Of a DNA stretch of 64,000 nt, positions 1 through 64,000 are shown piece by piece (within the stretch, counting starts at the first letter, position 1; each line of letters opens with the position of its first letter). The translations under genes were made by a program, and so were the position numbers. Source of the DNA: an uncultured Dorea sp. (lineage in GTDB: Bacteria > Bacillota > Clostridia > Lachnospirales > Lachnospiraceae); contig CANSLW010000001.1 in NCBI GenBank assembly GCA_947647815.1, positions 215 through 64,214 on the forward strand, written 5' to 3'. The notes below the pieces were generated by a model, which saw nothing but the letters and a program-made list of their open reading frames with translations, was not told where the DNA came from and ran no database searches.

Positions 1-2
1 CA

Positions 3-161
3 AACAGAAAAGAAACAGAAAATAAGACAATTAGATTTCCATTGCCATTAGTAGAGAAGATAAATGAAACTATACAAAACAGGGAGGTTACTTTTTCAAG
101 CTTTGTAATTCAGGCATGTGAATATGCATTGGATAATATGGATTCGGAAGAAGAAAACTAA
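3..161 (+). CDS. 3' end of a small protein, possibly ribbon-helix-helix-like DNA-binding (5'-truncated by window)
   Basis: Manual translation NRKETENKTIRFPLPLVEKINETIQNREVTFSSFVIQACEYALDNMDSEEEN*; 'KTIRFP' strand followed by two helices. Confidence 0.5.
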   Translation, partial: NRKETENKTIRFPLPLVEKINETIQNREVTFSSFVIQACEYALDNMDSEEEN

Positions 162-603
162 TAAATAATAAGTAGATTCTTTATTGTAGGCATTAAATAA
201 ATTATGAATGATTATCAAATAACATAGTTAATCAAAAGCAAATAGGGAAACTTTGATATATTATTATATTAAAGTTTCCCTTGCTTATTTTCTGAGTAGA
301 TTATAATAACTTTTGAGTGCTTATCGCTCTTATCAAATCTGCCTGTTTCCAATCTATTTTGTTACCATCTGGATAAACAAGCTCTGGCATAACAGGTACA
401 ATTTCACTATATTGTATATTATCTTTTTTATTGATAGAATCATAAAATTCCTTTTTCTCCAGTTCTAATCAATATTTCTTAATTTTCTTAATAATAATAA
501 ATCAAAAGAACATAAAATCGAGGAAATAGAAAGAGCCCTTTCTGCTATCTGATATAGTATGAAAAGGCTCTTTTTCTATTCGTGTTCTATCATATCTTGA
601 ATA

Positions 604-631
604 TGAAAAAAACGCCGTATTCCGGCGTTTT
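604..631 (-). terminator. Intrinsic terminator downstream of tRNA-Trp
   Basis: AAAAAAACGCCGTATTCCGGCGTTTT hairpin flanked by A and T tracts. Confidence 0.7.
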
Positions 632-635
632 CTAA

Positions 636-706
636 CAGGGGATGAGAGAATCGAACTCCCGCCAAAGGTTTTGGAGACCCCTATCATACCACTTGACCAA
701 TCCCCT
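636..706 (-). tRNA. tRNA-Trp (CCA)
   Basis: Reverse complement AGGGGATTGGTCAAGTGGTATGATAGGGGTCTCCAAAACCTTTGGCGGGAGTTCGATTCTCTCATCCCCTG folds as a cloverleaf; anticodon CCA, T-loop GTTCGATT. Confidence 0.95.
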
Positions 707-843
707 ATCTATGTGTCTCAATCACACTAGATATTTATATCATATAATCTATATAGTTGTCAAGTGCCAAATTGCTTTGACACCTGATTTTTTTTATTTT
801 TTTACAAATTCCTGCATAATCTGTTTATTTTTCACAGTATTAA

Positions 844-1500
844 TTATTTTGCGGGTTGTACATTGCTAATGCCGATATCCATTCGTCTGAATACCCGGAG
901 CAATACATTTCCAAGAGCAAATACAAGAATTGCCGCTGCAATCGCTTCTGGAATACCTGATGCGGTGACTGTTCCCATGATCAGCCCCCATACTGCAGTG
1001 ACTGCAACATCTTTCGCCTGTGCATACTGTTGGGCGAATAACAGATAGATACTTCCCATTACGGTAATCGTGTTTACCATGGACCCGATAAAGCCTACAA
1101 GCGGAAGAGCGATTACCTGATTTAACTTCAGTCTGGTAAATAAGATCCACAGCCATCCTGCTGCAACTCCGATTAGTATCCGGCATCCTACGGATATCCA
1201 TATTGCTTTTAGTGCACCGGGAATCCCTGTCGTACTCATAAATGGAGAGAACGCAAAGGATAGAAGAGTCGGCGCCATGGTATTGCTGATTAGAGAACAG
1301 ATACCGAAGACTGCGCCAAGAATTGCCCCGGCAGAAGGCCCTAGCAGGATTGCTCCGATGATTACCGGAATGTGTACAGTTGTCGCCTTGATAATCGGCA
1401 ATTGAATCATACCGAGCGGTGTATTCGCCAGCACGATGACAATTGCAGCCATAAGTGCAACACTGACCATCCAACGAGTGTCATGCTTCTGTCTTTTCAT
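844..1500 (-). CDS. ECF transporter S component (PanT/pantothenate-like)
   Basis: 218 aa hydrophobic; 'TPLGMIQLPIIKATTVHIPVIIGAILLGP' is typical of PanT-type S components. Confidence 0.8.
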   Translation of the reverse strand: MKRQKHDTRWMVSVALMAAIVIVLANTPLGMIQLPIIKATTVHIPVIIGAILLGPSAGAILGAVFGICSLISNTMAPTLLSFAFSPFMSTTGIPGALKAIWISVGCRILIGVAAGWLWILFTRLKLNQVIALPLVGFIGSMVNTITVMGSIYLLFAQQYAQAKDVAVTAVWGLIMGTVTASGIPEAIAAAILVFALGNVLLRVFRRMDIGISNVQPAK

Positions 1501-1690
1501 TATTCAATTCCTCCTTGTTATCATTCTCACTTACGTGAGATACAATACAATTACCGGGATATTATAGCACCTGTTATATTGCGGGACAAGTGTTCAGAAG
1601 AAATAATGTGTATAAAAATGCGTACAGTCCATTGTCCGAAGCGGTATTTTTTGTTATATTGTAACTATTCAGTATAGGGGAGGAATTCTT

Positions 1691-1966
1691 ATGTTGTTTA
1701 TGCGAAAAAGTACTAAATCAGCGGCAAAGGGTAAAAAAGTCCAATCAGGTAAGCCGGCGGCTAAGAGTGTAAAGGTCCAATCAAGTAAATCGTCGGCAGA
1801 CGCAGGAAAGGCACAGGATAAAAGTGATGAGATGCTTGCCAAATTGATGGAGATTGAAAAAGAGACAAGACTAAAACAGGTAAGGGACAATGTTGATAAG
1901 CTGGAAAGTGAGAAGATAGCGGAGAATATCGAACTTTTGTTAAAGATTATGCATTCAGGAGAATAA
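1691..1966 (+). CDS. Small Lys-rich hypothetical protein
   Basis: 91 aa ORF with strong RBS (GGGGAGG) upstream. Confidence 0.55.
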   Translation: MLFMRKSTKSAAKGKKVQSGKPAAKSVKVQSSKSSADAGKAQDKSDEMLAKLMEIEKETRLKQVRDNVDKLESEKIAENIELLLKIMHSGE

Positions 1967-2028
1967 GAAAAATAGAATAATATCAGGAAAAGGAAGAAGG
2001 GATTGAGATTAATACTAGAAAATGGGGA

Positions 2029-4008
2029 TTGATCGTTCGTTTCTTTGAAGGATCTAAAAAATATTTTGCAGCCGCAATTATCACATCACTGGCGACAACG
2101 GTGCTGAATTCTTTGACACCGCAGATATTCCGGTTCAGTATTGATTCTGTGCTGGGCGGCAGCAAATATGCATACCTGTCAGAACATCTCTGGATTCTGG
2201 CGCTGCTGCTTGTCGCTGTGGCAATATTGTCGGGACTGTCCCAGTATGCCTGCAGGGCGAATACGGCGCTGGCAGGGGAGAATTTTGCGAAGAATATGCG
2301 GGACGCATTGTTCGTCCATGTACAGAAGCTGCCCATGAGCTGGCATGATAAGAACCAGACAGGGGACATTATCCAGAGGTGTACTTCGGATGTGGAGGTA
2401 ATCCGCAACTTTGTTGTGACACAATTATTGGAGGTATTCCGGACCGTATTTCTGATTGTGACGTCATTTACCATGATGTTATCCATGAATGTGAAGCTGT
2501 CTTTGATTGTACTATTGTTCGTGCCGGTTGTTGTGCTGTATTCGGCAATATTCTACCGGCTGATTGCGAAGCGTTTTGTCGTAGCGGACGAGGCGGAGGG
2601 AGAATTGTCCACGGTGGTTCAGGAGAACGCCACAGGGGTCCGGGTAGTGCGTGCATTTGGAAGGGAACAGTTTGAGATGGACAGGTTTTGCGAGAAGAAC
2701 GAACATTTTGCAAAGCTCTGGATACGGCTTGGTACTTTGTCCGGAATGTATTGGGGCGTTGGCGATCTGATTACCGGGCTTCAGGTGGTCACGGTGATTG
2801 TTCTTGGGGCTGTGGAGGCAGTGCATGGTAATATCTCGGTAGGAGAATTCATAGCATTTGCGTCCTATAATACAACGCTTGTGTGGCCGATACGAGGGCT
2901 CGGGCGTATTCTGTCGGATATGAGCAAGGCAGGAGTTTCCTTTGAGCGTGTGGACTATATTATACGGGCGGAAGAAGAAACATACGGGTTGAGTAAGGAA
3001 GCAGGAGATACAAAGAAGCATGCTAAGGATGGGCAGATTATGAGAGGCGGGGCTGCCGTCAGTTCAAGATGGCCTGACGAGCCGTATAAGGAAAATCAGA
3101 AAACAGATGATATAGAAGAGCAGTTCGATATCACGTTTAGCCATGTGAATTTCGGATATGAGGAAGGGAAAGAAGTCCTTTCAGATATTACATTCCGGAT
3201 TCCGCAAGGGTGTACCTTTGGTATCTTAGGCGGCACCGGAAGCGGAAAATCAACGATTGTACAGCTCCTGACACGCCTGTATGAAGTGGGGGACGGACGA
3301 GGGTGCATTATGATCGGAGGGCAGGATATCCGCAAGATTCCGCTTGAAAAGCTTCGAAGCAACGTGGGGATGGTTCTGCAGGAGCCTTTCCTGTATTCTA
3401 GGACAATTCGTGAGAATATCGCGGCGGCAAGGCCGGACGCATCTTTCGAAGAGATCCGCCGTGTGGCGAAGATTGCATGTATCGACGATGCAATCATGAA
3501 TTTCCCGGATGGTTATGATACGTTAGTGGGAGAGCGCGGAGTCACACTGTCAGGCGGACAGCGGCAGAGGGTGGCGATTGCGAGGATGTTACTTCAAAAA
3601 GCTCCTGTCATGGTATTCGATGATTCATTGTCAGCCGTTGATTCTCAGACGGATTCCCTGATTCGGAAAGCCTTGAAAGAACATATGAAAGATGCGGCAG
3701 TGATTCTGATCTCACATAGGGTTACCACGCTTATGGGTGCGGATCAGATCATGGTGCTGAATCATGGGAAGATCGAGGAGATGGGAACTCATCAGGAACT
3801 GATACAGAACCACGGAATCTACCGGCGGATCTATGATATCCAGATGAGCCAGGATGACAGAGAGAGTATGCATACCGGCATGAAACGTATATCAAGTAAC
3901 AGAGAAAGCATGTTAGAGGGCGATGCCAGTGTACCGGATACAAGTACACCGGATATCAGGATATATGCAGAGAATGAGAAGGGAGTGACAGAAAATGGCG
4001 GCATATGA
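2029..4008 (+). CDS. ABC exporter, fused TMD-NBD subunit A
   Basis: N-terminal TM domain, Walker A GGTGSGKS, LSGGQRQR, degenerate Walker B VFDD; start uncertain. Confidence 0.9.
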   Translation: MIVRFFEGSKKYFAAAIITSLATTVLNSLTPQIFRFSIDSVLGGSKYAYLSEHLWILALLLVAVAILSGLSQYACRANTALAGENFAKNMRDALFVHVQKLPMSWHDKNQTGDIIQRCTSDVEVIRNFVVTQLLEVFRTVFLIVTSFTMMLSMNVKLSLIVLLFVPVVVLYSAIFYRLIAKRFVVADEAEGELSTVVQENATGVRVVRAFGREQFEMDRFCEKNEHFAKLWIRLGTLSGMYWGVGDLITGLQVVTVIVLGAVEAVHGNISVGEFIAFASYNTTLVWPIRGLGRILSDMSKAGVSFERVDYIIRAEEETYGLSKEAGDTKKHAKDGQIMRGGAAVSSRWPDEPYKENQKTDDIEEQFDITFSHVNFGYEEGKEVLSDITFRIPQGCTFGILGGTGSGKSTIVQLLTRLYEVGDGRGCIMIGGQDIRKIPLEKLRSNVGMVLQEPFLYSRTIRENIAAARPDASFEEIRRVAKIACIDDAIMNFPDGYDTLVGERGVTLSGGQRQRVAIARMLLQKAPVMVFDDSLSAVDSQTDSLIRKALKEHMKDAAVILISHRVTTLMGADQIMVLNHGKIEEMGTHQELIQNHGIYRRIYDIQMSQDDRESMHTGMKRISSNRESMLEGDASVPDTSTPDIRIYAENEKGVTENGGI

Positions 4009-5839
4009 AGAACAAGAGTATAACAAACCATTCAGCCTTAAGACCTGGGCAAAGATGCTGCCTTTTTTTGCCCCTTACCGGAAATATTTTGCGGTCACGC
4101 TGGGATTGAACATTCTTCTCGCAGGAATCGATGTTGTGGTGCCGCTATTCCAGAGTTATGCGATTGACAGATTTATTACTCCCGATACCTTACAAGGGTT
4201 GGAGAGATTTGCGGCTGTCTATGTGGCGGTGATCGTTGCCCAGACTCTTTGTGTCTATTGGTCTGTACGTGCGGCGACGACGATTGAGATGAATGTTGGG
4301 AAGGATCTGAAATGGGCACAGTTTGAACATCTGCAGACCTTGTCATTTTCTTATTACAATACTACACCGGTGGGGTATATCCATGCCAGAGTCATGAGTG
4401 ATACACTGCGGATTGCTACCATGGTGGCGTGGGGCCTGGTGGATATGTTCTGGGCGCTGATCTATGTGGTCAGTGTCTTTGGAATCATGTTTATGCTGAA
4501 TGCAAGACTGGCGCTGATTATTCTGGTTATCGTGCCATGTATCGCGGTTCTGACGGTTTATTTCCAGAATAAGATCCTTCACTGGAACCGAAAGGTGAGG
4601 AAGATTAATTCGCAGATTACCAGTGCATACAATGAAGGTATCACCGGAGTCAGGACATCGAAGAGCATGGTGATCGAAAGAGATAATGAGAAAGCATTTT
4701 TCCAGAGGACAACCGATATGCAGCGCGCGGCAAGCCGTTCTGCGAAGCTAAATGCCGTCTATATACCGACGATCCTGCTGTTCAGTTCTGTTGCGGCGGC
4801 AATTGTACTGGCACAGGGCGGTTACATGGTCAGGGAGGATATCATGCGTCTGGGAACGCTGTCGGTATTCATATCTTATGCGGTAATTATCTTTGAACCA
4901 ATTCAGCAGCTGGCAAGGCTTCTGGCGGAACTGATTTCCTGCCAGGCGAATATTGAGCGGGTGATGGATCTGTTGGAGCAGAAGCCGAATGTGGTGGACA
5001 GGGAAGAGGTTGTTGAAAAATACGGGGATGCATTTCATCCTAAGAAAGAGAACTGGGAGAAGATTCAGGGTGATATTGTGTTTGAGGACGTTTCTTTTAT
5101 GTATCCGGACGGGAAAGAGTATGTTCTGGAGCATTTTAACCTGCACGTTCCGGCGGGGATGAATGTGGCGATCGTCGGGGAGACAGGAGCGGGCAAATCA
5201 ACGCTTGTGAATCTGGCGGGACGTTTCTTCGAACCGACGAAGGGACGGATTCTGATTGACGGGGTGGATTACAGGGAGCGTTCCCAATTGTGGCTTCACA
5301 GCCAGATTGGATATGTCCTGCAGAATCCCCACCTGTTCTCAGGTACTGTGAGGGAGAATATCCGCTATGGAAGATTGGATGCAACGGATGAAGAAGTGGA
5401 AGAGGCGGCGAGGAACGTTTCTGCGGATGAGGTGGTAAGGAAACTGGAAGACGGATATGACAGTGATGTCGGCGAGAGCGGAGGCAGGCTGTCTACAGGA
5501 GAGAAACAGCTGATCTCATTTGCAAGGGCAATTCTGGCGGATCCGGCTATCTTTGTGCTGGATGAGGCGACTTCTTCTATCGATACGCAGACGGAACAGT
5601 TGATTCAGCAGGCGACGGCGAGACTGCTTAGAGGGCATACTTCCTTTATCATTGCCCATAGATTGTCTACTATAAGGCAGGCGGATTTAATCCTGGTGGT
5701 GAAAGACGGGAAGATCATAGAGCGCGGGACACACAGGGAATTGTTGGACGCAGGGGGATACTATCATGATCTGTATTCCAAGCAATTTGAAGAAGAGGCT
5801 TCGATGAGAATATTTGATAACTATCAGGAACAACTGTAG
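3995..5839 (+). CDS. ABC exporter, fused TMD-NBD subunit B (heterodimer partner)
   Basis: GETGAGKS, LSTGEKQ, VLDEATS, IAHRLST; overlaps the previous gene. Confidence 0.9.
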   Translation: MAAYEEQEYNKPFSLKTWAKMLPFFAPYRKYFAVTLGLNILLAGIDVVVPLFQSYAIDRFITPDTLQGLERFAAVYVAVIVAQTLCVYWSVRAATTIEMNVGKDLKWAQFEHLQTLSFSYYNTTPVGYIHARVMSDTLRIATMVAWGLVDMFWALIYVVSVFGIMFMLNARLALIILVIVPCIAVLTVYFQNKILHWNRKVRKINSQITSAYNEGITGVRTSKSMVIERDNEKAFFQRTTDMQRAASRSAKLNAVYIPTILLFSSVAAAIVLAQGGYMVREDIMRLGTLSVFISYAVIIFEPIQQLARLLAELISCQANIERVMDLLEQKPNVVDREEVVEKYGDAFHPKKENWEKIQGDIVFEDVSFMYPDGKEYVLEHFNLHVPAGMNVAIVGETGAGKSTLVNLAGRFFEPTKGRILIDGVDYRERSQLWLHSQIGYVLQNPHLFSGTVRENIRYGRLDATDEEVEEAARNVSADEVVRKLEDGYDSDVGESGGRLSTGEKQLISFARAILADPAIFVLDEATSSIDTQTEQLIQQATARLLRGHTSFIIAHRLSTIRQADLILVVKDGKIIERGTHRELLDAGGYYHDLYSKQFEEEASMRIFDNYQEQL

Positions 5840-5916
5840 TGAGAAGGAATTAAGCAAGAACTCTTCAGGAAGTTCCTCATATATTAAAATAACGGATTGT
5901 TATTGCATAATATGAG

Positions 5917-6693
5917 GTGAGAAGAATGAATGGGATTCTGTGGACATTCTTAGGGACATTGCTGACCTTTTCTGTGACGACGCTTGGTGCGGCGGGAGTA
6001 TTCTTCGTAAGGAAGGATATGGGAGGGAAGATTCAGAGCGGATTCTTAGGGTTTGCCGGAGGGGTCATGGTGGCGGCTTCGGTGTGGTCGTTGCTGCTTC
6101 CGGGTATCGAATTTGCAGAAGAGAATGGCCAGATCAGCTGGCTGGTCATTACCGGAGGATTTCTGCTTGGCGTGGTGCTGCTTCTGGCGGTGGATTATCT
6201 GATCGGGAAGTGGGAACATCTGAGAGTAAAGAAGAATGCGGCTATGCTGGTAACGGCAATTACGGCGCATAATATACCGGAAGGGATGGCGATTGGCCTT
6301 GCGTTCGCACTTGCGGCGCAGAATCTTAAGGAACCGGCGCTTCTGTCCGGTGCGATTGCACTTACGATAGGTATTGCGATTCAGAATTTCCCGGAAGGAA
6401 CGGCGGTCGCCCTTCCCCTGATTCAGAATGGATTCAGTAGGCGCAAAGCATTCTTTGTCGGCAGCATGTCGGCAGTGGTGGAGCCAGTATTCGGTGTGGC
6501 TGCGGCAGCGCTTGCAGGGGCAGTGCGGATTGGCATGCCCTGGTTTCTGTCTTTTGCCGCAGGTGCGATGATCTACGTAGTGGTGCAGGAGCTGATACCG
6601 GAGGCGTATGCCGGAGAAGGAGAGAAGTCCGGGACGTTGGGATTTATCGTCGGTTTCCTGGTTATGATGATTCTTGATGTGGCGCTGGGGTAG
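5917..6693 (+). CDS. ZIP family (ZupT/GufA) metal transporter
   Basis: HNIPEGMAIG and IQNFPEG motifs. Confidence 0.9.
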   Translation: MRRMNGILWTFLGTLLTFSVTTLGAAGVFFVRKDMGGKIQSGFLGFAGGVMVAASVWSLLLPGIEFAEENGQISWLVITGGFLLGVVLLLAVDYLIGKWEHLRVKKNAAMLVTAITAHNIPEGMAIGLAFALAAQNLKEPALLSGAIALTIGIAIQNFPEGTAVALPLIQNGFSRRKAFFVGSMSAVVEPVFGVAAAALAGAVRIGMPWFLSFAAGAMIYVVVQELIPEAYAGEGEKSGTLGFIVGFLVMMILDVALG

Positions 6694-6817
6694 AAAGTGG
6701 TCTTGAATATCATCTGGCCCGTACATGATTCCTGCATGATAAGCACATGCATAAAGAAATATTGCAGGATAAACAAGAGCTAATGAATATAGAAGAAGCT
6801 AAGGAAAGCAGGTACAT

Positions 6818-7510
6818 ATGCAGGAGATAAACATACTTACGAAACTTCCGTTCTTCCGGAACGTGAAAGAAGAGACGACAGAGGGATTATGGAGGGCAGG
6901 GAAAGTAACAGAAGCGCCGAAAGGCAGGATTCTGTTCCGTGCCAAAGAACTGGTAGAGACCGTGTATTTCCAGTTGTCGGGCAAATCCATGCTCTATAAT
7001 CTTACACATACAGGACAACGCAAGATCGTCTTTATCTTCGGGAAAGGAATTCTGCTGAATGATCACGTGGTAAACGTACATGAGGCATCGCTGTATTGCG
7101 AGACGATAGAGAAGAGCCGGATCTTCATGGTATCAGCGCAGGAGTTCCTGCATTGGATGGAACTGGACTTTGCACTGACGAAGGAAGTGATGATCACCCA
7201 GGAGTGGAAGATGTGGCGTCTGGGACACCAGCTTAAGAATACGACCGGAAGTATCTATATGGAGAGAAAACTGGCGGCGAAGCTGTGGAAGCTGGCAAGG
7301 GATTTTGGAAGAGAGACGCCGGAAGGCCTGGAGATAGATATCAACATGTCCGTGACATTTCTGGCGGATATGCTGGGTGCGCCGAGAGAGACAACTTCCA
7401 GGCTTTGTAAGACACTTACAGATTATGGGCTGATCCGTATGGAGAAAAAGCGGATTGTGATTACGGATTCTCATAAAATGTCGATGTTTTATAAGACCGG
7501 GGAGATATGA
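6818..7510 (+). CDS. Crp/Fnr family transcriptional regulator
   Basis: cNMP-binding-like N-terminus; HTH 'LADMLGAPRETTSR'. Confidence 0.9.
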   Translation: MQEINILTKLPFFRNVKEETTEGLWRAGKVTEAPKGRILFRAKELVETVYFQLSGKSMLYNLTHTGQRKIVFIFGKGILLNDHVVNVHEASLYCETIEKSRIFMVSAQEFLHWMELDFALTKEVMITQEWKMWRLGHQLKNTTGSIYMERKLAAKLWKLARDFGRETPEGLEIDINMSVTFLADMLGAPRETTSRLCKTLTDYGLIRMEKKRIVITDSHKMSMFYKTGEI

Positions 7511-7599
7511 TCGTCTGTGTGGCTACAGTTTGTATATGAGAAATCTTACATGCGGTTTTGTATTAGGCGAAATATTACAATAGAATAAGCATGATTTTA

Positions 7600-7629
7600 A
7601 AAATTCTGTGATAAAAGTCACAGAATTTT
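7600..7629. promoter_or_regulatory. Crp/Fnr-type operator TGTGA-N6-TCACA upstream of asrA
   Basis: AAAATTCTGTGA-TAAAAG-TCACAGAATTTT, perfect 12-bp arms, located between the Crp/Fnr gene and asrA. Confidence 0.8.
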
Positions 7630-7734
7630 TTTTGTGCAGTTGATAAAATATTGTCAAATATACAGTTGGATTCTGGAATTACGAGAAAGTAGGAACAAAG
7701 GCTGTACTTTGACACATGAGAGAAAGGAGTCGTT

Positions 7735-8736
7735 ATGGGATATCAATTAGGAAAGGCAGATGCAGAAGCTCTGTTTAGAAACTGGGCAAAGCGTTACGAT
7801 ATCTTTGCACCTGTGTTGATGGAAGGGGAAGGATGTTTTTCGGATACGGATGTGATTCGTTACGGTAAGGTTTCTTCCCTGGATGAGATTGTGTGGGATA
7901 AGAAGTCTGATTATTCATTCAAAGAGGTACTGCTTCATATCAACGAGACATTGTTTTATTTTACGGAAGATGAGACTGCCGTGCCTAAGGGACCGCAGAA
8001 GGATATTCTGATCTTCCTGCGGGCATGTGACCTTCATGCAGTGAAAAGGCTGGATGAGATCTATCTGAAGAATGGATTCGAGGATTTCTATTATGCCAGA
8101 ATCCGTGAACGCGCAAGATTCATCCTGATGGGATGCGGGACTACCTGTTCATCTGGTTTCTGTGTGAGCATGGGAACGAATCAGGCGGACAATTATGATG
8201 CGTATCTGAAAATAGACGGAGAACAGGTATATGCGGATATCCGGTGGGAGGAATGGAAGGCGGATATGGAACAGGCGCCAGGAGTGCAAAAGACGGAGGT
8301 ATCGCCGGATTCGGTGACGGAGAACCAGGAGAAGGTTACACTGCCTAAGCAATTGTCCAATGAAAGCTTTGGAAAAGAGATCTGGAAGGAATATGGAGAC
8401 CGGTGTATCGGATGCGGCCGCTGTAATTTTGTCTGTCCGACCTGTACCTGCTTCACCATGCAGGACATTTTCTATAAGGATAATCCCAAGGCAGGGGAGC
8501 GTAGAAGGGTATGGGCGTCCTGTCAGGTAGACGGATATACGGACATGGCAGGCGGAATCGCTTTTCGCAAGACGCAGGGAGAGCGTATGCGTTTCAAAGT
8601 GATGCATAAGATCTATGATTACGAGAAGAGGTTTGGCTATCCTATGTGCGTAGGATGCGGCCGTTGTGATGATGTATGTCCGGAATATATCTCTTATTCC
8701 AATTGTATCAACCGTTTAGCAAAGGAGGAGCAGTGA
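7735..8736 (+). CDS. asrA: Anaerobic sulfite reductase subunit A
   Basis: LRACDLHA, CIGCGRCNFVCPTCTCF, CVGCGRCDDVCPEYI. Confidence 0.9.
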   Translation: MGYQLGKADAEALFRNWAKRYDIFAPVLMEGEGCFSDTDVIRYGKVSSLDEIVWDKKSDYSFKEVLLHINETLFYFTEDETAVPKGPQKDILIFLRACDLHAVKRLDEIYLKNGFEDFYYARIRERARFILMGCGTTCSSGFCVSMGTNQADNYDAYLKIDGEQVYADIRWEEWKADMEQAPGVQKTEVSPDSVTENQEKVTLPKQLSNESFGKEIWKEYGDRCIGCGRCNFVCPTCTCFTMQDIFYKDNPKAGERRRVWASCQVDGYTDMAGGIAFRKTQGERMRFKVMHKIYDYEKRFGYPMCVGCGRCDDVCPEYISYSNCINRLAKEEQ

Positions 8737-8737
8737 T

Positions 8738-9529
8738 ATGAAGAATGAATATATTCCTCAGTTGTCTACTATTAGAGAGGTAATCAGACATACGGACCTT
8801 GAATATACCTTCCGGATGGAATTTGACGGGGAGACGAAGCCGGGACAGTTTTTTGAGGTGTCCATCCCGAAGTATGGCGAGGCGCCGATCTCAGTCAGCG
8901 GAATCGGAGACGGAACGGTAGACTTTACCATCCGAAGGGTGGGAAAGGTGACCAATGAGATCTTCGAAAATTATGTGGGAGACCGCATATTTATCCGGGG
9001 GCCTTATGGAAATGGATTTGACATGGATACATACAAGGGGAAAGAACTGGTTGTGATCGCCGGGGGAACCGGACTCTCCCCGGTGCGCGGAGTGGTGGAT
9101 TATTTTGCTCGTCATGAGAAGGAAGCGAAAAGCACAACGTTAATAGCAGGTTTCAAGTCACCGGACGACGTGTTGTTCCGGGAAGATTTTGCATACTGGA
9201 AGGATCGTATCCGGGTGATTCAGACGGTAGATAAGGCGCCGGAAGGATATGAGGGATTGGTAGGAATGGTCACAAAGTATGTTCCGGATCTGAAGTTTGC
9301 GGATATAGAGGATGCGGCGTTCATCTGCGTGGGGCCTCCGGTTATGATCAAGTTCACGGTGATGGAGATTCTGAAACTTGGAGTGAAGGAAGAGCAGATC
9401 TGGATATCCAATGAGCGGAAGATGTGCTGCGGTCTTGGGAAATGCGGACACTGTAAGATGGGGGCGACCTATATCTGTCTGGACGGACCGGTATTCAATT
9501 ATGTAGACGGCAAAGAGCTGATTGATTAG
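8738..9529 (+). CDS. asrB: Anaerobic sulfite reductase subunit B
   Basis: GEAPIS, RGPYGNGF, AGGTGLSP, ERKMCCGLGKCGHC...CLDGPVF. Confidence 0.9.
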   Translation: MKNEYIPQLSTIREVIRHTDLEYTFRMEFDGETKPGQFFEVSIPKYGEAPISVSGIGDGTVDFTIRRVGKVTNEIFENYVGDRIFIRGPYGNGFDMDTYKGKELVVIAGGTGLSPVRGVVDYFARHEKEAKSTTLIAGFKSPDDVLFREDFAYWKDRIRVIQTVDKAPEGYEGLVGMVTKYVPDLKFADIEDAAFICVGPPVMIKFTVMEILKLGVKEEQIWISNERKMCCGLGKCGHCKMGATYICLDGPVFNYVDGKELID

Positions 9530-9540
9530 GAGGTGTCAGA

Positions 9541-10515
9541 ATGGGTCTGGATATCAATACAAAGAAATTGAAGAAGAATGCATTCCGGGTATCGAAAGTA
9601 CGCGGAGTTGGCGCATCAAGGATTCGTGTGCCGGGCGGTTACCTGAATGCGAAAGTGCTTGGCATGGTGCAGGAGATTGCAGAAGAATATGGGAATGGGT
9701 ATGTCCATCTGACTACCAGGCAGGGCTTTGAGATTGAGGGAATCCGTTATGAAGATATGGACGCCATCAATGAGAAGCTGCAGCCGATTATCGAGATGTT
9801 AGAAATCAACCAGACGGATCCGAAGACCGGATATCCGGCGTCCGGGACCAGGAATATCAGCGCCTGTATCGGAAACAATGTCTGTCCGTTTGCCAATTAT
9901 AATACGGCGGAGTTGGCAAAACGAATTGAAAAGGCAGTATTTCCGAATGACCTGCATTTTAAGATTGCCTGTACGGGATGCTCGAATGACTGTGCCAAGG
10001 CAAGGATGCATGATTTTGGGATTATCGGTATGACAATGCCCCAATATGACCCTATGCGGTGCGTGAACTGCCAGGCATGTGTCAAGGGGTGCCAGAAGCT
10101 GTCGGTTGCTGCCCTTCGGGTGGAGAATTATAAGATTGTGCGGGATGAAGAGAAATGTATCGGATGCGGCGTCTGCATTACCAAGTGTCCGACCAGGGCG
10201 CTGACCAGAAGTAAGAAGAAATATTATAAGCTTACCATCATGGGAAGAACGGGAAAGAAGAATCCCCGTCTGGGAGAAGATTTCCTGGTGTGGGCGGATG
10301 CAGACAATATTATCAAGATTATCCTGAATACCTACAAGTTTGTAGAAAAGTATATTTCACCGGACGCTCCGGCAAGGAAGGAGCATATCGGGTATATTAT
10401 TGACCGTGTCGGGTTTGAAGAATATAAGAAATGGGCGCTTGAAGGGGTGGAACTGATGCCGGAGACGCAGATGAAGCATTGTGTCTACTGGTCGGGGATT
10501 CACTATACCCGGTAG
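9541..10515 (+). CDS. asrC: Anaerobic sulfite reductase subunit C (siroheme)
   Basis: HLTTRQG, RNISACIGNNVC, KIACTGCSNDC, two ferredoxin motifs. Confidence 0.9.
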   Translation: MGLDINTKKLKKNAFRVSKVRGVGASRIRVPGGYLNAKVLGMVQEIAEEYGNGYVHLTTRQGFEIEGIRYEDMDAINEKLQPIIEMLEINQTDPKTGYPASGTRNISACIGNNVCPFANYNTAELAKRIEKAVFPNDLHFKIACTGCSNDCAKARMHDFGIIGMTMPQYDPMRCVNCQACVKGCQKLSVAALRVENYKIVRDEEKCIGCGVCITKCPTRALTRSKKKYYKLTIMGRTGKKNPRLGEDFLVWADADNIIKIILNTYKFVEKYISPDAPARKEHIGYIIDRVGFEEYKKWALEGVELMPETQMKHCVYWSGIHYTR

Positions 10516-10543
10516 ACGATAAAAGGAAAGTGAGGATACACGA

Positions 10544-12652
10544 ATGGAGAAGATACAATCGGTTTGTAATTATTGTGCCATCGACTGTAATCTGGATTTT
10601 TATGTAGAGGACAACCGGGTGGTCAGGACGGTTCCGACGAAGGGTTATCCGGTCAACGATGGATTCTGCTGTATCAAGGGACTGTCCCTGGATAAGCAGC
10701 AGAAGACGGTAAAGCCGCACAGCCTCCCGAAGATCCGTCAGGAGGACGGAAGCTTCAGGGAAGTTTCCTGGGAGGAAGGATTCCGGCATGTGGCGGATAA
10801 ACTGAAAGAATTGCAGGAGAGATACGGAACAGAGAGTGTGGCAGGCATCAGCACAGGACAGCTGACTATGGAAGAGTTCGCACTGTTCGGACATGTGATG
10901 CGGGATCACTTAAAGGCAAATGTAGACGGCAATACGAGGCTGTGTATGGCGACTGCGGTGGTTGCACATAAGCAGAGCTATGGATTTGACGCACCGGGAT
11001 ATACGCTTGAGGATCTGGAATTATCCGATACCATTATCTTTATAGGGGCAAATCCGGTGGTAGCGCATCCGATTCTTTGGGGAAGAGTCAGACAGAACAA
11101 GATACCGGGACGTAAGGTGATCGTCCTGGATCCAAGAAGGTCAGAGACGGCGATGAATGCGGATTACTGGTATGGCCTTAAGTGGAGAAGTGATCTGCTT
11201 CTTCTGTACACCATTGCTAATCTGCTGATTGAGAAAGATTACCTGAATCGTACTTTTATCGAAGAACATACAGAGCATTTTGAAGAATTCAAGGAATTTG
11301 TCAAGAGCTATACGCTGGAGAGAGGAGCCGAAGGAACGGGATTAAGTAAGGAACAGATTCTGGAACTGACGGAGCTGATCCACAGTGGGAAGAGGGTTTC
11401 CTTCTGGTGGACCATGGGTGTGAACCAGGGGTATGAGGCGGTCCGGACTGCACAGGCAATCATCAATCTTGCATTGATGACGGGGAATATCGGGAAGCCG
11501 GGAACCGGAGCGAATTCCATTACCGGACAGTGCAATGCAATGGGATCCAGGTCCTACAGCAATACGGCGGTATTTTACGGCGGAGGTGATTTCACGAATC
11601 CGGCGAGGAGAGCAAGGATTGCAAGTGTACTGGGGGTAGATGAATGCCAGCTTGCCGAGAAACCTACCAAGACCTATAACCAGATTATTGAGGGAATCAA
11701 CGCCGGGGAGATCAAAGGACTCTGGATTCTGTGTACGAATCCAAGGCACAGCTGGACGAATAACGAGACATTTGCGAAAGCCGCAAAGAAACTGGAGCTC
11801 TTCGTGGTGCAGGATATCTATGACAGTATTGAAAGCGCTGAGGATTGTACCGTCTTCTTCCCGGTGGTCCCCGGACTTAAGAAGGAAGGAACTTATATCA
11901 ATCTGGAACGCCGGCTGTCAGGCATGCGCCCGGTTCTGGCAAGGGGTGAGAATGAGATCTCTGATTATGAGGCGATTCTTGGCGTTGGTAAGGCGCTTGG
12001 CATGGGAGACGAATTAAAAGGATGGGAGACTCCGAAAGATTGTTTCAACCTGATGAGGGAGTGTTCCAGGAATATGCCATGTGATATTACGGGGGTGACA
12101 TGGGAAGCACTGGAGAATTCTCATGGAATCCAGTGGCCTTATCCGGAGGGAAGAGAAGAAGAATTATCGGCAGAACAGAGAAGGCTTTACGAAGACGGAC
12201 AGTTCTTTACCCCGTCTAAGAAGGCTCAGTTTATCTTCGAAGAGGTAAAGGAGAATCCGCTTCCTCAGACGGAGGAATTCCCATATGTCCTAAATACCGG
12301 GCGCGGAAGTGTGGGACAGTGGCATACTCAGAGCAGGACCAGGGAAGTGAAGTTTGTAGAAGATGTGTCCGTGAAGAAGGCCTATCTCTATATGAATACA
12401 GAGCTTGCCAAAGAGAAGGATATCCGTGAGCTGGATAAGATCCGGGTGTATTCGGTAAACGGCGAGGATGCGGTGTTTGAAGTGAAGGTAACGGACAATG
12501 TGCAGTATGAAGAACTGTATGCGCCGATTCATTACATAGAATGCAACAAACTGACCCCGTCCGTATATGACACTTATTCCAAGGAACCGTCGTATAAAGC
12601 AACGCCGGTCAGATTCGAGAAATGTCAGGAGGATTCATATGTATCGTATTAA
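10544..12652 (+). CDS. Molybdopterin oxidoreductase, nitrate reductase catalytic subunit-like (NasA/NapA/NarB type)
   Basis: N-terminal CxxCxxxC...CIKG, NTRLCMATA (Mo-ligand Cys), GQCNAMG, C-terminal LNTGR...QWHT. Confidence 0.8.
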   Translation: MEKIQSVCNYCAIDCNLDFYVEDNRVVRTVPTKGYPVNDGFCCIKGLSLDKQQKTVKPHSLPKIRQEDGSFREVSWEEGFRHVADKLKELQERYGTESVAGISTGQLTMEEFALFGHVMRDHLKANVDGNTRLCMATAVVAHKQSYGFDAPGYTLEDLELSDTIIFIGANPVVAHPILWGRVRQNKIPGRKVIVLDPRRSETAMNADYWYGLKWRSDLLLLYTIANLLIEKDYLNRTFIEEHTEHFEEFKEFVKSYTLERGAEGTGLSKEQILELTELIHSGKRVSFWWTMGVNQGYEAVRTAQAIINLALMTGNIGKPGTGANSITGQCNAMGSRSYSNTAVFYGGGDFTNPARRARIASVLGVDECQLAEKPTKTYNQIIEGINAGEIKGLWILCTNPRHSWTNNETFAKAAKKLELFVVQDIYDSIESAEDCTVFFPVVPGLKKEGTYINLERRLSGMRPVLARGENEISDYEAILGVGKALGMGDELKGWETPKDCFNLMRECSRNMPCDITGVTWEALENSHGIQWPYPEGREEELSAEQRRLYEDGQFFTPSKKAQFIFEEVKENPLPQTEEFPYVLNTGRGSVGQWHTQSRTREVKFVEDVSVKKAYLYMNTELAKEKDIRELDKIRVYSVNGEDAVFEVKVTDNVQYEELYAPIHYIECNKLTPSVYDTYSKEPSYKATPVRFEKCQEDSYVSY

Positions 12653-13061
12653 AATTGACCGAAGCAGATGCATCGGCTGTCTGACCTGCGTGACGGCGTG
12701 TGTGGTCAGCCATGAGACAGAGAGCGGGGATGCGAGAAACAGGGTGACCATAGACAGTGAGACGAAGCCGGCGCCGATCTTCTGCCGTCACTGCGAGCGT
12801 CCGGAATGTACCTACACCTGTATGACAGGAGCCATGAAGAAGAATCCGGTTACAGGATATGTTGAGTATGACAAAGAACATTGTGCAAGCTGTTATATGT
12901 GTATCATGTCCTGCCCATATGGCGTGTTGAAGCATGACAGTATCAGGAAGACGGAGATTATGAAGTGCAATATGTGCGTGCACCGGAGCGAAGACGGCAC
13001 AGGGAATCCCATGTGTGTAGAGAAATGCCCGATGCAGGCGATTACGGTAGAGGAGGTGTAA
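12639..13061 (+). CDS. 4Fe-4S dicluster electron-transfer protein
   Basis: Four CxxCxxC/CxxCP motifs; ATG at 12639 after AGGAGG. Confidence 0.85.
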   Translation: MYRIKIDRSRCIGCLTCVTACVVSHETESGDARNRVTIDSETKPAPIFCRHCERPECTYTCMTGAMKKNPVTGYVEYDKEHCASCYMCIMSCPYGVLKHDSIRKTEIMKCNMCVHRSEDGTGNPMCVEKCPMQAITVEEV

Positions 13062-13063
13062 GG

Positions 13064-14467
13064 ATGCGTTATGTAGTAATCGGTTCTTCGGCAGCAGGCG
13101 TCAACGCGGTAAGGGAACTCAGGAAGATTGACAAGGACAGCCGGATCATCCTGATATCGAAGGATAAGAGTATCTATTCCCGCTGTATCCTGCACCATTA
13201 TCTTGGCGGTGAGAGGGATCTTGACGGGTTGTGCTTTGTAGAAAAGGATTTCGAGAACATTTACCAGATTGAATGGATGAAAGGAAGAGAATGTACCGCG
13301 GTAAAGCCGGGGGAGAAACATGTGATACTCGACGGCGGTGAGACAGTAGCTTACGATAAGCTTCTGATTGCCACGGGTTCCCATACCTTCGTCCCTCCGG
13401 TAAAGAATCTCAAAGAAGCGAAGAATGTGGTGGGATTCCGTAATCTGGAGGATATGGAAGTCCTGAAAAAGGCGGCGAAGAACTGCAGGAATATCATATT
13501 GATGGGTTCCGGATTAGTCGGACTCGACTGCGCGTCCGGCTTCCTTGAGCTTGGAGTATCGGTGACATTGGTTGAGATGGCGGGCTGGCTGCTGTCCAGG
13601 CAATTAGATGAGCGTGCGGCAAGGACTTATCAGAGAGCTTATGAAGAGAAGGGTGTGCGGCAGTATTACGGAGTCGGAATGTCGGAAGTGGTTCTGGACG
13701 ATCATCAGAATATTACGGAAGCCGTACTGTCAGACGGAACCAGGCTGCCCTGCGATTTTGTCGTTGTAACGGCGGGAGTGCGCTCCAATGTAGAATTCTT
13801 AGAAGGCTCCGGCATCGAGACGAATAAGTTCGGACTGGTATATGATGAGACTGGAAGGACCAGCGATCCGGACGTCTACGGGGCAGGAGACGTATCAGGC
13901 ACCAGTCCGATCTGGCCGGTGGCGGTGAAGGAAGGAATCGTGGCGGCAAGCAACATGGCGGGCGTGCCAAGGAAGATGACGGACTTCTTCGCCAGCAAGT
14001 CAACGATGAATTTCCTGGGCATTCCAAGCATGTCGCTGGGAAATGTGAATCTGGAAGGAGAGATTGTATCCGGGGAAGTTGAAGAATCTGGCGGAGTATG
14101 TAGGTCACATAACGGGGAATGTCCTGGAAATGTTGACAGAGCTAACGAGGCGCAGGATATATGGGCGGAGGAAAATAAAACGCCGGATGGAGCGCGTCAG
14201 CCGGTACAGGCATACACAGTAAGATATGCGGACGGACATATGGCAGAGATTCTGGATACGGGAGATACTTATAAGAAAATCGTGCATAAGGACGGCAGGA
14301 TTACCGGAGCGATTCTTCAGGGGGATCTGGCTTACGGCGGTATCCTGCAGCAGTTAATTGCCAGGCGTATTGACATCAGAAGGGTGAAAAAGCCGGTATT
14401 TGACATTGATTATTCGGATTTCTTCCGGGAGAAAGAGAATTTTGAATTCTATTACGAGGAAAACTAA
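13064..14467 (+). CDS. NAD(P)/FAD-dependent oxidoreductase (NirB/NasB N-terminal-like)
   Basis: YVVIGSSAAG, YDKLLIATGS, GSGLVGLD, VYGAGD; ATG 13064 after GGAGGTG. Confidence 0.85.
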   Translation: MRYVVIGSSAAGVNAVRELRKIDKDSRIILISKDKSIYSRCILHHYLGGERDLDGLCFVEKDFENIYQIEWMKGRECTAVKPGEKHVILDGGETVAYDKLLIATGSHTFVPPVKNLKEAKNVVGFRNLEDMEVLKKAAKNCRNIILMGSGLVGLDCASGFLELGVSVTLVEMAGWLLSRQLDERAARTYQRAYEEKGVRQYYGVGMSEVVLDDHQNITEAVLSDGTRLPCDFVVVTAGVRSNVEFLEGSGIETNKFGLVYDETGRTSDPDVYGAGDVSGTSPIWPVAVKEGIVAASNMAGVPRKMTDFFASKSTMNFLGIPSMSLGNVNLEGEIVSGEVEESGGVCRSHNGECPGNVDRANEAQDIWAEENKTPDGARQPVQAYTVRYADGHMAEILDTGDTYKKIVHKDGRITGAILQGDLAYGGILQQLIARRIDIRRVKKPVFDIDYSDFFREKENFEFYYEEN

Positions 14468-14497
14468 GAAAAATTAATGATACGAGGGAGGTGTCTT

Positions 14498-15427
14498 ATG
14501 GAGAGATTGGAGAGAATGCCTGTGCCGGTATTACCTACTTTTGTAGGCGCGCTGACGCTTGGCAATGTCTATTCGGGGATGAATTACGTATGGGTGCGTC
14601 ATCTGACCATGTGGGCGGCAACGCTTGTCCTGCTTCTGTATATTGTGAAGATTATAAAATATACGAAGACCTGTAAACAGGAATACATGACAGTAGTTCC
14701 CTGCAGTCTGTATGCAGGATTTTCCATGGTGATGATGATACTGGGGAGTTATTATTTTGATTATGTTCCGGCGCTTGGAAAAGGAATGTGGATGGCAGGA
14801 CTTGCAATCCATGCGGTACATATCCTGGTGTTTACTTACAGGAATGTAATCAAAGAGAGGAATATCAATACGTTTGTGCCCAGCTGGTTTGTGACCTATA
14901 ACGGGATCATGGTAAGCTGTGTGACCGGAGGGGCGATGAATGCGGGGGGTGTCCTTAGAATCGTCGTCTATTATGGAATTATAATTTACTTTATCCTGCT
15001 TCCAATTATGTTATGGAGACTGCTGAAGGTAGAAGTGAAGCAGCCGGTTTATCATACAATGGCAGTATTACTGGCGCCTTGCAGCCTGTGTGTGGTGAGT
15101 TATCTGAATGTAATCCAGAACCCGAACCAGGCGGTGGTATATCTGTTGTATGTGTGTGTACTTGCTTCTTTGCTGTTTGTGATTGTGAAGCTTCCGAAGT
15201 TCTTTTCATATAGCTTTGTGCCAGGCTTCGCAGGCATGACGTTCCCGATGGCTATCGGGATTGTAGCGACGAATAAGATGTCGGGATATCTTGCCGGAAT
15301 CGGCAAGGAATCACTGGCGGCGCTGACCGGGCAGCTGGCGGGGATCCAGGTTTACCTGACGACGATGATTATCGGGTTTGTGTTGTTGAACTTTTTGATT
15401 ATGGTACTTAAGATAGAAAGAAAATAG
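14498..15427 (+). CDS. TDT/SLAC1-family anion transporter
   Basis: About 10 TM segments, 'VPSWFVTYNGI', 'FAGMTFPMAI'. Confidence 0.8.
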   Translation: MERLERMPVPVLPTFVGALTLGNVYSGMNYVWVRHLTMWAATLVLLLYIVKIIKYTKTCKQEYMTVVPCSLYAGFSMVMMILGSYYFDYVPALGKGMWMAGLAIHAVHILVFTYRNVIKERNINTFVPSWFVTYNGIMVSCVTGGAMNAGGVLRIVVYYGIIIYFILLPIMLWRLLKVEVKQPVYHTMAVLLAPCSLCVVSYLNVIQNPNQAVVYLLYVCVLASLLFVIVKLPKFFSYSFVPGFAGMTFPMAIGIVATNKMSGYLAGIGKESLAALTGQLAGIQVYLTTMIIGFVLLNFLIMVLKIERK

Positions 15428-15547
15428 ACATATTTTAATTAATTCGTGGGAGTTTACTTTCCGCTTAGTGCAAAGTCAAATTCAAGGTTGCAATTACCAT
15501 TCAAGTCTGTTACAATCGTAAATGTCCAGAGAGAAAATATAATAAAG

Positions 15548-15720
15548 AAGTTTTCAGTGCCTGGCAGAAGGAGTATTTCTGCCAGGTTAAAAGGGAATCA
15601 GGTGCAAGTCCTGAGCGATCCGGTCACTGTAAACAGGGAGCAAGACTGTGTATGCCATTGCATGGGGAATGTGAGAAGGTGCAGTCAAGTATTGATCTGT
15701 AAGCCAGGAAACCTGCTGGG
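15548..15720 (+). ncRNA. Cobalamin (B12) riboswitch
   Basis: GTTAAAAGGGAATCAGGTGCAAGTCCTGAGCGATCCGGTCACTGTAA ... GCCATTG ... GAGAAGG ... AAGCCAGGAAACCTGC (B12 box), upstream of cobalt/corrinoid genes. Confidence 0.9.
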
Positions 15721-15805
15721 AATGTTGATGAATAGCTTCCGAAGAAAGTGTTTTCATGTAAAAGTAAAAGATACGTTATGATTATTCATAGCTTTTTTTG
15801 ATGAC

Positions 15806-15834
15806 GCCTGCTTTCGAGAGAAAGGAGGCTTTTT
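15806..15834 (+). terminator. Leader terminator (riboswitch expression platform)
   Basis: GCCTGCTTTC-GAGA-GAAAGGAGGC followed by TTTTT. Confidence 0.6.
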
Positions 15835-15947
15835 ATAATATTAGGAGACTCCTTATATTATAAAAATTCTCCGGGGGGATATACACTCATGTGAAAAAGA
15901 AATATGTTGCAGTCGACAGCTTTGTAGGTGGAAGAGGGGACAGACGA

Positions 15948-17171
15948 ATGAAGAATGTAAGGTGTATACGTGGGATATCAGTGCTTGTATTAGTAGTGTT
16001 TCTTATGACTGTACTGACCGGATGTAAAGATATGAATTCTAGGGATGAAGATGTGGCTAAAATTAATAAAATGAAGAAACAGGAAACAGAATCTGTGGAT
16101 AAACCTGGCAAAAAGGATGCAGTACCTGAGATAGAAGGGGTATATCTTGAGAAACAATTAGAGCTTACCTATGCGGATGGATTTGACGTTTATTATTATA
16201 GTGAAGGTTATAAAGTGGTCCGTGTCTATGATAGTGCACAGTATCTGCTTGTACCAGAAGGAAAGGAGATACCAGAGAATCTGGATTCGGATATGATAGT
16301 GCTTCAGATGCCGCTTAATCAGATTTATCTGGCGGCTACTTCGGCAATGGCGTTGTTTGACGCATTGAATGCTGTAGATGCTATCCGCCTGTCAGGGACG
16401 GATGTAGACGGATGGTATATTGAGGAAGCTGTGGCGGCTATGGAAGAAGGAGAGATTCTATATGCCGGCAAATATAGTGAACCAGATTATGAGCGGTTGA
16501 TAGATGAGGGATGCGATCTTGCCGTTGAATCGACGATGATTTTACATACGCCAAAGGTTCAAGAGATGATTGAAGAACTTGGAATTCCTGTTTTTATTGA
16601 TCGTTCCAGTTATGAGAAGCATCCTCTTGGCAGGACAGAGTGGATTAAATTGTATGGAGCCATGCTAGAACGAGATGAGGAAGCAGAAATCTTTTTTGAC
16701 GAACAGTCGAAAGTAATCGAGGAACTGAAAGACTTTAAGAATACGGAGAAGACAGTAGTCTTTTTTTATCTGAATACAGATGGTTCTGTAGTTGTGCGTA
16801 AATCAGATGATTATATTCCGGCGATGATAGAGATTGCGGGTGGACGCTATATATTTAAAGACCTGGAAAATGCGGAGAGTAAGAGCGCGTCTGTGAAGCT
16901 TACAATGGAAGAATTCTATGCTGCTGCGGTAGATGCGGATTATCTCATCTATAATTCAGCTATTGATAATCCGGTAGATACACTGGATGAACTTCTGGGA
17001 AAGAGTGAATTATTTGCAGAGTTCAGGGCAGTAGAAGGGGGGAATGTATGGTGTACCGGAAAATATCTGTATCAGGCGACGGACATAGTAGGTAATCTAA
17101 TCAGGGATATTCATCTGATGCTCACAGATGGTGATGAGAGTGGTATGGAATTTTTATATAGAGTGAAATAG
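15948..17171 (+). CDS. ABC transporter substrate-binding lipoprotein (Fe/corrinoid type)
   Basis: Lipobox LTGC; YAGKYSEPDYE; EKHPLGRTEWIK. Confidence 0.85.
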   Translation: MKNVRCIRGISVLVLVVFLMTVLTGCKDMNSRDEDVAKINKMKKQETESVDKPGKKDAVPEIEGVYLEKQLELTYADGFDVYYYSEGYKVVRVYDSAQYLLVPEGKEIPENLDSDMIVLQMPLNQIYLAATSAMALFDALNAVDAIRLSGTDVDGWYIEEAVAAMEEGEILYAGKYSEPDYERLIDEGCDLAVESTMILHTPKVQEMIEELGIPVFIDRSSYEKHPLGRTEWIKLYGAMLERDEEAEIFFDEQSKVIEELKDFKNTEKTVVFFYLNTDGSVVVRKSDDYIPAMIEIAGGRYIFKDLENAESKSASVKLTMEEFYAAAVDADYLIYNSAIDNPVDTLDELLGKSELFAEFRAVEGGNVWCTGKYLYQATDIVGNLIRDIHLMLTDGDESGMEFLYRVK

Positions 17172-17214
17172 CTCTGTGTAGTATGGTAATCATGAGAGAA
17201 AGAAGGAGATTTTT

Positions 17215-18150
17215 ATGAAAAAATGTGTTACACTATTATTAACAGCAGCTTTGGCTGGTACATTATGTCTGACAGGGTGTGGAAATAAGAATGAAGAAGG
17301 GGTGGGAGATGTGAAGCAGGATACTAGGGAGCCGGAAGGAGGAACCAGCGGTGAGATCTCCCAGGCAATCATGGTTGTAAGTTTCGGGACAAGTTATAAT
17401 GACAGCAGGGAAGCTACGATTGGGGCTATTGAGAAAGCAATTGCTGATAAGTTTCCGGAATATGAAGTTAGAAGAGCATTTACCAGTCAGATTATTATTG
17501 ATAAGTTAAAGGAGCGCGATGGCCTTGAGATTGACAATGTAGGAGAGGCGCTTGACCGTGCTGTGGAAGACGGCGTCCAGAAGTTAGTCGTACAGCCGAC
17601 TCATCTCATGGATGGATATGAGTATACGGACCTCGCTGATGAACTGGCGGAATATGAGGACAAATTCGACCAGGTAGTTCTTGCAAAGCCTCTGCTCATG
17701 GATGATGCGGATTATGAGGCTGTCGTTGCGGCAATCACTGATGTTGCGTCTTCTTATGATGATGGAGAGACAGCAATCTGTTTTATGGGACATGGTACGG
17801 AAGCAGAGTCCAACAGTGTATACCCGACGCTTCAAGAGAAGTTGACAAAAACAGGTTATGAGAATTATTATATAGGTACGGTAGAAGCAGAACCGGCTCT
17901 GGAAGATGTTCTGAATGCGGTTCAGGCAAAGGGAACTTATAAGAAGATTGTGCTTCGTCCATTGATGGTAGTGGCAGGCGACCATGCCAATAATGATATG
18001 GCGGGTGATGAAGAGGATTCCTGGAAGAGCGTGTTTGAAGGTGCAAACTACGAGGTGGAATGTATTCTGGAAGGACTTGGCCAGGTTCCTGCAGTCCAGG
18101 ATATCTATGTTGCCCATACACAGGCTGCGATTGATACCCTGGAAAATTAG
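17215..18150 (+). CDS. cbiK: Sirohydrochlorin cobaltochelatase CbiK-like, lipoprotein form
   Basis: VVSFGTSY, RRAFTSQII, QPTHLMDGYE, FMGHGT, PLMVVAGDHANNDMAG; lipobox LTGC. Confidence 0.85.
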   Translation: MKKCVTLLLTAALAGTLCLTGCGNKNEEGVGDVKQDTREPEGGTSGEISQAIMVVSFGTSYNDSREATIGAIEKAIADKFPEYEVRRAFTSQIIIDKLKERDGLEIDNVGEALDRAVEDGVQKLVVQPTHLMDGYEYTDLADELAEYEDKFDQVVLAKPLLMDDADYEAVVAAITDVASSYDDGETAICFMGHGTEAESNSVYPTLQEKLTKTGYENYYIGTVEAEPALEDVLNAVQAKGTYKKIVLRPLMVVAGDHANNDMAGDEEDSWKSVFEGANYEVECILEGLGQVPAVQDIYVAHTQAAIDTLEN

Positions 18151-18165
18151 AAGGATATATATTAT

Positions 18166-18236
18166 TCTCGTGAAGCAATGAGCCAAGTGGACGTGTTTGT
18201 ATGTACATCTGGCAGCTACCGTGAGGTTTTTGAGTT
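18166..18236 (+). repeat. Dispersed ~60-bp intergenic repeat, degenerate copy
   Basis: CTCGTGAAGCAATGAGCCAAGTGG...CCGTGAGG resembles the copies at 27021, 34229 and 49073. Confidence 0.55.
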
Positions 18237-18251
18237 TAAGGAGAGTATATT

Positions 18252-19328
18252 ATGAGAAGTTTAATCTTATATAGTACAATATTTTTTATGCTGGTTACCG
18301 GTGTGCTTGGCACGCCGGTAATCTGTTATGCGGAAGGTTTATCAGATCAGATAGCGGGGGAAGATGAGAGAGCAGCGTCTGTGGAAGTCGGTGAGGACGG
18401 GATGATTCCGGTCACGGCGGACCAGGTGAAGGAAGGCAGTTATCCTATTGAAGTTGATTCCAGTTCTTCGATGTTCCGTATCGTAGAAGCATATCTTACG
18501 GTTCAAGATGGGCAGATGAGCGCTGTAATCACTTTGGGGGGAAAAGGATATCTGAAATTATTCATGGGAACAGGAGAAGAAGCTGTTGCGTCAGAAGAGT
18601 CTGCATATGTTCCTTTTGTAGAGGATGAGAATGGCGCTTATACCTATACAGTGGAGGTAGAGGCGCTTGACAAGGAACTGGAGTGTACCGGGTTCAGTAA
18701 GAGAAAAGAAAAATGGTATGACCACCAAATTCTGTTTCAAGCCGCAACACTTCCGAAAGAGGCGTTGTTAATAGAACTTCCCAGTTATGAGGAATCTTCT
18801 GGAGGCAACCGAAAATCTGCTTCGGACAATGGGAAGAAATCCACTGCAGACAATAAGCAGAAAGATAATCAGGCGGAAGTTGACCTCGAAGACGGAGTCT
18901 ATAGGATAGAAGTGGAATTAACAGGAGGAACCGGAAGAGCATCGGTAACTTCTCCGGCAAACCTTACCGTGGTTGATAAAAAGGGCACAGCAAGGATAGA
19001 GTGGAGTAGTCCGAACTACGATTATATGATTGTGCATGGAGAGAAATATTTTCCGATTAATGAAGAAGGGAATTCTGTGTTTGAAATCCCAGTATATGCT
19101 TATGATGAGGCAGTGGAAGTGATTGGGGATACAACGGCTATGGGGGAGCCGCACGAGATAGAATATTCGCTAATCTTCCATGCAGATTCTGTACGTTCGC
19201 ATGAGCTGGAAGGAAAGAATATGTCTTCAGGGGCAATTGTGCCGATTGTAGTTATGATAGTTGGTATTATAGCAGTGGCAGCAGGTATAATGTTTATTGT
19301 TGCCTGCCATCGCCGGGGTGTTCAATAA
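18252..19328 (+). CDS. Membrane-anchored secreted protein with two related beta-rich (NEAT-like) domains, metal/corrinoid uptake accessory
   Basis: Signal peptide, repeated 'GxYxIEV...' modules, 'IEWSSPNYDYMIV', C-terminal TM. Confidence 0.6.
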   Translation: MRSLILYSTIFFMLVTGVLGTPVICYAEGLSDQIAGEDERAASVEVGEDGMIPVTADQVKEGSYPIEVDSSSSMFRIVEAYLTVQDGQMSAVITLGGKGYLKLFMGTGEEAVASEESAYVPFVEDENGAYTYTVEVEALDKELECTGFSKRKEKWYDHQILFQAATLPKEALLIELPSYEESSGGNRKSASDNGKKSTADNKQKDNQAEVDLEDGVYRIEVELTGGTGRASVTSPANLTVVDKKGTARIEWSSPNYDYMIVHGEKYFPINEEGNSVFEIPVYAYDEAVEVIGDTTAMGEPHEIEYSLIFHADSVRSHELEGKNMSSGAIVPIVVMIVGIIAVAAGIMFIVACHRRGVQ

Positions 19329-19363
19329 AAAATGAGTTTTCAAAAGGCGGAGGGAGAAGCGGA

Positions 19364-20407
19364 GTGAGTGATAATCTTGGGTTTCACGAAGAGAATCTTC
19401 GAAGAAGAATCCGGTATGCGGCCGTATTTTTGAGTATGATTATCTTGTTCGGTCTTATTATAGTGTGGAATATTAATACAGGAAATGTGAGGATTTCGAT
19501 ATCACGGATTCTTGCTATATTATTCAGGCGAAGGGGTGATGCAGTAGAATACAGCATCATCTGGAAGATTCGTCTGCCGAGAGTGCTGATGGCAGCAATC
19601 TTAGGCGGCGCACTCTCTTTATCGGGCTTTCTGCTTCAGACTTTTTTTGCAAATCCTATTGCAGGACCTTTTGTACTGGGAATTTCTTCCGGGGCGAAGA
19701 TGGTAGTTGCGTTTGTGATGATCTTCTATCTGGAACGGTTCGGAACATTTTCTTCATATACGCTCATTATCGCCGCATTCACAGGTTCTTTATTGTCGGT
19801 CGGGTTTATCCTGGTCTTATCCGGAAGGATTGACCATATGGCAACGCTTCTAGTAGCGGGAATCATGATAGGATATATCTGTTCTGCGGTTACTGATTTT
19901 GTAGTGACATTTGCAGAAGATTCAGATATCGTAAATCTCAGGGGATGGTCGCTTGGGAGTTTCTCAGGAATGAATTGGAACAATGTGAAGCTGGCAGCTG
20001 TCATGGTAGGGGCTGCATTTTTGCTGACATTTTTTTTATCGAAACAGATAGGGGCTTATCAGCTGGGAGAGGCTTATGCGCAGAGTATGGGGGTAAATAT
20101 CCGTATCTTTCGTGTTGCGCTGATCCTGCTTTCCAGTGTTTTATCAGCATGCGTGACTGCATTTGCAGGACCAATATCATTCGTTGGAATTGCCGTGCCG
20201 TATCTTATCAGGCAGGCTTTGCATACGTCAAAACCTATAGTGGTGATTCCAGGGGTATTTCTTGGGGGCGCTGTATTCTGTATGATGTGTGACCTGATCG
20301 CACGTATGGCGTTTGCGCCGACAGAATTAAGCATCAGTACAGTTACGTCTGTATTCGGTGCACCGGTAGTGATATGGATGATGTTGAGAAGACAGAAAGG
20401 GCGGTAG
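19364..20407 (+). CDS. FecCD/BtuC-family ABC permease
   Basis: IRLPRV, NPIAGPFVLGISSGA, LGEAYAQSMGV, GPISFVG. Confidence 0.9.
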   Translation: MSDNLGFHEENLRRRIRYAAVFLSMIILFGLIIVWNINTGNVRISISRILAILFRRRGDAVEYSIIWKIRLPRVLMAAILGGALSLSGFLLQTFFANPIAGPFVLGISSGAKMVVAFVMIFYLERFGTFSSYTLIIAAFTGSLLSVGFILVLSGRIDHMATLLVAGIMIGYICSAVTDFVVTFAEDSDIVNLRGWSLGSFSGMNWNNVKLAAVMVGAAFLLTFFLSKQIGAYQLGEAYAQSMGVNIRIFRVALILLSSVLSACVTAFAGPISFVGIAVPYLIRQALHTSKPIVVIPGVFLGGAVFCMMCDLIARMAFAPTELSISTVTSVFGAPVVIWMMLRRQKGR

Positions 20408-20409
20408 AT

Positions 20410-21522
20410 GTGGCAGATTTCTATTTTCAGATGCGGAATATGACGGTTGGATATCATGGCAGTCCATTAATCCGTGATATTAATATCGGAATCAATAAAG
20501 GGGAGATTATAACGCTGATTGGTCCCAACGGTTCGGGAAAATCCACGATTTTGAAGAGTATTACAAGACAGCTTCGGATGATTGGAGGAGAGGTATATTT
20601 TGAAGACAGGAACCTGCGTGAAATGTCTTACCGGGAACTGGCTGCACGTATGGCAGTCGTATTGACTGAACGTGTCAAAACAGAACTTATGACTTGCCAC
20701 GATATCGTTGCATCAGGCAGATATCCCTATACAGGAAGGCTTGGAATCCTGTCGGAAAGAGATGAGGAGAAGATAGAGGAGTCTTTGCGGGCGGTGAATG
20801 CAAAGGAGCTGGGAAATTGTGATTTTAATGTGATTAGTGATGGACAGAGGCAGAGAGTGCTGCTTGCTAGAGCAATCTGTCAGGAGCCGGACGTCATGAT
20901 TCTGGATGAGCCGACTTCTTTCTTAGATATCAGGCATAAGTTAGAGCTGCTGGCGGTTCTTGAGAGGATGGCTAAGAGGGAAAATATCACGGTGATTATG
21001 TCTTTGCATGAGATTGATCTGGCGCAGAAGGTCTCGGATAAGATTCTGTGTGTGAAGGGCGAGACTATCTCACATTATGGAATGCCGGAGGAGATTTTTA
21101 AGGAAGAGATTATCAGGGATCTCTACGAGATAGATAATGGATTCTATGATCCATGCTTTGGCAGTATCGAACTGCCGCGGCCGGAAGGTGAACCGAAAGT
21201 GCTGGTAATCTCTAGCGGCGGAACCGGAATACCGGTGTATAGAAGGCTCCGGAAAGAAGGGGTTCCGTTTGCAGCAGGTATTCTGTACCGGAATGATGTG
21301 GACTATCAGCTGGCTAGTTTACTGGCATCCAGGGTAATTGCTGAGGAACCATTTCAGGAGATAGGGGATACGGCATATCAGCTGGCAATGGATACAGTGT
21401 ACAAGTGTGACAGGGTGATAAATGCAGGAATCAGAATCGGAACTTGTAACCGGAGAGTTGAGGAGATCCTTGAAGCGGCTAGAAAAGCAGGGAAACTTAC
21501 CCGTTTGCCTGAATCAGTTTAA
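20410..21522 (+). CDS. FecE/BtuD-like ABC ATP-binding protein with C-terminal extension
   Basis: GPNGSGKS, ISDGQRQR, ILDEPT. Confidence 0.9.
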   Translation: MADFYFQMRNMTVGYHGSPLIRDINIGINKGEIITLIGPNGSGKSTILKSITRQLRMIGGEVYFEDRNLREMSYRELAARMAVVLTERVKTELMTCHDIVASGRYPYTGRLGILSERDEEKIEESLRAVNAKELGNCDFNVISDGQRQRVLLARAICQEPDVMILDEPTSFLDIRHKLELLAVLERMAKRENITVIMSLHEIDLAQKVSDKILCVKGETISHYGMPEEIFKEEIIRDLYEIDNGFYDPCFGSIELPRPEGEPKVLVISSGGTGIPVYRRLRKEGVPFAAGILYRNDVDYQLASLLASRVIAEEPFQEIGDTAYQLAMDTVYKCDRVINAGIRIGTCNRRVEEILEAARKAGKLTRLPESV

Positions 21523-21545
21523 GTTTTCTGTAGTTTTGCCGATAT
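21519..21545 (+). promoter_or_regulatory. Sigma-28 (SigD/FliA)-type promoter
   Basis: TTAA-N15-GCCGATAT upstream of the 21649 gene. Confidence 0.6.
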
Positions 21546-21648
21546 TAAAAATAGTTAATGTTTTATATGAATGAATAAAGCAGGGATGTTTATACTTGAT
21601 AATCATGCGATAAATGATAGTATCGGCAACGACAGGGAGGTGTGCTTT

Positions 21649-22542
21649 GTGAACTTTTTTATGATGCAGTCGATAGGTGCATATACAAGAAATATGGAGA
21701 TGCAGCTAAAGTGGCAGCAGAAGAAGGAGAATAATGATTTCACTGCAGATGGAAGTATGAAGTTGGATGCGACGGCACGGCAGGCTGAAGAAATTAGGCT
21801 GTCCCAGGCGGACGGATCGGCAAAATTCGCTTCACAAATCAGGTCAAAGCTGGCGAATGGGCAGAAACTGACAAAGGAAGAGATGGAGTATCTTGAGAAG
21901 AATGATCCTCAGACCTACCAGAAAGTGAAAGCTATCGAGGCCGAGAAGAAGAGCTATGAGAAAGAACTGAAGAGATGTAAAACAAAGGAAGAAGTTCAGA
22001 GAGTGAGGATGAATCACACGGCAGCTTCCTTAAGTGCGGTGAACAGTATTAAAAATAATCCTGCGATACCCGAAGGAAAGAAGCTGGAACTAATCTGGCA
22101 GGAACATCAAAAGAATATGGCGTTGGAAGAAATCACAAAAGAATTTGTAGAAAGCGGCGGATATGCACAGCTTCCGACAGAGGCAGAGAAGGCGGAAGCC
22201 GAGAAAGAGATGAAAGAAGCCAAAGAGGCTGAGATGGGAATCAAAGATCCGGCGTCAGATATCGAAGAGAAAGATCCAGCGTCAGACGAGACAGAAGCCG
22301 ATAGTGCAGAGAAAGCCGGCAGTACGAAGAAAGATACCGCCGCAGATAAGGCAAAGGAAGCGGCCGCCCATGAAGCAGTGCAAAGGAGCAGAGCAGCTTT
22401 GCAGGAACGCAGGATGACCCGGGCAGAAGCTGAGTCAACACCGGAAGCCTTGAAAGTGAAGCGTGCCAGGGCAAAGGCGGCATACAAAGAGAATCTGGAT
22501 AGCCAGATACCAATGCAGCTGTATAATGTGAAAGTGGAATAG
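21649..22542 (+). CDS. Hypothetical charged/coiled-coil protein
   Basis: Long ORF; GTG after GGGAGG; 'KLANGQKLTKEEMEYL' segment. Confidence 0.75.
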   Translation: MNFFMMQSIGAYTRNMEMQLKWQQKKENNDFTADGSMKLDATARQAEEIRLSQADGSAKFASQIRSKLANGQKLTKEEMEYLEKNDPQTYQKVKAIEAEKKSYEKELKRCKTKEEVQRVRMNHTAASLSAVNSIKNNPAIPEGKKLELIWQEHQKNMALEEITKEFVESGGYAQLPTEAEKAEAEKEMKEAKEAEMGIKDPASDIEEKDPASDETEADSAEKAGSTKKDTAADKAKEAAAHEAVQRSRAALQERRMTRAEAESTPEALKVKRARAKAAYKENLDSQIPMQLYNVKVE

Positions 22543-22577
22543 AAAAAAACTCGCTGGAATTAACCGGCGAGTTTTTT
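22543..22577. terminator. Bidirectional intrinsic terminator
   Basis: AAAAAAACTCGCTGG-AATTAA-CCGGCGAGTTTTTT between convergent genes. Confidence 0.8.
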
Positions 22578-22584
22578 AACAGGC

Positions 22585-23802
22585 TTATATCTCAATATCA
22601 ATCTCTAGATTATTCATATTCGCCAGATGCATCTGAGTATACAGAATAATGGTATCTCCTTCCCTAAGTATCATATTTCCGTTAGGAATCAAAGCTTTAT
22701 TCTTGCGTTTCACCAGAATAATAATCGTCTTTCGCGAGATATCCAGATCCCGGATGCGCTGGCCGTTCCATGGATTATGTTTCTGCAGGACAATCTCCTT
22801 TAGATTAATATGTTCGCGGTCATTGAAGGATTCAGCCCCAAGTACGATGGTGTCGTTTGCATTTAACACAGTATCACCCCGGGGAATAAGAATCTGGTGA
22901 TTCCGTTTGATAACAGCGACAATCACCTTTTCGGGAAGTCCCAGTTGTAAGATGTTTTTCCCAACCCAAGGATCACGTTCTGTAAGACGTATTTTAATAA
23001 AATGAATAGCTTCTTCCTGCCCGTATTCACTGATTCGTTTGATCTGTGTATACTGGTCAACGAATCCGGCAGAGATGATACCGGTAGGAATCGCAACCAT
23101 ACCGACACCCAGAAAGGAGATGAAGATACCAAATATTTTCCCCATAGATGTGATGGGATAGATATCTCCATATCCTACGGTAAGCAGTGTGGATACCGAC
23201 CACCAGATTCCGGAAAATGCATTACTGAACACTTTAGGCTGGGCATTATGTTCCAGACTGTACATACACAGGCTGGAGGCAAGCATGAGCACCAGGATAA
23301 TGAATACAGAAGAAAATAGCTGCTGACGCTTACTGGTAATGACTTCGGTAATCACATTTAACGAGTCATAATATGCCGTAATCCGGAACAGACGGAAGAT
23401 GCGTACGATACGGAACATCCGGAATGCAACCGCTCCTGACGGGAAGAAAACCGGCAGGTAATAAGGCAAGAACGAAAGCAAGTCCACGATGCCTGTAAAT
23501 GAAAAGACATATTTCGAGAGAGCACGCGGACTGCTTAACTCAGGATACAGATATTTGGCAGTCCATAGTCTCAGGATATAATCGATGAAGAAGAAGGCGA
23601 TGGTAACCTTCTCTATAATCAGAAGCCAGAAACCATATGTTCCTCTGATCTCATCAAAAGTATAAAGAATACTGACTGCCAGATTCAGTATGATTACGAA
23701 GGTATTTAGAAAGTCATACCCCCGGCTGATCCAGTCGATGTCATTTCCAACTTCTACGATTTCAAAAAGCCGTCTTCGGTGTCTTTCCCAGGATATTTCC
23801 AT
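22585..23802 (-). CDS. Voltage-gated K+ channel-like ion transporter with two TrkA-C/RCK-C domains
   Basis: S4-like RMFRIVRIFRLFRI, filter TVGYGD, tandem 'IPRGDT' / 'IPNGNM' domains. Confidence 0.9.
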   Translation of the reverse strand: MEISWERHRRRLFEIVEVGNDIDWISRGYDFLNTFVIILNLAVSILYTFDEIRGTYGFWLLIIEKVTIAFFFIDYILRLWTAKYLYPELSSPRALSKYVFSFTGIVDLLSFLPYYLPVFFPSGAVAFRMFRIVRIFRLFRITAYYDSLNVITEVITSKRQQLFSSVFIILVLMLASSLCMYSLEHNAQPKVFSNAFSGIWWSVSTLLTVGYGDIYPITSMGKIFGIFISFLGVGMVAIPTGIISAGFVDQYTQIKRISEYGQEEAIHFIKIRLTERDPWVGKNILQLGLPEKVIVAVIKRNHQILIPRGDTVLNANDTIVLGAESFNDREHINLKEIVLQKHNPWNGQRIRDLDISRKTIIILVKRKNKALIPNGNMILREGDTIILYTQMHLANMNNLEIDIEI

Positions 23803-23843
23803 GGCAATATGACCTCCAATTTGTTTCTTAGGAAATAAAATAA

Positions 23844-25214
23844 CTATATATTCTCGGTAATATGCCGTGCCACATACACTCCGCTCGCTGAGGCATGGGA
23901 GAGTGAATGAGTGACTCCGCTTCCGTCTCCGATGATATACAGACCCTTGTGTTTACTTTCCAGATTCTCATCAAGTTCCACTTCCATGTTATAGAATTTC
24001 ACCTCTACGCCGTAGAGCAATGTGTCGTCATTGGCGGTTCCCGGTGCAATCTTATCCAGAGCATATATCATCTCGATGATACCGTCCATGATTCTTTTTG
24101 GCAGCACAAGGCTTAAGTCTCCAGGTGTTGCGGCAAGGGTAGGAGTAACCAGGCCTTCTGAGATTCGGTTTGCGGTGCTTCGCCTTCCTCTGACCAGATC
24201 GCCGAATCGTTGTACGATTACGCCTCCGCCGAGCATATTAGAGAGTCTGGCGATACTTTCACCATATCCGTTGCTGTCTTTGAATGGCTCTGAGAAATGT
24301 TTGGCTACCAGCAGCGCAAAGTTGGTATTATCTGTCTGGTGTTCCGTATCTTCATAGCTGTGTCCGTTGACAGTGACAATTCCATTGGTATTTTCATTTA
24401 CAACAATTCCGTAAGGATTCATACAGAAAGTACGCACATTGTCTTCGAACTTCTCTGTGCGGTAGACAATCTTGCTCTCATATAGTTCGTCGGTCAAATG
24501 AGAGAAGATGACAGCCGGAAGTTCAACACGGACGCCGATATCTACACGATTAGATTTTGTCGGGATGTCAAGGTCACTACAGATTTTTTCCATCCATTTA
24601 CTTCCGCTTCTTCCGACAGAGACGATACATTTTTCGCAGTCGGCGGTATGATTGCCATAGTGGACACGGTAACCCTTGTCGGTACATTCCAGGCTATCTA
24701 TTGCAGTGTTGAAATAAAAGTCTATCTTGTCTTTCAATTCATCATATAATTTCTCGAGGACGACATAGTTAATATCCGTTCCAAGATGGCGGACGGAAGC
24801 ATCCAGAAGCTTCAGCTTATTCTGCAGGCAGACCTTTTTAAACTGTGTTCCTGCAGTAGAATACATCCGGGTCTGTTCGCCGCCGTGGGAGGTATTGATG
24901 TCATCGACATAGCGCATCAGGTCTAGCGCCTGCTCTTTGCCGATATACTCGTAGAGCGTTCCGCCAAAGTCATTGGTGATATTATATTTCCCATCAGAAA
25001 ATGCACCTGCACCGCCGAACCCATTCATGATCGCACAGGTTTTACATTTGATGCAGGATTTTACTTTCTTGCCGTCGATGGGGCAGTGCCTGTCTTTTAA
25101 TGGAACACCAGCCTCAAAGACGGCAATCTTAAGTTCTTTATTTTTCTGGATCAGTTCGTATGCGGAGAAGATGCCGCCAGGGCCGGCTCCGACAATAATT
25201 ACATTATAATTCAT
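23844..25214 (-). CDS. NAD(P)/FAD-dependent oxidoreductase
   Basis: VGAGPGG, GGAGAFSDGK, VDIGVRVE, VRTFCMNP. Confidence 0.85.
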   Translation of the reverse strand: MNYNVIIVGAGPGGIFSAYELIQKNKELKIAVFEAGVPLKDRHCPIDGKKVKSCIKCKTCAIMNGFGGAGAFSDGKYNITNDFGGTLYEYIGKEQALDLMRYVDDINTSHGGEQTRMYSTAGTQFKKVCLQNKLKLLDASVRHLGTDINYVVLEKLYDELKDKIDFYFNTAIDSLECTDKGYRVHYGNHTADCEKCIVSVGRSGSKWMEKICSDLDIPTKSNRVDIGVRVELPAVIFSHLTDELYESKIVYRTEKFEDNVRTFCMNPYGIVVNENTNGIVTVNGHSYEDTEHQTDNTNFALLVAKHFSEPFKDSNGYGESIARLSNMLGGGVIVQRFGDLVRGRRSTANRISEGLVTPTLAATPGDLSLVLPKRIMDGIIEMIYALDKIAPGTANDDTLLYGVEVKFYNMEVELDENLESKHKGLYIIGDGSGVTHSLSHASASGVYVARHITENI

Positions 25215-25500
25215 GGATTATTACTCCCTTCTTAATGGTGATTTGTTTATAGTTATAGTACTTGGCAGCAAGTTGGATTTTACATTGTATGATTGGTTAG
25301 ATTCCTAAAAAGAGCCATAACAATTAGTAGCAGATAGTAGAGACATCCGGTACTTTTAGCTAATTGTTACGGCAGTTCATACACAGGTTTATTACCATTC
25401 TCAATTATAAAGTGGAGAGAAAAAACCGTCAAGACTATTTTATAAATCTGTGCAAAGTACTAAGTTTTGTCATCAGATATTGTATAATATATACAAAGTC

Positions 25501-26832
25501 TTATGGTACAGCTTTGCCATTACGTAAAACATAAGAAAGGAATAAGGTAAAGGTCAGTAAAAGGCACAATCCCTCAGCCAGTGCAGCTGCCCACCAGATT
25601 CCGTTCCCGCCAAAGAGAGCCGTCAGGATGCGAAGGCTTAAGGCAACGAAGAGAAATCCTCTGCCAAGAGAGATTGCCATGGCAGACTTCGGGTATTCAA
25701 TGGCAGTGAAGAAGCCTCCAATGATGACATTGAATCCGCAGAGCAGGAACGAGTAAGAAAAGGTATGAAAAACTTCTACAGAAGCATCACGTAGTTCCTG
25801 CAGCGCAGAAGAGATAAACAGGCTGACTAAAGGAGCGGCAATAATCTTGGATATAATGAAAGCAGCGATGGAGAACATTGTACCAAAGCATAGGGCATAT
25901 TTCAGTAGTTTATGATATTTGTAAGGCATTCCCTTTCCATAATAATAGCTGACTAACGGTTGTATCCCCTGAGCGATGCCTGCCATGGACATCACGATGA
26001 TAGTGCTGACATAAGTAACGATGGTGTAACTGACGATATATTCTTCGTTCAGATATGTCAGGATGGCATGGTTGAACAGGAAGATTACGATTCCGGCGGA
26101 GAATTCTGTGATTCCAGAGGATAAGCCGATCTTCACAGTCCGCCATGCAAGTCCTGTAGATGGTAAGAACCGCACCAGTTTCATATGCGTCTTGCTGCTG
26201 CAAAAATGCGTCAGATATAGCAGGACGACTGCCAGCTGTGATAAGCCTGTCGCGAATGCCGCACCCCAGACGCCTTTGCAAAAGACGATGACGAACAGAT
26301 AGTCCAGGATACAGTTCAGAACAGCGCCGGCTGTGACGATGACCGTCGCTTTCATGGGATACCCGTCGGTCTTGATCAGTACTTCCAATGAATAGGAGCA
26401 GATGAAGAAGACGCTGAAACAGGCAATCGTCGTAATATATGTCTGCACATATTCTATGGTAGGTTCTGTTGCTCCGAGAAACAAAGCGATGCTTTCTGAT
26501 TTCCACAGGACAACAGCAGTGAGCAGGGCGGATACCAGGATTACGGTCAGGATATTCTGAGTAAATACTTCCTTGGCTTTTTCGTCCTCTTTTTGTCCTA
26601 ACAGGATTGCAATTACGGTAGAAGAACCAACGGCGAACATCAAAGCCACAGAAAATAATAATGTCACAAAAGGCATGGCAATATTGACGCCGGACAGTGC
26701 AAGTTCCGATACACCTCTTGCCACGAATAAACCGTCAATCATAGTATAGAGGGCGAAAACCCATTGAGCGATTAATGACGGAATGATAAAACGAAAGAAA
26801 TCCTGTCTTAATGATTTCCCTTCTAGCTTCAT
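25501..26832 (-). CDS. MATE family efflux transporter
   Basis: About 12 TM, 'LYTMIDGLFVARGV', 'LNCILDYLF'. Confidence 0.9.
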   Translation of the reverse strand: MKLEGKSLRQDFFRFIIPSLIAQWVFALYTMIDGLFVARGVSELALSGVNIAMPFVTLLFSVALMFAVGSSTVIAILLGQKEDEKAKEVFTQNILTVILVSALLTAVVLWKSESIALFLGATEPTIEYVQTYITTIACFSVFFICSYSLEVLIKTDGYPMKATVIVTAGAVLNCILDYLFVIVFCKGVWGAAFATGLSQLAVVLLYLTHFCSSKTHMKLVRFLPSTGLAWRTVKIGLSSGITEFSAGIVIFLFNHAILTYLNEEYIVSYTIVTYVSTIIVMSMAGIAQGIQPLVSYYYGKGMPYKYHKLLKYALCFGTMFSIAAFIISKIIAAPLVSLFISSALQELRDASVEVFHTFSYSFLLCGFNVIIGGFFTAIEYPKSAMAISLGRGFLFVALSLRILTALFGGNGIWWAAALAEGLCLLLTFTLFLSYVLRNGKAVP

Positions 26833-27020
26833 TAATAAAACCTCCAGTCTTTTAAGCCTTAGTATCATAACAGAGTTAAGGCTTGTTGTAAAGAAGTAGA
26901 ATAGAGAGGGAATATAGAGGGTGTGTATTTGTAAAGATAATTATTTATATTCTTCATGGATTATAGTTGTAAATTTTTCAGGTGAATGCTAGAATGAACG
27001 AAGATTGAGACGGGGATATT

Positions 27021-27085
27021 TTCGTGAGCAATGAGCCAGGTGGCTGTTTGCAGGTATTTGGTGATTGCCGCGAGGTCTTTGACTT
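27021..27085 (+). repeat. Dispersed ~60-bp intergenic repeat
   Basis: TTCGTGAGCAATGAGCCAGGTGGCTGTTTGCAGGTATTTGGTGATTGCCGCGAGG aligns without gaps to the 49073 copy. Confidence 0.75.
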
Positions 27086-27139
27086 ATGGATTTGGAGACA
27101 AAAGAGCGGATAGGGAACAAGTAGGGAGGAAAGAAACAA

Positions 27140-28027
27140 ATGATGGGGAAGATGAATATTAAGAAGAAAGAAGGTTTGACGCAGGCTGCTTTTATTGTAA
27201 TGGGATGCCTGACTTACTCAATAGGTCTGAATATGCTGATTACACCGCTGAATCTGTATAATGGAGGTTTTATGGGTATTGCACAGCTGATTCGTACACT
27301 TCTGGTCAGTGTCCTGCATATTCAGGTACCGCAAGGTATGGATATTGCAGGCGCAATTTATTATATTCTGAATGTTCCGTTATTCTATATGGGATATAAG
27401 GTGATGGGAAAAGATTTCTTGATGAAGTCGTTGTTTGGTACGACTGTGATCAGTATCTTTCTGGTGCTGGTTCCAGTGCCCGTAACACCGATTATTGAAG
27501 ATTATCTGACAGCCTGTATCATAGGAGGGATTATAGCAGGCGCCGGAAGCGGGCTGATTCTGCGGGGAAGGGGAACAGCCGGCGGCCCTGATATCATAGG
27601 CATGTGCTGCTTGAAGAAACGGATGAATATCAGTGTGGGACAGGTTAATATTCTGTTGAATCTGGTTGTATATGGAATCTGTCTGTTTATGTTCGATATT
27701 GAGATTGTGGTCTATTCTTTAATCTATGCAACTGTATTTGCATTGACGGTTGATAAGGTGCATATTCAGAATATTAATACAAGCGTTATGATCTTTACTA
27801 AGAAGCTGGGAATATCCCAGGCGATTATGGATCAGATAGGACGGGGGGTTACCACCTGGGACGGCGAAGGAGCTTATACTCATATGCGTTCGTATATTTT
27901 GTTTGTAATGATCTCAAAATACGAAGTAAGCCAGATTAAGCAGATTGTACATAGTATTGATCCGAATGCTTTTATGATTCTAACTGAAGGTTCGACAGTA
28001 ATTGGAAATTTTGAGAAGAGGCTTTAA
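27140..28027 (+). CDS. YitT family membrane protein
   Basis: LYNGGFMGIAQ, NVPLF, GRGVT..GEGAYT, IDPNAF. Confidence 0.9.
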   Translation: MMGKMNIKKKEGLTQAAFIVMGCLTYSIGLNMLITPLNLYNGGFMGIAQLIRTLLVSVLHIQVPQGMDIAGAIYYILNVPLFYMGYKVMGKDFLMKSLFGTTVISIFLVLVPVPVTPIIEDYLTACIIGGIIAGAGSGLILRGRGTAGGPDIIGMCCLKKRMNISVGQVNILLNLVVYGICLFMFDIEIVVYSLIYATVFALTVDKVHIQNINTSVMIFTKKLGISQAIMDQIGRGVTTWDGEGAYTHMRSYILFVMISKYEVSQIKQIVHSIDPNAFMILTEGSTVIGNFEKRL

Positions 28028-28229
28028 TGTCATACACAAAAAGCAGTCGTTCTCTATTTTAGATGCGCCAGAGAAAATCTGATATTCTATTTATACTTCC
28101 TGTTTTAACTAGCTGACGTTGTTTGTGAACAGTAATCTTATACTTTGTGCATTTTTATCATATACTGTAGATTATAGACAAATGAAAGGAAATCAGGTAC
28201 AATATAGTGCAAATAAATGGGAGACAGAT

Positions 28230-29060
28230 ATGAAAAAAATAAAAGAAATATATCAAAAATTTTCGAATATTTCTGCGGATATTGCAGCAGACCATGTGGG
28301 AGCCTATGCTGCACAGTCAGCATATTTTTTTATGTTATGTATGATTCCGATTATCTTGTTGCTTCTTACAATGGTACAATATACGCCTGTTACAAAAGCA
28401 GATGTTATGACTGCTGTGATTCAGGTATTTCCGGCATCTGTTGACTCTCTGATTACATCTATAGTAAATCAGGTGTATAACCAGTCTACAGGAGTCATTC
28501 CGGTTACGATTATCGTGGCATTATGGTCAGCAGGAAAAGGCGTACTGGCGATGACATCCGGACTTAATTGCATTTATAGCTGCCGGGAGACGCGTAACTA
28601 TATTGTTCTGCGCATCAGAGCAACGATATACACAGTTTTATTTATTGTGGTAATCATATTGCTGCTTGTATTGTCGGTATTTGGAAATACTTTGAATCTG
28701 TTTATTGCGGCACATATTCCGTTTCTTAAGAGGATAGCGGATTGGCTGATTGAGACCCGTGCAGTTATTACACCGACAGTTCTGGTTCTGTTTTCGCTGA
28801 TGATCTATCGTTTTTTGCCTAACAGGAAAGGGCGGTTTCGGGATCAGCTTCCGGGAGCTATGTTTACGGCTGTCGGATGGATGGTGGTATCATGGGTGTT
28901 TTCTATTTATCTGGATGTGTTCAAAGGATTTTCCAGTATGTATGGAAGCCTTACAACGATTGTGCTGATTATGTTGTGGATGTATTTCTGTATGTACTGC
29001 ATTCTGCTTGGCGGAGAGATGAATGTGCTGCTAACAGGAAAGATATTTGAGAAAAAATAA
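28230..29060 (+). CDS. YihY/BrkB family membrane protein
   Basis: AAQSAYFF, ALWSAGKG, YGSLTTIVLIMLWMY...GGE. Confidence 0.9.
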   Translation: MKKIKEIYQKFSNISADIAADHVGAYAAQSAYFFMLCMIPIILLLLTMVQYTPVTKADVMTAVIQVFPASVDSLITSIVNQVYNQSTGVIPVTIIVALWSAGKGVLAMTSGLNCIYSCRETRNYIVLRIRATIYTVLFIVVIILLLVLSVFGNTLNLFIAAHIPFLKRIADWLIETRAVITPTVLVLFSLMIYRFLPNRKGRFRDQLPGAMFTAVGWMVVSWVFSIYLDVFKGFSSMYGSLTTIVLIMLWMYFCMYCILLGGEMNVLLTGKIFEKK

Positions 29061-29274
29061 GCTCCTAATGGTAAATCTTAACATGGAATTAAGAATACTT
29101 TAAGTTGTCTCTTTCCTGACAAGAGAGTATAATTAATGACATGAAGATAAAAGAGAAGACGATACAGATTGGCTCAATATGTATGCAAATGTCGATATAA
29201 TGGTAAAAAAGGAAGGTGATTTTTACATATTGAGTGGATATTAAGAGGTATTGAACCATAGAGGAGAAGAATGG

Positions 29275-30156
29275 ATGCGTACGGACCATAGGAGAAGGAT
29301 ATATTATAGACGGAGGCGTCAGGTGCAGCGTCAGATGATCTTGATTGGCTGGTCACTGCTTCTTGTGGCAGGAGTCTTAAGTCTTTGTATGGGAAGAAGT
29401 AATCTGGCAGGGAATGAGGCGCAGAAGGTCGTAAAATCAGGAAATCAAAAGGATGCGAATAAGGTAAAGAATATTACGATAGAGGTTGAAAGTGAAGAGG
29501 AGAGAATAGAGCGTATCAGAGAAGAGGCAAAAGAAAAGGGTTATCCAGAAGGCGTAATAGAATTATTGGATAAGAATGCAGAGACTGTAGAGTTTGTAGA
29601 GCATTATGAAGAGAAGATAAATGTTCCAAGTGCTGATACCATCGGAGATGTCCTGACAGCAGGAGAGATCCCCAAGTTATATCAGTGGGATGAACGTTGG
29701 GGATATGCTCCTTATGGGACGAGCATTGTAGCGGTCAGTGGCTGTGGACCAACTTGTATGGCGATGGTTGCAGCGGGACTTACAAATGATCCGTCTATTA
29801 CACCTGCTAAGGTAGCTGCATATGGAACAGAGAATGATTATGTGGATGAATATAATGATACGTATTGGAGATTCATGAAAGAAGCAGGTGTGAACTGGAA
29901 CCTGTCCTGTTATGACGGGGTTTTGACAGAAGAGCAGGTCCGGGATGAACTGCAGGCGGGACATCCGATTATCTGCAGTGTCGGCCCAGGAGACTTTACG
30001 CAGAATGGACACTTTATTGTATTGACACAGTATGCGGAAGGCAAGGTCAAGATTAATGATCCGTTCAGTAAAAAGAACAGCAGTAAAGAATGGGTATTTG
30101 CAGAGATTTCGGATCAGATTATGGCTATGTGGGTTTTCTCTGTAAATCAAGGATAG
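29275..30156 (+). CDS. C39-like peptidase (membrane-anchored)
   Basis: QWDERWG, SGCGPTCMAM, GHFIVL, INDP. Confidence 0.85.
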   Translation: MRTDHRRRIYYRRRRQVQRQMILIGWSLLLVAGVLSLCMGRSNLAGNEAQKVVKSGNQKDANKVKNITIEVESEEERIERIREEAKEKGYPEGVIELLDKNAETVEFVEHYEEKINVPSADTIGDVLTAGEIPKLYQWDERWGYAPYGTSIVAVSGCGPTCMAMVAAGLTNDPSITPAKVAAYGTENDYVDEYNDTYWRFMKEAGVNWNLSCYDGVLTEEQVRDELQAGHPIICSVGPGDFTQNGHFIVLTQYAEGKVKINDPFSKKNSSKEWVFAEISDQIMAMWVFSVNQG

Positions 30157-30345
30157 TGCTTATATATCGAGAATGTTATAAAAATGGAAATAGATGAAGA
30201 GTGATAAAAACAGTGGTTTAACATTATAAGATGGTAAACCATTGTTTTTATTTTAGTAGATGCTCCCCATCTGTTATTATATCTGAAATAAATATTAGAC
30301 ATATATATGGGGGTGTTATATAATAATTATTAAATCAGGGGGAAT

Positions 30346-31500
30346 ATGAAAATGTTGTATAGAGAATTAGGTAATACCGGTTTGAAAGTAAGTGAGATTG
30401 GGATGGGGTGTGAAGGATTTGTAGACCATGATGGAGCTTATACAAAGGATTTGCTGGATACTGCTGTGGAATATGGGATTAATTATCTGGATCTGTATAT
30501 GCCGAATCCCAAGATTCGCCGTTTGATTGGAGATTCGATGAAAGGCAGACGGGAGAAATTCATTCTACAAGGTCATCTTTGCACTATCTGGAAAGAGGGA
30601 CAATATAAGAGAACGCGAGATATTGAAGAAGTAAAGGATGGATTTCAGGACCTTCTGAAGAATCTGGGAACAGATTATATAGAGGTTGGGATGATTCATT
30701 ATGTGGATTCTATGGAAGATTGGAAGGGAATCCTAAACGGACCTGTGTTAGAATACGCAAAAGAATTAAAGGAGAATGGTAAGATTGGGCATATTGGCCT
30801 AAGCAGCCATAATCCGAAAGTGGCTATGGCAGCAGTGGAAAGCGGATTGATTGAAGTTTTGATGTTTAGTGTGAATCCGTGTTATGATTTGCAGCCGGCA
30901 GGAGAAAATTGTGAGGCGCTTTGGGATGAAAAGAATTATGAAGAGAACCTGCTGAACATGGATTCAGACAGAGAAGCCTTGTATGAGATGTGTAGCAAGC
31001 AAGGTGTGGGCATAACTGTTATGAAAGCATATGGGGGAGGAGATCTGCTGGATGCGGCATGGTCGCCGGCAGGAAAAGAACTGACACCTTATCAATGTCT
31101 GCATTATGCATTGACTCGTCCGGCAGTGGCTACTGTGCTGGCAGGGGCGCATACGGTGGAAGAATTGAAAGTAAGTGCAGGATATGCGCGGGCATCAGAG
31201 GAGGAAAAAGATTATGCGGCGGTATTGGCATCATTTCCTAAGATTAGTTGGAAAGGTCACTGTATGTATTGCGGTCACTGTGCGCCATGTCCGAAGGGAA
31301 TTGATGTGGCGGCAGTCACGAAATTTCTGAATCTTACGAAAGCACAGGGAATGGTTCCAGAGACAGTGAGGGAGCATTATGCGGTACTGGAACATACGGC
31401 ATCAGAGTGTGTGGGCTGTAAGGCATGTGAGAAGAGATGTCCGTTTGAAGTCCCTGTGGTACAGAATATGAAAGAAGCAGTTAAAGTATTTGGAAAATAA
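30346..31500 (+). CDS. Aldo/keto reductase with C-terminal 4Fe-4S domain
   Basis: YRELGNTGLKVSEIGMG, IGLSSH, CMYCGHCAPCP, CVGCKACEKRCP. Confidence 0.9.
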   Translation: MKMLYRELGNTGLKVSEIGMGCEGFVDHDGAYTKDLLDTAVEYGINYLDLYMPNPKIRRLIGDSMKGRREKFILQGHLCTIWKEGQYKRTRDIEEVKDGFQDLLKNLGTDYIEVGMIHYVDSMEDWKGILNGPVLEYAKELKENGKIGHIGLSSHNPKVAMAAVESGLIEVLMFSVNPCYDLQPAGENCEALWDEKNYEENLLNMDSDREALYEMCSKQGVGITVMKAYGGGDLLDAAWSPAGKELTPYQCLHYALTRPAVATVLAGAHTVEELKVSAGYARASEEEKDYAAVLASFPKISWKGHCMYCGHCAPCPKGIDVAAVTKFLNLTKAQGMVPETVREHYAVLEHTASECVGCKACEKRCPFEVPVVQNMKEAVKVFGK

Positions 31501-31540
31501 TGAAATGGGTATTTTTTGACAAGATGAGAGGGATATTGAG

Positions 31541-32833
31541 ATGGGAAATACATTATATTTGGAATGTTATAGTGGAATTAGTGGTGATATGACAGTAGGA
31601 GCTTTACTGGATCTAGGAGCAAACCAGAAGATACTGGAAGAACATCTGCGAAGTCTCCCGGTGAAAGGTTTTGAGATACAGATAAGCAGGGTAAAAAAGT
31701 CCGGATTAGATGCGTGTGATTTTAAAGTGATACTGGATGAGCAGCATGAGAATCATGACCATGATAATGAATATCTCTATGGACATGAAAAGAGTACGCA
31801 TGTCCATGATAGTGAGGTGAAGCATACACATGAGCACAATAATGGAATGAATCATGTACATGTGCATGAACACCGGGGATTACCAGAGATACAAGATATT
31901 ATTAATCGTTCCGGTATTACTGACAGGGCAAAGAAGATTGCGTCTGATATATTTATGGTTCTGGCAAAAGCAGAGTCAAAGGCGCATGGAATGGCAATAG
32001 ATGAGGTGCATTTTCACGAAGTAGGCGCTGTGGATTCGATTGTGGATATTGTGGCAGCAGCCATTTGTCTGGATAATCTGGATATCACGGAGGTTATCGT
32101 TCCGGAATTATATGAAGGGAGAGGGACAGTCAGGTGTCAGCATGGCGTTATCCCGGTGCCGGTGCCGGCAGTGGCAAATATTGCCGGTTCTCATGGAATC
32201 TCTCTGCATATAACAGAAACAGAAGCAGAACTGGTGACGCCTACAGGAGCTGCAATTGTGGCGGCAACACGTACGAAGGACCGGCTCCCTGACAGATATA
32301 AGATTCGGAAGATTGGAATGGGTGCAGGAAAGAGAGACTATGGGCGGACTAGCGTTCTGCGAGGTGTGCTGATTGAACCAGAATCAGACGGGATGGATTA
32401 TATTTACAAATTAGAAAGTAATATTGATGACTGTGCGGGAGAAGCCCTTGGATATGTTATGGAGAAGTTATTAGATGCAGGGGCAAAAGATGTGCACTAT
32501 ACTCCTATATATATGAAGAAGAACCGTCCGGCATACCAGCTAAATGTTATCTGTGATGAAGAAACAGTTTCCAAGCTGGAGAAAATTATTTTCTGTGAGA
32601 CAACAACAATCGGTATTCGAAGAATGAAGATTCAACGTACTGTAATGCACCGAGAAATCCGGACAGTAGAGACTTCACTAGGTGAATCAGTAATTAAAGT
32701 ATGCAGGTTGGGGGAAATTGCCAAGGTGTATCCGGAATATGAAAGTGTTGCTGCTATCTGCAGAGAGAAACACCTGGCTTTTGGAGATGTGTGGAATAAG
32801 ATCTGCCAGGAGGCAGAAGGACAGCTGTTGTGA
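31541..32833 (+). CDS. larC: Nickel pincer cofactor nickel insertase LarC
   Basis: SGISGDM, His-rich tract, HFHEVGAVDSIVD, ELVTPTGAA, ESNIDD, MKKNRP, ETTTIGIR. Confidence 0.92.
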   Translation: MGNTLYLECYSGISGDMTVGALLDLGANQKILEEHLRSLPVKGFEIQISRVKKSGLDACDFKVILDEQHENHDHDNEYLYGHEKSTHVHDSEVKHTHEHNNGMNHVHVHEHRGLPEIQDIINRSGITDRAKKIASDIFMVLAKAESKAHGMAIDEVHFHEVGAVDSIVDIVAAAICLDNLDITEVIVPELYEGRGTVRCQHGVIPVPVPAVANIAGSHGISLHITETEAELVTPTGAAIVAATRTKDRLPDRYKIRKIGMGAGKRDYGRTSVLRGVLIEPESDGMDYIYKLESNIDDCAGEALGYVMEKLLDAGAKDVHYTPIYMKKNRPAYQLNVICDEETVSKLEKIIFCETTTIGIRRMKIQRTVMHREIRTVETSLGESVIKVCRLGEIAKVYPEYESVAAICREKHLAFGDVWNKICQEAEGQLL

Positions 32834-32837
32834 GGAT

Positions 32838-33659
32838 ATGCGCATGGACGATTATGAAAGAAAGCGGGAATTATTAAAAAAGCAGATAAGTGGATATGCA
32901 TCGAAGGATGTGATTGTTGCATTTTCCGGCGGTGTGGACAGCAGTCTTCTTTTGAAAATAGCGTGTGATGCGGCAAAAGAAAGAAAAACAATGGTTTACG
33001 GTGTCTTTCTCCATACCATGCTGCATCCACAGGGAGAATTAGAAGAAGCAGCCAGAGTCGCCAGAGAAACAGGGGCTGTCTTTCGGAAATTGGAAATTGA
33101 TGAACTTGAGGGCGCAGGTATTGCAGATAACCCTGTGGATCGATGCTATCGATGTAAACGTTATCTTTTTGAGAGAATCCTTAAGGAAGCAGACCGTCTG
33201 GGAGTATGTAAGGTTCTTGAAGGAACAAATGGAGACGATTTACACGTATATCGTCCGGGGATTCGAGCGATTGGGGAATTGGGAATTGTAAGTCCGCTTG
33301 CAGATGTTAAGCTGACCAAAAAAGAAGTGCGCAGAATGTCAGAAGAATATGGCATCTCTGTGTTTAAAAAGCCGTCTACACCTTGTCTTGCAACTCGTTT
33401 TCCTTATGGAACCAGAATATCTTATGAAGAGATGCAGAAGGTAGGAGAAGGAGAGGCATTTCTTAAAACATTGGGCTTATATAATGTGAGATTGAGAGTC
33501 CATGACAAGATTGTGAGGATCGAAGTGGATCAAGAGGATATGATGACTATGATAGAACAGAGAGGGGTTATTACAGAATATCTGAAAAGCCTGGGGTACA
33601 TTTATATTACATTGGACTTGGAGGGATTCCGGTCAGGAAGTATGGATATTGATATTTAA
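32838..33659 (+). CDS. larE: ATP-dependent sulfur transferase LarE
   Basis: AFSGGVDS, RCYRCK, EGTNGDD..YRPG, PCLATRFPYG, LDLEGFRSGSM. Confidence 0.92.
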   Translation: MRMDDYERKRELLKKQISGYASKDVIVAFSGGVDSSLLLKIACDAAKERKTMVYGVFLHTMLHPQGELEEAARVARETGAVFRKLEIDELEGAGIADNPVDRCYRCKRYLFERILKEADRLGVCKVLEGTNGDDLHVYRPGIRAIGELGIVSPLADVKLTKKEVRRMSEEYGISVFKKPSTPCLATRFPYGTRISYEEMQKVGEGEAFLKTLGLYNVRLRVHDKIVRIEVDQEDMMTMIEQRGVITEYLKSLGYIYITLDLEGFRSGSMDIDI

Positions 33660-33762
33660 TGATAAAGTAGTAATTTATTCCTGTATAATAACAAAAAGTT
33701 GGACATGTTTGCATGCACATGTGGCGGCTGCAACAGAAAGATGTGAGTATAAAAATAAAAAG

Positions 33763-33848
33763 CGCAGCGGGAGGGATTTGAACCCCCGGAGCCTTGCGGC
33801 TCTTCTGCTTTCGAGGCAGATGCCATCAGCCAACTCGACCACCGCTGC
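33763..33848 (-). tRNA. tRNA-Ser (CGA)
   Basis: Reverse complement GCAGCGGTGGTCGAGTTGGCTGATGGCATCTGCCTCGAAAGCAGAAGAGCCGCAAGGCTCCGGGGGTTCAAATCCCTCCCGCTGCG; long variable arm, G discriminator. Confidence 0.9.
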
Positions 33849-33974
33849 GTACTGTTTGTCATTATAACACAAGACCGTGCGAAGAGGAATACCTAATTTG
33901 AAAATTTCAAAATAAAATATTGCTATAAAGTAACAATTTGTATAGAGAGTGCAGATGTAGGCGATATTACAAGG

Positions 33975-34121
33975 AAAGAGGGCTGACGCTTTTGCGTCAG
34001 CCCTTGGAGGGGGATGAAAAAATCTATCTAAATTTAAGAAAATGTCTAGGCGAAGTCCGGTAACCATACTTTACTGAATATGTAATGTGAAGTACGATTA
34101 CCGTCTTCATTTATTTGATGT
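33975..34121 (-). ncRNA. Candidate trans-acting sRNA with anti-SD/anti-start motif
   Basis: TATAAT -10, start ACATCAA, TTTTTTCATCCCCCTCC immediately before terminator AAGGGCTGACGC-AAAA-GCGTCAGCCCTCTTT. Confidence 0.5.
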
Positions 34122-34228
34122 TTTTATTATATAAAGAAAATGTGACACAAGTATGTCAAAAGCTGGAAATGTTTATAAAATTTCTTAAGGGAAACTTAAG
34201 ATGGTCTAAAATTAAAAAGAATGTTGCA

Positions 34229-34285
34229 TTCTCGCAGGCAGCAAGCCGAGAGGGTGCTTGCAGGTATTGGGTGACTGTGGTGAGA
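34229..34285 (+). repeat. Dispersed ~60-bp intergenic repeat, degenerate copy
   Basis: CTCGCAGGCAGCAAGCCGAGAGGGTGCTTGCAGGTATTGGGTGACTGTGGTGAG. Confidence 0.5.
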
Positions 34286-34342
34286 TCCCAGGCTCATGAA
34301 ACAAGGCACCGGGTGATAAGAGCTGTAAGCTTTTGTATTTTA

Positions 34343-34477
34343 TCACACGATGCCTTGCTGGGACGTACTGCGACGGAAGGGTAAAGGTGCCGCTTCTATG
34401 CGGTCCGCCACAGCCGGACTATAGCTGAATATCAGCCGCGCTCCGGAGCACAGGAGTCCCCTGACAGGAACTCTGCA
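34343..34477. ncRNA. Candidate structured ncRNA (multi-stem), family not recognised
   Basis: GC-rich island in AT-rich intergenic DNA; GGGAC/GTCCC closes four short hairpins. Confidence 0.4.
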
Positions 34478-34505
34478 TATATCATATCAGTTTGTCTATT
34501 GAAAT

Positions 34506-35375
34506 TCAATAGTTGCTATGACTCATTTTTAATAAAAGCGGTAAATATTGTTCATAATTCACACCGTCATTGCGGGGGATTTGTTCTTTGACAGAATCAA
34601 TCAGTGAACATTCCAGAAATTCTCCGGCGGTCTGGATGACGGAAGAAAGAGAATAACCCTGTGCAATTCCGGCGGTGATACAAGAAGCGAACAGATCCCC
34701 GGTTCCAGAATAACTGCCTCCTATATACGGGAAGGAAAAGAGAGAGGCCTCGTTGGCATTAACCAGCAGGTTTCCCATCTTTGTGATGCCATCTGTATCC
34801 TGGAACTGGATTCCGGTAACGATAACGCTTTTTGGCCCTTTATGACAGAATTGCCGTGCTGTTTCCTGGATTGCATGCATTAATCCATCAGGAGTACTGT
34901 GTGATATCAAAGAAGGGTAATCTGTGCCTGTAAGAAGGCATAATTCAGTCAGATTCGGTGTGATGATATCGGCCTGTGCGGCGAGCGCCTGCATTTGGCT
35001 TAGAAGGGCAGGTGTATATATAGGGTAAGTCTGGCCGCAGTCTCCCATAACAGGATCGACCAGAAGAAATGTGTCCGAACCTTTAAAAGTGTCAATAAAG
35101 CGGAAAATATGGTTTATCTGTTCTTCACTTGCGACAAATCCGGTATAGATTCCGTCAAAATGTTGTTCCATCTTCTCCCATTCTAAACGGAAGAATTCCA
35201 TCTTATCCGTATAGTCATCGCAATAATAGCTGGGATATCCGGTCTGGGCAGTTAAAACGGCAGTTGGAAGAGGGCAGGCTTGGACACCCATTACTGAGAG
35301 TACAGAGATTGCGGCAGTGAGTGAACAGCGTCCAAAGCCAGATAAGTCATTGATTACTGCTATTTTTTTTGTCAT
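34506..35375 (-). CDS. pdxK: Pyridoxal/pyridoxamine kinase
   Basis: NDLSGFGRCSL, VDPVMGD, ITPNLTE, SGTGDLFAS. Confidence 0.9.
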   Translation of the reverse strand: MTKKIAVINDLSGFGRCSLTAAISVLSVMGVQACPLPTAVLTAQTGYPSYYCDDYTDKMEFFRLEWEKMEQHFDGIYTGFVASEEQINHIFRFIDTFKGSDTFLLVDPVMGDCGQTYPIYTPALLSQMQALAAQADIITPNLTELCLLTGTDYPSLISHSTPDGLMHAIQETARQFCHKGPKSVIVTGIQFQDTDGITKMGNLLVNANEASLFSFPYIGGSYSGTGDLFASCITAGIAQGYSLSSVIQTAGEFLECSLIDSVKEQIPRNDGVNYEQYLPLLLKMSHSNY

Positions 35376-35638
35376 AGAATTTCAATGTCCTTTCGTGTGT
35401 GATAGATGTCTTAAGGGTATCTTAAGTTTGTCCAAAATATAATGTTTTAAAAATTATGTTAACATCAGTATGGATAGTTTGAAATGTCCAGATACAAATA
35501 AAATAGACAAGCCAGTTTTTTATTGTAAGTAGTAATTATTTAATTTTACTCACATTATGTAAAAGTCAGGATTGTAAATTACTTGAAGTTTAATTTCAAA
35601 ATCAACTCAAAAATAACTCAAAATATGTAAAAAAGATA

Positions 35639-35667
35639 TTGACATTGGAGGATAATTAGGATATAAT
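35639..35667 (+). promoter_or_regulatory. Consensus sigma-70/SigA promoter for tRNA-Arg
   Basis: TTGACA-N17-TATAAT. Confidence 0.85.
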
Positions 35668-35698
35668 TAATTCCGTTGTAAAAAAGTTTTATAGCCAT

Positions 35699-35772
35699 GT
35701 GGGCGTAGCTCAGCTGGATAGAGCGTCTGGCTACGGACCAGAAGGTCGGGGGTTCGAATCCTCTCGCCCACG
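35699..35772 (+). tRNA. tRNA-Arg (ACG)
   Basis: GTGGGCGTAGCTCAGCTGGATAGAGCGTCTGGCTACGGACCAGAAGGTCGGGGGTTCGAATCCTCTCGCCCACG. Confidence 0.97.
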
Positions 35773-35775
35773 TCG

Positions 35776-35807
35776 AAGTCCTTGCAGATTTTCTGCAGGG
35801 ACTTTTT
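35776..35807 (+). terminator. Intrinsic terminator after tRNA-Arg
   Basis: AAGTCCCTTGCAG-ATTTT-CTGCAGGGACTTTTT. Confidence 0.75.
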
Positions 35808-35920
35808 GAAAATACGCAGGTGTATTGATGTGAGTATTATATCACGGATTGTTCCGTACTTTGTGGTATCATAATTATAAGATGTCAGTACATCACAATG
35901 TCTGATGGGGGAATCTTAGG

Positions 35921-36091
35921 ATGGAGAAGAGAGTGATCATGTGTGAGGTTTGCCGCAATAACTGCCAGATAGAGGCTGAGATTGTAGACGGAGAGGTAAT
36001 TGACGTTACGGGAAATGGGTGTATGAAGGGGTTTGTTTTTGCTCAAAATACGGTCAGGAATGGTGCGCAGGATTCAATAGAAAGACCTTAA
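35921..36091 (+). CDS. 56-aa Cys-cluster protein (DUF1667 N-terminal-like), not in the ORF track
   Basis: MEKRVIMCEVCRNNCQIEAEIVDGEVIDVTGNGCMKGFVFAQ...; CxxCxxxC...GNxC matches the N-terminus of the 46454 protein. Confidence 0.7.
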   Translation: MEKRVIMCEVCRNNCQIEAEIVDGEVIDVTGNGCMKGFVFAQNTVRNGAQDSIERP

Positions 36092-36173
36092 GATTTTTTG
36101 TAGACATTTGCGGTGAAATGTACTAATATAGTAATATCGTCAGCAAATCTTAAGAAAGAAGGGAATTTGGACT

Positions 36174-37442
36174 ATGAAGAGAAATGTTATTGTAGGACAG
36201 TCAGGAGGACCGACAGCAGCGATTAACTCAAGCCTTGCAGGAGTTTACCGTACTGCTAAGGATCGTGGAGCACAGAAGGTATATGGAATGCTTCATGGCG
36301 TGCAGGGATTATTGGAAGAGAAGTATATTGATCTGTCGGATCATATCAAGACAGAACTGGATGCAGAGTTACTGAAGAGAACACCGGCTGCATTCTTAGG
36401 GTCATGCCGTTATAAGCTTCCTGAGATTCATGAGAACCGTGAGGTTTATGATAAAATTTTTGCAATCCTTGAGAAGTTGGATATTGAAGCATTCATCTAT
36501 ATCGGTGGTAATGATTCCATGGATACGATCAAGAAATTATCTGACTATGCGATTATTACAGGTTTTTCAACAAGATTTATCGGATGCCCGAAGACAATTG
36601 ATAACGACCTTGCATTGACAGACCATACACCAGGATATGGAAGTGCCGCAAAATATATCGGAACGTCCATGAAAGAGATTATCCGTGATGGTTTCTGTCT
36701 GGAGAATGAGAAAGGAATTGTTACAATTGTAGAAATTATGGGACGTAATGCAGGATGGCTGACAGGTTCAGCAGCATTATCCATGGGAGAGGACTGTGAA
36801 GGTCCAGATATGATTTATCTGCCGGAGATTACATTCGATCTTCATGCATTTAGTTCAAAGGTGAAAGAATTATTGGAGCAGAAAACTTCTATTGTTGTTG
36901 CGGTATCCGAAGGAATCCGTGTTGCAGATGGAACTTATGTATGTGAATTGGGGAATAATATTGACTTTGTTGATGCATTCGGTCATAAGCAGTTGTCAGG
37001 AACTGCATCCTATCTTGCAAGCTTTATTGCTGGTGAACTTGGATGCAAGACTCGTGCAATCGAGCTTAGTACACTGCAGAGAGCGGCATCCCATGCAGCA
37101 TCACGTGTTGATATCCTTGAGGCTTATCAGGTTGGCGGCGCGGCTGTGAAGGCAGCAGACGAGGGAGATTCAGGAAAGATGGTAGTTTTGAACAGATTGT
37201 CTGATGATCCGTATCAGTGCGGAACAGAAGTAAAAGATGTTCACAAGATTGCTAACGATGAAAAGCTTGTTCCAAGAGAATGGGTGAATGAGGAAGGCAC
37301 CTATGTAACAAGTGAATTTATTTCATACGTAAGACCGTTGATTCAGGGTGATGTATCACCGGTTATGGTTGATGGTATTCCAAGACATCTGCTTACACCG
37401 AGAGAGTTAAGTTACAGACAGAAAAAGTGCAAGTCAGAATAA
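36174..37442 (+). CDS. 6-phosphofructokinase family protein (possibly PPi-dependent)
   Basis: GQSGGPTAAIN, YIGGNDSMDT, PKTIDNDL, EIMGRNAGWL. Confidence 0.9.
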   Translation: MKRNVIVGQSGGPTAAINSSLAGVYRTAKDRGAQKVYGMLHGVQGLLEEKYIDLSDHIKTELDAELLKRTPAAFLGSCRYKLPEIHENREVYDKIFAILEKLDIEAFIYIGGNDSMDTIKKLSDYAIITGFSTRFIGCPKTIDNDLALTDHTPGYGSAAKYIGTSMKEIIRDGFCLENEKGIVTIVEIMGRNAGWLTGSAALSMGEDCEGPDMIYLPEITFDLHAFSSKVKELLEQKTSIVVAVSEGIRVADGTYVCELGNNIDFVDAFGHKQLSGTASYLASFIAGELGCKTRAIELSTLQRAASHAASRVDILEAYQVGGAAVKAADEGDSGKMVVLNRLSDDPYQCGTEVKDVHKIANDEKLVPREWVNEEGTYVTSEFISYVRPLIQGDVSPVMVDGIPRHLLTPRELSYRQKKCKSE

Positions 37443-37471
37443 GATTTATAATAAGAATCATAATAAGAGAT

Positions 37472-37508
37472 GAAAAACCGCTGTACAATTATTGTGCGGC
37501 GGTTTTTT
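37472..37508 (+). terminator. Intrinsic terminator after pfk
   Basis: AAAAACCGCTGTACAAT-T-ATTGTGCGGCGGTTTTTT. Confidence 0.75.
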
Positions 37509-37851
37509 GCTGGCATTGTTTAAGCTGTTGATTCCCTCTGTTGTATTTTAGCTGATTATCGCACTGTTTCACGGTATTAGCAATCGTAACAGGCGGAAAT
37601 TTTTATGATAGAAGTTTTTAAAAAAAGTACTTGTATTTTCCTGTGAAATCGAGTAAGATATATCCATCTTCAAGAATCTGTTATTTTCGTATCATTCTTA
37701 ATTCTGATTTGCCAAAGTATACGGAAGAAGCTGCCAGCGGCAAGTTCTATAGTTAATTCTAAAGAGTAAAAGATTAAGACAAAGTTATTTGAGGGGCAGG
37801 GATATATCCTGTTTTGTCGAAAGTATTTGACTATAAAGAGAGGTGGTGTAA

Positions 37852-39375
37852 ATGACATCGAAAGAAGGATACGATGTATTGCGTCTGATAGAGCATGGGC
37901 AGACGTGTTACATCAGTTCGGAATATATCAAGGGGAAGATTTTGGTCAGTTGGCTGAAAATGCATCCTAATCTGACAAAAGAACGATTGTTTCTAATGAT
38001 AAGGGAGATTACAAATCAGTTATGCATGATTCATAAATGTAGAAAAAAGCCATATTATCAGTATGTTAATCCATACAGCATAGTGATTACGGAAGAAGGA
38101 GAAGTCTATTTTTTGGATCTGGAGGCAGGTTCTAATGAAGAGAGAATCAGATATATGCGGAAACGCGCTATAAGAGAAGCTTTTCTTCCGCCGCAGGAGG
38201 CGTATTATCAGAAAGCCAGTATGGAGCTTGACATGTATGGATTAGGAAAGACAATCCAATATCTTCTGGCCATGGCAAGACCGATACCCGCGCTGAACAG
38301 ACGGGAAGAGAAGAAATATCTAAAAATCATATCAAAATGTCTGAATGACCATTCCAGGTTATCTTACAGAAATGTATCAGAAATTCGTAGAAATATTCCA
38401 AAGTGTACACAAAAAATAAAACATATCCCTATACACAAAAAACAGCTGCTTCTTATCGGCATATCTGTATTCATCTTATCAGCGGTATGGAAAGTACAGG
38501 GAATGGGAGGTAATGAGTTAGAAGAAATAGAAAAGGGTAAAGTAAGGGAGGTAAAAGAAGAAGAACAAGAAACAGCAGAGGATAAAAGCATAAAGACCAG
38601 AGGTAATGAAGATGAAAATGTCTATATGGAGCTTGCGATGCTATACATACTGGATGTAGAGGATTATGAAAAGAGCCTTTATTATCTTGAGAAGGTTCAG
38701 GGAGAACATATTTCAGTCAGGAAGCTAAAAGCGGTTGCTGAGGCTCTTCTTGGAAAGAAAGATAACCTGAAAAATCTGGAAAATGAATTGGAAAATAATT
38801 CGAAAGAGAATCTATATGAGATGGAGGAAGACATTTCTGAAGAAAATTTCTTGAGATATTGTAGATGTATCATAAAGGGGAATGCCCTGTTGGATACGGA
38901 GCAGTCGTCAAGAGAGATACTTTCGTTTGGAAAGGAGTGTATAGAGCAGATGGAAGATGGCAGTGCAGAAGAAATAGAAGTAAAAGAGTATATGGCGTCG
39001 GCATCTGAGAAGACGGGTGAGACAGAAGAGGCGGCACGAATATATGAAGAGATACTTGAGGCAGAAAACGATGCAAAAAAACGAGAGGAAATATATAGGA
39101 AGCTATCTATATTATATGAAAATTGCGGTCAAAACGACAGATCGATAGATGCCTGTATTAAAGGAATCAGAGAAATAGAAGGATCAGAAGAATTGAGAAT
39201 TATGCATATTAGACTGTTGTGCAAGGATATTTCTGTAGAACGTGTGTTTTGTGCACAGACAGTACGGGAATATATTCAGCAGCTCCCTGGAATTCTCGAA
39301 AGAGAAGAATTCCAGAAGCTGCAGAGAGAATACGAGATACAAGTGGAAGGAGAGAATGTATGGGTAGGAAGATGA
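37852..39375 (+). CDS. Pseudokinase-like N-domain, TM segment and TPR-like C-terminal region
   Basis: 'SEYIKG', 'HKCRKKPYYQYVNPYSIVITEEGEVYFLDL', 'DMYGLGKTIQYL' resemble a kinase C-lobe lacking HRD/DFG; TM near aa 200-215; TPR-like helices. Confidence 0.6.
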   Translation: MTSKEGYDVLRLIEHGQTCYISSEYIKGKILVSWLKMHPNLTKERLFLMIREITNQLCMIHKCRKKPYYQYVNPYSIVITEEGEVYFLDLEAGSNEERIRYMRKRAIREAFLPPQEAYYQKASMELDMYGLGKTIQYLLAMARPIPALNRREEKKYLKIISKCLNDHSRLSYRNVSEIRRNIPKCTQKIKHIPIHKKQLLLIGISVFILSAVWKVQGMGGNELEEIEKGKVREVKEEEQETAEDKSIKTRGNEDENVYMELAMLYILDVEDYEKSLYYLEKVQGEHISVRKLKAVAEALLGKKDNLKNLENELENNSKENLYEMEEDISEENFLRYCRCIIKGNALLDTEQSSREILSFGKECIEQMEDGSAEEIEVKEYMASASEKTGETEEAARIYEEILEAENDAKKREEIYRKLSILYENCGQNDRSIDACIKGIREIEGSEELRIMHIRLLCKDISVERVFCAQTVREYIQQLPGILEREEFQKLQREYEIQVEGENVWVGR

Positions 39376-41204
39376 AAAGTATAGCTGCGTTAATTATTGT
39401 ATTAGGATTGATTTATTGGCAGCAATTGTCGATTGTAGGTGCTGATACAGTTTTAGAGATAGAAGATGAAGGAAGGGATAATCAGGAAAAAGAGGATGAG
39501 ATGGAAAAGGAAACAGACGAAGAAAAGAAAGAAGAAAGTGATTCGGGAGATGAGAAACCAGGAGGAGATGGTTCAGAAGATAAAGATCCGGAAGGCGGTG
39601 ATACGGATGATAAAGAAGAACCACCAGAACCAATTGAGTGCTTTGAGATTACATTCATGGGAGAGAACGGAAGGAACGGATATTATATATCAAAACCAGA
39701 AGCAGAAATTTGTCATGTAAGTAAGAGGGGAATTACCAGATATTCTTTTACTGATGGTGAGGGGAAGACTACGGAAGGAGAGCTGAAAGAAGGTAATGAA
39801 AAGGTTAAGATTGAAAAGGAGAGATTCAAAGAAGGCGCAAATCGTCTGACTATATGGATGGAAGATGAAGCAAAAGAAAAGATTGAAGAAAATGTCTTTG
39901 AAAAGATATTTTTAGTAGACACAAAAGCGCCGGTGCTTAGAGTACAGACTCCGCAGGGGATGGATAAATGGTATCAGGAGGAAGCTTTTATCAGTGTATC
40001 CGCTGAAGATTGGGATCAAGGGAGCCAGATAGATGAGATTATATGCTTTCAGGGAAAACAGGAAATTGGAAGAAGCCAGAAGACATCAGCAGGATTCAGG
40101 GTTACGCTGGCATCAGCCGGCGGGAAAGCAGTGCCGGTGACTGTCAGTGTCTGGGATAAGGCAGGAAATCTGGCAGAAGAGACTGTTGGATTATATATAG
40201 ACTGCCATCCGCCCAAAACGGTCATAGAAGGAATAGAGCCTTATATGATTACCAGTCAGCCGGTAGAATTGATTTACCATGTGGAAGATGAGAATGGAAT
40301 TGAAAATATGAATGCAGCGGCAGACTGGGAAGATCCAGCGGGAGAGATTACTTTTCTGGAGGTAAGTGATTGGAATGTTACAGATACGGGAAGAGATGCC
40401 AGGCAGACATTGACAGAAGACGGTATATACCGGTTGAAAGTGGAGGCGTCTGACAAGGCGGGATATAGAGATGAAAGTACAGGGCAGATTATGATTGATA
40501 AGGAAAATCCGGTTATCTCTTCTGTCGATGGATTTGACGGAAAATATATGAAGAATTTCTGCTGGGACGAGCCGATAGAGGATGTGATTCAGGATTTTAC
40601 CAGTTATACATACTCGGTTTATCTGGATGGGAAGCCTTATCAGATGGGGGAAAATATTACAAAAGAAGGCGGACATATCCTGGAAGTACAGGCAGTAGAT
40701 TCGGCTGGAAATGAAGGTGTTGCAAAGGCAGAATTCGTCATCGATCATACTGCGCCTGAGATAGTATTTACAGATGTTGAAGAGGGAGGAAAGTATGAGG
40801 AAGAACGTTTGTTTCAAGTATCTCTTAAAGATTCGAAAGACCATATTGAAGAAATCCGTATTAATGGAGAGAAACAGAAACTTGCTTCAGACGGGAAAAA
40901 GAATCAGTATCATGTTCGGGAATGTAAGGATTATAAGGTATCGGTAAAGGCAAGTGATAAGGCTGGCAATCAGGTTGTCTCACAGATGAATTTTAAGGTA
41001 GTGCCAGAAGAGACCATGATGCAGAAAGTTGCCGGCCCAATCAGGAAGGCATTGATCGGTCCATTCAAATCTGGAAAGAAGGAACAAACGATTGGAGAAA
41101 GCAGACAGGAAGGAAGAAGAAGTCCGATGGCTGGTTTATTAATGATAGGCGTGGCGGCAGCAGGCGGAGGAACAGGTTTTTATATATTGAAAAAATGGTT
41201 GTAG
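39372..41204 (+). CDS. Secreted/membrane-anchored protein with tandem Ig-like (Big) repeats
   Basis: Signal peptide, acidic linker, repeated 'DKAGN...IDxxxP' units, C-terminal TM. Confidence 0.75.
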   Translation: MKSIAALIIVLGLIYWQQLSIVGADTVLEIEDEGRDNQEKEDEMEKETDEEKKEESDSGDEKPGGDGSEDKDPEGGDTDDKEEPPEPIECFEITFMGENGRNGYYISKPEAEICHVSKRGITRYSFTDGEGKTTEGELKEGNEKVKIEKERFKEGANRLTIWMEDEAKEKIEENVFEKIFLVDTKAPVLRVQTPQGMDKWYQEEAFISVSAEDWDQGSQIDEIICFQGKQEIGRSQKTSAGFRVTLASAGGKAVPVTVSVWDKAGNLAEETVGLYIDCHPPKTVIEGIEPYMITSQPVELIYHVEDENGIENMNAAADWEDPAGEITFLEVSDWNVTDTGRDARQTLTEDGIYRLKVEASDKAGYRDESTGQIMIDKENPVISSVDGFDGKYMKNFCWDEPIEDVIQDFTSYTYSVYLDGKPYQMGENITKEGGHILEVQAVDSAGNEGVAKAEFVIDHTAPEIVFTDVEEGGKYEEERLFQVSLKDSKDHIEEIRINGEKQKLASDGKKNQYHVRECKDYKVSVKASDKAGNQVVSQMNFKVVPEETMMQKVAGPIRKALIGPFKSGKKEQTIGESRQEGRRSPMAGLLMIGVAAAGGGTGFYILKKWL

Positions 41205-41254
41205 ATTTTGCTGTAATGTGATATAGTTATCTTAGTTTTATAAGTGTGTTGAGA

Positions 41255-41308
41255 TGGGAGAGCGAATGGAAGCAACAGAAATGTTGTTTATTTTGCTCTC
41301 CTTTATTA
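41255..41308 (+). terminator. Leader terminator upstream of glpP (candidate GlpP antitermination target)
   Basis: GGAGAGCGAATGGAAGCAACA-GAAA-TGTTGTTTATTTTGCTCTCC followed by TTTATT. Confidence 0.55.
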
Positions 41309-41340
41309 CTTATTATTATAATTACCAGAAGGAAAATGTG

Positions 41341-41910
41341 ATGGACAGTAGATATTATAATGCAATAGAAAGTAATCCGGTGGTAGCGGCAGTAAAGGAT
41401 ATAGAAGGATTAGAAGAGTGCTGCGTACTGGAGGATATACAGGTAGTATTTATCCTGTTCGGCGATATCTGTTCTATTGAAGGAATTGTGGATAAGGTGA
41501 AGAAAAGTGGAAAGTTTGCCATGGTGCATGTGGACTTGATTACCGGGCTGAGTTCGAAGGAAGTCGCAGTGGATTATATTAAGGAGCATACGGAGGCAGA
41601 TGGAATCATAACAACGAAACCGTCTCTAATCAGACGAGGAAGAGAATTATCGATGTGTACAATATTGAGGTATTTTCTGATTGATTCCATGGCGCTGGAG
41701 AATATTAAGAATCAGCAATATTCAGTGAAACCGGACTTTATAGAAGTGCTTCCAGGGCTTATGCCGCAGGTAATCAGAAAGATCAGTAATACTTCCAGAA
41801 CACCGATTATTGCAGGTGGGCTGATTACTGATAAAGACTCGGTTCTAGGTGCGTTGTCAGCAGGTGCGATTGCCGTATCTACAACAAATCAGAAAGTGTG
41901 GCGGATGTAA
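41341..41910 (+). CDS. glpP: Glycerol-3-phosphate-responsive antiterminator
   Basis: VHVDLITGL, DGIITTK, FLIDS, EVLPG, PIIAGGLI, AVSTT. Confidence 0.92.
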   Translation: MDSRYYNAIESNPVVAAVKDIEGLEECCVLEDIQVVFILFGDICSIEGIVDKVKKSGKFAMVHVDLITGLSSKEVAVDYIKEHTEADGIITTKPSLIRRGRELSMCTILRYFLIDSMALENIKNQQYSVKPDFIEVLPGLMPQVIRKISNTSRTPIIAGGLITDKDSVLGALSAGAIAVSTTNQKVWRM

Positions 41911-41954
41911 TGCCAGTTACAAGGATAGAGAGGAAAACTATTATAGAGAAATAA

Positions 41955-43472
<1,518 letters not shown>

Positions 43473-43535
43473 AATATATGAGATGCAGATGTTGTGCAAG
43501 ATATACATTATATGTAAGTGAATAGAAGATTGCGC

Positions 43536-43597
43536 GAGAGAAGAGCCAGGCAATAACCGCATTGAAAAAGATGCGTTTATTTGCCAGGCTCATTTTT
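43536..43597 (+). terminator. Internal terminator/leader before the G3P dehydrogenase genes (candidate GlpP target)
   Basis: GAGAGAAGAGCCAGGCAATAACCGCAT...ATGCGTTTATTTGCCAGGCTC followed by ATTTTT. Confidence 0.55.
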
Positions 43598-43653
43598 ATA
43601 TCATAGTATGAAAAATGACCAGCAGCAGGTATTTTGTATGATTAGGAGGAGAT

Positions 43654-45102
43654 ATGACTATGTATGATTATGATGTGGCAATTATAGGGGGAGGAGTTTC
43701 AGGATGTGCCGTGGCAAGAGAACTTTCTCGTTACAAAGTAAACGTATGTGTATTTGAAAAGGAAGAAGATGTGTGTTGTGGAACTTCTAAGGCGAACAGT
43801 GGTATTGTCCATGCAGGGTATGATGCGGCTGAGGGTTCAATGAAGGCGAAGATGAACTTAAGAGGTAATGAGTTGATGGAAACATTGGCAGAAGATCTGG
43901 ATATTCCTTTTAGACGCAATGGATCACTGGTGCTGTGTTTGAATGAAGAAGACATGCCAAGGCTGGAAGAGCTGTATAATCGTGGAATTGCTAATAGAGT
44001 GAAAGGACTTCAGATACTGGACAGGGAAGAGGTGCTTAAAAAGGAACCCAACGTCTCAGAGGAAGTTTGTGCAGCATTGTATGCGCCGACAGGAGGGATT
44101 GTATGTCCATTTGAATTGAATATGGCTTTAGCAGAGAATGCAAATGTCAATGGAGTGGAATTCCGCTTTCAGACAGAAGTGCAGGATATCAGAAAGCTGG
44201 AAGAAGGATATGAACTTATCACAAATCATGGAATCTTTACGGCGAGATACGTGGTGAATGCAGCAGGAGTATATGCAGACCGGTTTCATAATATGGTCAG
44301 TGAGCGGAAAATTCATATTACGGCAAGAAGAGGAGATTATTGCCTGTTGGATAAGAGCGCCGGGAATCATGTGAATAGTACAATATTTACATTACCGGGC
44401 AAGTTTGGTAAAGGAGTCTTAGTGGCGCCGACTGCCCATGGAAATCTGATTCTTGGTCCGACGGCAATTGATATCGAAGATAAAGAAGGAACCAACACGA
44501 CCAGGGAAGGGATTGACCAAGTACTTGGAAAAGTAGGAATGAGTGTAAAGAATCTGCCGATGAGACAGGTGATTACGTCTTTTGCGGGGCTTAGGGCACA
44601 CGAAGACCAGGATGAATTCATCATAGAAGAAGTGGAAGATGCCAGAGGATTTATTGACTGTGCAGGTATTGAATCACCAGGGCTTACCAGCTGTCCTGCA
44701 GTGGGAGAGTGGATTGCGGATTTGTTAAAGGAGCGTATGGGGCTGGAAGAAAAGGTGGATTTTGTGGCCGAAAGAAAAGGAATCTTAAAACCAGAAGATT
44801 TGCCAGAAGAGGAAAGAGCTGCCTTGATACGGGAGAATCCGGCATATGGAAATATTATCTGCCGCTGCGAGATGATAACAGAGGGTGAGATTGTGGATGC
44901 AATCCGCCGACCGCTTGGGGCAAGGTCATTGGATGGGGTAAAACGCAGGACAAGAGCAGGTATGGGACGCTGCCAGGCGGGATTCTGTTTACCGAGAACG
45001 ATGGAGATTCTGGCGAGAGAGTGGAATATAGATATCAGTGAAGTGACAAAATGTGGTGGAAACTCACGTATTGTTACAGGAGTAAATAAGGACACTTTAT
45101 AG
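43654..45102 (+). CDS. FAD-dependent glycerol-3-phosphate dehydrogenase-like subunit with C-terminal BFD-like 2Fe-2S domain
   Basis: GGGVSG, TSKANSGIVHAG, CRCE, RAGMGRCQAGFC; in the glp operon. Confidence 0.85.
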   Translation: MTMYDYDVAIIGGGVSGCAVARELSRYKVNVCVFEKEEDVCCGTSKANSGIVHAGYDAAEGSMKAKMNLRGNELMETLAEDLDIPFRRNGSLVLCLNEEDMPRLEELYNRGIANRVKGLQILDREEVLKKEPNVSEEVCAALYAPTGGIVCPFELNMALAENANVNGVEFRFQTEVQDIRKLEEGYELITNHGIFTARYVVNAAGVYADRFHNMVSERKIHITARRGDYCLLDKSAGNHVNSTIFTLPGKFGKGVLVAPTAHGNLILGPTAIDIEDKEGTNTTREGIDQVLGKVGMSVKNLPMRQVITSFAGLRAHEDQDEFIIEEVEDARGFIDCAGIESPGLTSCPAVGEWIADLLKERMGLEEKVDFVAERKGILKPEDLPEEERAALIRENPAYGNIICRCEMITEGEIVDAIRRPLGARSLDGVKRRTRAGMGRCQAGFCLPRTMEILAREWNIDISEVTKCGGNSRIVTGVNKDTL

Positions 45103-45176
45103 ACATCATTGAAATCTGTGAAATGAAACTATGACGAGAGACAGGCAATAGAATAGAAGAACAGGGAGAGATTACC

Positions 45177-46451
45177 ATGAAGAATTATGATATTGTTATT
45201 ATAGGAGGGGGCCCGGCGGGACTTGCGGCAGCAGTTTCAGCAAGGGAAAATGGAATTGACCGGATTATAATATTGGAACGAGATAAAGAACTTGGAGGAA
45301 TTCTGAATCAATGTATCCACAATGGTTTTGGACTGCATACGTTTAAAGAAGAGCTGACCGGACCAGAATATGCAGCCAGATTCATCGAACAGGTTGTGGC
45401 CCATGATATCGAGTATAATCTGAATACAATGGTTATGGATATCAGTAGGGAGAAGATTGTGACAGCTATGAATCGAGAAGAAGGATTATTCAAGATTCAG
45501 GCAAAGGCAGTTATCCTGGCGATGGGATGCCGCGAGAGACCAAGAGGAGCACTGAATATCCCAGGATATCGTCCGGCAGGTATTTTTTCCGCAGGGACGG
45601 CCCAAAGACTGGTGAATATGGAAGGATATCTCCCGGGAAGAGAGGTCGTGATATTAGGTTCTGGAGATATCGGGTTGATTATGGCGAGAAGGATGACGCT
45701 GGAAGGAGCGAAGGTAAAGGTTGTTGCAGAATTGATGCCATATTCTGGCGGACTGAAGCGTAATATTGTCCAATGTCTGGATGATTATGGAATACCTCTG
45801 AAATTAAGCCACACAGTAGTAGATATCAAAGGAAAGGAACGAGTGGAAGGAGTTACACTTGCCAAAGTAGACGACAAAGGAAAACCAATTCCCGGAACAG
45901 AAAAATATTATTCCTGCGATACGCTTTTACTATCGGTAGGGTTGATTCCTGAGAATGAACTTTCCGGAGGAATGGGAGTGGAATTGAATCCTGTTACTTC
46001 CGGCCCAAGAGTAAATGAAAGTCTTGAGACAAATATAGAAGGTGTATTTGCATGTGGAAATGTACTTCATGTACATGATTTGGTAGATTTTGTGTCAGAA
46101 GAAGCGATGACAGCAGGAAAGAATGCAGCATCCTATGTGCAGGGCAGGTGTGAACAAGGTATGATTTTATCACGCGAGGAGATATGCATTAAAGCAGAAT
46201 CCGGAGTGCGTTATACTGTTCCAGAGACGATCTGTCCGGCATATATGGATGATAAATTGAAAGTGCGTTTCCGTGTAGGAGGAGTATATAAGAATTGTTG
46301 TGTCTGTGTATATTTTGATGATGAAAATGTGAGCAGCAGGAAAAAAGCTGTTGTTGCGCCTGGCGAAATGGAAGAAATCATACTCACAAAAGCACAGATT
46401 CTGGAGCATCCGGATATGAAGACCATTACTTTAAAAATAGAGGAGGCATAG
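45177..46451 (+). CDS. FAD/NAD-dependent oxidoreductase (glp-associated)
   Basis: GGGPAGL, LNQCIHNGFG, GSGDIGLIMARR, GNVLHVHDLVD. Confidence 0.85.
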   Translation: MKNYDIVIIGGGPAGLAAAVSARENGIDRIIILERDKELGGILNQCIHNGFGLHTFKEELTGPEYAARFIEQVVAHDIEYNLNTMVMDISREKIVTAMNREEGLFKIQAKAVILAMGCRERPRGALNIPGYRPAGIFSAGTAQRLVNMEGYLPGREVVILGSGDIGLIMARRMTLEGAKVKVVAELMPYSGGLKRNIVQCLDDYGIPLKLSHTVVDIKGKERVEGVTLAKVDDKGKPIPGTEKYYSCDTLLLSVGLIPENELSGGMGVELNPVTSGPRVNESLETNIEGVFACGNVLHVHDLVDFVSEEAMTAGKNAASYVQGRCEQGMILSREEICIKAESGVRYTVPETICPAYMDDKLKVRFRVGGVYKNCCVCVYFDDENVSSRKKAVVAPGEMEEIILTKAQILEHPDMKTITLKIEEA

Positions 46452-46453
46452 AG

Positions 46454-46843
46454 ATGATGGAAGAGAAAAACCTGATATGTATTAATTGCCCGTTGGGATG
46501 TGCGCTTACAGTTATGATGCAGGGAGATGAGATTATAAGTGTGGAAGGCAATACTTGTAAACGGGGAGACGCCTATGCCAGAAAGGAACTGACGAATCCG
46601 ACCAGAATTGTAACTTCAACAGTGAGAGTCAGAGGAAGCAGGGAGAGTATGGTTTCTGTAAAGACGAAAGAGGATATTCCGAAGGAAAAGGTACTGGATT
46701 GTGTGAGGGCATTAAAAGATGTTATTGCAGATGCGCCGATTCGGATAGGGGATATTATTGTGGAGAATGTAGCAGGAACCAGTGTGGATATTGTGGCAAC
46801 GAAATGTGTAAAAAAGTCTGATGATTATATACAAAGTCCATAA
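46454..46843 (+). CDS. DUF1667-family Cys-rich protein (glp-associated)
   Basis: CINCPLGC...GNTCKRG...PTRIVTSTV. Confidence 0.85.
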   Translation: MMEEKNLICINCPLGCALTVMMQGDEIISVEGNTCKRGDAYARKELTNPTRIVTSTVRVRGSRESMVSVKTKEDIPKEKVLDCVRALKDVIADAPIRIGDIIVENVAGTSVDIVATKCVKKSDDYIQSP

Positions 46844-46973
46844 AAAGGGAGGATGCCGGGTCACCGCTTTCGCAGTGCCCGGCATGTATTATGAAAAAGT
46901 TTATTCAAAAATAGTATTTAACTATCAGTCAATGGTCTTATTCAATTATCAATTATTATGTTTTAATTGATGT
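46842..46973 (-). ncRNA. Candidate trans-acting sRNA under a tandem response-regulator promoter
   Basis: TATACT -10, start ACATCAA, TTTTTCAT before terminator ATGCCGGGCACTGC-GAAA-GCGGTGACCCGGCAT...TTTTT. Confidence 0.5.
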
Positions 46974-46993
46974 ATTTAGTATAAGACAGAGCT

Positions 46994-47054
46994 GTGAAGA
47001 AACAATGATAAAGTAATGAAAGAATTTTGAAAGATAAATGAACAAAGTATGAAC
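46994..47054 (-). promoter_or_regulatory. Six TTCA(T)-like direct repeats at exact 11-bp period (OmpR/PhoB-type operator array)
   Basis: TGA(A) on the + strand at 46995, 47006, 47017, 47028, 47039, 47050. Confidence 0.65.
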
Positions 47055-47147
47055 TAAAGTTTTACGGAATAATCTGTTGGAAAAAAAGGGAAAATGTTTT
47101 ATACTGTTTAGAGTGCAGCTTATATTTTTTTGAAAGGAAGAAAGAGA

Positions 47148-48164
47148 ATGAAGTATATTTCATTTGCAATCCCGTGTTACAATTCACAGGATTATATGAC
47201 CCGTGCCATTGAGAGCATTCTGCCAGGAGGAGATGAGATTGAGATTATCATCGTAAATGACGGTTCAAAAGACCAGACATCAGCGATTGCCCATGAATAT
47301 ATGAACCAATATCCGGATATTATCAGAGTTGTAGATAAAGAAAATGGCGGACATGGGGATGCGGTCAATGCTGGACTTGATAATGCACAAGGGAAATATT
47401 TTAAAGTGGTGGACAGTGATGACTGGGTGGATGAAGAATCGCTGCAGAAAATATTAAAACTGCTTCGGGACTTGGAAGAGGATGGAGAACAGATTGATAT
47501 GCTGGTATCCAATTATGTCTACGAAAAAGTAGGGGCAAACCATAAAAAGTGCATTCATTACCGTAATGTGCTGCCACAGGATGAGATTTTCCGGTGGGAT
47601 AATATCGGACATTTTCATCTTGATCAGTATATTTTGATGCATTCTGTTATTTATCGCACGGATATGCTCAAGTTAAGTCAGTTAAAACTCCCAAAACATA
47701 CATTTTATGTGGATAATATCTATGTGTATTATCCTTTGCCGCATGTTCGTAAGATATATTATCTGGATGTAGATTTCTATAGATATTTTATAGGAAGAGA
47801 TGACCAGTCGGTAAATGAGAGGAATATGATTGCCAGAGTTGATCAGCAGATATTTGTTACAAAAGCAATGATTGATATGTATGATTTGAAGAAGATTACA
47901 AGTAAGAAGTTAAGGCAGTATATGATTAATTATCTGGCAATTATGATGACAGTCTCATCAATACTTTTAATCCGTTCCAAGACACGGGAGAACCTTGAGA
48001 AAAAGAGGGAACTCTGGACATACCTTAAAAAGAGAGATTTCAAGACATTTTTTAAGATTCGCTATGGTATATTGGGACAGACTATGAATATCCCGGGAAG
48101 ATCAGGGCGGAAGATATCATCCCTTGTGTATAGCGTAGCAAGAAGAATTGTAGGATTTAATTAA
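47148..48164 (+). CDS. Glycosyltransferase family 2
   Basis: IPCYNS, VNDGSKD, ENGGHG, VVDSDD. Confidence 0.92.
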   Translation: MKYISFAIPCYNSQDYMTRAIESILPGGDEIEIIIVNDGSKDQTSAIAHEYMNQYPDIIRVVDKENGGHGDAVNAGLDNAQGKYFKVVDSDDWVDEESLQKILKLLRDLEEDGEQIDMLVSNYVYEKVGANHKKCIHYRNVLPQDEIFRWDNIGHFHLDQYILMHSVIYRTDMLKLSQLKLPKHTFYVDNIYVYYPLPHVRKIYYLDVDFYRYFIGRDDQSVNERNMIARVDQQIFVTKAMIDMYDLKKITSKKLRQYMINYLAIMMTVSSILLIRSKTRENLEKKRELWTYLKKRDFKTFFKIRYGILGQTMNIPGRSGRKISSLVYSVARRIVGFN

Positions 48165-48366
48165 CGGTAATTTGAATATTTAGAGTGAGACAAGGAAGCA
48201 GTTTGAAGTTTGTCAGATTGAATTGTTATGAGATATGAATAATATAACCGCCGTGTCACATACTAGAAAGTAATTAAGGAATTATATTATAAAGAAATAA
48301 CAAAGGCACTAAAGCTGAGAGTTGATTATTTCTTTATAATTTCCAAGAAGAAAAGGAGTATGTGAT

Positions 48367-48981
48367 ATGGCGGTTGATTTTAAAGAGAGTAAGACGAGAG
48401 AGAACCTGATGAGGGCATTTGCCGGAGAGAGCCAGGCGAGGAACCGGTATACGATTGCGGCGGATGCTGCAAAAAAGCAAGGATTATACTCTGTTCAACA
48501 GGTATTCCTGTTCACAGCAGACCAGGAACGTGCCCATGCGGAACGTTATTATGATTTGCTTAAAAGTCTGTCAGGAACGACGATTGAGATATCCGGCGGG
48601 TATCCGGTAGATCATTTTGACGATGTTGTGGAATTGTTAAAGAAAGCAGAACACAATGAGATGGAAGAGGCCGATGATGTATATCAGGCATTTGGAAATG
48701 TGGCGAAAGAAGAAGGATTCTTAGAAGCGGCATCCGCATTTTTCCAGATTGCAGAGATTGAGGCGATTCATGGAAGAAGATTCCGGAAACTGGCTGAATT
48801 ACTGGAACAGAATCAATACTTTGAACGTGAGATGAATGGGCAATGGATGTGCATGAACTGCGGACATATCCAGTCAGGTAAAATGGTTCCGCCAGTATGC
48901 CCGGTGTGTCGGTATGAGAGAGGATATTTTATACCGGTGGAGATTGCGCCATATCTGGGGTTTGATTTTCTTGCAAAATAG
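48367..48981 (+). CDS. rbr: Rubrerythrin
   Basis: AFAGESQARNRY, ExxH motifs, C-terminal CMNCGH...CPVC. Confidence 0.92.
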   Translation: MAVDFKESKTRENLMRAFAGESQARNRYTIAADAAKKQGLYSVQQVFLFTADQERAHAERYYDLLKSLSGTTIEISGGYPVDHFDDVVELLKKAEHNEMEEADDVYQAFGNVAKEEGFLEAASAFFQIAEIEAIHGRRFRKLAELLEQNQYFEREMNGQWMCMNCGHIQSGKMVPPVCPVCRYERGYFIPVEIAPYLGFDFLAK

Positions 48982-49072
48982 TAAATGCCTTGTAAAAATA
49001 AGGGGATTCGTGCAGAAACAGATACCTGTCGTAATGTAATCGGATTTTCTATTGGAAATTGTGCAGAATTAA

Positions 49073-49178
49073 TTCCCGCGAGCAACGAGCCAAGTGACTG
49101 CTCGCAGGCATTTGGCGACTGCCGCGAGGGTCACATACCCCGATGCTTGTATCGCTGCTTGCTTCGGGGTTGTTGACT
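49073..49178 (+). repeat. Best-preserved copy of the dispersed repeat plus an adjacent REP-like hairpin
   Basis: CCCGCGAGCAACGAGCCAAGTGACTGCTCGCAGGCATTTGGCGACTGCCGCGAGG then ATACCCCGATGCTTG...GCTTCGGGGTTGTTGACT. Confidence 0.7.
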
Positions 49179-49303
49179 TGTCTATAGTAAGTTTATTACG
49201 TAAATTATTTTGCATAGGTCATTGAAAGAAAGAATATGATAAAATAGATTTCAATGAGTCAGATTTATAGGATGATACGATTATTTTGTAAGGATGGGAT
49301 TAT

Positions 49304-51049
49304 ATGGCGAGTCAGAAGATTGAGAATTTATTGAACCTGGCACTGGATGCGACGCCAGAGGAACGGGAGAAATCACTGGAACTGGATGTGGGATATAATC
49401 CGGTGGAGAGGGAATGGGATTTGATTGTGAAATACTCGGGAAGTCTCGAAAGAGTGCGCGAATTAGCATCTCAGGTGGTAGAGATGCAGAATGAGTATGC
49501 AGTTATCACAATACCAGAATCTCAGATCGACGCTCTGACGCAGATTCCGGAGATAGAATATATTGAAAAGCCGAAGAGATTATTTTTCCAGGTTGCGAAT
49601 GGAAGACGGGTATCTTGTATCAATGCGGTACAGGATACCCGTTTTTCCTTATTTGGACAGGGAGTTTTAGTTGCGGTGATTGATTCTGGAATCGATTATG
49701 AGAATGCGGATTTCCGTAACGAGGACGGGACGACGAGGATCCGTGCACTGTGGGATCAGTCGCTATCACCTGGGGAAGGGCGTATTCCGCCAAAGGGGTA
49801 TGCAATCGGCGCAGAATATACGGCAGAACAGATTAATGAAGCGTTGAAGCAGGCAACAGTTATGGAGAGGCGCAAGATAGTTCCAAGTGAGGATACTTCG
49901 GGGCATGGCACGGCAGTGGCAGGGGTTGCGGCAGGAAATGGAAGAAATAGCAACGGTAGATTTGCGGGTGTGGCACCGAAGAGTGAACTGATTGTAGTGA
50001 AGCTTGGCAATCCGAGACAGGAGGGATTCCCACGGACGACGGAACTGATGCAGGGACTTGATTATGTGATAAGAAAGTCATTGGAATTGCGGATGCCAGT
50101 GGCGGTCAATATCAGTTTCGGCAATACCTACGGTTCCCATGACGGGACATCTCTTCTGGAGCGATATATTGATGATTTGTCTAATATATGGAAGAGCAGT
50201 ATCTGCATCGGCTCCGGCAATGAGGCGGCGAGTGCGGGGCATACATCTGGCATGCTAAAGGAAGGAAAAGAAGAAATCATACAATTAGCGGTACAGAGCA
50301 GCCAGACGGCGCTTAGTGTACAGATTTGGAAAGAATATACGGATGTGGTGGACATTTCCCTGATGACTCCGGCGGGGGTTACGGTAGGACCGATTCAGGA
50401 GATACTTGGCTCGCAGAGGTTCACTGTCGGTCAGACGGAAATCTTGTTGTATTATGGGGAGCCGAGCCCGTACAGTACGGCGCAGGAGATCTATATTGAT
50501 ATGCTTCCAAGGGATACGTATGTGATGAGCGGAGTGTGGAGAATCATTCTGAATCCGCGAAAGGTGGTATCCGGAGCGTATGAGATGTGGCTGCCTAGCG
50601 AAAATGTCCTGAACAGAGGGACGGGGTTCTTATTTCCGACGGACCAGACGACCCTTACGATTCCTTCTACCGCAGCCAGAGTGATTACGGTGGGTGCGTA
50701 TAATGCGCTGACCTTTGCTTATGCGGACTTTTCTGGGAGAGGATATACAAGGGAGACGAATCTGGTGAAGCCGGATCTTGTGGCGCCGGGGGTAAATGTG
50801 ACGGCGCCGGCTGTAGGGGGAGGATACGCGGAGTTTACAGGGACCTCCTTTGCGACGCCGTTTGTAACAGGGAGTGCGGCGTTATTGATGGAATGGGGGA
50901 TTGTGAGGGGGAATGATCTTTATTTATTTGGCGAGAAGGTGAAGGCTTATTTAAGGAGAGGAGCAAAGCCATTGCCGGGATTTGATGTATATCCTAACCC
51001 GCAGGTGGGGTATGGGGCGCTTTGTGTTAGGGATAGTATACCGATATGA
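49304..51049 (+). CDS. S8 subtilisin-like serine peptidase (Csp germination protease-like)
   Basis: Catalytic triad VAVIDSGID / GHGTAVAG / GTSFATP; prodomain; jelly-roll-like insertion. Confidence 0.9.
   Translation: MASQKIENLLNLALDATPEEREKSLELDVGYNPVEREWDLIVKYSGSLERVRELASQVVEMQNEYAVITIPESQIDALTQIPEIEYIEKPKRLFFQVANGRRVSCINAVQDTRFSLFGQGVLVAVIDSGIDYENADFRNEDGTTRIRALWDQSLSPGEGRIPPKGYAIGAEYTAEQINEALKQATVMERRKIVPSEDTSGHGTAVAGVAAGNGRNSNGRFAGVAPKSELIVVKLGNPRQEGFPRTTELMQGLDYVIRKSLELRMPVAVNISFGNTYGSHDGTSLLERYIDDLSNIWKSSICIGSGNEAASAGHTSGMLKEGKEEIIQLAVQSSQTALSVQIWKEYTDVVDISLMTPAGVTVGPIQEILGSQRFTVGQTEILLYYGEPSPYSTAQEIYIDMLPRDTYVMSGVWRIILNPRKVVSGAYEMWLPSENVLNRGTGFLFPTDQTTLTIPSTAARVITVGAYNALTFAYADFSGRGYTRETNLVKPDLVAPGVNVTAPAVGGGYAEFTGTSFATPFVTGSAALLMEWGIVRGNDLYLFGEKVKAYLRRGAKPLPGFDVYPNPQVGYGALCVRDSIPI
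50926..51010 (+). repeat. Left copy of the duplicated S8 3' segment (candidate att site)
   Basis: ATTTGGCGAGAAGGTGAAGGC (50926-50946) is identical to 57582-57602; homology continues for 85 bp. Confidence 0.8.
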
Positions 51050-51082
51050 ATATTTGATCATGGAAACTTAAGAAATCCGGTC

Positions 51083-51112
51083 TTGACAGTCTCTTATATT
51101 TAGCTCTATAAT
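51083..51112 (+). promoter_or_regulatory. Near-consensus SigA promoter of the islet
   Basis: TTGACA-N18-TATAAT. Confidence 0.6.
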
Positions 51113-51450
51113 AACAAATAAAGAATTGTGCCTTACATCAAGTTTCGTATATGTATTTTAAACATTCAATAATTAACGGTATTAGTACGCTAATGTTCAG
51201 AATATATGAAGATGCTTGTTGGTTTTGAGTTATTGCTTAATGAGCTGATTTATCATTTAGAAAGGTATTGGTTCATTTGGCAACAATTTTCTTTGCGGTT
51301 CATTAATGATAAGGAAGAACTCTTGATTTGTGCTTTGATATTCGCGAATAAAAAGTAGTTTTTATTCACAATTGAGTTTTTTAATGCATAAACATTGATG
51401 GAAGCACATACGAAATTTTAATAATCGAACGAAATGGAGCGAATCCTCAT

Positions 51451-51792
51451 ATGTGTTGTTATCGAATTAATACGGAAGTCTTATTGGCAAATTTATTTGC
51501 TAGATCTAAGGAATATCCAATTAGCTACTCTGTACCTAATGTTAATGGATATTTACATTTTTTGTCTGAAAAGTTTCCTACGTATTTAACCACAAATCTT
51601 TCGGAACAAGCGATTTGTGATTGTACTGTACAGTATCCGGAACTTTATCAGTTATCAAAGGATACGAATGGAAATATTGTTGTGAAATCGGGAGGATTTC
51701 GTCCAAATTTAGATTATTTTAATTCCGTTTATTCTGAAGGCGTATGTAATTATATTGAAAGTGTAACATATGCTTATCTGGAAACCTTGTAA
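51451..51792 (+). CDS. Hypothetical 113-aa protein, first gene of the islet operon
   Basis: Intact ORF with GGAG upstream; no family recognised. Confidence 0.65.
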   Translation: MCCYRINTEVLLANLFARSKEYPISYSVPNVNGYLHFLSEKFPTYLTTNLSEQAICDCTVQYPELYQLSKDTNGNIVVKSGGFRPNLDYFNSVYSEGVCNYIESVTYAYLETL

Positions 51793-51906
51793 CAAGAAGT
51801 TATCGTAGTAATGTGATTTTTGTCTGTGTTGCTATATGAATCTTCATACCCGTCTGACACATTGTTTCTGATGCCAGATGGGTAAATTTATTTTACATAC
51901 GGAGAA

Positions 51907-54903
51907 GTGATCGAAATGATGAATATGAATTTTAATCGCGAGATGAGTCATTATGATTGGGATAACCAAACAGTTTTTAAAGATGCTGTCTTAGGGTATA
52001 TTAATGTACCGAAAGCAGTTACCCATACCTTGATTGATCATAAAATTTTTCAGCGCCTGCGAGATGTGGCGCAGACTGGTATGGAAACACTCTACCCAGG
52101 AGCAACACATAATCGGTTTTGCCATTCTGTGGGCGTATATCATTTGGGAAAACTGGCATTCTACAATTTTCAGCAAAATGTAAAAAAGCAACATCGAGAT
52201 GAAATCTATTATAAAATAGCTAACATAGAGGAGGACTGTGAGCGTGTATGGAACCGTTGGCGTTTCCTTTTCGAAATGGCCTGTCTTCTTCATGACTGTG
52301 GCCATGCTCCCCTATCTCACGGACTGGAATTTCTTTATGATGTTTCCAATTCAGAGACAGGGACGGACGATGCAGATATTTTGCATAAACCAATCAATGC
52401 TAATCTGTTGGAAGCCTTTAATAGTAATGGCAATTTTCGAGACTGTTTTATAAAGCGAAACAAAGAGACGGGCACTTTACTTAACGAAGTTTGTGGTGCT
52501 CCTCACGAAAGGATGAGTGCCTGTTTGATTATTGCAGAAGGAGCAGATGGTTATAAGGATGCTCTCCGGAAGCTTATTGCTGATCAGATGCGTTATTTTG
52601 AGGAAACGGCATTAGCGAAAACTTACGAAAACAATTACTCGGATGAAGAATTTTTATCCGATTTAGAGTTTATGACTAGAATGATTATTGGTTGCAAATA
52701 CAATTCGAAATCCACATTCGAAGGCGAGGAAAAGGGGAATGAAAAAATTGTTTTTCCATTGCGCAATTGTATTATTGGCCTGCTGAATGGAATTATTGAT
52801 ACAGATAATATTGATTACAGTATCCGTGATGCGACTGCTTCCGGTTATAAAAGTGCACAGGTAGATTATGAGCGGTTGTTAAAATCTAATACAATTGCCC
52901 TTGCTTACGAACATAATGATTTAGAGTTGAAGGGGGAGCAATTCGACTATTCGGTTTGTTTAAAACATTTTGTGTCTGATTATGTTACGGAAGATTCTCC
53001 GCTTTCTATGACAATCAGTGGTAGTGCTACTTTAGTACTAAAATGGTCAGGGGTGAAAACGAAGAATGCGGAGCATGTCGGACTGAAAATAACTGGAGAT
53101 ATCTGGGAAGATGATGAACACAACAGCGATAAACGAGTCCGGGTGATCCATATTCGGGAGGAAAGTAGTATTAATTTGATGATATGGGATGGGCAGTTAG
53201 AGATAAGGCCACGAAACAAGAATTTAGGACGAGGTGCTCAATTATACTTGTATAGTCAAAACTTAAGTGGAAAAATAGAAGGTACTATTTTTGTGGGAAA
53301 TCAGTTCTCCCTAAGTCAAAATGATAGTGACTTGAAAACGCGGATTCAAAATGGAAAAATGAAAATTTTTCCAGCTTATCACAAAAGTGCCTTGAGCGTA
53401 ATACAAGGTGCCTTGGATGCTTCGAATTTTGAGTCAAGATGGATTTATTCTCATCATGCAACGACATATCTTAATAATTTTTTGAACGTATTTCTTTTGG
53501 AAAAATATGCAGATTTTTGTGTGGAAGAGGAATATTGTGAGTTACTTCGGAAAACGAACAACTTTATCGAATTCCATGAACGGTTTAAAGGCCAGGGAAA
53601 AGAATGCTTAAGTTACCAGGGGGCAGATAAAATCTTAGAACAGGCTGGGAAAGAGTTGAAAAATGCAAAAGATCGACTAAGTTCTCAAGCGAATCAGAAG
53701 AATGAAAAAGATGGTTTAAAGGTATCAAAAGATTGTCCAAATTCAATAAAACGAGGGTTAATTAAAGGTTTTTTGCCGGAAAGTTTACCAGATTTTAAAC
53801 ATGAATATGATTGGGAGATATTTGATGCCTTGCTACGTGTGCTTATTAAGCTTTGCCGACCTATTCCTATCGATTGGCCGATGCCAGGAGAGGAAAAAGT
53901 ATGCGCCAGTATCGATCGGATCATTAATGCGATTAATCATTTGGTCGATACCTCTGGGAATACAGTAGAGCTATCTTTATTGGAGAAGAAAGTATATCAA
54001 GAGTTGCGGAAACAGATTACTTCTCATGCAGATATCCGTAAATATGGCATGCCAACAATGAATGCATTATTAGGCATGAAAGATTCCCAATCGGTTTATG
54101 GACATCAATATTTCCGAACCAGTGATTCTGATTTGCGAAGCATGTATCACTGCTTAATGCAAAATGCAACTGACGAACAGAAAAAAACTCATAGTGATTT
54201 ATTTTATGCAATCGAACAATATGAATCACGGAATTATCTTGCACCCATGTGGAAATCCCATGCGGAATTTCATTTTTATGTGCAGGGGTGGAAAGATGAA
54301 TGGTTTCAAAAACGGGAAGTAAGGACACCAAATAAGGATTATTCTCAATCTTGGATCGAAAGCTTTTTTAATAATATTACTGCTCCATCAAATTATAATA
54401 ATGTTTCGATGTATACCTATTTTTCTGAACAGGAGTCTTGTTCGCTTACGCCGGTTTTAGCAACATTTTGGCAGTGTGCCAGAAAACTTTTTCAGTTAGA
54501 TATTTTGGTATATGTTCCTCAAAAAATAAAACATAAACGATTAAGTAACGATAGCACGTATGTTATCTGGAAAAACCGGGTAGTTACTTTGAAAGATATC
54601 GGACTTCAAACCAGTCATGCAGATGAGCATAGTTATTTCTATCTCTATTATCGGCTGACAAATGAAGCCGAAAAGTCGGGAACCATTCTAGACATTCCAG
54701 AGTTTATGAATTTTTTAAGGAAAGAACTGGATATTTGGATTGAAGCCGAAAAGGGGAAAGAGGAGCAAAGTATATATAAAGGTAAACCAGAAATTGAATT
54801 AAAGAAAGTTCCGAAGACAAAGATTGATAAGCAGAGCACATATGATGTCAATTCGGAAATATTACCGAAACAAGTTTCTAAGACGGAGGATATACAAGCA
54901 TGA
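51907..54903 (+). CDS. Large HD-domain phosphohydrolase (SAMHD1/dNTP triphosphohydrolase-like) with insertions
   Basis: FKDAVLGYI, FQRLRDVAQTG, YPGATHNRFCHSVG, LLHDCGHAPLSH, HERMS, DTDNIDYSIRD; start may be 51916. Confidence 0.85.
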   Translation: MIEMMNMNFNREMSHYDWDNQTVFKDAVLGYINVPKAVTHTLIDHKIFQRLRDVAQTGMETLYPGATHNRFCHSVGVYHLGKLAFYNFQQNVKKQHRDEIYYKIANIEEDCERVWNRWRFLFEMACLLHDCGHAPLSHGLEFLYDVSNSETGTDDADILHKPINANLLEAFNSNGNFRDCFIKRNKETGTLLNEVCGAPHERMSACLIIAEGADGYKDALRKLIADQMRYFEETALAKTYENNYSDEEFLSDLEFMTRMIIGCKYNSKSTFEGEEKGNEKIVFPLRNCIIGLLNGIIDTDNIDYSIRDATASGYKSAQVDYERLLKSNTIALAYEHNDLELKGEQFDYSVCLKHFVSDYVTEDSPLSMTISGSATLVLKWSGVKTKNAEHVGLKITGDIWEDDEHNSDKRVRVIHIREESSINLMIWDGQLEIRPRNKNLGRGAQLYLYSQNLSGKIEGTIFVGNQFSLSQNDSDLKTRIQNGKMKIFPAYHKSALSVIQGALDASNFESRWIYSHHATTYLNNFLNVFLLEKYADFCVEEEYCELLRKTNNFIEFHERFKGQGKECLSYQGADKILEQAGKELKNAKDRLSSQANQKNEKDGLKVSKDCPNSIKRGLIKGFLPESLPDFKHEYDWEIFDALLRVLIKLCRPIPIDWPMPGEEKVCASIDRIINAINHLVDTSGNTVELSLLEKKVYQELRKQITSHADIRKYGMPTMNALLGMKDSQSVYGHQYFRTSDSDLRSMYHCLMQNATDEQKKTHSDLFYAIEQYESRNYLAPMWKSHAEFHFYVQGWKDEWFQKREVRTPNKDYSQSWIESFFNNITAPSNYNNVSMYTYFSEQESCSLTPVLATFWQCARKLFQLDILVYVPQKIKHKRLSNDSTYVIWKNRVVTLKDIGLQTSHADEHSYFYLYYRLTNEAEKSGTILDIPEFMNFLRKELDIWIEAEKGKEEQSIYKGKPEIELKKVPKTKIDKQSTYDVNSEILPKQVSKTEDIQA

Positions 54904-57158
54904 GACAAGATGAATACATTTCCGCAAGTTATGGTATAAATTATGGTGGAATCCGTATTCGCGATAGCGTGTATGGGGACATTTTGATTCCGCAAAAATT
55001 TCTACCGATTATTGATAGCTATGCATTCCAACGCCTTCGCCGTGTCCGGCAATTGGCAACGGCTCAGTACGCTTTTCCAGGTGCTGATCATACTCGTTTT
55101 GCCCATTCTTTAGGTACGTTTTACGTGATGCAGCAGATCATCACTCATTTTGAAAATTATTTTCAAGAATTAGGGATGTTAAATTATATTGACCAAAATG
55201 AAAAAGATTTACTTTTAGTTGCTGCTCTTTTGCATGATTTGGGACATACTCCTTTTTCGCATGCAATGGAGGATGTTATGCGCAATGCAAAAAAGATTCC
55301 TCATGAGCAGTGGACAGTTGATATTATTGAAACGGAAGAAAAAGAAGGCGGATTGCTAGAAATTATTGAAAACCAATTCGGTAAAGGAAGTGCGAAGAAA
55401 GTTTCTGATTTGATCTTGATGCATCAGGAAAACAACTTGTTTTTTTCTTCCGAAGAGATGAATTTAAGCAGTATTTTTCACTCCTTAATTTCCAGTCAGC
55501 TTGATGCAGACCGACTTGACTATCTAAGAAGAGATTCGGTATCTACTGGTTTTTCTTACGGATTAATCGATATTGATCGGATTATCAGTGGTTTCCGCAT
55601 TGGTATTTTGGAAGATGGAAAGGCGGTTGTATGTGTCGCGGAAAAAAATCTCCCGGATGTGGAGGGATATTTGTATGCCAGATATCAGATGTACCGAAAT
55701 GTGTATCTCAAACCTTTCAAGATGTTAACGGAGGAACTGCTGAAAAAAATTATTTATTGTGTTTATGAACTTTATGATCAGGACAAATTAAAGATTTCTG
55801 ATTTGCCTTCTGGATTTAAAGCAGCACTCCAGCAGCCAATTATGGGAGTTATGGATTTTCTTTCTCTGGATGACTATGTAATTATGGGTGCCGTTAAAGG
55901 TTGGGCCAGCTTAACCGGTGAACATACCCAGATTCTTCAAAAGCTATGCCAATGTTTAATTTATCGGAGAGGGTATCAGCAGTATGAGTTTGTAGATGTT
56001 CAGCCGGAAACCATTCATTTTTTCAAAAGTGAGTTGATTGCTATTCTTAAACCATACATGTCAGAAGAATTTATCCAGAGGTTTCCAGAAAATAATTTAG
56101 ATGAGTGGATTAAGCAATTTCCATTTCTTGTCCTTAGAGTAGAATTTCCTCAGCTTTATAAGACGAATAAGGATAATATTTATATTCTTGAAAATAGCGG
56201 ACGTTTGGTAGAAATATCCGATTGTTCAAACTTGGTTCGGGCGTTCCCATCGTTGGATAGCAATGGTATAGGTGATCCAAAATCTGTTGTTTCTGCTATT
56301 TACTATAATCCAGAAATGTTGGAAATATATCTTAATGAAGCTACGGTTTTTCAATTCCCACAGGAAGAGAAATGGGATAAAATCAATGAAATTAAGGAAA
56401 AGGTGCAAAAATTGTTTGAACGGAATCAAGCTAGAAACTGTATTGAAATTGAAAAGAAATATTACATTCCTAATAAGAATGACTGGGAACAAACTAAAAA
56501 AGATTTTCTTACTTTCTTTGAAAAAGAAGGATACCATTATATTGGTAAACATTCTTTGGAATCATTACAATCGGTTACACAGATCGATTATTACTTGGAT
56601 ACCACTGATAATAAATTGTTGAAGGAACATTGTTCCTTGCGTATCCGTATCAATGGAACAAAAGCAGAGATCACTTGTAAACGGCCAGTAGAAGGAAGCC
56701 GCTCTAATGGGAGTATGGGACAAGTAGAACGTTACGAGTATGCTGCTCTGCTGAAAGATGTAGATCTTACTAATGAAGAAGCGATTTATTGCAGTGCTGA
56801 AAGTAAAGCATTTATCAGGCGTTATTTACAAGGTATGGTGGAATTCGAGGATTTGAAAGTAACGATTGTTATTAGGAACGAGCGTATTAAATGTCTTTTT
56901 CAAAAACAAGAAGTTAATAATATATCAGTTCGGGGATTGGAAAAATACGAGTTGGCCTTTGACTCAGTAAACTATAATAATTGTGAAAACAAAAAAATCT
57001 GTCAAGAGCATCAAGTTGAAATTGAGTTAAAATCGGATCCGCTTACCAGATTAAATATGCAGATGTTGACGAATCGATTGGAAAAAGAATTGGGAAAATA
57101 TGGATTGCATATTATGACAGATTCTAAATATGAGAGGGCAAAGAGGTTCACGATGTAA
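54900..57158 (+). CDS. HD-domain phosphohydrolase (SAMHD1-like) fused to a C-terminal CYTH domain
   Basis: IRDSVYG, FQRLRRVRQL, HTRFAHSLG, LLHDLGHTPFSH, HEQWT, DADRLDYLRRD; CYTH motifs EIEKKY, QIDYYLDT, LRIR, EIELK, SKYER. Confidence 0.88.
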   Translation: MRQDEYISASYGINYGGIRIRDSVYGDILIPQKFLPIIDSYAFQRLRRVRQLATAQYAFPGADHTRFAHSLGTFYVMQQIITHFENYFQELGMLNYIDQNEKDLLLVAALLHDLGHTPFSHAMEDVMRNAKKIPHEQWTVDIIETEEKEGGLLEIIENQFGKGSAKKVSDLILMHQENNLFFSSEEMNLSSIFHSLISSQLDADRLDYLRRDSVSTGFSYGLIDIDRIISGFRIGILEDGKAVVCVAEKNLPDVEGYLYARYQMYRNVYLKPFKMLTEELLKKIIYCVYELYDQDKLKISDLPSGFKAALQQPIMGVMDFLSLDDYVIMGAVKGWASLTGEHTQILQKLCQCLIYRRGYQQYEFVDVQPETIHFFKSELIAILKPYMSEEFIQRFPENNLDEWIKQFPFLVLRVEFPQLYKTNKDNIYILENSGRLVEISDCSNLVRAFPSLDSNGIGDPKSVVSAIYYNPEMLEIYLNEATVFQFPQEEKWDKINEIKEKVQKLFERNQARNCIEIEKKYYIPNKNDWEQTKKDFLTFFEKEGYHYIGKHSLESLQSVTQIDYYLDTTDNKLLKEHCSLRIRINGTKAEITCKRPVEGSRSNGSMGQVERYEYAALLKDVDLTNEEAIYCSAESKAFIRRYLQGMVEFEDLKVTIVIRNERIKCLFQKQEVNNISVRGLEKYELAFDSVNYNNCENKKICQEHQVEIELKSDPLTRLNMQMLTNRLEKELGKYGLHIMTDSKYERAKRFTM

Positions 57159-57436
57159 GAATATTTTATGAAGTGAGCAGGGCATGGAAAGCTAGGAATA
57201 TATAGAAAAATTTTCATTATAACATTTTTGCTTGACACTAATTTACCATTAATTTCATTCAAAATTAGTAATTAATGGACCACACTTCTCATGAAATTAT
57301 GTAGGTTTCAGTAGTTTTTCTTCGGAAAAATATTTGTTGACACTTATTTCAGAGGGAAAAGCTACGGATAACATAGCTAGATAAACCGAATAGTCAAAAT
57401 AAGAATATATTGCTTTGAGATGTCAAAAGTAATAAT

Positions 57437-57476
57437 AAAAAGGGCTGTCAGAAATGAATAATTCTGATGGCTCTTA
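57437..57476. terminator. Possible terminator after the HD-CYTH gene
   Basis: AAGGGCTGTCAGAA...TTCTGATGGCTCTT hairpin. Confidence 0.45.
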
Positions 57477-57581
57477 ACAATTAAGGATTAGGTCAAAATA
57501 TGTTTTGGTATCGTTTATAAAGAGAAAATAAAGGAATATTAAAAAAATATAAAAAATTGTTAGTCCTTACTTGACAGCATC

Positions 57582-57666
57582 ATTTGGCGAGAAGGTGAAG
57601 GCGTATCTGCGGCGTGGGGCGAGACCGCTGCCCGGATTTACAAAGTATCCAAATCCGCAGGTGGGG
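57582..57666 (+). pseudogene. Displaced/diverged 3' fragment of an S8 peptidase gene (right att copy)
   Basis: Translates FGEKVKAYLRRGARPLPGFTKYPNPQVG vs FGEKVKAYLRRGAKPLPGFDVYPNPQVG in the intact gene (25/28 identical). Confidence 0.8.
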
Positions 57667-57668
57667 GC

Positions 57669-57957
57669 GTATGGTAATATAGTGTCAAGTTAGCAAGGAG
57701 CCGATAAAATCAAGGGTTTCCGCTGATTTAGTCCTATAAAAAAGCTGCTGTAAAACAGCAAAAATGGATTGGAACGGGCCTGTTTTTAATCTGAACACCG
57801 AAGATCAAACAACTTGACACTAATATACCATTAAGCCGATTGGTATTAGAAAGGGTGTCGAAAAAGGAGTGATAACTGAATAGTTTAAGTTTAGGTAGGA
57901 CTAAATTAGCTTTTGAGACGGACAAGTTCCGTGTCTGTATGGCTGATTTAGTCCTAT
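57669..57957. repeat. Element-end repeats
   Basis: ATGGTAATATAGTGTCAAGTT (~57669-57691) is nearly inverted at ~57812-57832 (AACTTGACACTAATATACCAT); GCTGATTTAGTCCTAT direct at 57722 and 57942, inverted at 57896. Confidence 0.7.
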
Positions 57958-58006
57958 TTATTTTACACGATCAACAGACGGATCGCAACAGGAAACGGAG
58001 GCATAG

Positions 58007-58186
58007 ATGGAAAACAGGAAATTGACTGTTTACAGTGGAACCACCAGAGGGTACAACCTGATCCCCAAGATCATACTGCAAGGGCACTGGCTGAATGGCC
58101 TGGGGTTTTCCATAGGGGACAAGGTGGCGGTATCCTGTCAGCAGGATAAGATCATCATAGAACGGATCACAGAGGATCCAAAATAG
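58007..58186 (+). CDS. SymE-family type I toxin / AbrB-fold small protein (59 aa, missed by the ORF track)
   Basis: MENRKLTVYSGTTRGYNLIPKIILQGHWLNGLGFSIGDKVAVSCQQDKIIIERITEDPK; 'P.I.L.G.WL...GF..G..V.V' signature; GGAGG RBS. Confidence 0.75.
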   Translation: MENRKLTVYSGTTRGYNLIPKIILQGHWLNGLGFSIGDKVAVSCQQDKIIIERITEDPK

Positions 58187-58242
58187 CAGACACAAGGCGA
58201 TAGAGCAGGTAGCTGGCAAAGGCCAGGAGAAGGGAGATACAT

Positions 58243-58689
58243 ATGGCAGATATTAACAAAGTCTTTGAGGAAGCACAGAAACTGAAATGGAACATTGGGA
58301 GTCTTCTGAAACTTTCCGGTTATGAGAGGAACGGCGACCTGAGCGGTCTGAACATTGATTATGAGGACGGCGAACAGCTTTTTCTCACGGAGGAACTGCG
58401 GGGGATCATGGAGAAACTCGATGATGTGAACTGGAGATTGAAATACCTCTCCAGGCCGGTCAAAGAAGTCAGCTGCTTACATAAAAACCGCAGCGGCAGA
58501 TATGAGACATCTGGTGGGCATTCTTACACAAGCGGGCATGGCATCGAAGCTCTGGTGCCGGATGACTACTCAGACGTGAACTGCTGGGTGCGGACGCGGG
58601 TGGAACATGACGGAAAAGACTACTATCTGGTGGGACACCACGATGTGAGCATGGAAGGATTGACCGTCCGTATCAGAGAGGGGGTGTAA
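58243..58689 (+). CDS. DUF5348-like ICE protein
   Basis: C-terminal 'GRYE....YTSG..IE...WVRTRVEH...YYL...GLTVRIR'. Confidence 0.6.
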   Translation: MADINKVFEEAQKLKWNIGSLLKLSGYERNGDLSGLNIDYEDGEQLFLTEELRGIMEKLDDVNWRLKYLSRPVKEVSCLHKNRSGRYETSGGHSYTSGHGIEALVPDDYSDVNCWVRTRVEHDGKDYYLVGHHDVSMEGLTVRIREGV

Positions 58690-58691
58690 CT

Positions 58692-59474
58692 ATGGGAGCG
58701 ACTGTCTACTGCCTGTGTAATCAGAAAGGCGGATGTGCAAAGACCATGAGTTCCGTAAGCCTTGGTATCGGGCTGGCCCGTGAGGGAAAGAAAGTCCTCC
58801 TGGTAGACGTGGACGCGCAGGGTTCCATGACCGCAAGCCTGGGCTATCAGCACCCTGACCGTATGGAGGTCACACTGGCTACGATACTGGGCGCTGTCAT
58901 CACGGATTCCCCTCTGCCGGAGGGCGGGGGGATCCTCCACCATGAGGAAGGGGTTGACCTTCTTCCGGCCAACATCGAACTGTCCGGCCTTGAGGTCACT
59001 CTGGTAAACACCATGAGCAGGGAGACAATCCTGCGCCAGTATCTCCAGACTATCCGTGACGCATATGATGTGGTCATTCTGGACTGTATGCCCTCTCTCG
59101 GTATGCTGACGATCAACGCTCTGGCGGCGGCAGACGAGATACTGATACCTGTGCAGGCTCAATACCTTTCGATCAAGGGGTTGGAGCAGCTGATCCGGAC
59201 GATAGCGAAGGTAAAGCGGCAGATCAATCCGGGGCTGGCCATTTCTGGGATACTTGTCACCATGGCGGATATGCGGACGAATTACGCAAAGGACATCGTG
59301 GAGATCCTGCACAAGACTTACGATGGGAAATTGCGGATATTTGACAGCATTATCCCACTGTCTGTCCGGGCGGCAGAGACCAGCGCGGAGGGAAAGAGCA
59401 TTTATCTCCATGACCCCGCCGGTAAAGTGGCGGCGGCTTACCAGGCATTGACCAGAGAGGTGGTGGGCAGGTGA
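58692..59474 (+). CDS. parA: ParA/Soj partition ATPase
   Basis: NQKGGCAKT, VDVDAQG, LDCMPSLG. Confidence 0.9.
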   Translation: MGATVYCLCNQKGGCAKTMSSVSLGIGLAREGKKVLLVDVDAQGSMTASLGYQHPDRMEVTLATILGAVITDSPLPEGGGILHHEEGVDLLPANIELSGLEVTLVNTMSRETILRQYLQTIRDAYDVVILDCMPSLGMLTINALAAADEILIPVQAQYLSIKGLEQLIRTIAKVKRQINPGLAISGILVTMADMRTNYAKDIVEILHKTYDGKLRIFDSIIPLSVRAAETSAEGKSIYLHDPAGKVAAAYQALTREVVGR

Positions 59475-60388
59475 AAAGCAGTGCGAAGAACATCGAACTG
59501 ACCACCTTTGACGACCTGTTTGGGTCTGGGAACCCGGCAGGGGACAGCAACGGAGCCATCCGGGAGATCCCACTGGCAGACCTGTTCCCCTTTAAGGGCC
59601 ACCCGTTCAAGGTGTTGGACGATCAGTCCATGGAGGAAATGGTGGAAAGTGTCCGGGAGCATGGCGTTCTCGTTCCGGGGATCGCCCGTCCCCGCGTGGA
59701 AGGCGGCTATGAACTGGTCGCCGGACATCGGAGGCGGCACGCTTCTGAGCTTGCTGAAAAGACTACCATGCCGGTGATCATCCGGGAACTGGACGATGAC
59801 GAAGCTACCCTTTTTATGGTGGACAGCAATATCCAGCGGGAGAACCTGCTCCCCAGTGAAAAGGCGTGGGCCTATAAAATGAAGCTGGATGCAATCCGGC
59901 GCAGGGCCGGCAGACCCGGTAAAGGAAATTCTGGACAAGTTGGCCAGAATTTAAAAGGGAAGGTATCGGTGGAGATCGTGGCGGAAAATGCCGGAGAAAG
60001 TTACAAGCAGGTGCAGAGGTATATCCGCCTGACAGAACTCCTCCCACAGCTTTTACAGATGGTAGACGATAGGAAACTGCCCTTCAATCCCGCTGTGGAA
60101 CTGTCCTATCTTACCAAGGAAGAACAGGAAAAGCTACTTATTATAATAGCAAAACTATCCGTAGTCCCTTCTCTGGAACAGGCAAGACGTTTGAAAAAGT
60201 ACAGCCAGGAGGGACAGCTGAGTGGGATCGTGATGGACGCGATACTTTCAGAGGAACGTCCGCTTCCTGTCCAGGTGACATTAAAGAATGAACGATTAAG
60301 GGAGTATTTTCCCCAAAGCTATACCCAGAAACAGATAGAGGAAGTGATCTATTCACTCCTAAAGACATGGAAAACTGAACATGAATAA
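59471..60388 (+). CDS. parB: ParB/RepB/Spo0J partition protein
   Basis: HPFKV, YELVAGHRR, DSNIQRENLLPSEKA, QRYIRL. Confidence 0.9.
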   Translation: MKSSAKNIELTTFDDLFGSGNPAGDSNGAIREIPLADLFPFKGHPFKVLDDQSMEEMVESVREHGVLVPGIARPRVEGGYELVAGHRRRHASELAEKTTMPVIIRELDDDEATLFMVDSNIQRENLLPSEKAWAYKMKLDAIRRRAGRPGKGNSGQVGQNLKGKVSVEIVAENAGESYKQVQRYIRLTELLPQLLQMVDDRKLPFNPAVELSYLTKEEQEKLLIIIAKLSVVPSLEQARRLKKYSQEGQLSGIVMDAILSEERPLPVQVTLKNERLREYFPQSYTQKQIEEVIYSLLKTWKTEHE

Positions 60389-60398
60389 GGCCGCATAT

Positions 60399-60439
60399 GC
60401 CGCTCGGTAACTGACTGATAGTTACCGGGCGGCTTTTTT
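60399..60439 (+). terminator. Intrinsic terminator after parB
   Basis: GCCGCTCGGTAACT...AGTTACCGGGCGGC followed by TTTTTT. Confidence 0.75.
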
Positions 60440-60524
60440 GCGTTCAAGATAGATCTGCCCTGGCTGACGTTTCACCTGCCGGGGCTTTTTTTGTTTCAAA
60501 AACCGGAAAAGGAGGCAGGACAAT

Positions 60525-61493
60525 ATGCCATTACAACTGGATTACTACTATGGCAACGAAGCGGAACAGTACAGCTTCTACCGTATCCCTAAGGTACTGT
60601 TCACAGATGGACGTTTTAAGGGCTTGTCTGTAGAAGCAAAGGTACTTTATGGATTGCTGCTCGACCGCATGGCCCTCTCTGTCAAAAATAACTGGATGGA
60701 TCAGGACGGGCGTGTCTACATCATTTACACCATTTCTGACGTGATGGAGACCCTTGGCTGCGCGGAGCAGAAAGCAAACAAGTTGCTGAACGAACTAGAC
60801 ACGGCAAAGGGCGTTGGACTGGTAGAGCGTGTCCGGCGTGGGCTTGGAAAACCAAACGTGATCTATGTCAAAAACTTTATTGGAAAGGTATCACCAGAAA
60901 CCCGGCAGGAATCACAAATCAAGAATTGTGAAAATCACAAATCAGGAAATGTGAAAACCACAAGTCAGGAATTGCGAAAATCACAAACAAATAATACTGA
61001 CTTAAATAAAACTGACAAGAGTGATACTGATCCATCTATCTATCCGGCAGGAACGGGGCGGCCGGATGTGGAAACTGTGGATAACTTTTCACGGACAGGA
61101 GAAAAAAAGATAGATGGGATGGATAAGATGTCCGCCTACCGTGAATTGATCCGGGAGAACATCAGCTATGAGATACTTTTGCAGGATAACCCTTATGACA
61201 GGGAACGTCTGGACGGCTTTGTGGAACTGATGGCGGAGGTCTGTTGCAGCAGACGGCCTACGGTGCGCATCAACCAGGAGGACATGTGTACGGAGGTGGT
61301 AAAGAGCCGCCTGCTGAAGCTGGACAGTGAGCATATCCGCTATGTTATGGACTGCCTGGATAAGAACACGACGCTGATCGGGAATATCCGGGCCTATACC
61401 CTTTCCGCCCTATTCAATGCCCCGGTGACGATCAGCCAGTATTATTCCAGCCTTGTCAGCCACGACATGGCAGGCGGCTTCGGCACGGGATAA
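60525..61493 (+). CDS. repA: RepA_N-family replication initiator with DUF6017-like C-terminus
   Basis: FYRIPKVLF, AKVLYGLLLDRM, GLGKPNVIYVK; C-terminal VKSRLLKL...NIRAY..ALFNAP. Confidence 0.88.
   Translation: MPLQLDYYYGNEAEQYSFYRIPKVLFTDGRFKGLSVEAKVLYGLLLDRMALSVKNNWMDQDGRVYIIYTISDVMETLGCAEQKANKLLNELDTAKGVGLVERVRRGLGKPNVIYVKNFIGKVSPETRQESQIKNCENHKSGNVKTTSQELRKSQTNNTDLNKTDKSDTDPSIYPAGTGRPDVETVDNFSRTGEKKIDGMDKMSAYRELIRENISYEILLQDNPYDRERLDGFVELMAEVCCSRRPTVRINQEDMCTEVVKSRLLKLDSEHIRYVMDCLDKNTTLIGNIRAYTLSALFNAPVTISQYYSSLVSHDMAGGFGTG
60910..61084 (+). repeat. Intragenic 23-bp iterons plus DnaA box (putative oriV)
   Basis: CACAA cores at 60913, 60936, 60959, 60982; TGTGGATAA at 61076-61084. Confidence 0.7.
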
Positions 61494-61586
61494 GAGCAGC
61501 TCTCTTTTTCCGCTGGTAAGTTTTTATCGCTGTGAAGGCCCTTGAAGGCTGGCACATAAACAAGAACATTTAAAGGAGGACAACAA

Positions 61587-62039
61587 ATGACACAAAACAT
61601 GGATATCCTGATCGTGGAGCCGGGAAAAGCACCCCGTCCGGCGGTGATCCCCAACACACTGGAGTCAGTGGAAACGGTACTGGGAAGAGCCGTACAGGTA
61701 GGCTGTTTCCTGCCCCAGAAGGTACTCCTCTTCAGCCGGGAAGATACTACCGGCCTTGCCCCGAACCGCTGTCTGCCCGGAGGGAACGGCTATGTGAGCG
61801 GCACTTTCCTGTTGTGCGGCATACCGGAAAAAGGGTGCCTTTTCGCTTCCCTTACCGCCGGACAGCAGAAAGAGTTCCAGGATATCTTCGCAAGGCCGGG
61901 GGAATTTATGATGGTTGGCAGCACGGTCTATGCGGATCCCGATGATGTGGCGGATGTGGTATACGGGCTTTGGGATACTCTTTCTGACGGTGATACAGTG
62001 GTGCTGACGAAGTGGGGCGGCACGGAAAGCGGGGCATAA
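61587..62039 (+). CDS. DUF3846-like ICE protein
   Basis: 'ILIVEPGKAP...IPNTLE', 'PNR...GTFLLCG...FASL'. Confidence 0.6.
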   Translation: MTQNMDILIVEPGKAPRPAVIPNTLESVETVLGRAVQVGCFLPQKVLLFSREDTTGLAPNRCLPGGNGYVSGTFLLCGIPEKGCLFASLTAGQQKEFQDIFARPGEFMMVGSTVYADPDDVADVVYGLWDTLSDGDTVVLTKWGGTESGA

Positions 62040-62069
62040 ATGACAATATCAAGTACCGGAGGTAGCACT

Positions 62070-62579
62070 ATGGATCACGACGCAAGGCAATCCCCGGCAG
62101 GCGTGATGAATCCCATACAGCGGCAGGAAAAAATGATCCGGGCATTATACGATCTACTGGATAAAAATATGGCTGACTTTGACACGGCTCTGGAGGGCAT
62201 AGATAAAGCTGAGACCGCTGATATGAAAGAAGTTTCTGATACGCGGGAAATATACGAGTTCATTCGATATTCTTACGATGAATTTGGACAGCGAGATGTA
62301 GAGCTTCTGCTCCGCATGGAAAATCCCCTGAAGTTTATAGTGGACAACTGGCCCTGCCATGATCTTGAAACGCTGGCGATGAACCACTTGACGGATAAGG
62401 AAATGGAGGGATCCGGCAAAGAGGCGCTGCCGCAACCTGTCCATGACAGAAAAGACGCAGAAAAGCCCTCTATTTTGAAACAGATCAAAACCAGCCTGGG
62501 ACAGATCAGGGCCAAAAGGCAGGAGGCACGCCAGCAGCCTGTCATGGCAGAACCGCCCAAGGGCGGTGAGCCCCGCTAA
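62070..62579 (+). CDS. ICE hypothetical protein (DUF3848-like module)
   Basis: 'LLLRMENPLKF', 'KPSILKQI', ends KGGEPR. Confidence 0.6.
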   Translation: MDHDARQSPAGVMNPIQRQEKMIRALYDLLDKNMADFDTALEGIDKAETADMKEVSDTREIYEFIRYSYDEFGQRDVELLLRMENPLKFIVDNWPCHDLETLAMNHLTDKEMEGSGKEALPQPVHDRKDAEKPSILKQIKTSLGQIRAKRQEARQQPVMAEPPKGGEPR

Positions 62580-62608
62580 CATATTGGACGGAAGGAGGTA
62601 AAAATTCT

Positions 62609-63406
62609 ATGGACTACGAAGCAAAGCGCCCCTTAATGGATCGGATCGACAAGAACCTTTTGGAACATATGGCCGCTGCCGGAAGGAAAGAAGGCGGGCC
62701 GGAGATCCTGGACGCCTATCTTCTCCAGGGTTTATCCGAAACCCACTACTATCTGAAAGTGGATCATGATTTTAAGCCCAACGAGGTAGCGGCTCTCCTG
62801 CGATTTTCCGACCCACTGGCTGTGGCGCGGGAGTGTTGGGAGGAACGAGACCCCGAAAAGGGATTCCCTATCTGTGACCTGCTTGACAAGATCAGGGCAT
62901 ACGAGCGGTTTCCGTTAGCAGATCCGGCTGGTCATGCACAGCAACAGGAGCAGATGGTAACCGTACTGAAAGCAGTGCTGGATCAGAACATGGCCGAGTT
63001 CCATGAGTCGCTTCTGCGTATGGACAAGGAGGAGATCATCGAACAAAGCGCAGAGATCGCCGCTATGCAGGCGGCATACGACTTTATGAAAGATGATTTC
63101 AGGTTTGAACGGGGCGACGCGGAGACGTTACTCTGTATGGAGAACCCTCTTCAATTTATCGCTGAACAATGGCCTTCCAATATGGCTGAATTATTCGATA
63201 TGAGTGGACAGATAGGGGAAGCGATCATGGACGCCGGTAAAGACACAGCAGAGCAACAGAAAGCGGATCAGGCCATGTCGGCAGAGGAAAAGTCCTCGAT
63301 ACGTTCAGAAAAGCCCTCGATCTTAAGTGATCTGAGCGATAAAAAACGGGAAGTCGGTCAGCGTAGTATGGCTGAGAGCAAGGCTAAGGGCGGTGAGGCC
63401 CGATGA
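62609..63406 (+). CDS. ICE hypothetical protein (two DUF3848-like modules)
   Basis: 'LLRFSDPLA', 'LLCMENPLQF', 'KPSILSDL', ends KGGEAR. Confidence 0.65.
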   Translation: MDYEAKRPLMDRIDKNLLEHMAAAGRKEGGPEILDAYLLQGLSETHYYLKVDHDFKPNEVAALLRFSDPLAVARECWEERDPEKGFPICDLLDKIRAYERFPLADPAGHAQQQEQMVTVLKAVLDQNMAEFHESLLRMDKEEIIEQSAEIAAMQAAYDFMKDDFRFERGDAETLLCMENPLQFIAEQWPSNMAELFDMSGQIGEAIMDAGKDTAEQQKADQAMSAEEKSSIRSEKPSILSDLSDKKREVGQRSMAESKAKGGEAR

Positions 63407-63443
63407 AACAGCCTGCCACTTACAGGAAAGGAGGTAAAGCATT

Positions 63444-63911
63444 ATGCAGGACGAAGTAAGGGATAAATCGGTCGCACTGGTGATACGGGTCGGAAAAGAC
63501 GGCGGAAAGCTGACAGCGGAACTGCTGAAATGGGCGATCCGGCAGTACCAGAAACAGGCACATGAGCAGAAACACGGCAAGCAAAGCGTCAAAAGTCTGG
63601 TAAAGCAGGGAGCCGGTGTCCAGAACATTGAGATCACCGACCAGAACATCAAGTCTTTTGAACGCTGCGCCCGCAAATATGGGATAGATTTTGCTTTGAA
63701 GAAGGATCCTTCACAGGGGAAATACCTTGTGTTTTTCAAAGCCCGTGACACTGACGCGCTGGAAGCCGCCTTTGCGGAATACACAGCGAAAACTTTGAAA
63801 CAGCAAAAGAAACCGTCGTTAAAAAAGCAGCTCTCCCATTTTAAGGAGATTGTGAAGGGGCTGGTATCCGGCAGGGAGAAGAACCGGGACAGAGGAGGTC
63901 ATGAGCGATGA
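63444..63911 (+). CDS. PcfB/DUF3801 conjugation protein
   Basis: HGKQSVKSL, ARKYGIDFA, YLVFFKARD, KPS. Confidence 0.85.
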   Translation: MQDEVRDKSVALVIRVGKDGGKLTAELLKWAIRQYQKQAHEQKHGKQSVKSLVKQGAGVQNIEITDQNIKSFERCARKYGIDFALKKDPSQGKYLVFFKARDTDALEAAFAEYTAKTLKQQKKPSLKKQLSHFKEIVKGLVSGREKNRDRGGHER

Positions 63912-64000
63912 AGAACATTGAGATTAAAAAATATGTGATCCCCAACCTGCCTTATGTGTTTATGTTCTGGTTTTTCTCCAAGGTCGCGGAATGTTACCGT
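63908..64000 (+). CDS. 5' start of a probable VirD4/TraG-like coupling protein (truncated)
   Basis: MKNIEIKKYVIPNLPYVFMFWFFSKVAECYR, ATGA overlap with pcfB; call rests on gene order and the 'NLPY' N-terminus. Confidence 0.6.
   Translation, partial: MKNIEIKKYVIPNLPYVFMFWFFSKVAECYR

Follow-up and report, generated by a model that had tools for sequence, protein, structure and literature searches.

The three-gene operon considered here lies in a 64,000-nucleotide stretch of an uncultured Dorea genome (hereafter, the window) and encodes a small ORF, a large SAMHD1-like HD protein (HD1), and a second HD protein joined to a CYTH domain (HD2-CYTH). SAMHD1 is a human antiviral enzyme, and an initial annotation of the window had suggested that these genes make up an anti-phage system. 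The question is whether they belong together and, if so, what they do. Our data show that the three genes form a real module, with the small ORF and HD1 as its core and HD2-CYTH as an optional addition. The module is likely an undescribed SAMHD1-family nucleotide-depletion defence system, and we put the probability of an anti-phage role, taken alone, at roughly 0.75.

Layout of the locus and its integration site

The ORF list confirmed three plus-strand ORFs within 51451..57158; these and their surroundings are summarized in Table 1.

Table 1. Features of the operon, its islet, and the adjoining ICE
Feature	Position	Strand	Basis
Host CspB-prodomain + S8 protease gene (csp)	49304..51049	+	Pfam PF18425 + PF00082
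Left 85-nt repeat copy, within csp 3' end	50926..51010	+	Repeat search
Putative operon promoter, sigma-70-type TTGACA-18-TATAAT, 12/12	51083..51112	+	Consensus match
Small ORF, 113 aa, acidic, predicted winged helix	51451..51792	+	Family profile, fold model, pI, gene order
HD1, 998 aa from GTG, SAMHD1-like HD hydrolase	51907..54903	+	ORF list, alignment, model
HD2-CYTH, 752 aa; EF1143-like HD aa ~20-480, TTM-type CYTH aa ~512-752	54900..57158	+	Pfam, profiles
Lone copy of ICE-end 22-mer, 95% identical to 57813-57834	57231..57252	.	Repeat search
Right degenerate csp 3'-end copy; islet boundary and ICE entry point	57582..57666	+	Repeat search, G801 comparison
ICE left part; neighbour, outside the module	57667..64000	+	Pfam, repeats, G801 match

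Translational coupling, which had been claimed for the operon, holds for HD1 and HD2-CYTH, whose genes share an ATGA overlap (54900-54903) with GGAGG 11 nt upstream, but not for the small ORF and HD1, which are separated by 114 nt. A GGAG at 51901 suits an HD1 start at ATG 51916 better than one at GTG 51907. The putative promoter is the sole 12/12 match among 17 sites, and shuffled sequences yield ~26 sites scoring at least 9/12.

The region had also been described as an AT-rich islet flanked by direct repeats. Its GC content is indeed 35.5%, versus 43.7% for the genome and ~50% in both flanks, and the 85-nt repeats are real but degenerate, with 75% identity. The right-hand copy duplicates the csp 3' end, the translated frame being identical, and the ICE reported as adjacent starts at this copy. 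In genome G801, a related ICE, whose end matches that of the window at 80%, enters an intact csp gene at the junction equivalent to the ICE start in the window. Since the ICE begins inside the right-hand csp copy, the islet is cargo separate from the ICE, and the idea that it forms part of that element was rejected. The left part of the ICE has inverted repeats (57671-57691/57811-57831) and, according to Pfam, encodes DUF5348, ParA, ParB, RepA_N, and DUF3801; the lone 22-mer upstream of it is possibly a remnant of an earlier element.

An assembly error as the source of the HD1/HD2 split was rejected, given that separate relatives of ~950 aa and ~750 aa are the rule. A contig of the same study from a different sample runs across the HD1/HD2 junction without a single difference; the islet is further covered, at ~93% identity, by a 6451-nt contig of a different study. 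Contig X4 has a 1-nt deletion at 54686, close to the HD1 end.

Composition and distribution of the module

Co-occurrence of all three genes, as implied by the initial annotation, proved true only in part: the small ORF and HD1 are conserved together and HD1-HD2-CYTH fusions occur, but HD2-CYTH is present in just 2 of the 35 other HD1 loci. Because the remaining 33 loci lack HD2-CYTH, and a Treponema contig (L002) carries HD2-CYTH without HD1, a heteromer of HD1 and HD2 is not obligatory. The fused form accounts for 32 of 204 HD1 matches, scattered over several positions of the HD1 tree; the split three-gene form recurs in G444, and the small ORF together with a fusion in G386. These forms make up a series that runs from the two-gene core through three genes to a single polypeptide of 1400-1650 aa. 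In addition, 17 of 35 long-HD1 clusters equal one of 40 HD2 clusters in the length of the longest contig, and divergence is correlated across those cluster pairs (rho = 0.93), an indirect indication of linkage. Distribution is patchy (11/400 family genomes and 3/17 congeners).

L268 and L269 are one contig, as are L265 and L267, and L274, a generic-looking SAMHD1 relative on a giant-virus-like contig, was left out of the counts. A second CYTH match in the gene-order search (G1078) turned out to be an unrelated CYTH-phosphatase-CHAD protein. Scans of genomes and metagenomes with the HD2 alignment keyed on generic HD motifs and returned nearly all generic HD enzymes, which were used as controls, along with the HD2-clade loci L001, L002, and L081. 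There was no match among the INPHARED phages with a compact HD query, nor among the PLSDB plasmids, and the CYTH domain was not found in viral contigs. Phage and plasmid searching returned one generic HD match besides.

Reciprocal changes in the two HD proteins

Every motif of the SAMHD1/COG1078 set attributed to the two HD proteins was located, both in HD1 (D26, FQRLR48, HNRFCHS68, HDCGHAPLSH129, HE200, DTDNIDYSIRD298) and in HD2 (D22, FQRLR43, HTRFAHS64, HDLGHTPFSH112, HE135, DADRLDYLRRD202). Their reported divergence is equally clear, as they can be aligned over only ~118 aa at 34% identity. A quick tree set the HD1 and HD2 clades apart from generic enzymes (SH-aLRT 99 and 98), and a recent HD duplication was rejected because the two proteins fall in separate clades. 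Pfam has no match for HD1 and detects both an HD and the expected C-terminal CYTH domain in HD2-CYTH. The nearest solved relative of HD2 is EF1143 (E = 1.6e-90), with the profile covering EF1143 chain 37-456. The HD1 model aligns with SAMHD1 over residues 114-560 (Z 26.5, rmsd 3.7, 401 aligned). By these alignments both proteins have the N-terminal beta-hairpin and the C-lobe of SAMHD1-like dNTPases. In HD1 there are two inserts besides, a beta-rich one (aa 328-492), which has no Pfam or PDB sequence match, and a helical one (aa 517-706), which has no Pfam match.

Residue equivalents were numbered from the alignment to SAMHD1, and the roles of its catalytic, metal, and pocket residues were taken from excerpts of PMC7045340. 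Equivalents of H167, H206, D207, D311, H210, H215, H233, R164, Q149, and D319 occur in 53/53 HD1 rows and 62-63/63 HD2 rows. The A1 allosteric guanine site (SAMHD1 D137/Q142/R145) is intact in both window proteins (D44/Q49/R52 in HD1; D39/Q44/R47 in HD2); among 30 long HD1 rows, 25 have another residue at the R145 position. The dNTP pocket is retained in HD2 (L150 = L52, Y374 = Y269, R366 = R261). In HD1, L150 is replaced by T57 (T in 169/172 of the clade) and R366 by S506, a position mapped via motif spacing, while Y374 is kept as Y514; R366 is absent from 29 of 30 long HD1s, and compact relatives have Q for Y374 and H for R366. The loss is reciprocal: HD1 lacks R366 and retains the allosteric H376 (H516), which in HD2 is K271 and is missing from 24 of 26 close relatives (H being present in the other 2) and from 24 of 26 scorable fusions. 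As two canonical dNTP-pocket residues are missing, HD1 may be something other than a plain dNTPase, and with T in place of L150 its substrates may not be dNTPs.

One way to read these changes is as a two-step relay, in which HD1 would act on a non-standard substrate (a ribonucleotide, a phage-modified nucleotide, or a short oligonucleotide) and thereby make or remove the allosteric ligand that turns HD2 on, with the CYTH domain resetting the system. The complete catalytic set of HD1 beside an altered pocket, the further alterations in compact relatives, and the two large inserts without a family match are all consistent with such a relay, as is the precedent of Clover, described in an excerpt of PMC12265719 as a defensive dNTPase gated by a partner enzyme's nucleotide. 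Against it, HD2 is missing from 33 of 35 HD1-clade loci as a receiver of any such signal, and for this reason HD1 must be capable of serving as an effector alone; we regard the relay as unlikely.

The small ORF family

The small ORF is a conserved partner of HD1: a gene of its family lies directly upstream of the HD1-clade gene in 26 of 33 loci having upstream DNA, although 21 of those 26 were also the source of the profile. The family gene is downstream in one locus (L179) and undetected in 6, 4 of which have another upstream ORF of 108-155 aa. Five prophage loci gave independent matches (E = 1e-30 to 7e-7), and 160 loci retrieved by generic HD motifs gave none. With a profile built without the window member, the window small ORF ranked first among 17,675 frames of its own genome (E = 0.017-0.029), and its profile-profile probability with the family was 93.6%; it escaped detection when the profile was made from the 120 nearest small proteins of the compact type, and broader profiles were needed. 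Altogether, the family comprises at least 823 small-protein clusters.

Neither Pfam nor the ESM Atlas gave a usable match for the window small ORF, and the family member P0325 matches only unnamed ESM Atlas clusters. Its structural model (pLDDT 85) reached a best Z of 7.4 (rmsd 3.3, 98 aligned), and Foldseek returned nothing at E ≤ 0.001. The top matches, at low Z, are mostly winged-helix domains (Cdc6/ORC, Sir3, forkhead, MarR, PadR), and the modelled fold is thus likely a winged helix. The window protein has a pI of 4.78, and all 120 family proteins tested have a pI below 7. Such uniform acidity suggests a poor DNA binder and, together with the association with HD1-clade genes, points to an antitoxin-like restraint of HD1; the small protein is likely an inhibitor or sensor of HD1-clade enzymes.

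Genomic context

The initial annotation had pointed to integration hotspots as places where defence genes accumulate, and the csp site bears this out. Extra copies of the csp 3' end occur in many congeners, and the orthologous site holds defence-type cargo in 8 of 13: RADAR (G798 and G324), a type II methylase with HNH, type I R-M, Lamassu-like genes, Schlafen with TOTE, SIR2-TPR, and a zeta-type kinase. In G800, a complete Wadjet is flanked by two csp-end copies. Non-defence cargo, namely ABC transporter genes and whole ICEs, is found there too. The defence-type cargo supports the csp 3' end as a defence hotspot.

Elsewhere, 6 viral contigs carry genes of the HD1 clade, located in a lysin/integrase gap, in a holin/recombinase gap, or beside R-M or AbiE; one lies within a BREX operon (L264), another between AbiG and Wadjet (L174), and one HD1-clade protein is fused to TIR (P0039). 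A strong, defence-specific PADLOC match was found near 5 of 29 HD1-clade loci versus 0-1 of 29 generic-HD controls, the test covering the two nearest genes per side at E < 1e-50, with a threshold picked post hoc and controls from other taxa. General enrichment in defence neighbourhoods is therefore modest, and ~9 of the 29 loci lie in what appear, by eye, to be polysaccharide-synthesis clusters. Unlike the HD1-clade genes with their changing contexts, many generic HD genes have a fixed neighbour.

These contexts bear on two further explanations. In a toxin-antitoxin module, the HD enzyme would be a toxin that depletes nucleotides, countered by the small protein as a labile antitoxin, and the pair would persist selfishly in hotspots and prophages without phage protection. 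The small gene upstream of the enzyme, the insertions scattered over unrelated contexts, and the 24 of 29 loci without a nearby defence gene would all agree with this. It leaves unexplained the added HD2-CYTH, the fusions (TIR included), and the place inside BREX; addiction modules are expected on plasmids, yet PLSDB yielded no match. Since many toxin-antitoxin systems also act against phages, this reading and the defence reading overlap; we consider the selfish version unlikely as well, about as much so as the relay.

Alternatively, the genes could serve EF1143-like housekeeping, trimming dNTP pools constitutively or allosterically, with the CYTH domain recycling phosphate and the winged-helix protein acting as a transcription regulator. 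HD2 does have EF1143 as its nearest solved relative, a 12/12 putative promoter precedes the operon, and dNTPases of the SAMHD1-like kind are frequently encoded by accessory genes (PMC7854603). There is also room for such a role because the window genome (78% complete) shows no second SAMHD1-like gene. The separation of both clades from generic enzymes, the rarity, low GC content, and changing contexts (prophages included) of the HD1/HD2 genes, and the acidity of the small proteins nevertheless make housekeeping quite improbable.

The CYTH domain

The motifs of triphosphate tunnel metalloenzymes (TTMs), ExExK, DxY, small-x-RxR, and ExE, occur in all 114 CYTH sequences (E516/E518/K520, D563/Y565, R581/R583, and E707/E709 in the window), and TTMs are also the best PDB sequence matches of this part. 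Motif rules that distinguish cyclases from triphosphatases are given in section 10 of PMC8233210. The cyclase motif HFxxxxExExK is found in 0 of 114 sequences, and 114 of 114 retain the gate-keeper R581 and the second Glu E709, two positions at which cyclases have other residues. The W/YxRxR motif of thiamine triphosphatases is likewise absent, the window having S579 and 106 of 114 sequences S or T. By the published motifs, then, the domain is a predicted triphosphatase, not a cyclase, and this would fit the removal of PPPi released by dNTPases. By analogy the domain may also act as an NTPase, since SaTTM splits ATP and GTP besides PPPi (PMC8233210). A class IV cyclase whose cyclic-nucleotide signal is read or degraded by HD1/HD2 is very improbable: the CYTH class includes CyaB cyclases and some plant TTMs are reported to make cAMP, but the window domain shows none of the three published motifs of cyclases, and nucleotide signalling of the cAMP type is unlikely.

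Comparison with known systems

The claim that this architecture corresponds to no named system survived searches of PADLOC 2.0, NCBIfam (June 2026), and Pfam, none of which assigned the three proteins to one; NCBIfam yielded no match above its cut-offs. PADLOC 2.0 gave no full-length match for the window proteins or their homologues, just weak N-terminal dGTPase and Cas3-HD matches. In the generic Bacillus-type arrangement (YwfO-YwgA), a ~170-aa gene comes after the HD gene. That pair resembles the module in setting a small gene next to a COG1078 HD gene; however, its gene order is the opposite and its chromosomal position is conserved. A YwgA-like identity of the small ORF was rejected, the profile probability between the two small proteins being 0.05%.

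With SAMHD1 and EF1143 (COG1078/YdhJ; PDB 2O6I/3IRH), the module shares the N-/C-lobe fold and the metal, catalytic, and A1 residues, and HD2 has the full dNTP pocket. It differs in having two unlike HD chains, frequently fused and with reciprocal residue loss, ~350 aa of HD1 inserts, a CYTH fusion, and a predicted winged-helix partner, and in being mobile and rare.

The cited bacterial nucleotide-depletion defences use dGTPases: a Shewanella enzyme, Clover, and Vdg, an octameric anti-phage dGTPase (PMC13519002). The anti-phage dGTPase Dgt (PDLC02374, NF041026) and Vdg are HD triphosphohydrolases, as here, and depletion of dNTPs is likely the defence principle that they have in common with the module; that group, too, is reported to include TIR fusions. 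Nevertheless, Dgt models score 17-40 bits, with matches confined to the first ~130 aa (cut-offs 152-405), NF041026 itself 27 bits (cut-off 400), the C-lobe present in HD1 is missing from Dgt enzymes (PMC7854603), and Dgt and Vdg are single genes. Clover (CloA dGTPase + CloB; PMC12265719), in which a small partner gene keeps a defensive dNTPase in check, is comparable to the proposed module. CloB, however, is a Pol-beta nucleotidyltransferase, whereas a winged helix is predicted for the window small protein; no NTase match was found on the three window proteins (Pfam, PADLOC, NCBIfam), and the module has two HD proteins and a CYTH domain. All TTM motifs are common to the window CYTH and to SaTTM, YgiF, and BH2851, from which it differs in being joined to a SAMHD1-type HD, in its predicted association with PPPi release, and in its defence-like operon. 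A CYTH-HD hydrolase fusion is mentioned in general terms in PMC8233210, citing a 2002 paper.

Proposed mechanism and significance

Under the nucleotide-depletion reading, the small protein would bind and restrain HD1 in the manner of an antitoxin, until the restraint is lifted, either by a phage protein or by a shift in nucleotide pools that the phage brings about. HD1 and HD2 would then form a mixed SAMHD1-type oligomer, in which HD2 would supply the canonical dNTP pocket, converting dNTP to deoxynucleoside and PPPi, and HD1 the allosteric histidine missing from HD2 plus an active site of shifted substrate range. The CYTH domain would cleave PPPi to PPi and Pi, clearing the product, and the resulting dNTP shortage would halt phage DNA replication, probably at a cost to cell growth. 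The full chain, from defence and restraint through mixed oligomer and PPPi removal to dNTP shortage, is tentative, falling just short of an even chance. A more far-reaching version, an antiviral mixed oligomer built from SAMHD1-family and not Dgt-family enzymes, with HD1 shifted to ribo- or phage-modified nucleotides and gating HD2, an acidic winged-helix catch released by phage, and a PPPi eraser, is rather unlikely.

A January 2026 review noted that bacterial SAMHD1-like defence proteins may await identification (PMC13276650), and the present family, with its many small-protein clusters, is a concrete candidate. If the defence reading is true, the csp 3' end would be a hotspot to mine for further systems, the module would offer a protein-based brake on a dNTPase as well as a physiological PPPi source for a CYTH triphosphatase, and the kinship of bacterial with animal immunity would reach as far as SAMHD1's own family.

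A conserved module in an islet separate from the ICE

The module is real and conserved, and it is apparently unnamed. All of its elements described in the initial annotation are present, namely three ORFs, an ATGA overlap, the full HD motif set, and a C-terminal CYTH domain. Also borne out were the AT-richness of the islet (GC 35.5% versus 43.7% for the genome) and its flanking direct repeats, formed by an 85-nt, 75%-identical copy of the 3'-terminal part of csp, the CspB/S8 protease gene lying upstream; a sigma-70 consensus match is located at the islet start. The islet does adjoin an ICE as claimed, but it is separate cargo, because the ICE begins inside the right-hand csp-end copy, at the same junction as a related ICE in genome G801. 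The islet arrangement recurs in contigs of another sample and another study, with the best matches labelled mouse gut metagenome.

Around the ICE end, a 19-22-nt motif occurs in three direct and inverted copies, one within the islet, which are likely recombinase sites. The ICE repA contains four tandem iteron-like repeats of 23 nt each. The islet from another study (X4; 93% identical) has a 1-nt deletion near the HD1 3' end. Since no corresponding full-length HD1 was among the matches of our HD1 homologue search, HD1 may be altered there.

Locations of the module, its surroundings, and related loci
Feature	Location	Description
csp 3' end	window 50926-51049	orthologues in L238-L257
Islet	window 51050-57581	
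Sigma-70 consensus	window 51083-51112	12/12, sequence match
Small ORF	window 51451-51792, +	113 aa
HD1	window 51907-54903, +	998 aa
HD2-CYTH	window 54900-57158, +	752 aa
X4 deletion	window 54686	
Motif at ICE end	window 57231-57252, 57671-57691, 57811-57834	
repA repeats	window 60910-61000	
HD1 beta-rich insert	residues 328-492	predicted structure
HD1 helical insert	residues 517-706	predicted structure
HD1 disordered tail		predicted structure
Compact two-gene loci	L174:8939-10959, L178, L180, L203, L265, L269, L272	
Fusion locus	L173:553-7501	HTH-IrrE (RmrA-like) gene, small ORF, fused HD-HD-CYTH, unknown gene, GrpE-like, Hsp70-like, and TPR-DUF2971 genes
BREX locus	L264:5217-6722	HD1-clade gene between pglX and brxH, without small partner
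Radical-SAM locus	L200:11703-13602	small + HD1 pair, then same-strand radical-SAM (weak viperin-model match, E 2e-19) and EEP phosphatase genes
Unrelated CYTH protein	L209:3885-5927	three-domain CYTH + histidine phosphatase + CHAD protein
csp cargo without family match	L241:1194-6167, L251:8222-9094	examples
csp-site cargo	G798, G324	RADAR
csp-site cargo	G796	type II methylase + ATPase + HNH, between csp-end copies
csp-site cargo	G790	PDC-S01, then type I R-M
csp-site cargo	G797	Lamassu-like SMC + Cap4-type nuclease
csp-site cargo	G804	Schlafen + TOTE
csp-site cargo	G791	SIR2-TPR
csp-site cargo	G805	zeta-type kinase
csp-end cargo	G800	whole Wadjet between two csp-end copies

Active sites and linkage of HD1 and HD2

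Residues were numbered by alignment to SAMHD1, with roles taken from PMC7045340 and PMC5207538. Metal ligands and catalytic histidines are kept throughout both families, so HD1 and HD2 are, as judged from sequence, both likely active. HD2 keeps the equivalents of L150, R366, and Y374, fits the SAMHD1-like family in all but H376, and has EF1143 (PMC3190883) as its closest solved relative (E 1.6e-90); its predicted activity is that of a dNTP triphosphohydrolase of the EF1143 kind. HD1 is a divergent branch of the SAMHD1-like family, in which the L150 position is T in 169 of 172 HD1-clade sequences, R366 is lost in 29 of 30 long-subfamily members, and Y374 is also often replaced in compact relatives. 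Its model (pLDDT 84.6) has a complete SAMHD1 fold (Z 26.5). The reciprocal loss of R366 in long HD1s and H376 in close HD2s would suggest a division of labor in a mixed oligomer; a two-step nucleotide relay through the same two enzymes seems unlikely to us. Most of the distant HD2-CYTH proteins keep H376.

Among 204 HD1 homologues (72 matches and 132 further representatives), 32 combine HD1-type, HD2-type, and CYTH parts in one chain of 1380-1660 aa. In a quick maximum-likelihood analysis covering 98 HD cores, with SH-aLRT supports only, the 46 HD1-type cores all grouped together (support 99). The 32 HD2-type cores likewise formed a clade of their own (support 98) adjoining generic EF1143-type enzymes, and fusion proteins were scattered over several places of the HD1 clade. 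In addition, the longest contig of 17 of the 35 long-HD1 clusters exactly equals in size that of an HD2 cluster, and the divergences of these clusters correlate (rho 0.93), which points indirectly to HD1-HD2 linkage. The claimed co-occurrence of the three genes holds for two genomes where the three-part form was found in DNA, G444 (split genes) and G386 (small ORF + fusion), but not for 33 of 35 other HD1-clade loci, where HD2-CYTH is not beside HD1. Locus L002 encodes HD2-CYTH without HD1 or small ORF, adjoining a dTDP-sugar gene; this protein and P0126, P0136, and P0137 come from Aeromonas, Clostridium, and Treponema.

HD1-clade proteins fall into three sizes (about 430-590, 690-800, and 850-1000 aa), and the insert after DxDxxDY has about 57 residues in compact versus 175-217 in middle-sized members. 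A compact two-gene form, consisting of an acidic protein of about 120 aa and a 430-590-aa HD protein often carrying Y374 to Q and R366 to H, outnumbers the three-gene form by far.

Partnership of the small ORF with HD1-clade genes

The partnership of the small ORF with HD1-clade genes is real: of 33 loci that include upstream DNA, 26 have a small gene directly upstream and 1 has it downstream, while none was detected in 6. The profile was built from 21 of these loci, and 5 prophage loci match it independently. The family comprises at least 823 clusters and had no match among 160 loci retrieved with generic HD motifs. The window protein ranks first among 17,675 frames of its own genome in leave-one-out searches (E 0.017-0.029) and matches the family with an hhalign probability of 93.6%; by these comparisons, it is a divergent member. 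Upstream ORFs of 108-155 aa in L261, L262, L263, and L270 did not match the profile and may be distant members or replacements. The predicted structure of the window protein (pLDDT 85) shows middling similarity to winged-helix domains, the best Z being 7.4. Since the family is acidic (pI <7 in 120/120 close members and in each of the 65 rows of alignment A4; median about 4.9), protein binding would be favored over DNA binding. That the two genes form a selfish toxin-antitoxin pair is a reading we consider improbable.

Distribution, neighborhoods, and the csp site

HD1-clade genes were found in 11/400 family, 4/398 class, and 6/400 phylum genomes and in 3/17 congeners, with thresholds and profiles differing between searches. 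They also occur in six viral contigs: once between lysin and repressor/integrase, once between holin and recombinase, once after the tail gene, and, in the remainder, adjoining R-M, AbiE, or an AAA + S8 pair. The proposed defense neighborhood is supported by csp-site cargo, the BREX operon, a small + HD1 pair between AbiG and Wadjet, and a TIR domain fused N-terminally in P0039 (874 aa), but a systematic survey of the two closest genes on either side gave strong defense-specific matches at only 5/29 HD1 loci (100 genes) versus 0-1/29 generic-HD controls (116 genes). About nine loci lie, as judged by eye, in polysaccharide clusters. Housekeeping control of nucleotide pools is, in our view, quite improbable. 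The L200 genes possibly form a larger nucleotide-modifying operon.

Of 17 congeners, 14 have a complete or almost complete csp orthologue, and downstream DNA was examined in 13 (the G793 contig ends there), revealing defense-type cargo in 8, an ICE-like element in 3, and neither in 2. The csp 3' end is a recurrent integration site in the genus, with cargo (RADAR, R-M, Lamassu-like, Wadjet, TOTE, ICEs) stacked between degenerate gene-end copies. Several cargo genes without family match could be further defense candidates.

Proposed function

All TTM motifs are present in 114/114 CYTH sequences and the cyclase motif in none (rules from section 10 of PMC8233210, which also mentions CYTH-HD fusion in general terms), and cyclase signalling is very improbable. 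PPPi is a product of SAMHD1-type enzymes, so CYTH would most simply serve to remove it. We estimate the probability of a defense role at about three in four. More tentatively, and at somewhat less than even odds as a complete chain, we postulate that the small protein would act as a protein brake restraining HD1, infection would release it, HD1 and HD2 would hydrolyze nucleotide triphosphates, CYTH would clear PPPi, and phage replication would stall.

As in the initial annotation, no named system was recognized: PADLOC 2.0 and NCBIfam (June 2026) gave no above-cut-off match for the module, and Pfam gave HD and CYTH only. The names YwfO/YwgA and IetAS, and Lachnospiraceae-like as a label for the host, are provisional and come in part from the titles of database matches. 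Our full-text literature search found no description of the arrangement, although it may already appear in the 2002 paper on CYTH or in Nicastro et al. 2023; "CYTH" is absent from the text and two searchable supplements of PMC13519002 and from PMC13434031, and a term search of PMC3440374 gave nothing relevant. According to PMC13276650, SAMHD1-like defense proteins of bacteria may so far have escaped identification. The closest functional analogue is Clover (PMC12265719), whose partner, unlike that of the module, is a nucleotidyltransferase. The module would work like a defensive dNTPase and belongs to neither the Dgt nor the Clover systems; it is a candidate new variant of nucleotide-depletion defense.
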